Origin: Candidatus Methylomirabilis sp.
Lineage (GTDB): Bacteria > Methylomirabilota > Methylomirabilia > Methylomirabilales > Methylomirabilaceae
Length of the DNA stretch: 24,722 nt
Direction of reading: 5' to 3'
NCBI GenBank assembly: GCA_041498975.1
Contig: JBGQJI010000028.1
Coordinates: 1-24,722 of the forward strand
This document shows, in pieces, positions 1-24,722 of this stretch. The notes beneath the pieces were generated by a model. It made no database searches, was not told the origin of the DNA, and saw only the letters and a list, made by a program, of their open reading frames with translations. Numbering within the stretch: position 1 is the first letter of the stretch; each line of letters begins with the position of its first letter. The translations under genes and the position numbers were made by a program.

Positions 1-161
1 GGGACGAAGTGGACCCACTGGATGATCTTCAACGTTTTCTTCGCGGCGTTGGCGCGCCCTGGGATGATGATTGCAGGACCCAGGCCCGCTGCCAGTGCCC
101 CTGCTCCGGCAGCCTTGATGAAATCCCGCCTGGTAATAACCCCCCGCTTCTTTGCGGCCAT
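1..161 (-). CDS. ABC transporter extracellular solute-binding protein with Tat signal (N-terminus only; runs off window)
   Basis: Not in the ORF track. Manual translation from ATG 161: MAAKKRGVITRRDFIKAAGAGALAAGLGPAIIIPGRANAAKKTLKIIQWVHFVP. Shows twin-arginine TRRDFIK, a hydrophobic helix and an ANA cleavage site; AAGGAGG RBS upstream. Confidence 0.85.
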   Translation of the reverse strand, partial: MAAKKRGVITRRDFIKAAGAGALAAGLGPAIIIPGRANAAKKTLKIIQWVHFV

Positions 162-326
162 CTCATACCCTCCTTATTGTGCCGATTCCGACTGCCGGCC
201 GGATCAGTGGCCCTTGGGCCAGAATCCCTCCTCACGATCGCCTGCTTTCGCAGGATTGAGGCTTTCTGCCTATCACATAGCTGATGGAAAAGTCAAGGAA
301 AATCAGGATGCCTTTCCTCTCCGCCC

Positions 327-355
327 TTGACTGGTGTGGATCATTTCGGTAGAGT
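327..355 (+). promoter_or_regulatory. sigma70-like promoter for the AOR gene
   Basis: TTGACT (327-332), 17-nt spacer, TAGAGT (350-355), 25 nt before ATG 381. Confidence 0.55.
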
Positions 356-380
356 TCTTAAGAAGATCGAGGGGCCGTGT

Positions 381-2219
381 ATGCTCGGATATGGTGGAAG
401 GATCCTTTTCGTTGATCTAACCTCTAGGATGACTCGGACAGAGTTGTTCGATGAGGCATTCGCCCGTCTTTATCTCGGCGGCAACGGTTTCGCCGCCAAG
501 CTCCTCTACGATCGCCTTCGCCCAGGGATCGACCCTTTCGACTCCGAGAACCTCGTCGTCTTTGCCGTCGGTCCCATCACCGACACGACGGTCGTCGGCA
601 ACAGCCGTGCCTGCGTGGCATCCAAGTCGCCTCTCACCGGTCTCTTCTTCGACTCGACGTTTGGTGGTCGCTTCCCGGCCACGATGAAGCGGACCGGCTT
701 CGACGCCATCGCCATATCTGGCAGGGCAGATCGGCCCGTCTACCTCCTGGTGGACGAGGTCGGCGCCTGCATAAAGCCTGCGTCTCATCTCTGGGGAAAG
801 ACGACGATAGAGGCGGTCCAAGCCATCCAGGCGGCAGAGGGTCCGGAGGCCGACGCGATTGCCATCGGCCCTGCCGGCGAGCACCTGGTACGCTTCGCGG
901 CTATCGCTCACTACTGGAAGAATCGGGAGGGGCTGTCGGGCCGTGGCGGAATTGGGGCGGTCATGGGCGCCAAACGCCTGAAGGCGGTGGCGGTGAGGGG
1001 AGGGCGGAAGACCGAAGTGGCGGACCCCGCCGGGCTCAGGGCTCTCCTCTCCGAGAGCCACCAGCCGCTGAAGACCGGGACCGCCGCCTTGGCCGCCTAC
1101 GGCACTCCCTTTCTGGTGAACGCGACCAACGCGATCGGAGCCCTCGGCACCCACAACGAACGGGCGGAGGTATGCGAAGGGGCCTATGAGATCAGCGCAG
1201 AACGGTTCAAGGAGGTTTACTTCAAGAAGGATACGACGTGCCTGAAATGCTCTGTCGCCTGCGGCAAGACCTACCAAGTGCAGGAGGGAGAGTTCGCGGG
1301 GACGATTGCGAAAATGCCGGAGTTCGAGACGATCTTCGCACTGGGCACGATGACGGGGAACCTCCATGCCGCCTCCCTGATCAAGTTGAATGAGATGTGT
1401 GATTACCTGGGCATGGACACCATCACCTTGGGCGTGACCTTTGCCTTTGTCTGCGAGGCGATCGAGGCGGGACTGATCTCGGAGTCCGAGGTGGGGATGC
1501 CCCTGTCGTTCGGCGATTACCGGGCGATGGTCGAACTGACGAGGCGGACGGCTTACCGGGAAGGGTTCGGCGATCTCCTCGCCGAGGGCTCGGCCCGGAT
1601 CGCGGATCGCCTGGACCCGAAGGCGCGGCGCTTCCTCTACTGTTCCCGGCGGCTGGAGCTGCCCGGCCACTCGGCCCGTGCGCTAAAGGGGATGAGCATC
1701 GGCTACGCCACAGGAACCCGCGGCGGCAGCCACCACGACACCAGGCCGACGATGCAATATGGCAAGGAGTTCGATCGGAGGAGCGTGGAGGGCAAGCCGC
1801 AGTATGCCATCAGGAGCCAGCACTTCACGGCCGTGGACGACTCGCTGGTTCTGTGCCGGTTCACCTCCGAGCGGGGCTTTGGCATGATGCTGAACGAGGC
1901 CTATGCCAGGATGATCGGTACGGTCACCGGCTGGAGCCTCTCCGTGAACGACGTTGAGAGGGTCGGCGAACGGATCTGCAATCTGGAGCGTGCGTTCAAT
2001 GTACGAGAAGGGCTCAGTCGAAAGGACGATACCCTTCCCTACCGCGCCTTGCACGAACCCATTCCCTCGGGTCCCTCCCAGGGGATGTATTGCCCGCCGG
2101 CCGAGCTCAACGCGATGCTTGACGAGTACTACCGTCTTCGCGGCTGGTCGCGCGACGGGATTCCCACGCCCGAAAAGCTTCGGGAGCTTGATCTGACCTT
2201 TGCGATCGCCTCCATATGA
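381..2219 (+). CDS. aor: Aldehyde:ferredoxin oxidoreductase family (W/Mo-pterin, 4Fe-4S) protein
   Basis: GYGGRILFVDL N-terminus, SKSPLTG, GRGGIGAVMGAKRLKA, CxxCxxxC (CLKCSVAC), EFET, CDYLGMDTI, DSLVLCRF and EYYRLRGW motifs. Start moved to ATG 381 after a GAGGGG RBS. Confidence 0.93.
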   Translation: MLGYGGRILFVDLTSRMTRTELFDEAFARLYLGGNGFAAKLLYDRLRPGIDPFDSENLVVFAVGPITDTTVVGNSRACVASKSPLTGLFFDSTFGGRFPATMKRTGFDAIAISGRADRPVYLLVDEVGACIKPASHLWGKTTIEAVQAIQAAEGPEADAIAIGPAGEHLVRFAAIAHYWKNREGLSGRGGIGAVMGAKRLKAVAVRGGRKTEVADPAGLRALLSESHQPLKTGTAALAAYGTPFLVNATNAIGALGTHNERAEVCEGAYEISAERFKEVYFKKDTTCLKCSVACGKTYQVQEGEFAGTIAKMPEFETIFALGTMTGNLHAASLIKLNEMCDYLGMDTITLGVTFAFVCEAIEAGLISESEVGMPLSFGDYRAMVELTRRTAYREGFGDLLAEGSARIADRLDPKARRFLYCSRRLELPGHSARALKGMSIGYATGTRGGSHHDTRPTMQYGKEFDRRSVEGKPQYAIRSQHFTAVDDSLVLCRFTSERGFGMMLNEAYARMIGTVTGWSLSVNDVERVGERICNLERAFNVREGLSRKDDTLPYRALHEPIPSGPSQGMYCPPAELNAMLDEYYRLRGWSRDGIPTPEKLRELDLTFAIASI

Positions 2220-2319
2220 GGTCATGTGCAGACCAAGACTTTGTCGCTCACCGGCTCTCCAGGAGCCAACTCATTCCTACTAGTCTTTCGAATTGATTTT
2301 CACTTCGAGCGGATAGGAC

Positions 2320-3075
2320 ATGCGATCACATAGATACTACCTCCAGGGGTCCTTTGCCCTGGTCTTGCTCCTCTCCGTCTTTCTGCTCGCCGCCGGCGCA
2401 GCACACCTCGGCCTCTCGCCCGAAGAAGGATTGATCGGGTGGCTGGGCGTCTCAATCCAGGACATCGGTGAGGAGCTTGCCGAGAGGCTCGCGGCCACGT
2501 TCGGGGTGGAAAGCGGCACGGGGGTTTTGGTGGTGGAGGCGATCCGGGGGGGCCCGGCCGAAGCGGGCGGTCTGAAGCCCAACGATGTAATCGTGAAGCT
2601 GGATACTCAGCCGATTTGGGAGGTTCGCCAGCTTCAGAAGATCATCCGCAGCAGCGCGCTTGGGCGGATGGTCCGGCTGACCGTGCTCCGGGAAAAGGAG
2701 CGGGTGCAGGTTTCGGTCGCCATCGGCCAGATGCCGGAGGAAATGATGGCTCAGTTGGCCGGGGAGCGCCTCGGCTTCATCGCCCGAGCCCGACCCGTCG
2801 CCTCGCAAGAGAAGGAGCTTGCGGGAAAACCGGAGGAGGAGGTGCGGGTGATGTTTGTGGAGCCAGGTTCACCAGCGGCTCAAGCAGGCCTGAGGCCACA
2901 GGATCTCGTGGTCAGGATCGGCGACCGTGACATCCATTCTCTTGAAAAGATGGGAAGGGCATTGAAGTTGGGAAAGGCCGGGGATCGGCTGAGCATCCAG
3001 ATCGCCCGGGATGGCGAACGTCATGTCTTCTCGCTGCAAGTCCCTCCCACTGACGACATGCCCGAGTTTCGCTGA
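2320..3075 (+). CDS. Exported or membrane-anchored tandem PDZ-domain protein (HtrA-type PDZ1+PDZ2, no protease domain)
   Basis: Hydrophobic N-terminus, then GWLGVSIQD..GVLVVE..GGPAEAGGLKPNDVI and LGFIA..VEPGSPAAQAGLRPQDLV. Confidence 0.85.
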   Translation: MRSHRYYLQGSFALVLLLSVFLLAAGAAHLGLSPEEGLIGWLGVSIQDIGEELAERLAATFGVESGTGVLVVEAIRGGPAEAGGLKPNDVIVKLDTQPIWEVRQLQKIIRSSALGRMVRLTVLREKERVQVSVAIGQMPEEMMAQLAGERLGFIARARPVASQEKELAGKPEEEVRVMFVEPGSPAAQAGLRPQDLVVRIGDRDIHSLEKMGRALKLGKAGDRLSIQIARDGERHVFSLQVPPTDDMPEFR

Positions 3076-3122
3076 CATCGCGCCATGTCTGAGAAGCATG
3101 GTTGCGCCGGCTGAAGCCGGGA

Positions 3123-3683
3123 CTAATCTTCCTCCACGAGGACGAACTGTTCTCTGGGCGCGCGGCAGCTCGGGCAATGGGCGGGCGGCTGGTCGCCGGG
3201 GGCGTGATGGCCGCAGCTCATGCACTTCCAGACAATGGCCATCCCGCTGCTGACAGGGGACTTGTACTGGATCATGGTGTCCAGCATTCTGATGGCGCTG
3301 CTTTTTACGGTGATTTCCGCCAGAAGCAGGTCCCGCATGGAGACGACGCCGAGCAGGCGATCCTGATCGACAACCGGCAGGTGACGGCAGTTGCAGTCCT
3401 TCATCTTTTCCAACGCCGCCTCATAGTTTTCATCCGCCTCGGCCACCACCAGCTCTTTCGTCATCACCTCCCCAACCCTCGTCGTCGCGGGGTCAAGACC
3501 GTGCGCCACTACCCGTGTGAGGAGATCCCGCTCGGTAAAAATCCCGACCAGTCGCCCCTTCTCCAGGACCGGCACCGCTCCGACCTCTTTGGTGGTCATG
3601 TACTGCGCTGCCTGCCGCACGGTGAGATCGGGTGCCGTATAAAACACCCCCTCCCCGCGAAGGAAATCCCTGACCCGTTTCAT
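3123..3683 (-). CDS. CBS-pair protein with C-terminal rubredoxin-like domain
   Basis: Two CBS repeats (GAVPVLEKGRLVGIFTERD; RHLPVVDQDRLLGVVSMRD) followed by WKCMSCGH..PPAHCPSCRAPREQF. GGAGGAGG RBS before ATG 3683. Confidence 0.88.
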   Translation of the reverse strand: MKRVRDFLRGEGVFYTAPDLTVRQAAQYMTTKEVGAVPVLEKGRLVGIFTERDLLTRVVAHGLDPATTRVGEVMTKELVVAEADENYEAALEKMKDCNCRHLPVVDQDRLLGVVSMRDLLLAEITVKSSAIRMLDTMIQYKSPVSSGMAIVWKCMSCGHHAPGDQPPAHCPSCRAPREQFVLVEED

Positions 3684-3738
3684 CGTCCCTCCTCCCACGC
3701 CTCTCGTGCGGGCATACGCCGGTCGCGTTTGTGCCGGG

Positions 3739-3768
3739 ACACTATCGCCCTCCTGCCGGTCTTGTCAA
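3739..3768 (-). promoter_or_regulatory. sigma70-like promoter for the CBS-rubredoxin gene
   Basis: Minus strand: TTGACA (3768-3763), 18-nt spacer, TAGTGT (3744-3739). Confidence 0.5.
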
Positions 3769-3880
3769 GTGGGAAAGTGGCGCCGATTATCAGGTCAGAG
3801 GGGGCAGAGGCGCGAAGAGCTATCAGGAAGCAAAAGAAGGAACAACGGCGGGCGAGAGATGCGACCCTGGCACGCGTCTA

Positions 3881-4051
3881 GTGCCGTTCCAACTACTTTC
3901 CCCAGATTGGTGAGGCCAGGGAGAGGGATAGTTCTTAGCGGGGCTCCTGTCGCCGATTAGTGCCGTTCCAACTATTTGGGCAAAACGGTATTTCAGCGAT
4001 TGGCCGAAACGAGTTGGAACGGCATTAGCCATAACAAGTTTGGAGCGGCGC
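3881..4051. mobile_element. MITE copy A (~103 bp, interrupted by a nested MITE)
   Basis: Ends are GTGCCGTTCCAACT and AGTTTGGAGCGGCGC, with TA on both sides (3879-3880, 4052-4053). After removing the insert it aligns by hand at ~80% to the reverse complement of 4919-5020. Confidence 0.8.
3960..4025. mobile_element. Nested 66-bp MITE with TA target duplication
   Basis: TIRs GTGCCGTTCCAACT / AGTTGGAACGGCAT (13/14 match); TA at 3958-3959 and 4026-4027. The homologous site in copy B is empty and has a single TA. Confidence 0.85.
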
Positions 4052-4836
4052 TAGGGTCGATGCGCAAGGAGGATCGCGAGCATCCAGGAGAAGCGGATCT
4101 CCTCTCCATCGAGCTGGATCTGGAAAGCATTACGGATGCCGGAAGGCGCGGTGAGGAACCGTTCTCGTAGGACCGCGACAGTAGCCGGATCGTTCCCTGA
4201 GGTGCGGACCCAGTCGGAGAATGTGAGGCGGGAACGATGGTCGGTGTTCAGCCCGTCCACGAGGAATCCCGCCGTCTCCGTCATGCGCAACCATTCGGTG
4301 GGGGAGTAGTTGCACACGTGGGAAGCATCTCGGGTTCGTTCCGTTTCCTGCTGCCAGGCGAAAGCCTCGGGATCTTCCGGGGACGAGCTGTCGCACAGCA
4401 CAAGCCTTCCCCTCGATATCAAGACCCGCCGCATCTCCGCGAGGAAGCGGTCGACGCTGCCGAAGTGATGGGGGGCCAAACGACACGTTGCGATATCGAA
4501 GATCTCGTCACGGAACGGAAGCGCCTCGGCCTCGGTCTGGGTGAAGAGGAGATTGGTGAGCCCCCGGTCGGCGGCCAGGCGGCGGGCCTGGGTGAGCATG
4601 TTGGCCGTCAGATCGGTCGCCACCACCCGCCGGGCCCTGGCAGCGAAGGCGAACGCAGTGAACCCCGCCCCCGTCGCGACATCCAGCACCAGGTCCGACC
4701 GCCTCGGCTCGGCCCACTGGACCATCAGTTCCAGGCTATCCCCAAGGGCGTGCGGTCGGCTGGTGGCGTAGCGCTCGGCCTGGCGATCGAACTGGGCCCT
4801 GGCTTTCTCTCTGATATCCCGTTCCATCAATGACAT
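4051..4836 (-). CDS. Class I SAM-dependent methyltransferase (UbiE/Methyltransf_11-like)
   Basis: VLDVATGAGFTA motif I, AEALPFRDEIFD, CRLAPHHF and EMRRVL..GRL motifs. Start may be 4836 or 4827. Confidence 0.88.
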   Translation of the reverse strand: MSLMERDIREKARAQFDRQAERYATSRPHALGDSLELMVQWAEPRRSDLVLDVATGAGFTAFAFAARARRVVATDLTANMLTQARRLAADRGLTNLLFTQTEAEALPFRDEIFDIATCRLAPHHFGSVDRFLAEMRRVLISRGRLVLCDSSSPEDPEAFAWQQETERTRDASHVCNYSPTEWLRMTETAGFLVDGLNTDHRSRLTFSDWVRTSGNDPATVAVLRERFLTAPSGIRNAFQIQLDGEEIRFSWMLAILLAHRP

Positions 4837-4918
4837 CTTACCACCACCTTGCGTCTGAAACAACGCAGACCGCAGGGCCTGGATGGCTTAGACACTCTCG
4901 GGAAGGTGTGATAGACTA

Positions 4919-5020
4919 GTGCCGTTTCAACTTGTTGCGGCTAATCGCCGACAGGAGCCCTGCTAAGAACTAATGCTTTCCCTAGTTTCACCATTTTGGC
5001 TTTAGTAGTTGGAGCGGCAC
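4919..5020. mobile_element. MITE copy B (102 bp), inverted relative to copy A
   Basis: Ends are GTGCCGTTTCAACT and AGTTGGAGCGGCAC. Left flank is TA (within CTAG), right flank is CA. The internal sequence is homologous to copy A. Confidence 0.8.
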
Positions 5021-5047
5021 CACTGGAAAACTTTCGCAAGGGGAAAA

Positions 5048-5830
5048 ATGGGGATCGACGTCATTCGTGAGGTGGCGCTGCGGGCCGCAAAGGAGGCGGG
5101 GGCGATCATCCGCCAGGGGCTGGAGCAGAGGCGAACCATCGAATACAAGGGTGTGAAGAACATCGTGACCGACGTCGATCGGCGCTCGGAGGAGGCGATC
5201 GCTGCGCTCGTCCGGCGGGAGCTTCCTGGGCACAGCCTCGTGTCGGAGGAGGGGACCCGGCTACAAGGCGACTCGGGGTACCGCTGGTTCGTCGATCCAC
5301 TGGACGGCACCACGAACTACGCCCACGGCTACCCCTGCTTCTCCGTGTCGATCGGCGTGGAGAAGGATGGTGAACCAATTCTTGGAGTGGTTTACGATCC
5401 GACCCTGGAGGAGTTGTTCACGGCCGAGGGGGGTGGGGGGGCTTTTTTGAATGGAAAGCGCCTTCAAGTCTCCGCGATCTCCGGACTGTCAGATGCCCTG
5501 CTGGCCACCGGCTTTCCGCCAGATGTGGCCACCGCCGAGGAAAACAACCTGGATCACTTCGCCGATTTCATGAAGCGGGCTCAGGCTGTGCGCCGCCCCG
5601 GCTCGGCCGCCCTCGACCTTTGTTATGTGGCCGCCGGGCGGTTCGATGGTTTCTGGGAGCTCCGGCTGAGCCCGTGGGACGTGGCAGCCGGCTCGCTCAT
5701 GGTCACGGAGGCGGGAGGCCGGGTGACCGACCTTTCCGGTCAGCCTCTTGAACTCTCAAAGCCCCGGATCGTGGCCAGCAATGGCCTGATCCATGATGAG
5801 ATGCTCCGCCTTCTGGCCAGGAAGACCTGA
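5048..5830 (+). CDS. suhB: Inositol monophosphatase family protein
   Basis: VTDVD, SEE, WFVDPLDGTTNYAHG, RRPGSAALDLCYVAAGRFDGFWE and PWDVAAG motifs. Start set to ATG 5048 because the longer ORF start lies inside MITE B. Confidence 0.92.
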   Translation: MGIDVIREVALRAAKEAGAIIRQGLEQRRTIEYKGVKNIVTDVDRRSEEAIAALVRRELPGHSLVSEEGTRLQGDSGYRWFVDPLDGTTNYAHGYPCFSVSIGVEKDGEPILGVVYDPTLEELFTAEGGGGAFLNGKRLQVSAISGLSDALLATGFPPDVATAEENNLDHFADFMKRAQAVRRPGSAALDLCYVAAGRFDGFWELRLSPWDVAAGSLMVTEAGGRVTDLSGQPLELSKPRIVASNGLIHDEMLRLLARKT

Positions 5831-5902
5831 CCCCTCGCTTTTCTCTTTCCCGCTGATCCGGAATCGCACGCGCGCTGAGCCATCCGCCGTTCCCCTTCGT
5901 GC

Positions 5903-6727
5903 TTACTGACCCCTGCGAGGGAGCGGCTGTTTCAGGATCCCGAGCCGACACAGGGCAAAGTCGTATTTCACCGGGTCTTCGGGATCGAAGACACGGAGCC
6001 GCCGCGTCACCTCCTTGGCCATCCGCCAGTTGGCCTGCTTGATCCTTGTCAGGCCCAGCCGCCGCGCGATCCTGGCCACGTGCGTGTCGAGCGGGACGAT
6101 CAACTGCGCCGGAGACACCTCGGTCCAGATCCCGAAATCGATCTCGTCCCCCCGTCGCACCATCCAGCGCAGGAACAGGTTGAGGCGCTTGCAGGCGCTT
6201 CCCTGGGCGGGCGACGGAAAGAAGAAGCGCACACCAGCCTTCGCAGGAATTGTTCCCGAGGGATAGAAGGGCGAGACGTCGAGAGCAAGCGTCCGCTCAA
6301 CGAAGCTCGTCAGGGCGGGCCCGATGTCCTCGTGACCGGGATCATACCCCTCTACAAAGAAGGCCTGGAGAGAGCCCTTCGCCTCTATCGCCCGATGGAG
6401 GAGATAACAGAGCAGGGCGAGGTCAAACCCCGAGTTGAAGCGGTGGACGAAGTGTCGGAACCGGGCCGCGTCCCGAGCAGGATCGAATTGCCGGATGAAT
6501 CTGGCCGGGCTGGCTCCCATCGCTTCGAGCGCAGCCTCGGCACTGCGGTGGATCTGCTTGACGTTGCCGTAGGCGAGGGAGGCGACCACGAACCCGGCGA
6601 CCTCGCGGTCTTCCGGGCGGCCATATCGGTGGGGAACGCTGAGGGCGCTTGTGGAGAGGAAGTCGCGTCGGCCGTAGCGGCGGTAGAGGTCATCGAGGAG
6701 CTGCTTGAGCTGCGCTCGGGAGCGCAC
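5903..6727 (-). CDS. TIGR02757/DUF2400-like protein of unknown function
   Basis: EDREVAG..LAYG.VKQI, SACKRLNLFLRWMVR, DFGIW, LIVPLDTHVARIA..LGL and DPEDPVKYDFAL motifs. Confidence 0.88.
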   Translation of the reverse strand: MRSRAQLKQLLDDLYRRYGRRDFLSTSALSVPHRYGRPEDREVAGFVVASLAYGNVKQIHRSAEAALEAMGASPARFIRQFDPARDAARFRHFVHRFNSGFDLALLCYLLHRAIEAKGSLQAFFVEGYDPGHEDIGPALTSFVERTLALDVSPFYPSGTIPAKAGVRFFFPSPAQGSACKRLNLFLRWMVRRGDEIDFGIWTEVSPAQLIVPLDTHVARIARRLGLTRIKQANWRMAKEVTRRLRVFDPEDPVKYDFALCRLGILKQPLPRRGQ

Positions 6728-6774
6728 GGCTCAGCGTCCTCCCATGGAAGCGGAAGGGGATGCGGAGGGGTGGC

Positions 6775-7305
6775 TCACTCCTTACCGTTCAGATCCTTTG
6801 CCTGGAAACCGATGGCATACGGGCAGTGAATCGGCGCGCGTTCGATAGTACCATTCGCCTTGTGGTATCCAGCAATCCGGATATTATACCCATTGATGCC
6901 CCCGGAGACGCCGCCGCCTCGCACGTAGTTCCATCTCTGCTGCCTGCCCGAATCGTTGATAGCCACCACGATGGCGACATTCCCATCTTTGAAGAACTTC
7001 CGATCCACCCCACTCAGGATGGTGGTGGCCCTGACGGTGCCGTACATCGGATGAGAGTGATAATCCCCTACGCACTCCCAGCGCGAGGTGGTCCTGACGG
7101 CCTGCTCCACCCGCTGGCTGCGCATGAGATCCACGTGCACCTCGCGGAACTTCCGGTTCGCCGTCTGGTAGGGAACCACGAAATCCACGAGGACTCGTTC
7201 GGGCGTGCTCTGGCCGAGCAGGACCCCGAAACATTCTTTCCGATACACCTCAATCGTCGAGACCAGCAGTCCGACAAAGGCGTTCTCGCTCAGATAAATG
7301 TCCAT
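6775..7305 (-). CDS. JAB/MPN+ (JAMM) metallo-isopeptidase domain protein
   Basis: Catalytic Glu in KECFGVLLG; VGDYHSHP followed by LSGVD gives the H-x-H...S-x-x-D motif. Confidence 0.85.
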   Translation of the reverse strand: MDIYLSENAFVGLLVSTIEVYRKECFGVLLGQSTPERVLVDFVVPYQTANRKFREVHVDLMRSQRVEQAVRTTSRWECVGDYHSHPMYGTVRATTILSGVDRKFFKDGNVAIVVAINDSGRQQRWNYVRGGGVSGGINGYNIRIAGYHKANGTIERAPIHCPYAIGFQAKDLNGKE

Positions 7306-7997
7306 GGATATTGACCACCATTGATGATGTCTAGGAAGTGCCGCCTGCGTTGGAAAATGTTTTCATCGGCGGCCCGTGCCCCTCTCGTCTTATGGTAGAT
7401 CCGCTGATGAGGAAACGGAACAGCGGCCGGGCCTTCACTCACCTCGACTGTGATGCTCGCGATCAGGATCTGGACCGAAGCGTCCCTCCTGCGATGAAGC
7501 TACTCCCGGAGTGGAGCGATGCTTGTCGCTGGTGGCGTCGTCCCGGATGATCGTTTGTGAAGATGCGTTCGCGCGAGGAAGAACAGCTTGGAGCCCACCG
7601 CCCGAGAACGAAGGTTCGGTTGAGTGAGAGCGACCGCAGCAGACAATACACTCGCGGGCCGCATCCTTAGAATAGTCCTCCTATCGGAGCGAGGCAAGCC
7701 TAAAAAGTAGGCAATATACTCCAAGCTTATGGGGCTCGCCAGACACAAGAAGCGCGAACCTGAAGGTTCACCATCTTATCCTTTTCGATACAGCCTCCCA
7801 CGCTGTTCCAGGCTCCGCTAGGCCGTTCCACTCGACATGACTGCTATAAATATCAATTATTTCATATGGTTATGATCATAGCTGATGCCTCATCTGTCCA
7901 GGTGAGCTGTGGCATGGTACCTGCTCATTGGAAGAACAGGAGAACCTGGTCGAGGTGATGGGACCTAACGCGGAAGCACTGATACAGGAGGAGCAAG

Positions 7998-8201
7998 ATG
8001 GAAGGGTCAGAAGTGCGAGAGGTGTGGGGACAGCCATCCCACGTGATAGCCACGGCTTCTCGGGCGTACAAGTTGGCGAGGAAGCTCGGGCGACAGCGAG
8101 AGGCTGCGACGAAGATCCGAGAGGCATTCGTCAAGACCTATGGGGATCTGCGCGGGGAGTGCTTTTACAGCATCTGGCTTGAGTGGACGGATGAACCCTG
8201 A
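7998..8201 (+). CDS. Small hypothetical protein (67 aa)
   Basis: Strong AGGAGGAG RBS just before the ATG; no recognisable family. Confidence 0.4.
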   Translation: MEGSEVREVWGQPSHVIATASRAYKLARKLGRQREAATKIREAFVKTYGDLRGECFYSIWLEWTDEP

Positions 8202-8453
8202 GGCACTCGTTTCACTGCGTGCCCACAATTGCACTGTGAATTGGCCCAATGGTTGGTTACCAGCTCAAGGGAAGTTCGGAGGTGACCTGCCACTGTGTTG
8301 GTTCGACAGTGGTTCGCTTCATGACCTCTCTCGCTCAACGAACTCCACCATTTTGGAAGAGGCACCGAACCGGCGCTCAAACGCCTCTTTAAGTAGGGAT
8401 AATGCAGAACACGCCGCCGATCATGAAATCTACGAGATATAGTAGGGCTTATC

Positions 8454-8483
8454 TTGACAGACCACATATACTTGTAGTATAAG
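8454..8483 (+). promoter_or_regulatory. sigma70-like promoter for the DNA methyltransferase
   Basis: Perfect TTGACA (8454-8459), with TATAAG at an 18-nt spacer or TAGTAT at a 15-nt spacer. Confidence 0.5.
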
Positions 8484-8519
8484 GGGCACCAGAGGAGGTT
8501 CACAGGGACGGAAAGGGGC

Positions 8520-9884
8520 ATGGAAAGCCAACTGACCTTTCATCTCAGTGTGCTTGAGGGAGATCACAGAAGCCAACCCACGCCTTCGCGCGAGTTCCGC
8601 GACCCGGCCTTCATGGAGAACCGATCCGCTCCAGTCCACCGGTGGGTCCCTTGGATCGCGGGATTCTCGGCGCAGTTTGTGGAGGATGTCTTCCACGAAT
8701 GTCTCTCGGCCAGGGTTTCACATCGTCCGCTCGTGTTAGATCCGTTCGCAGGTGTCGGCACGACGTTAGTGCAGGCCATGCTCCACGGCTACCATGGCGT
8801 AGGCTTCGAGGTTAACCCCTATGCAGCCCTGGCTGCGCGGACCAAGCTCACGGCCGCTTCGATTGATCTGAAGGCGCTCGACGCCTTGATACACCGGGTC
8901 GAGCGTGTCCCTGCAAAGGGGAACGGTCAACAGACTTCGGAGCAGTACAGACCACGAGGATTCCGCTCGCGCATCCCGTTCTTCAGCCCGCAGATCGAAC
9001 CTCAGGTCCTCGCCCTGCTCGAGCTACTTTACACGATTCCACAGCGAGACCTCGCCGACTTGACCAAGATGGCTTTCGGGGCTGTTATGGTCCAGGTCTC
9101 GAACTATACGTACGAGCCGAGCCTAGGCTCCCGCCCGGGCGCCGGCAAGCCATTGCTCGACTTTGCCGACGTGCCCTCGGTCCTTGCGGCAAAGCTCCGA
9201 CAAATCCGGGGGGATGTCGTATGGCTGCAGGAGCGGTTGTCACGAATGCCAACCGGGCTGAAACGGGAAATCCACTGCGATGATTTCCTTGCCCCGGGCA
9301 CCCAGGTAAAAAGTGGGTCCGTAGACTTGGTCCTCACCTCGCCCCCGTACATGAACAACTATCACTATGTTCGCAACACGCGGCCCCAACTCTTCTGGCT
9401 CTCGCTCCTCACCCAACCCGACGATCTCCGGCAACTTGAGCAACGCAATTTCGGGAAATATTGGCAGACGGTTCGAGGCGCTGACCCGATCCGCCTCCAG
9501 TGTACGCATTCCTCGCTGGCGCAGACGCTGAAAACACTTCGGAGCACTCGTGCCGCGCTTGGCGCCTATGGCGGCCCAGGGTGGGCAAACTATGTCACGT
9601 CGTACTTCAACGACTGTGATCGGTTTGTCGCTATTCTCAAGGAGGTGCTGCGTCGTCGGGGAGCAGCGGTTGTGGTCATCGGGAACTCGATCATTCAGGG
9701 CATCCACATTCCGACTGATCAGATTCTTGGAGAGCTCGCTGAGGCTCACGGATTGAGGCTCGAGAAGATCGTGGTACTTAGGGCTAAGCGCGTAGGCGCA
9801 AGTATTACCAGTTCTTCGGTTCGCCGAGGCAAGAGGAATGGCGCCGGGTTGTATGAGAGCGCGGTGGTGTTGCGCAAACGATAG
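8520..9884 (+). CDS. Site-specific DNA amino-methyltransferase, probably N4-cytosine, alpha motif order
   Basis: SAM-binding VLDPFAGVGTT precedes catalytic DLVLTSPPY; VVIGNS lies near the C-terminus. SPPY is typical of m4C enzymes. Confidence 0.9.
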   Translation: MESQLTFHLSVLEGDHRSQPTPSREFRDPAFMENRSAPVHRWVPWIAGFSAQFVEDVFHECLSARVSHRPLVLDPFAGVGTTLVQAMLHGYHGVGFEVNPYAALAARTKLTAASIDLKALDALIHRVERVPAKGNGQQTSEQYRPRGFRSRIPFFSPQIEPQVLALLELLYTIPQRDLADLTKMAFGAVMVQVSNYTYEPSLGSRPGAGKPLLDFADVPSVLAAKLRQIRGDVVWLQERLSRMPTGLKREIHCDDFLAPGTQVKSGSVDLVLTSPPYMNNYHYVRNTRPQLFWLSLLTQPDDLRQLEQRNFGKYWQTVRGADPIRLQCTHSSLAQTLKTLRSTRAALGAYGGPGWANYVTSYFNDCDRFVAILKEVLRRRGAAVVVIGNSIIQGIHIPTDQILGELAEAHGLRLEKIVVLRAKRVGASITSSSVRRGKRNGAGLYESAVVLRKR

Positions 9885-9890
9885 TCCCCG

Positions 9891-10319
9891 CTACTTGGGC
9901 GGGAACTCCTGGTCCCACTGGCTCAGCCGGGTTCCCGGCCTCCCCCGCCCCGGGACGTGACTTCCGAACCCGCTGGCGTTCCATAACGGCTTGTACGACG
10001 TGATCAGCGCATCCTCGGCGGCGCGGAAGAACTAGTCGCTCTCAATGGTCAGGAAGCGGCACGTCATCCGGCTCACTGTGATGTTCTTCCGACCGGCGAT
10101 CTTCCGGGTATGCTCAGCAAGGCGGCGTTTCAGCGTCGCATGGAGTGCTTTGCCGGCATAGACCAGCTTCCCCTTCCAGTACAAGACGCACACCCCCTTC
10201 TTTGCGGGAGCCACAGCTTCAGAAAGGGGGAGTTCAGTGCTCGCCTCGATCTTCTCGCGGACTTGCGTCCGAATGGCCCGGTCGATCTCGAATTCGAATT
10301 TGTGTGGATCTGCCATCAT
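9891..10319 (-). pseudogene. Eco29kI-like GIY-YIG restriction endonuclease with an in-frame stop
   Basis: GVCVLY..VYAGKA..LKRRLAEH..KI precedes TAG at 10034-10032. The same frame continues FFRAAEDALITSYKPLWNASGFGSHVPGRGRPGTRLSQWDQEFPPK*, which matches the E..LI...P.WN..GFG.H.PG.GR..S.WD signature of this family. Confidence 0.85.
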
Positions 10320-10395
10320 CCCCTTACATGCCTCGCTGAAGTTGTACCCTACCACACATCAGCTATGCGTTCAAACTGGGGCAGGCGTGGGGAGA

Positions 10396-10440
10396 GTGTC
10401 CTGGCATGAGAATGTCTTCATATCAGTAAGATTAGGACAC
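10396..10440. repeat. Short inverted-repeat element (possible 45-bp MITE)
   Basis: AGTGTCCT (10395-10402) and AGGACACT (10434-10441) enclose an AT-richer core. TA on the right flank, GA on the left. Confidence 0.4.
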
Positions 10441-10659
10441 TACCCAGCGCCAAATACTGACCTGGCCAGACCGGCATCCCGTGAGAGGCTCAGCGATCGA
10501 GTCTGCCGGCAGATCCAAAAGGATAGGGAATGACTAGCGTGATCTCGCTTGAAGCGGCGAGTTGAAGCTGATACGATCCGCCTTTGGGACGATCGACGAA
10601 ATGGAAGCGGTATGGGGCGATGGGCGTCGGAGGGGTGAGGCGGGTTGGAGAGAGGATCG

Positions 10660-11682
10660 ATGCAGCGAGTGTTCTACCGCCACAGTGACGGCAAAGTTGA
10701 AGAGAGCGTAGATCTCGCACGCCTCGGCGAGCTCCTCCAGGATCCACTGGCCTGCCTGTGGGTGGACCTCGAAGGGGAGTCTCCGGAGTCGCTAGAGGCG
10801 CTTGGTCGCCAGTTCTCGCTCCATCCCCTCACGGTCGAAGATTTGGTGCATAAAAACCAGCGGCCAAAGCTCGAGGAGTTCGAGGACTACATCTTCGTAG
10901 TCGTCCACGGCTTGAGGCCAAGGGAGGGTGAAGAGGTTCCTGCCGACGAGGTCGATATCGCGCTGGGGAAGAACTGGATCTTGAGCGTGCACGATGGACC
11001 GATCGATGCGATAAAGCGGGCTTACGATCAAGTAGTTACGAAGCCGAAGACTCAAGAGGCGAGCGCCAGTTTCATTCTCCATCGCATCGGCGATTTGCTA
11101 GTGGACAGTTATTTTCCCGCCCTGGACGCGCTGGAGGAAGAGATCGACGACCTCGAAGATGATGTGGTGCAACGGCCCACACAGGAGCGCCTGCATCAGA
11201 TCTTTGTCCTGAAGCGGGCGCTGGTCCACCTACGGAAACTCGTCAGCCCTCAGCGCGAGGTCTATAACGCGCTCAGTCGCCGGGACTATTCCTATATTGA
11301 CCCGAAGTCGGCGGCCTACTTCCGCGATCTCCACGATCACCTGATCCGAGCCAATGAGATCGTCGAATCATACCGCGACCTAGTCAGCAACATGTTGGAC
11401 GCCTACCTGGCGACCATCTCGAATCGGCTCAACGACGTGATGAAACGGCTTACTCTCATCGCAACGATCTTCATGCCGATCACATTCATTACAGGTTTCT
11501 TCGGCATGAACTTCGCGAGAATGCCCTACACCTGGAGCGGCTTGTTCTGGGCGACCATGGTCGCAATGGCGATCACACCCCTGGCCATGCTCATCTGGTT
11601 CATCAGGAGTGGCTGGATCGATGCAGAGGAGGCCGAACGGCATCTGCCTCGGTTCCTGTCCTGGTTATTTCCCCGTCGGTAA
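10660..11682 (+). CDS. corA: Magnesium/cobalt transporter CorA
   Basis: LWVDL, LHPLTVED..QRPKLE and NDVMKRLT..TGFFGMNF (GMN signature), with two C-terminal TM helices. Confidence 0.95.
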   Translation: MQRVFYRHSDGKVEESVDLARLGELLQDPLACLWVDLEGESPESLEALGRQFSLHPLTVEDLVHKNQRPKLEEFEDYIFVVVHGLRPREGEEVPADEVDIALGKNWILSVHDGPIDAIKRAYDQVVTKPKTQEASASFILHRIGDLLVDSYFPALDALEEEIDDLEDDVVQRPTQERLHQIFVLKRALVHLRKLVSPQREVYNALSRRDYSYIDPKSAAYFRDLHDHLIRANEIVESYRDLVSNMLDAYLATISNRLNDVMKRLTLIATIFMPITFITGFFGMNFARMPYTWSGLFWATMVAMAITPLAMLIWFIRSGWIDAEEAERHLPRFLSWLFPRR

Positions 11683-11807
11683 AGCGCCCAGCTCGAGCTC
11701 GCCATCATAACCCCGGGATTGCGGACGAACGCCACCGTATCGCAGTAGCGCGCCTATTTCCCTCCGCTTCTACAATGGCAGGGATGACCAATCGGTGGAT
11801 TGTCTGC

Positions 11808-12848
11808 TCAAGGCGTGACGGCCAGTCTCACGCGGCCGATGAGCTGTCCCTGGGCCGTAAGGACATCTACTGTCCAGCGCCCTGCCGGGTCGGCTCCCAG
11901 GTCCGATCGCTTCGAGAAGGTGCGATACCCCCCGGGTCGGCCCCCTCTGATCGGCGAAAGGGCGATCCGGGTCACGAGGCTGCCGTCCTTCCACCAGACG
12001 TGGTAGATCTGTTCGCGTAGCCCGGCGGGCGCGGTGATTGCGGTGAAACAGACCAGGCCGCCCCATGCCTGCAGGTCGGCTGCCGACACCTTCCGAACCG
12101 GTTCCACCGGCTCGAAGCGCTCGACGGATCGGGCAAACGTGGCGCCCGAGAGGTAAAGGGGCGCAGGAGGAATCCAGGATCGGACCGACCAGATGATGGA
12201 GGCTGCCAGCAATCCCACGAGGGTCGCGACCAGGACGGCGTTGCGCCAGGAAAAGGCGAAGCCTCGGCGGATGGCGGGGATCAAGGCGAGCACGCTCAGG
12301 ATGGCGCTGAAGAGGAGCGCCCAGCCGCTCCGCACCCTGACGAGCGGGAGCCCAACGTTCAGGGAGGCGAAGAGCCCGAACGCGAATAACAGATGACTTA
12401 CCCAGGGCGATTGTCGAAGGACCATCGCCCGGTACCACGGGTCAATCCCCGTGAAGAGGGTCGCCGTCAAGTGAAGGGCAAAGAACCCGAGATTGCGCGA
12501 CCCGAGGGTCGTGCTGGCATAGTAGATGGGCAGAAGGAAGAGAAGAAGCTCGTGGTGGAGGCTCTGGAGGGTGAAATCGACGGCCACCCGTATGATCCGG
12601 TGGTTTCGGGCTTCGAGCGCCTGCCTGAGATGGGCAAAGACCACCCCGCCCACCCACAAGAGCAGCACGTTGCCAAGGATCCAGGGGAAGTGCTCGGTCC
12701 CGCGTCTGAAGATGACCAGGGTGGCAATGCCCGAGAAGAGCGACAGGAGGGAAAGGCCCCACTTGGTGGCCCAGCGCACCCATCGGTAGCGCTCTGCAAG
12801 CGCCATCCACGTCTCATACCCTTTCCGATGAAGCGATGTGCTTACCAC
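11808..12848 (-). CDS. Multi-pass membrane protein with C-terminal DUF2914-like domain
   Basis: Several TM segments, then CFTAITAP.GLREQIYHVW..GGR.GGYRTFS..GRWTVDV..GQLIGR. Start uncertain (12848 or 12806). Confidence 0.8.
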   Translation of the reverse strand: MVSTSLHRKGYETWMALAERYRWVRWATKWGLSLLSLFSGIATLVIFRRGTEHFPWILGNVLLLWVGGVVFAHLRQALEARNHRIIRVAVDFTLQSLHHELLLFLLPIYYASTTLGSRNLGFFALHLTATLFTGIDPWYRAMVLRQSPWVSHLLFAFGLFASLNVGLPLVRVRSGWALLFSAILSVLALIPAIRRGFAFSWRNAVLVATLVGLLAASIIWSVRSWIPPAPLYLSGATFARSVERFEPVEPVRKVSAADLQAWGGLVCFTAITAPAGLREQIYHVWWKDGSLVTRIALSPIRGGRPGGYRTFSKRSDLGADPAGRWTVDVLTAQGQLIGRVRLAVTP

Positions 12849-13000
12849 GGTACCAGTTCAGCGAAGGACAGTTCGAATCCCCCTTGAAACAGGATGACCC
12901 TCCCGCCCCTTGCTGGCAAGAGGGCCCTCAACTCTTATCCACGTGCACGCCTGGCTAGGTAGGTTCGTGCGGCAGCGCGCCGCTGCCACCCGGGTGGGCG

Positions 13001-13636
13001 TTACAGGGCAGTCCCGCGAACCCTCCATCTCGCCCGGGCGAATTTGATAATCGCCGGGAGCAACGAAAGGAAGATGACGACCGCGATGACGAGGTGGATA
13101 TGCTGGTCGATATCCGGGACCGCCAGACCGAGGAAATAGCCGATGAACGTCATGCTCACCACCCAGCCAATCCCTCCCATGACATTGTAGAAGACGAATC
13201 GTCTGTACTCCATGCGCCCCACGCCGGCCACTAATGGAGCGAAGGTCCGGACGATAGGCATGAACCGGGCGAGGATGATGGTGATCCCACCCCACCGATC
13301 GTAGAACTCCTTCGTGCTGATGAGGTGCTTCTTGTGGAAGAGCAACGAATCATCGCGAGTGAAGATCCTGGGTCCAGTTTTGAACCCGATCATGTACCCG
13401 ACGGTATCGCCTATGATGGCGGCCAGGCTGGCAAAGATGAGCAGGCTCCACAAGTCGAGACTCCCGCTGGCTGCAAACAGCCCTGCAGTGACTAGGAGAG
13501 AATCCCCGGGGAGAAAGAAGCCGACAAAGAGACCGGTTTCCACGAACACGATGGCGATCAGAGCCATCAGGCCGCCGACGCGGACCAACGACTCCACATC
13601 GTAAATCCTATGAAACAAATCCCACAGCCATCCCAT
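13001..13636 (-). CDS. dedA: DedA family membrane protein
   Basis: FVETGLFVGFFLPGDSLL and ARFMPIVRTFAP..AG motifs; GGAGG upstream. Confidence 0.93.
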   Translation of the reverse strand: MGWLWDLFHRIYDVESLVRVGGLMALIAIVFVETGLFVGFFLPGDSLLVTAGLFAASGSLDLWSLLIFASLAAIIGDTVGYMIGFKTGPRIFTRDDSLLFHKKHLISTKEFYDRWGGITIILARFMPIVRTFAPLVAGVGRMEYRRFVFYNVMGGIGWVVSMTFIGYFLGLAVPDIDQHIHLVIAVVIFLSLLPAIIKFARARWRVRGTAL

Positions 13637-13779
13637 GGAGTCTCTCTACCTCCCTCACCATCGCCACCGCCTCCGCTGGCGATGGAGATCGATGACGGGA
13701 AACGGCCCGCGCTCGGGCCGTCTCGTGTATTCAATCAAATCCCACCGGCGATCAACGCGCGAGAGATCGACTCTCCTCT

Positions 13780-15453
13780 TCAGCCCGTGACCGCGCCCTC
13801 CGAAGCCGACCCGACCAGACAGGAATACTTTGCCATTACGCCGCTCCTGTAGCGCGGTGCGGGTGGCTTCCACTCCCGCAGTCGCCTTTTCATCTCGGCG
13901 GCCGGGATCTCCACGTCCAGCCGCCGCTTCTTGACATCGAAGACGATGATATCGCCGTTCCGAAGCCCGGCGATCGGTCCCCCCACAGCCGCCTCCGGTG
14001 CGACGTGGCCGGCCATCAGGCCGTGCGTGGCGCCCGAGAAGCGGCCGTCGGTCATCAGCGCCACCGATTCTCCGAGACCAGCCCCGACGAGGGCCGCGGT
14101 GACGCCGAGCATCTCGCGCATTCCCGGTCCGCCCTTCGGCCCCTCGTAGCGAATCACGACGACATCTCCGGCCTTGATCCTCCCGGCCTTGACCGCGGCG
14201 AAGGCATCCTCCTCTCGGTCGAAGACCCTCGCGGGCCCGCGATGCACCATCCGTTCGTGGCCCGCGACTTTGGCCACGCATCCCTCCGGTGCGAGATTAC
14301 CCCTCAAGATCACCTGGCCTCCGGTCGGCTTGAGCGGGTTGTCGAGTGGGCGAATCACCTCCTGTCCCGGTGTCTCGCGCGCGGCCCGCGCTTCCTCGCC
14401 GATGGTCTTCCCCGTGACCGTGAGCTCGTCGGCGTGAAGGAGGCCGGCGTCAAGGAGGCGCTTGGCAACCACCGGCATCCCTCCGGCCTCGTACATGTCG
14501 GGAGCCGTGAATCGTCCCCATGGCTTGAGGTCCACCAGGAGCGGGATTTTCCTCGAGATCCGGTCGAAGTCGTCGATCGACAGCTTGACGCCGGCCGTCC
14601 TGGCGACGGCGAGCAGGTGGAGCACGGCGTTGGTCGAGCCGCCCGTGGCCATGACCCCGGCGATGGCGTTCTGGAGGGCCTTGCGCGTGATGATCTGTTT
14701 CGGGGTGATCCCGCGCCGCAGGAGGTCCATCACCAGCTTCCCGCTCTCGAACGCGACCTCTTCCTTTCGCACGTCCATGGCCGGCACGCCGCTCCAGCCC
14801 ATCGGCGAGATGCCGAGCATCTCAAATGCGGTGGACATGGTGTTGGCGGTGAACTGGCCGCCGCAAGCGCCCGCCCCCGGGCAGGCGTGCTCCTCGATGG
14901 CGCGCAGTTCCTCCGCCGGCATCTTCCCGGCATTGAAGGCGCCAACCGCCTCGAAGACATCCTGGATCGTGAGGTGGCGACCTCGGTACACGCCGAATGC
15001 GATGGAGCCGCTGTACAGCATGAGACCGGGCAGGTTCAGGCGGCTCAGGGCCATGACGGTGCCGGGGATCGTCTTGTCGCAGCCGGAGATGGCGACGAGG
15101 GCATCAAATAGGTGACCGCGGGCGACCAGTTCGATCGAGTCTGCGACGACTTCGCGGCTGACCAGGGACGCCTTCATACCCTCGGTCCCCATGGCGATCC
15201 CATCGGAGATGGAGATCGTGTTGTACTCGATCGGCGTGCCTCCAGCGGCCCGGACCCCCTCCTTCACCCGCTCGGCCAGCGCCCGGTGATTGAAGTTGCA
15301 GGGCATCACCTCGATCCAGCAGTGCGCGACACCGACGAGCGGACGGGCGAGGTCCTCATCCTTGAAGCCGATCGCCTTCATCATCGCCCGCGGCCCGGCG
15401 CGGTCCGGCCCCTCGAGAAGGGTGCGGCTCTTATGCCTTAGGTCGAAAGTCAT
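13780..15453 (-). CDS. ilvD: Dihydroxy-acid dehydratase
   Basis: [68 protein letters not shown] and TDGRFSG motifs. Confidence 0.97.
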
Positions 15454-15588
15454 CGCTTCCTCCTTGGCGGATCCTGCCCCAGGGTCTTCGGAGAGGGGAT
15501 GCGTTCATTCCCGAGAGCGAAGACACCATCTCCCTCTGCGCGTGCCGCTTGGCGAACGCAGTGGCTGCCGAGATGGAATGTTACCAGG

Positions 15589-16854
15589 TCACTGACGGGT
15601 GAGGCTGACCTGAACCCCCTGCCCCAACAGGATAGGCGGCGTTTTGCGGCTGGTCGAAAGGAGGTAGAGCTTTCCCTCTTCGGTGACCACGCCGACGTAT
15701 TGCGACGAGACCGAGAATGGCCGATTCGCCACGCGGATCACCCCCGCCGAAAGATCGACCGGATTCGCTCCCAAGCTCTCCAGCGGCACCCCCCAGATCT
15801 TCTTATTCGAGGGGTTGTACCAGACCAGCATCTCCCCCGTTGAGGCGAGGTAGACTGAACCGGTATAGGTGCCCGTCCGAAGCGCTTCCAAGCCCTGTGC
15901 CTCATAGACGGCATACACCTTGTCCGGGTAGCTCAACCCCCGCACAACCCAGAACAGGTGACGTTCGGTGATCTTCTGGGCCGTCACCCCATACCCTTCG
16001 AGTGTGATCAGCCGTTCCTCGGGCCTGGCCACGAGGGTGAAGTCAAATAGATTGAAGCGCTGGACCCGCGATCCCGGGTCCCTGGCCAACTTGATGATCG
16101 GGAAGACCATTTCCGGGGGCGCCTCAACCACTGCCTTGAGCCCCGTCCCATCCAGACGCATGTGCGTGAAGGCCCGCTCCTTTGGGGTGGCCTGGACGCT
16201 GTACACGAGGGTGTTCTCAAAGATGCCCATCTTCTCGTAGGCCTGTCCAGAAATGCTTCCGGTGTTGGCCACGACCATCCGCAGTGGTCCGGTCGGAAGA
16301 TCATAACGTCGCATCTCCTTGTTCATACCGAAGAAGAGCGCGTTCTTCCCTTCGATGTTGTACCGGGCCACGGCGTCGATCGACCCGGTGATGGGGGAAA
16401 TCTTCTGCTTTCCTCCGGTCCGCAGGTCCACGAGGACCAGGACCCGCTCACCTCCGGTCTCCGAAATGTACAGGAGGTTGTCATCGTCGAGGAATTTCGG
16501 CGAGAAGCTCCTGGCGGTTGGCATCTCATCTGAGAAGTTCCGTCTGGAGCCCACGATGTTGTTGTTTTCATCCAAATCCACGACTAAGACCTGCTCCATG
16601 CCTGTCGTGGTGCCGCCGGTGACATACGCCAGTCGTTGGCCATTGGGCGAGACGGCGATGTCCGAGATCGAACCGGACAGACCCGAGACCCGCACGGGCC
16701 GGCCGCCGTCGGCGTTCTGTACCAGCACCGTCGTCGCACCCGGCCCTTCGGAGACGATATAGGCGACCTTTGACATCGTCGTGGTCGCGCACCCCGAGCT
16801 GAATAACATCCCGACAACGAGCCCGCACAGGGCGCGGCCCTTGCTGTCTCTCAT
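15589..16854 (-). CDS. Lipoprotein with TolB-like beta-propeller repeats
   Basis: Signal peptide ending LFSSG-C (lipobox-like); AVSPNGQRLAYV and FSPKFLDDDNLLYIS resemble PD40 blades. AAGGAGG RBS before ATG 16854. Confidence 0.7.
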   Translation of the reverse strand: MRDSKGRALCGLVVGMLFSSGCATTTMSKVAYIVSEGPGATTVLVQNADGGRPVRVSGLSGSISDIAVSPNGQRLAYVTGGTTTGMEQVLVVDLDENNNIVGSRRNFSDEMPTARSFSPKFLDDDNLLYISETGGERVLVLVDLRTGGKQKISPITGSIDAVARYNIEGKNALFFGMNKEMRRYDLPTGPLRMVVANTGSISGQAYEKMGIFENTLVYSVQATPKERAFTHMRLDGTGLKAVVEAPPEMVFPIIKLARDPGSRVQRFNLFDFTLVARPEERLITLEGYGVTAQKITERHLFWVVRGLSYPDKVYAVYEAQGLEALRTGTYTGSVYLASTGEMLVWYNPSNKKIWGVPLESLGANPVDLSAGVIRVANRPFSVSSQYVGVVTEEGKLYLLSTSRKTPPILLGQGVQVSLTRQ

Positions 16855-16922
16855 AGCCGACCTCCTTATCACTGCGTGAGAACCGCCCGCGTTGAAATCA
16901 GCCTCTCCTCCCCAAGCTCAGA

Positions 16923-18431
16923 TTATAAGAGAGATTCTCGTTCGGCACAAGAACGTGTTGAAGGATTCAGCGCCCCCTCGGCGGCTTCCCCCATTTGCGC
17001 CAAGGCCAGGTCGTTCAGGAGTGCGTCGGCAGCCACCTCGGCGCTGTGAATCGAGTCAGGAATCCCGATCCCGCGGAACGCATTCCCGGCGAGTTTGAGT
17101 GTTGGCCATCGGGCCAGCCCTAGCTCCAGTGCCGCCACGCGAGCCAGATGCCCAACGTGGTACTGCGGCATCGAGCGCGGATGCCGCGCCACGTGGCTCC
17201 ACAGCGGGGCGGCTCGGATGCCCAAGAGGTCGGTCAGGTCGCGGCACACCGCGGCCAATAACGTACGATCGTCCCAGCCGAACGGCTCCGGCTGCAGCGC
17301 CCCGCCCGCAAACACCCGCAACAGGACGTGGCCTGCGGGCGCCCGGTTCGCAAACTTCACGCTGCTGAATGAGCAGGCGATCATGGCGCGTCCCTCACAC
17401 GCCGGGACCACGAATCCAAACCCATCGAGCGGGTGGGGGATCTGCTCCCTCCGATAGGCCAGGTTCACCGTCAGGGACGACGCATAGGGGATCGCCTCAA
17501 GCTCCCGAGCGAGACCTCCATCGAGATCGCGCATCAGGGCGGCAGCCTGGAACGCCGGGAGACCCAGGATGACCCCGTCGGCCTCCAGGCTCGTTCCGTC
17601 CCCCAGTCGTACGGTCCAACGCTCCGCCTTTCGTGCGATCCCGGCGACCGGACAGCGAAGGCGCACTGCGCCGTCCGGCAGCCGCCCCTCCAGGGCATCG
17701 ACGAGCGTTTGGAGGCCGTCCTCCAGGGTGGCAAACAGGCTGTACCGTGCTCCGCTGTCCCCTTCTCGATCGAGAGGGACTCTCGACTGCTGGCGCCGCA
17801 TCGCACGGATGATGCTGCGATCTCGCCGTTCCATTTGCAGGAACTGCGGCATAGTGGCCATCAGGCTCAGCCGCTCCGGGTCCGCCGTGTAGATCCCGCC
17901 GACCATCGGTTGAGCCAGCCAGTCAAGGGCTTCTCGCCCGAACCGCCTGCGCACGAACGAGGCCAGGCTTTCGTCGGCCAGTGGGCGCCCCCGCGGCAGG
18001 AGCAGGTCCAGGGCGGTTCGCGCCTTGCCGCGCCACGACATCAGGTCGGACCGCAGAAACGGCCAGATCCGCGTCGGCGCAAGCAACAAAAATCCCTCCG
18101 GGACGGGATGCAGCTTTCCGCGGCGGACCACGAACGTCCGCCGGTGGCCCTCCGTGGTCCCGATCAGCCGTTCGCCCAGACCCAGACGCTTGACAAGATC
18201 CAATGCCCACGGCTTGTTGGTGATAAAGGCATCCGGTCCCGATTCCAGGATGAAGCCATCCCGACGCACCGTGCTGATCACGCCCCCCAGGCGTGGCCCT
18301 GCTTCGAGCAGGAGCAGCTCGAAGGGCAACCGTTCGGTGTGGCGCCGTTCCATCAGCCGGTGCGCGGCAGCCAGGGCGGTGATCCCGCCGCCGACCACGA
18401 TGATGCGCTGGACTGAGCGGCTCTGTTCCAT
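16923..18431 (-). CDS. hemY: HemY-type proto/coproporphyrinogen oxidase
   Basis: IIVVGGGITALAAA FAD-binding motif, LEAGPRLGGVI, ESGPDAF, GGIY, MPQYHVGH and GIGIPD. Start set to ATG 18431. Confidence 0.93.
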   Translation of the reverse strand: MEQSRSVQRIIVVGGGITALAAAHRLMERRHTERLPFELLLLEAGPRLGGVISTVRRDGFILESGPDAFITNKPWALDLVKRLGLGERLIGTTEGHRRTFVVRRGKLHPVPEGFLLLAPTRIWPFLRSDLMSWRGKARTALDLLLPRGRPLADESLASFVRRRFGREALDWLAQPMVGGIYTADPERLSLMATMPQFLQMERRDRSIIRAMRRQQSRVPLDREGDSGARYSLFATLEDGLQTLVDALEGRLPDGAVRLRCPVAGIARKAERWTVRLGDGTSLEADGVILGLPAFQAAALMRDLDGGLARELEAIPYASSLTVNLAYRREQIPHPLDGFGFVVPACEGRAMIACSFSSVKFANRAPAGHVLLRVFAGGALQPEPFGWDDRTLLAAVCRDLTDLLGIRAAPLWSHVARHPRSMPQYHVGHLARVAALELGLARWPTLKLAGNAFRGIGIPDSIHSAEVAADALLNDLALAQMGEAAEGALNPSTRSCAERESLL

Positions 18432-18484
18432 CACTTTCTTCAGACCCCTCGAACGGTCTCTGTAGGTGACCGGAAATCTGTCGC

Positions 18485-19420
18485 TCAACCTTGCCGCACG
18501 CGCTGGCGCACCAGATCTGCCAGCGCGCGGATATAGAGAAGATGATCGTTCACCGTGCTGGCCCGTCGCAGTTCGAGCCCGAGCGCGTCGGCCTCCGCCT
18601 TTGCCTCGACATCGAGATCGAACAGCACCTCGACGTGATCGCATACGAATCCGATGGGGGCCAATACCGCCGATCGGCACCCCTCGGCCGATAGCTCCCG
18701 CAGCACGGCGCTCACGTCGGGCTCCAACCAGGGTTGACGTGGATCGCCGCTCCGGCTCTGGTAGGCGAGCGACCACCGCGGGTGCCCCAAGACCTCCGCC
18801 ACGAGCCGGCAGGATTCCTGCAACTGCTGGACGTAGGGGGATGCGGTCGCCATCGAGGTTGGAATGCTATGGGCCGTGAAGACCAGCGGCGTACGACGAC
18901 GGCGCTCGAGCGGGATCTCGTCAAGCGGCAAGCGGATCTGCTCCGCCAAGGCCGCAATGAAATCCGGGTGATCGTAGCAGGGCTGGATGTACTCGACTTC
19001 CGGCGCCTCCGGCCCGGCGGCCAGCAGGGCGTCGGTCACCGCTTTGACGTACTTCGTCCAGCTCGCAGCCCCGGAATCGTGCGCGGCCATGATGACCCCG
19101 ACCGCGCGCCGCACGCCGTCCTGAATCATCTTCTCCACCGCCTCGCCCACCAGGGGGTGCCAGTATCGCATCCCCACGTAGACCGGAAGCCTCGGTCCCT
19201 TGCGGTCCAGCAGCTCTGCCAGTCTCTCCGCCTGCCGGAACGTCAACTCGTTGATCGGTGACTTGCCCCCGAGCGCTTCGTAGTGATGGGCCACTTCTTC
19301 CAGACGCCCGGGCGGGACCGGCACACCTCGAAGCACGTTGGCCAGAAACGGACGAATCTCCTCCGGCTTCGTGGGGCCTCCGAAGGCGACCATCAAGACC
19401 GCGTCGAACGGCTCAGCCAT
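18485..19420 (-). CDS. hemH: Ferrochelatase
   Basis: FGGP, GGKSPIN, GMRYWHP, FTAHSIP, YQSRSG..WLEPD and PIGFVCDHVEVLFDLD. ATG 19420 lies just after the hemE stop. Confidence 0.95.
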   Translation of the reverse strand: MAEPFDAVLMVAFGGPTKPEEIRPFLANVLRGVPVPPGRLEEVAHHYEALGGKSPINELTFRQAERLAELLDRKGPRLPVYVGMRYWHPLVGEAVEKMIQDGVRRAVGVIMAAHDSGAASWTKYVKAVTDALLAAGPEAPEVEYIQPCYDHPDFIAALAEQIRLPLDEIPLERRRRTPLVFTAHSIPTSMATASPYVQQLQESCRLVAEVLGHPRWSLAYQSRSGDPRQPWLEPDVSAVLRELSAEGCRSAVLAPIGFVCDHVEVLFDLDVEAKAEADALGLELRRASTVNDHLLYIRALADLVRQRVRQG

Positions 19421-19421
19421 T

Positions 19422-21362
19422 TCACCTCCGCGTCGCTTCGTGCACGAAGTCGATGAGGGCGCGCAGGTGGTCCACTGGGGTTTGCGGCAGCACGCCGTGG
19501 CCGAGATTGAAGATGTGGCCGGGGCGGCGGGCGGCCCGCTCCAGGATTCGACCGGCTTGCCGTCGAATCTCAACAGGGTCGGCAAACAACGCCACCGGGT
19601 CCAGGTTGCCCTGCACGGCTACCCCAGGGCCGAGGCGGGCCCACGCGTCACCCAGGTCCACTCGCCAGTCCAGCCCGATCACGTCTCCACCGGCCTCCCG
19701 CATCAGCGGCAGGAGCGAAGCCGTGTCGGTCCCGAAGTGAATGACTGGCACCCCCGGCGTCAGGCCTGCGATCGTCTGTCGCGTGTGTGGCAGGACGAAC
19801 TCGCGATAGTCGTCAGGACTCAGGCAGCCGACCCAGCTATCGAACAACTGCACCGCCTGCGCCCCCGCGGCGATCTGGCCATTGAGGTAACTGGATACCG
19901 CCGCTGACAGCCGTTCCATCAGGGCATGCCAGGCTGTCGGATCCCGATACATCAGCGTCTTGGTGTGTTGATACTGGCGCGAACCGCCGCCCTCGATCAC
20001 GTACGAGGCCAGGGTAAACGGCGCACCGGCGAACCCGATGAGCGGGATCGCCGGCGGGAGGGCCGCGCGCGCCAAGCGTACCGCTTCGAAGACGAACGAC
20101 AGCGATTCTTGCGCATCGACCGGCCGAAGTTTCTTCACATCAGCGCTGGTTCTTACCGGGTGGTGGATGATCGGCCCATCGCCTTTCGTGAACTCGAGCC
20201 CGATTCCCATGGGCTCCACGACCAGCAGAATGTCGGCGAAGATGATCGCGGCGTCCACCCCGAGTCGCTCTGCCGCGGTCACCGTCACCTCAGCCGCCAG
20301 ATCGGGCCGGTGGCACAACTCAAGAAATGAGACCTTGGCCCGGATCTCTCGATATTCGGGCAAGTATCGCCCGGCCTGACGCATGATCCAGATCGGGGTG
20401 TAGGGCGTCGGCTCCAAGCGGCATGCTTTTATGAATGGACTTTCCCTCAGCGGCGCTGAGCCTCGCTCCTCTCGAACCTCGGGCCTCGAACCTCGCACCG
20501 CGCTCGCTCTCTTGATCCGGCGCAGCGCGCGGGCATGACGCGCGGCGATCATCACCAGATGGCCCATCTTCGGATGTTCCGGCTCCAGGTCCACGATCAG
20601 GCCATGCTCGCGCAGGGTTTCGCTGCAGGTGGGACCGATCGACGCGACGACCGTGTCGGGAAGCGCCGCCCTCAGTGACTCCTCCAACCCGGCTTCCGCC
20701 GCCACCTGCAGCAGATGATCCACCTGGACGGAGGTGGTGAAGAGGACCACGTCGATCTGCCGCTCGATGATGGCCATGATCGCCCGCTGAAGCGGCCCGC
20801 GATCCTCCGGCAATGCCCATCGATAGACGGGGACCTGCATGACAGAGGCGCCTCGAGCCTCTAGCCCTGCAAGTAGCTCCGGGTTGCTGCGCCCATACTC
20901 CTGCACCGCCACGCGCCGACCCTGAAGCGGGATGGCCGCCTCGTCGAGCGCGCTCAGGAGCTCGCGCCAGGTATTGGGCTCCGGGACGGCCAGCGCGATC
21001 GGCACGCCCAGTTCGCGCAGCACGGCCTGAGGCTTCGGGCCTCGGACGACGGTCGGGATCCGGCCGAGGGCCGCGAGGAACTCCGCACGCGGGAAGGCGG
21101 TTTCCACCGCGGCAACCAACGCGCGCGTGCCAACCCCGGTCAGCAGGACGACCGTATCGATCCGCCCGGCCAGTAATTCTGTGGCGAACTGCAGCGCAGC
21201 CGGGTTGTCTTCCAACGGCACCTCGCGCACAGCGGGCGCCGGGATGGGGGTCCCTCCCTGCCTGGTGATCATGTCGGCCATGGCGGTGGCCATGCGACTC
21301 TCGAAGGTCACCACCTTGAGGCCGGTCAAGCCGGTCATCGTGGGAGCGACTACCTGCTCCAT
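19422..21362 (-). CDS. hemE: Fused uroporphyrinogen-III synthase (HemD) / uroporphyrinogen decarboxylase (HemE)
   Basis: N-half is HemD-like (FESR, LLTGVG, RGPKP, VAVQEYG, VYRWALP, FTTSVQV, SIGP). C-half is HemE (PIWIMRQAGRYLPEY, DAAIIFADIL, GFAGAPFTLASY, QLFDSW, QGNLDP, FNLGHG). One continuous frame. Confidence 0.93.
   Translation of the reverse strand: MEQVVAPTMTGLTGLKVVTFESRMATAMADMITRQGGTPIPAPAVREVPLEDNPAALQFATELLAGRIDTVVLLTGVGTRALVAAVETAFPRAEFLAALGRIPTVVRGPKPQAVLRELGVPIALAVPEPNTWRELLSALDEAAIPLQGRRVAVQEYGRSNPELLAGLEARGASVMQVPVYRWALPEDRGPLQRAIMAIIERQIDVVLFTTSVQVDHLLQVAAEAGLEESLRAALPDTVVASIGPTCSETLREHGLIVDLEPEHPKMGHLVMIAARHARALRRIKRASAVRGSRPEVREERGSAPLRESPFIKACRLEPTPYTPIWIMRQAGRYLPEYREIRAKVSFLELCHRPDLAAEVTVTAAERLGVDAAIIFADILLVVEPMGIGLEFTKGDGPIIHHPVRTSADVKKLRPVDAQESLSFVFEAVRLARAALPPAIPLIGFAGAPFTLASYVIEGGGSRQYQHTKTLMYRDPTAWHALMERLSAAVSSYLNGQIAAGAQAVQLFDSWVGCLSPDDYREFVLPHTRQTIAGLTPGVPVIHFGTDTASLLPLMREAGGDVIGLDWRVDLGDAWARLGPGVAVQGNLDPVALFADPVEIRRQAGRILERAARRPGHIFNLGHGVLPQTPVDHLRALIDFVHEATRR
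20471..20498. repeat. Degenerate heptamer tandem repeat (CTCGNNC x4) in the HemD-HemE linker
   Basis: CTCGAAC CTCGGGC CTCGAAC CTCGCAC. Confidence 0.55.
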
Positions 21363-21512
21363 GCCATATCTCTCCAGCGGCCCCGCAGCCGCGTTGATGG
21401 CCTCATTCATTCCATTCAGTCGGAGTGGCAATCAATAGTATACGTGCGGGCGCCAGGAAGCGCCATACCAAATCGACCATTCTCACGAATCACCCGGGTC
21501 ATGGGAACCGGC

Positions 21513-21542
21513 CTCGGCGACATTAGTCTCGGCGACATTAGT
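21513..21542. repeat. Perfect 15-bp tandem duplication
   Basis: CTCGGCGACATTAGT at 21513-21527 and at 21528-21542. Confidence 0.9.
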
Positions 21543-21543
21543 C

Positions 21544-21572
21544 TTGACTTGGAGGAGAAAGAAAGTTATCAA
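21544..21572 (+). promoter_or_regulatory. sigma70-like promoter upstream of the structured RNA
   Basis: TTGACT (21544-21549), 17-nt spacer, TATCAA (21567-21572); predicted start near 21579-21581. Confidence 0.55.
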
Positions 21573-21579
21573 GCCCTAC

Positions 21580-21831
21580 TGAGGGATGCTGGGTGGCCGT
21601 GGCGCTTCGCGGAGGGGCTTGGACCTCCCGCTTTACAATCAGGTAGTGTAGATGCTTAACCACTGTCGTGGGTCAGTCCGCGTGGCAGGCCGGGATTAGT
21701 CGAAAGAATGCCCGGCCGGCTCTATGACATCGATGCGCGTTGGGCAGCCCGTGCCTGCCTCCGGCTGGTCGGCGGCAACAACCTCGCCATATGCTTGTGG
21801 GATCTCTCAGGCGCACAGGTGCTAACCCTCA
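21580..21831 (+). ncRNA. Candidate rod-shaped ncRNA (6S/Ms1-like or novel), or structured leader of the EamA gene
   Basis: Seven nested helices found by manual pairing, with the 5' and 3' ends paired (TGAGGG/CCCTCA), a central bubble, many G-U pairs favouring the + strand, and T5 at 21835-21839. Confidence 0.55.
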
Positions 21832-21865
21832 CCGTTTTTAGCCTCTGAGCCCAGTGACGAACCCA

Positions 21866-22744
21866 ATGAGAGACTTAGACCTTCGGGCCGCCGCGCTTGC
21901 CCTTCTCCTGGCCGCGCTGTGGGGGGCCAACCCCGTCGCGATCAAGATCGGCCTGGTGGATGCTCCCCCGCTTCGCCTGGCGTGGATGCGCTTTGTCCTG
22001 GGCGGGCTGCTGAACCTCGCCTGGGGCTCCTGGACAGGAGCACTCGTGAGTTTGAAGGTCCAGCGACACGAGTGGCGTCCCCTCGCTATTCTCGGCCTCC
22101 TCTTTACGGTTCAGATTGGTCTGCTGAACATCGGCACCAACCTCACCTCGGCAAGCCGGTCCACTGTGCTTCTGAACGCCTACGCGGTTCACACTGTCGT
22201 GATTGCACACTTCCAGATCTCGGGGGATCGCCTGACCATCCGGAAGTTGCTGGGCACCCTGATCGCCTATGCCGGGATCGTGTTGCTCTTCGGCCCGGAC
22301 CTCTACGGCAGTAGGGTAACCCTCCTGGGGGATCTCCTCGTCTCGGTCAGCGCGCTCCTCCTCGGGGAGCGGACAATCTACCTTGCCCGAGCAGTGCAGC
22401 GCATGGATCCCCTGAAGCTTCTTCTTGCCCAGGCCGCCGTCGGCACGGTCTCTTTCTTAGCATTGAGCCTTTGGGTCGAGGCAGATGCGCCCTATCAGTG
22501 GACCATACCGCTTACCCTCGCGGTCCTTTACCAAGGCCTGGTTGTGGCGGGCTTCAACTTCACCGCCAGCCTGTGGCTCCTCAAGCACTACCGACCGAGC
22601 GCGCTTGCAGGCTTCTTTCTCACCACGCCGATTTTCGGAGTCCTTCTAAGCGCGGTCTTGGTGGGGGACCCGCTGACCGGGACGCTGCTCCTGTCGAGCC
22701 TCCTCGTGGCGGTCGGGATTGGCCTCACCAGCCGTGCGGCCTGA
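21866..22744 (+). CDS. DMT/EamA family transporter
   Basis: LWGANPVAIKIGL..PP..LAWMRF, ~10 TM helices in a two-repeat layout, and TPIFGVLLS..GDPLT. Start 21866, or GTG 21854. Confidence 0.9.
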   Translation: MRDLDLRAAALALLLAALWGANPVAIKIGLVDAPPLRLAWMRFVLGGLLNLAWGSWTGALVSLKVQRHEWRPLAILGLLFTVQIGLLNIGTNLTSASRSTVLLNAYAVHTVVIAHFQISGDRLTIRKLLGTLIAYAGIVLLFGPDLYGSRVTLLGDLLVSVSALLLGERTIYLARAVQRMDPLKLLLAQAAVGTVSFLALSLWVEADAPYQWTIPLTLAVLYQGLVVAGFNFTASLWLLKHYRPSALAGFFLTTPIFGVLLSAVLVGDPLTGTLLLSSLLVAVGIGLTSRAA

Positions 22745-22829
22745 TGGTTTGATGCGTCGGCCTGCTTTCCTTGTCGCCATTGTATAGGCGCGTGCCGCGG
22801 ACCGGTATGTATGGATGTCTGGTCCGGGC

Positions 22830-22859
22830 TTGCGCCCTCTGAAACTCTCAAGGTATAAT
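22830..22859 (+). promoter_or_regulatory. sigma70-like promoter for the ABC ATPase
   Basis: TTGCGC, 18-nt spacer, perfect TATAAT (22854-22859). Confidence 0.5.
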
Positions 22860-22896
22860 GATCATTCTAGCGAGGGAATAGGCCGGGGAGCTTAGG

Positions 22897-23991
22897 ATGG
22901 CAGAAGTAGTATTGAAAGATCTCGTGAAGAAGTTTGGCGGCGTGGTGGCGGTGAAGGACTTGAACCTGACTGTCCACGACCAAGAATTCCTCGTCTTGGT
23001 GGGCCCTTCAGGGTGCGGGAAGACTTCCACCCTCCGAATGGTGGCAGGGCTGGAGGAAATCACTGCCGGGGAAGTCCATATTGGCGGGCGCCTGGTCAAT
23101 AACCTGCCTCCCAGAGATCGGGACATCGCCATGGTCTTTCAGAACTACGCCCTCTACCCTCACATGACCGTCTATGACAACATGGCCTTCGGCCTCAAGA
23201 TGCGGAAGTTTTCCAAGGCAGAGATCGAGAAGCGGGTCCAGGAGGCCGCCGAGGTCCTTGGCATCCAGGAGCTCCTGGAGAGAAAGCCCAGGCAACTCTC
23301 CGGTGGGCAGCGCCAGCGGGTGGCCGTAGGACGGGCAATCGTCCGCCACCCACAGGTCTTTCTTTTCGACGAGCCCCTGAGTAACCTGGACGCGAAGCTC
23401 AGGGTGCAGATGCGCGTGGAGCTGAAGAAGCTGCACCAACGCCTCCAGGCCACCGCCATCTACGTGACCCATGACCAGGTGGAGGCCATGACTCTCGGCG
23501 ACCGCGTGGTCGTGATGAAGGACGGACTCATCCAGCAAGTGGGAGATCCTCTGGAGGTTTACTCCGCACCCGGCAACAAGTTCGTCGCCGGATTCATCGG
23601 CTCTCCCGCCATGAACTTCCTCGACTGCACGGTCACCGGCGCTGGCGACGATCTCGTGCTGGAGGCGTCGGCACTACGGATTTCCGTCCCGAAGGAGCGC
23701 GCCCGGTCCCTAGCTGCCTACGACAACAGGCAGGTCACTCTCGGCATCAGACCGGAGGATATCAAGGAGGTCTCGGAGGGAGGTCCTTGTGGAGCCTACT
23801 TCGAAGCGGTCGTGGAGGTTAAGGAGCCGTTGGGGTCTGAGGTCCTCCTCGACATGAAGGTTGGGCCGAATCCAGTGGTAGCCAGAGTCCCACCCAGTAC
23901 TACCACAAGGGTCGGCGAAACGATCCGCCTTTCCGTGGACCCCGCCAAGATTCACCTCTTCGATCCTCGCACCGAGCGGACCATCTCCTGA
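22897..23991 (+). CDS. CUT1 ABC transporter ATP-binding subunit (MalK/UgpC family)
   Basis: Walker A GPSGCGKTS, VFQNYALYPHMTV, LSGGQRQRVA, FDEPLSNLDAKLR, YVTHDQVEAM, FVAGFIGSPAMN, and a C-terminal TOBE region. Confidence 0.96.
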   Translation: MAEVVLKDLVKKFGGVVAVKDLNLTVHDQEFLVLVGPSGCGKTSTLRMVAGLEEITAGEVHIGGRLVNNLPPRDRDIAMVFQNYALYPHMTVYDNMAFGLKMRKFSKAEIEKRVQEAAEVLGIQELLERKPRQLSGGQRQRVAVGRAIVRHPQVFLFDEPLSNLDAKLRVQMRVELKKLHQRLQATAIYVTHDQVEAMTLGDRVVVMKDGLIQQVGDPLEVYSAPGNKFVAGFIGSPAMNFLDCTVTGAGDDLVLEASALRISVPKERARSLAAYDNRQVTLGIRPEDIKEVSEGGPCGAYFEAVVEVKEPLGSEVLLDMKVGPNPVVARVPPSTTTRVGETIRLSVDPAKIHLFDPRTERTIS

Positions 23992-24191
23992 CCTGATGTG
24001 GAATTCCGATCTCGCAATTCGGATTGAAAAACAAAACCGTAGGGGCAGCGCCTGTCCTGAGCTTTAACGTGAGGCACGGGTAACCCCCTTCCTCATTGGG
24101 TGGAAGATTGTGGCTGCGACACCTCTTCTCATAAAGGAGGGAGTGTTCCCCATGTATGATAACTCCACTTACAATGGATGGATGCTTCCAA

Positions 24192-24220
24192 TTGACATCA
24201 TGCCTATCGTACGATAAGGT
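24192..24220 (+). promoter_or_regulatory. sigma70-like promoter upstream of the solute-binding protein gene
   Basis: TTGACA (24192-24197), 17-nt spacer, TAAGGT (24215-24220). Confidence 0.55.
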
Positions 24221-24372
24221 AACCACCCGAACATTGATTTCCGCGGTGCGCAGTTCGTGGGAAATCACGATCCTTGGAGGTTCCAGTGCGGGCTGGAGCT
24301 GGTGGGCGGTTTTCGTTGTGGAATGCTAAAACCGTTGAGAGAGGGGCGTAGCAGGCCTCTGGGAGGAGCATC

Positions 24373-24722
24373 ATGAGCGATAAAGCGCGCAAGCAGTTGG
24401 CGATCACCCGTCGCGATTTCGTGAAGAAGGTAGGCTTGGCCACCGGTATGGCCGTGGCTGGCTCGGGGATCGAGGGGATCCTGGCGGCCAGGAAGGCGCC
24501 GGCCTATCCCCCGGAGACCTCGATTCATTTCTTGCTCTGGAAAAACTTCTCACCGCCGGCAGATGTGGAGATCGTCCGCCAGGCGGCCGAGTGGGCAAAG
24601 TACAACGTCATCGTCAAGATCGAGCAGATCAATGCCAATGACATTCCGGCCCGGGCTTCGGCGGCCCTGGAGAGCAAGCAGGGTCCGGACATCATCCAGT
24701 TTTTTCACAACTGGCAGAACCA
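24373..24722 (+). CDS. ABC transporter extracellular solute-binding protein with Tat signal (runs off window)
   Basis: Not in the ORF track. Manual translation: MSDKARKQLAITRRDFVKKVGLATGMAVAGSGIEGILAARKAPAY..HFLLWKNFSPPAD..SKQGPDII. GGAGGAG RBS; follows the MalK-like ATPase. Confidence 0.88.
   Translation, partial: MSDKARKQLAITRRDFVKKVGLATGMAVAGSGIEGILAARKAPAYPPETSIHFLLWKNFSPPADVEIVRQAAEWAKYNVIVKIEQINANDIPARASAALESKQGPDIIQFFHNWQN

Follow-up and report, generated by a model that had tools for sequence, protein, structure and literature searches.

In a Methylomirabilis-like (NC10) bacterium, the spacer between the divergent hemDE and EamA-family genes is most probably a divergent promoter region combined with the EamA 5' leader, interrupted by a lineage-specific indel. 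The rod-shaped RNA that had been proposed for this site is probably neither a selected structure nor a separate RNA gene. The window, that is, the whole stretch of 24,722 nt that we analysed, is one contig (C28) of a 2.68-Mb assembly (G000) that comprises 241 contigs and is 84.9% complete.

The spacer measures about 500 nt, and the genes on its two sides are transcribed away from each other:

19425..21362, minus strand: hemD-hemE fusion (uroporphyrinogen-III synthase plus decarboxylase; Pfam HEM4, 4.8e-37, and URO-D, 1.1e-131)
21866..22744, plus strand: EamA-family (drug/metabolite transporter) gene (Pfam EamA, 2.1e-29, in two stretches)

The hemDE fusion encodes about 646 aa and was found, full-length or partial, in 17 of 19 congeners. 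Its longest open reading frame reaches a TTG at 21431, and alignment with relatives suggests the ATG at 21362 as the likely start. It heads a minus-strand row that continues with a ferrochelatase (18485-19585) and a protoporphyrinogen-oxidase-like flavoprotein (16923-18776). One 223-nt contig from an RNA run (X24) matched hemDE at 21188-21409 with 95% likeness; it was the run's only match, and the stretch of the proposed RNA had none. On the right, EamA begins with the ATG at 21866. One congener has an ortholog (87% at the amino acid level) that adjoins the same spacer; the remaining EamA matches, in two congeners and at a second locus of G000, were paralogs at 39-42%. In the outgroup congeners (L036 400-1152 and L031 400-1152, both minus strand), it is a TerC-family membrane protein, not EamA, that lies opposite hemDE, across a spacer of about 350 nt. 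Because the outgroups have TerC at this position, the EamA gene and its promoter are specific to a small clade that includes G000.

Four features lie in the left half of the spacer:

21437..21442, minus strand: TATACT, -10-like hexamer of the putative hemDE promoter (from alignment with two outgroup spacers)
21513..21542, no strand assigned: 15-nt perfect tandem duplication, CTCGGCGACATTAGT twice, private to this lineage (repeat search)
21544..21572, plus strand: promoter-like TTGACT-N17-TATCAA (TTGACT at 21544-21549, TATCAA at 21567-21572)
21573..21648, plus strand: conserved 5' part of the EamA leader, holding the left arms of helices P1-P4 of the proposed rod

The sole spacer block common to the outgroups, TTTG.T.T.GCGCTT...TATACTA, stands beside hemDE (21437-21475, minus strand) and is likely the hemDE promoter, conserved across the genus. 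The block that contains the plus-strand motif, GTCTTGACTTGG..GAGAAAGAAAG.TATCAAGCC, was kept in four of four spacer sequences, and in the sister clade roughly 80 nt separate it from the EamA ATG downstream. Since the block is kept and stands directly before EamA in the relatives, an EamA promoter is its simplest reading; judged by its match to the motif, TTGACT-N17-TATCAA is probably that promoter. A promoter consensus scan of 21200-22100 called none; it demands a -10 hexamer with T as its sixth base, which TATCAA does not have. Directly upstream of the -35-like hexamer lies the duplication of CTCGGCGACATTAGT, which is present as a single copy in three relatives. Hence, slippage-type indels do occur in this spacer. 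The leader part downstream of the promoter shows 77-81% identity in two congeners. We also observed, in one congener (L002 28-117, minus strand), a plus-strand frame that begins upstream of the promoter block and runs into the EamA ATG, in register with the gene owing to three extra G residues (translated by hand). This frame is probably not coding, as it ends sooner in the other two relatives.

The original prediction had read the sequence downstream of TTGACT-N17-TATCAA as an RNA of about 250 nt, folded into a rod of nested helices with a central bubble and a branched apex. The elements from which it was drawn are real. The promoter motif is present at 21544-21572, the arms of P1, P2, P3, P5, P6 and P7 are in place and complementary, P4 is gapped as claimed, and a T5 run is found at 21835-21839. 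The rod as a whole did not fold better than chance: 21575-21840 (plus strand) gave -107.2 kcal/mol against -107.7 +/- 4.6 kcal/mol for dinucleotide shuffles (z +0.11), 106 of 200 shuffles folded at least equally well, and the minus strand gave z +0.94. Among the nested helices, the inner P5-P7 held up, with pair probabilities of 0.8-1.0, whereas the outer ones did not (P1 about 0.12, P2 about 0.30, P3 0.00). When the proposed helices were forced (the gapped P4 was not enforced), the energy was -96.2 kcal/mol, or 11 kcal/mol worse than the minimum free energy (MFE) of -107.2. In the MFE fold, 21579-21587 pairs not with the proposed CCCTCA but with AUCUCUCAG, at about 21803-21811 by manual count. 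The T5 run lies about 12 nt from the nearest small hairpin of that fold. An intrinsic-terminator scan of 21200-22100 returned 0 terminator-like sites, so no mark of a discrete 3' end precedes EamA.

Comparison with relatives divided the rod into two parts of different standing. We searched the 435-nt spacer in 60 relatives, including 19 congeners. It matched in 2 of the 19 congeners, at 81% and 77% identity, and only over query positions 1-217 (window 21432-21648). The matches end at position 217 because the following stretch is missing there:

21649..21856, no strand assigned: 208-nt lineage-specific segment, with the P1-P4 right arms and all of the inner hairpin

In the two congener spacers and in a metagenome contig (L025) found by scanning a metagenome collection with the promoter block, CACGTAGTG is directly joined to ACGAGCCCAATG, the EamA start. 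In the window, CAGGTAGTG at 21640-21648 is followed by 21649-21856 and then by ACGAACCCAATG from 21857. The segment is thus absent from each of the three orthologous hemDE/EamA spacers recovered at full length (L002, L003 and L025), all of which carry the left half, promoter included. A contig from a further run (X16), 85% alike, has a loose end before 21853, TTCACAATCACGT, that shows the same segment-less junction. Identity in the spacer is 77-81%, against about 85% for the flanking coding DNA.

P1-P4 therefore pair a conserved leader (left arms) with lineage-private DNA (right arms), and they are not a conserved structure. We found no conserved homologue of the rod and no covariation, its right arms lying in the segment that the relatives are missing. 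The leader part that the relatives do share gave no covariation support either (RNAalifold term +0.31; a double change in 1 of 19 pairs) in an alignment of four sequences, three of them close. Both the ordinary folding energy and the lack of a conserved homologue or covariation speak against the predicted RNA. We conclude that the rod reflects chance pairing, at 61% GC, of the conserved leader with the private segment: it is an artefact that arises when complementary hexamers on either side of a lineage-specific indel are joined in GC-rich DNA. A cis-regulatory leader for EamA was the weakest of the three alternatives offered. In its plain form, a putative regulatory role aside, it survives, a 5' leader being the most likely identity of the sequence. 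A conserved riboswitch or cis-regulatory leader was not found: the orthologous EamA leaders of L002, L003 and L025 do without the segment, and the terminator scan revealed no expression platform of that type.

Might the spacer still hold an independent small RNA gene, either a second, divergent 6S/Ms1-like RNA or a member of a new noncoding RNA class? A promoter-like motif does lie at the right distance, the complementary segments allow a bubble-bearing rod to be drawn, and some bacteria have two 6S RNAs. Against this, the whole window contained no Rfam match at gathering score (Rfam 15, whose 4227 models presumably include Ms1). At E<=10, the only rows in 21400-21900 were CRISPR-DR52 (E 0.27), SNORD94 and SNORD88, all at noise level, and no 6S row was among them. 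The genome carries a canonical 6S RNA at another site (G000:C27:14409-14595, minus strand; locus L056 1501-1687), where RF00013 scored 82.2 bits against a cut-off of 46.4 over the full model, positions 1-187. Moreover, the candidate shows no energy excess, its outer helices are improbable, no terminator was found, and half of the rod, including the right arm, is absent in relatives that retain the promoter directly before EamA. We regard a small RNA gene at this site as extremely improbable.

The CRISPR-DR52 row (RF01365; minus strand, 21670-21710) was pursued separately and rejected. Its 20.5 bits fall short of the cut-off of 50, a different genomic site scored higher (23.7 bits), and sub-threshold matches occurred in 13 of 14 control genomes. 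We detected no CRISPR repeat array in the assembly or at two class-genome loci with short matches.

The 208-nt segment itself is a genuine part of the genome. The tetranucleotide AGTG stands before it (21645-21648) and again at its end (21853-21856), and both junctions were bridged, with 0-1 differences, by contigs of two other sediment runs (X7 records 22 and 23; X12 records 5 and 6). These contigs exclude an assembly chimera; the runs may share a campaign with the source sample and so do not count as independent populations. Folded alone, the segment gave z -0.30, and its GC content is 61.1%, compared with 61.8% for the genome.

Several origins for the segment were considered. Local duplication was rejected: the best alignment to the left spacer scored 20, a value reached by 99 of 300 shuffles. 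A gene fragment was rejected as well, since none of four open frames tested rose above a Pfam cut-off. The only Pfam row in these frames was Dimer_Tnp_hAT (E 0.12; 12.7 bits, cut-off 21.4), and a 62-aa frame at 21660-21845 had no longer homologue (30 candidates, none of which scored). Capture of foreign DNA, or insertion of a small non-autonomous mobile element, with a 4-bp target duplication of AGTG would explain the clean presence/absence pattern and the AGTG at both junctions, and the hairpin-forming interior resembles the folding of miniature elements. We nevertheless judge such an origin quite unlikely. No terminal inverted repeats join the ends of 21649-21856, and blastn with words of 7 and 9 found no second copy in the segment's own assembly, the next best match being 20 nt; at 84.9% completeness, a copy may have been missed. 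In 251 class genomes there were only chance matches of 19-38 nt (E 0.001-0.01), and blastn against phage and plasmid collections gave no match to the segment. Exact 20-mers were found 0 times in genome contigs (1 pattern) and 0 times in viral contigs (2 patterns), a weak test that one mismatch defeats. The open frames lack a family or homologue, and the GC content is that of the genome. Finally, a slippage deletion in the sister clade would account for a 4-nt repeat just as well.

Was the segment gained in this lineage or lost in its sister? In a maximum-likelihood tree of hemDE DNA, G016, G002, G014 and L025 formed a tight clade to which G000 was sister, with 100/100 support. The tree had 15 rows, including L025 at 42% fill; 14 full or near-full loci of 21 were used and the seven partial ones omitted. 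Three of G000's four close relatives are known to be without the segment, and the contig of the fourth, G014, stops before the spacer. One event suffices for the indel, insertion or deletion alike, and the outgroups cannot root the spacer, TerC taking the place of EamA in them. We lean slightly toward a deletion between AGTG repeats in the sister clade rather than an insertion, because the segment is compositionally native and orphan and has a 4-nt repeat at its borders, in a spacer where a private tandem duplication of 15 nt is also present. As G000 is sister to all segment-less sequences, the segment could be ancestral and functional and have been lost once.

Within the segment, one part of the proposed structure deserves separate treatment:

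21664..21777, plus strand: 114-nt imperfect hairpin with a branched apex (P5-P7 and the apical hairpins of the proposed rod; from the fold)

Folded alone, 21660-21781 (plus strand), boundaries picked after the fold had been seen, gave -59.9 kcal/mol against -50.1 +/- 3.7 kcal/mol for shuffles (z -2.62), and 3 of 200 shuffles did as well. The centroid was identical to the MFE structure, and the minus strand gave z -0.90. The hairpin has 41 pairs: 29 G-C, 6 A-U and 6 G-U. In a sliding scan of the 24.7-kb window on both strands with a step of 10, 44 of 4,922 windows of 122 nt were at least as stable in raw energy, most of them GC-richer coding DNA. By these folding measures, the hairpin appears unusual but not exceptional. 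Its plus-strand excess, which beats 197 of 200 shuffles and is clearly better than that of the minus strand, is the pattern that would be expected of an element acting at the RNA level. A covariance model of the hairpin (R1) found only the hairpin itself in its own genome and a single match, with E 0.056, in 100 relatives. With the segment in one lineage only, missing covariation amounts to no data and is not evidence against the hairpin.

Could the segment, its hairpin in particular, act in cis as a functional, lineage-specific part of the EamA leader? Such an element could be an mRNA-stabilising structure, a structure that modulates translation or transcription, or an undescribed ligand-sensing leader. 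The strand difference in z and the agreement of centroid and MFE are in keeping with it, as are the G-U pairs and the position of the hairpin, downstream of a conserved promoter and ahead of the EamA start. We still consider it unlikely, given that the orthologous EamA genes of the sister clade manage without the segment, no Rfam family matched, the covariance model had no relatives beyond the one E 0.056 match, windows of the same length were equally stable elsewhere, and there was no terminator-like site of the kind an attenuator would use. Very unlikely, in our estimate, is the related proposal that the segment represents a structured RNA module, gained recently or retained in this lineage alone, whose plus-strand-specific hairpin controls EamA expression or is processed to a stable small RNA.

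A divergent promoter region with a long EamA leader remains the reading we prefer. Under this model, the promoter block near 21437-21475 would serve hemDE on the left, and TTGACT-N17-TATCAA at 21544-21572 would most likely drive EamA, promoter use and read-through being presumed here. In this lineage the EamA leader would be about 286 nt long because it contains the extra 208-nt segment bounded by the AGTG direct repeat. The segment is predicted to fold by itself into the stable 114-nt hairpin, which may affect EamA expression.

More generally, the eye can assemble a long rod from 61%-GC intergenic DNA that has no excess stability, and one sister-genome comparison splits such a rod into a conserved promoter and leader and a private indel. 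The Methylomirabilis group comprises nitrite-dependent methane oxidisers. If the hairpin is functional, it would be a modest case of lineage-specific leader evolution in an uncultured member of such organisms; if the segment is an RNA module, it would show, in a single lineage, how a regulatory RNA arises or disappears between sister Methylomirabilis species.

Among known systems, 6S RNA (RF00013) resembles the candidate in that a long imperfect helix interrupted by a bubble can be drawn for both, and a sigma-70-like motif lies upstream. The candidate differs in having no match to the model, in a rod that is neither thermodynamically favoured nor conserved, and in its size of about 250 nt against a model of 187 positions, and the genome's real 6S RNA is on another contig. 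Like the Ms1 RNA of actinobacteria, the candidate falls in the range of about 250-300 nt and can be drawn as a rod, but no Rfam family matched it, its host is an NC10 bacterium and not an actinobacterium, and it lacks conservation. MITE-like elements are likewise short and insert-like, flanked by a 4-nt repeat and able to form a hairpin inside, whereas this segment has neither terminal inverted repeats nor another copy anywhere searched. An ordinary divergent promoter region with a long 5' UTR shares with the spacer its two divergent genes with a conserved promoter block beside each, a spacer that evolves slightly faster than coding DNA, and indels bounded by short direct repeats; what sets this spacer apart is that its private segment is fairly long (208 nt) and holds an unusually stable 114-nt hairpin.
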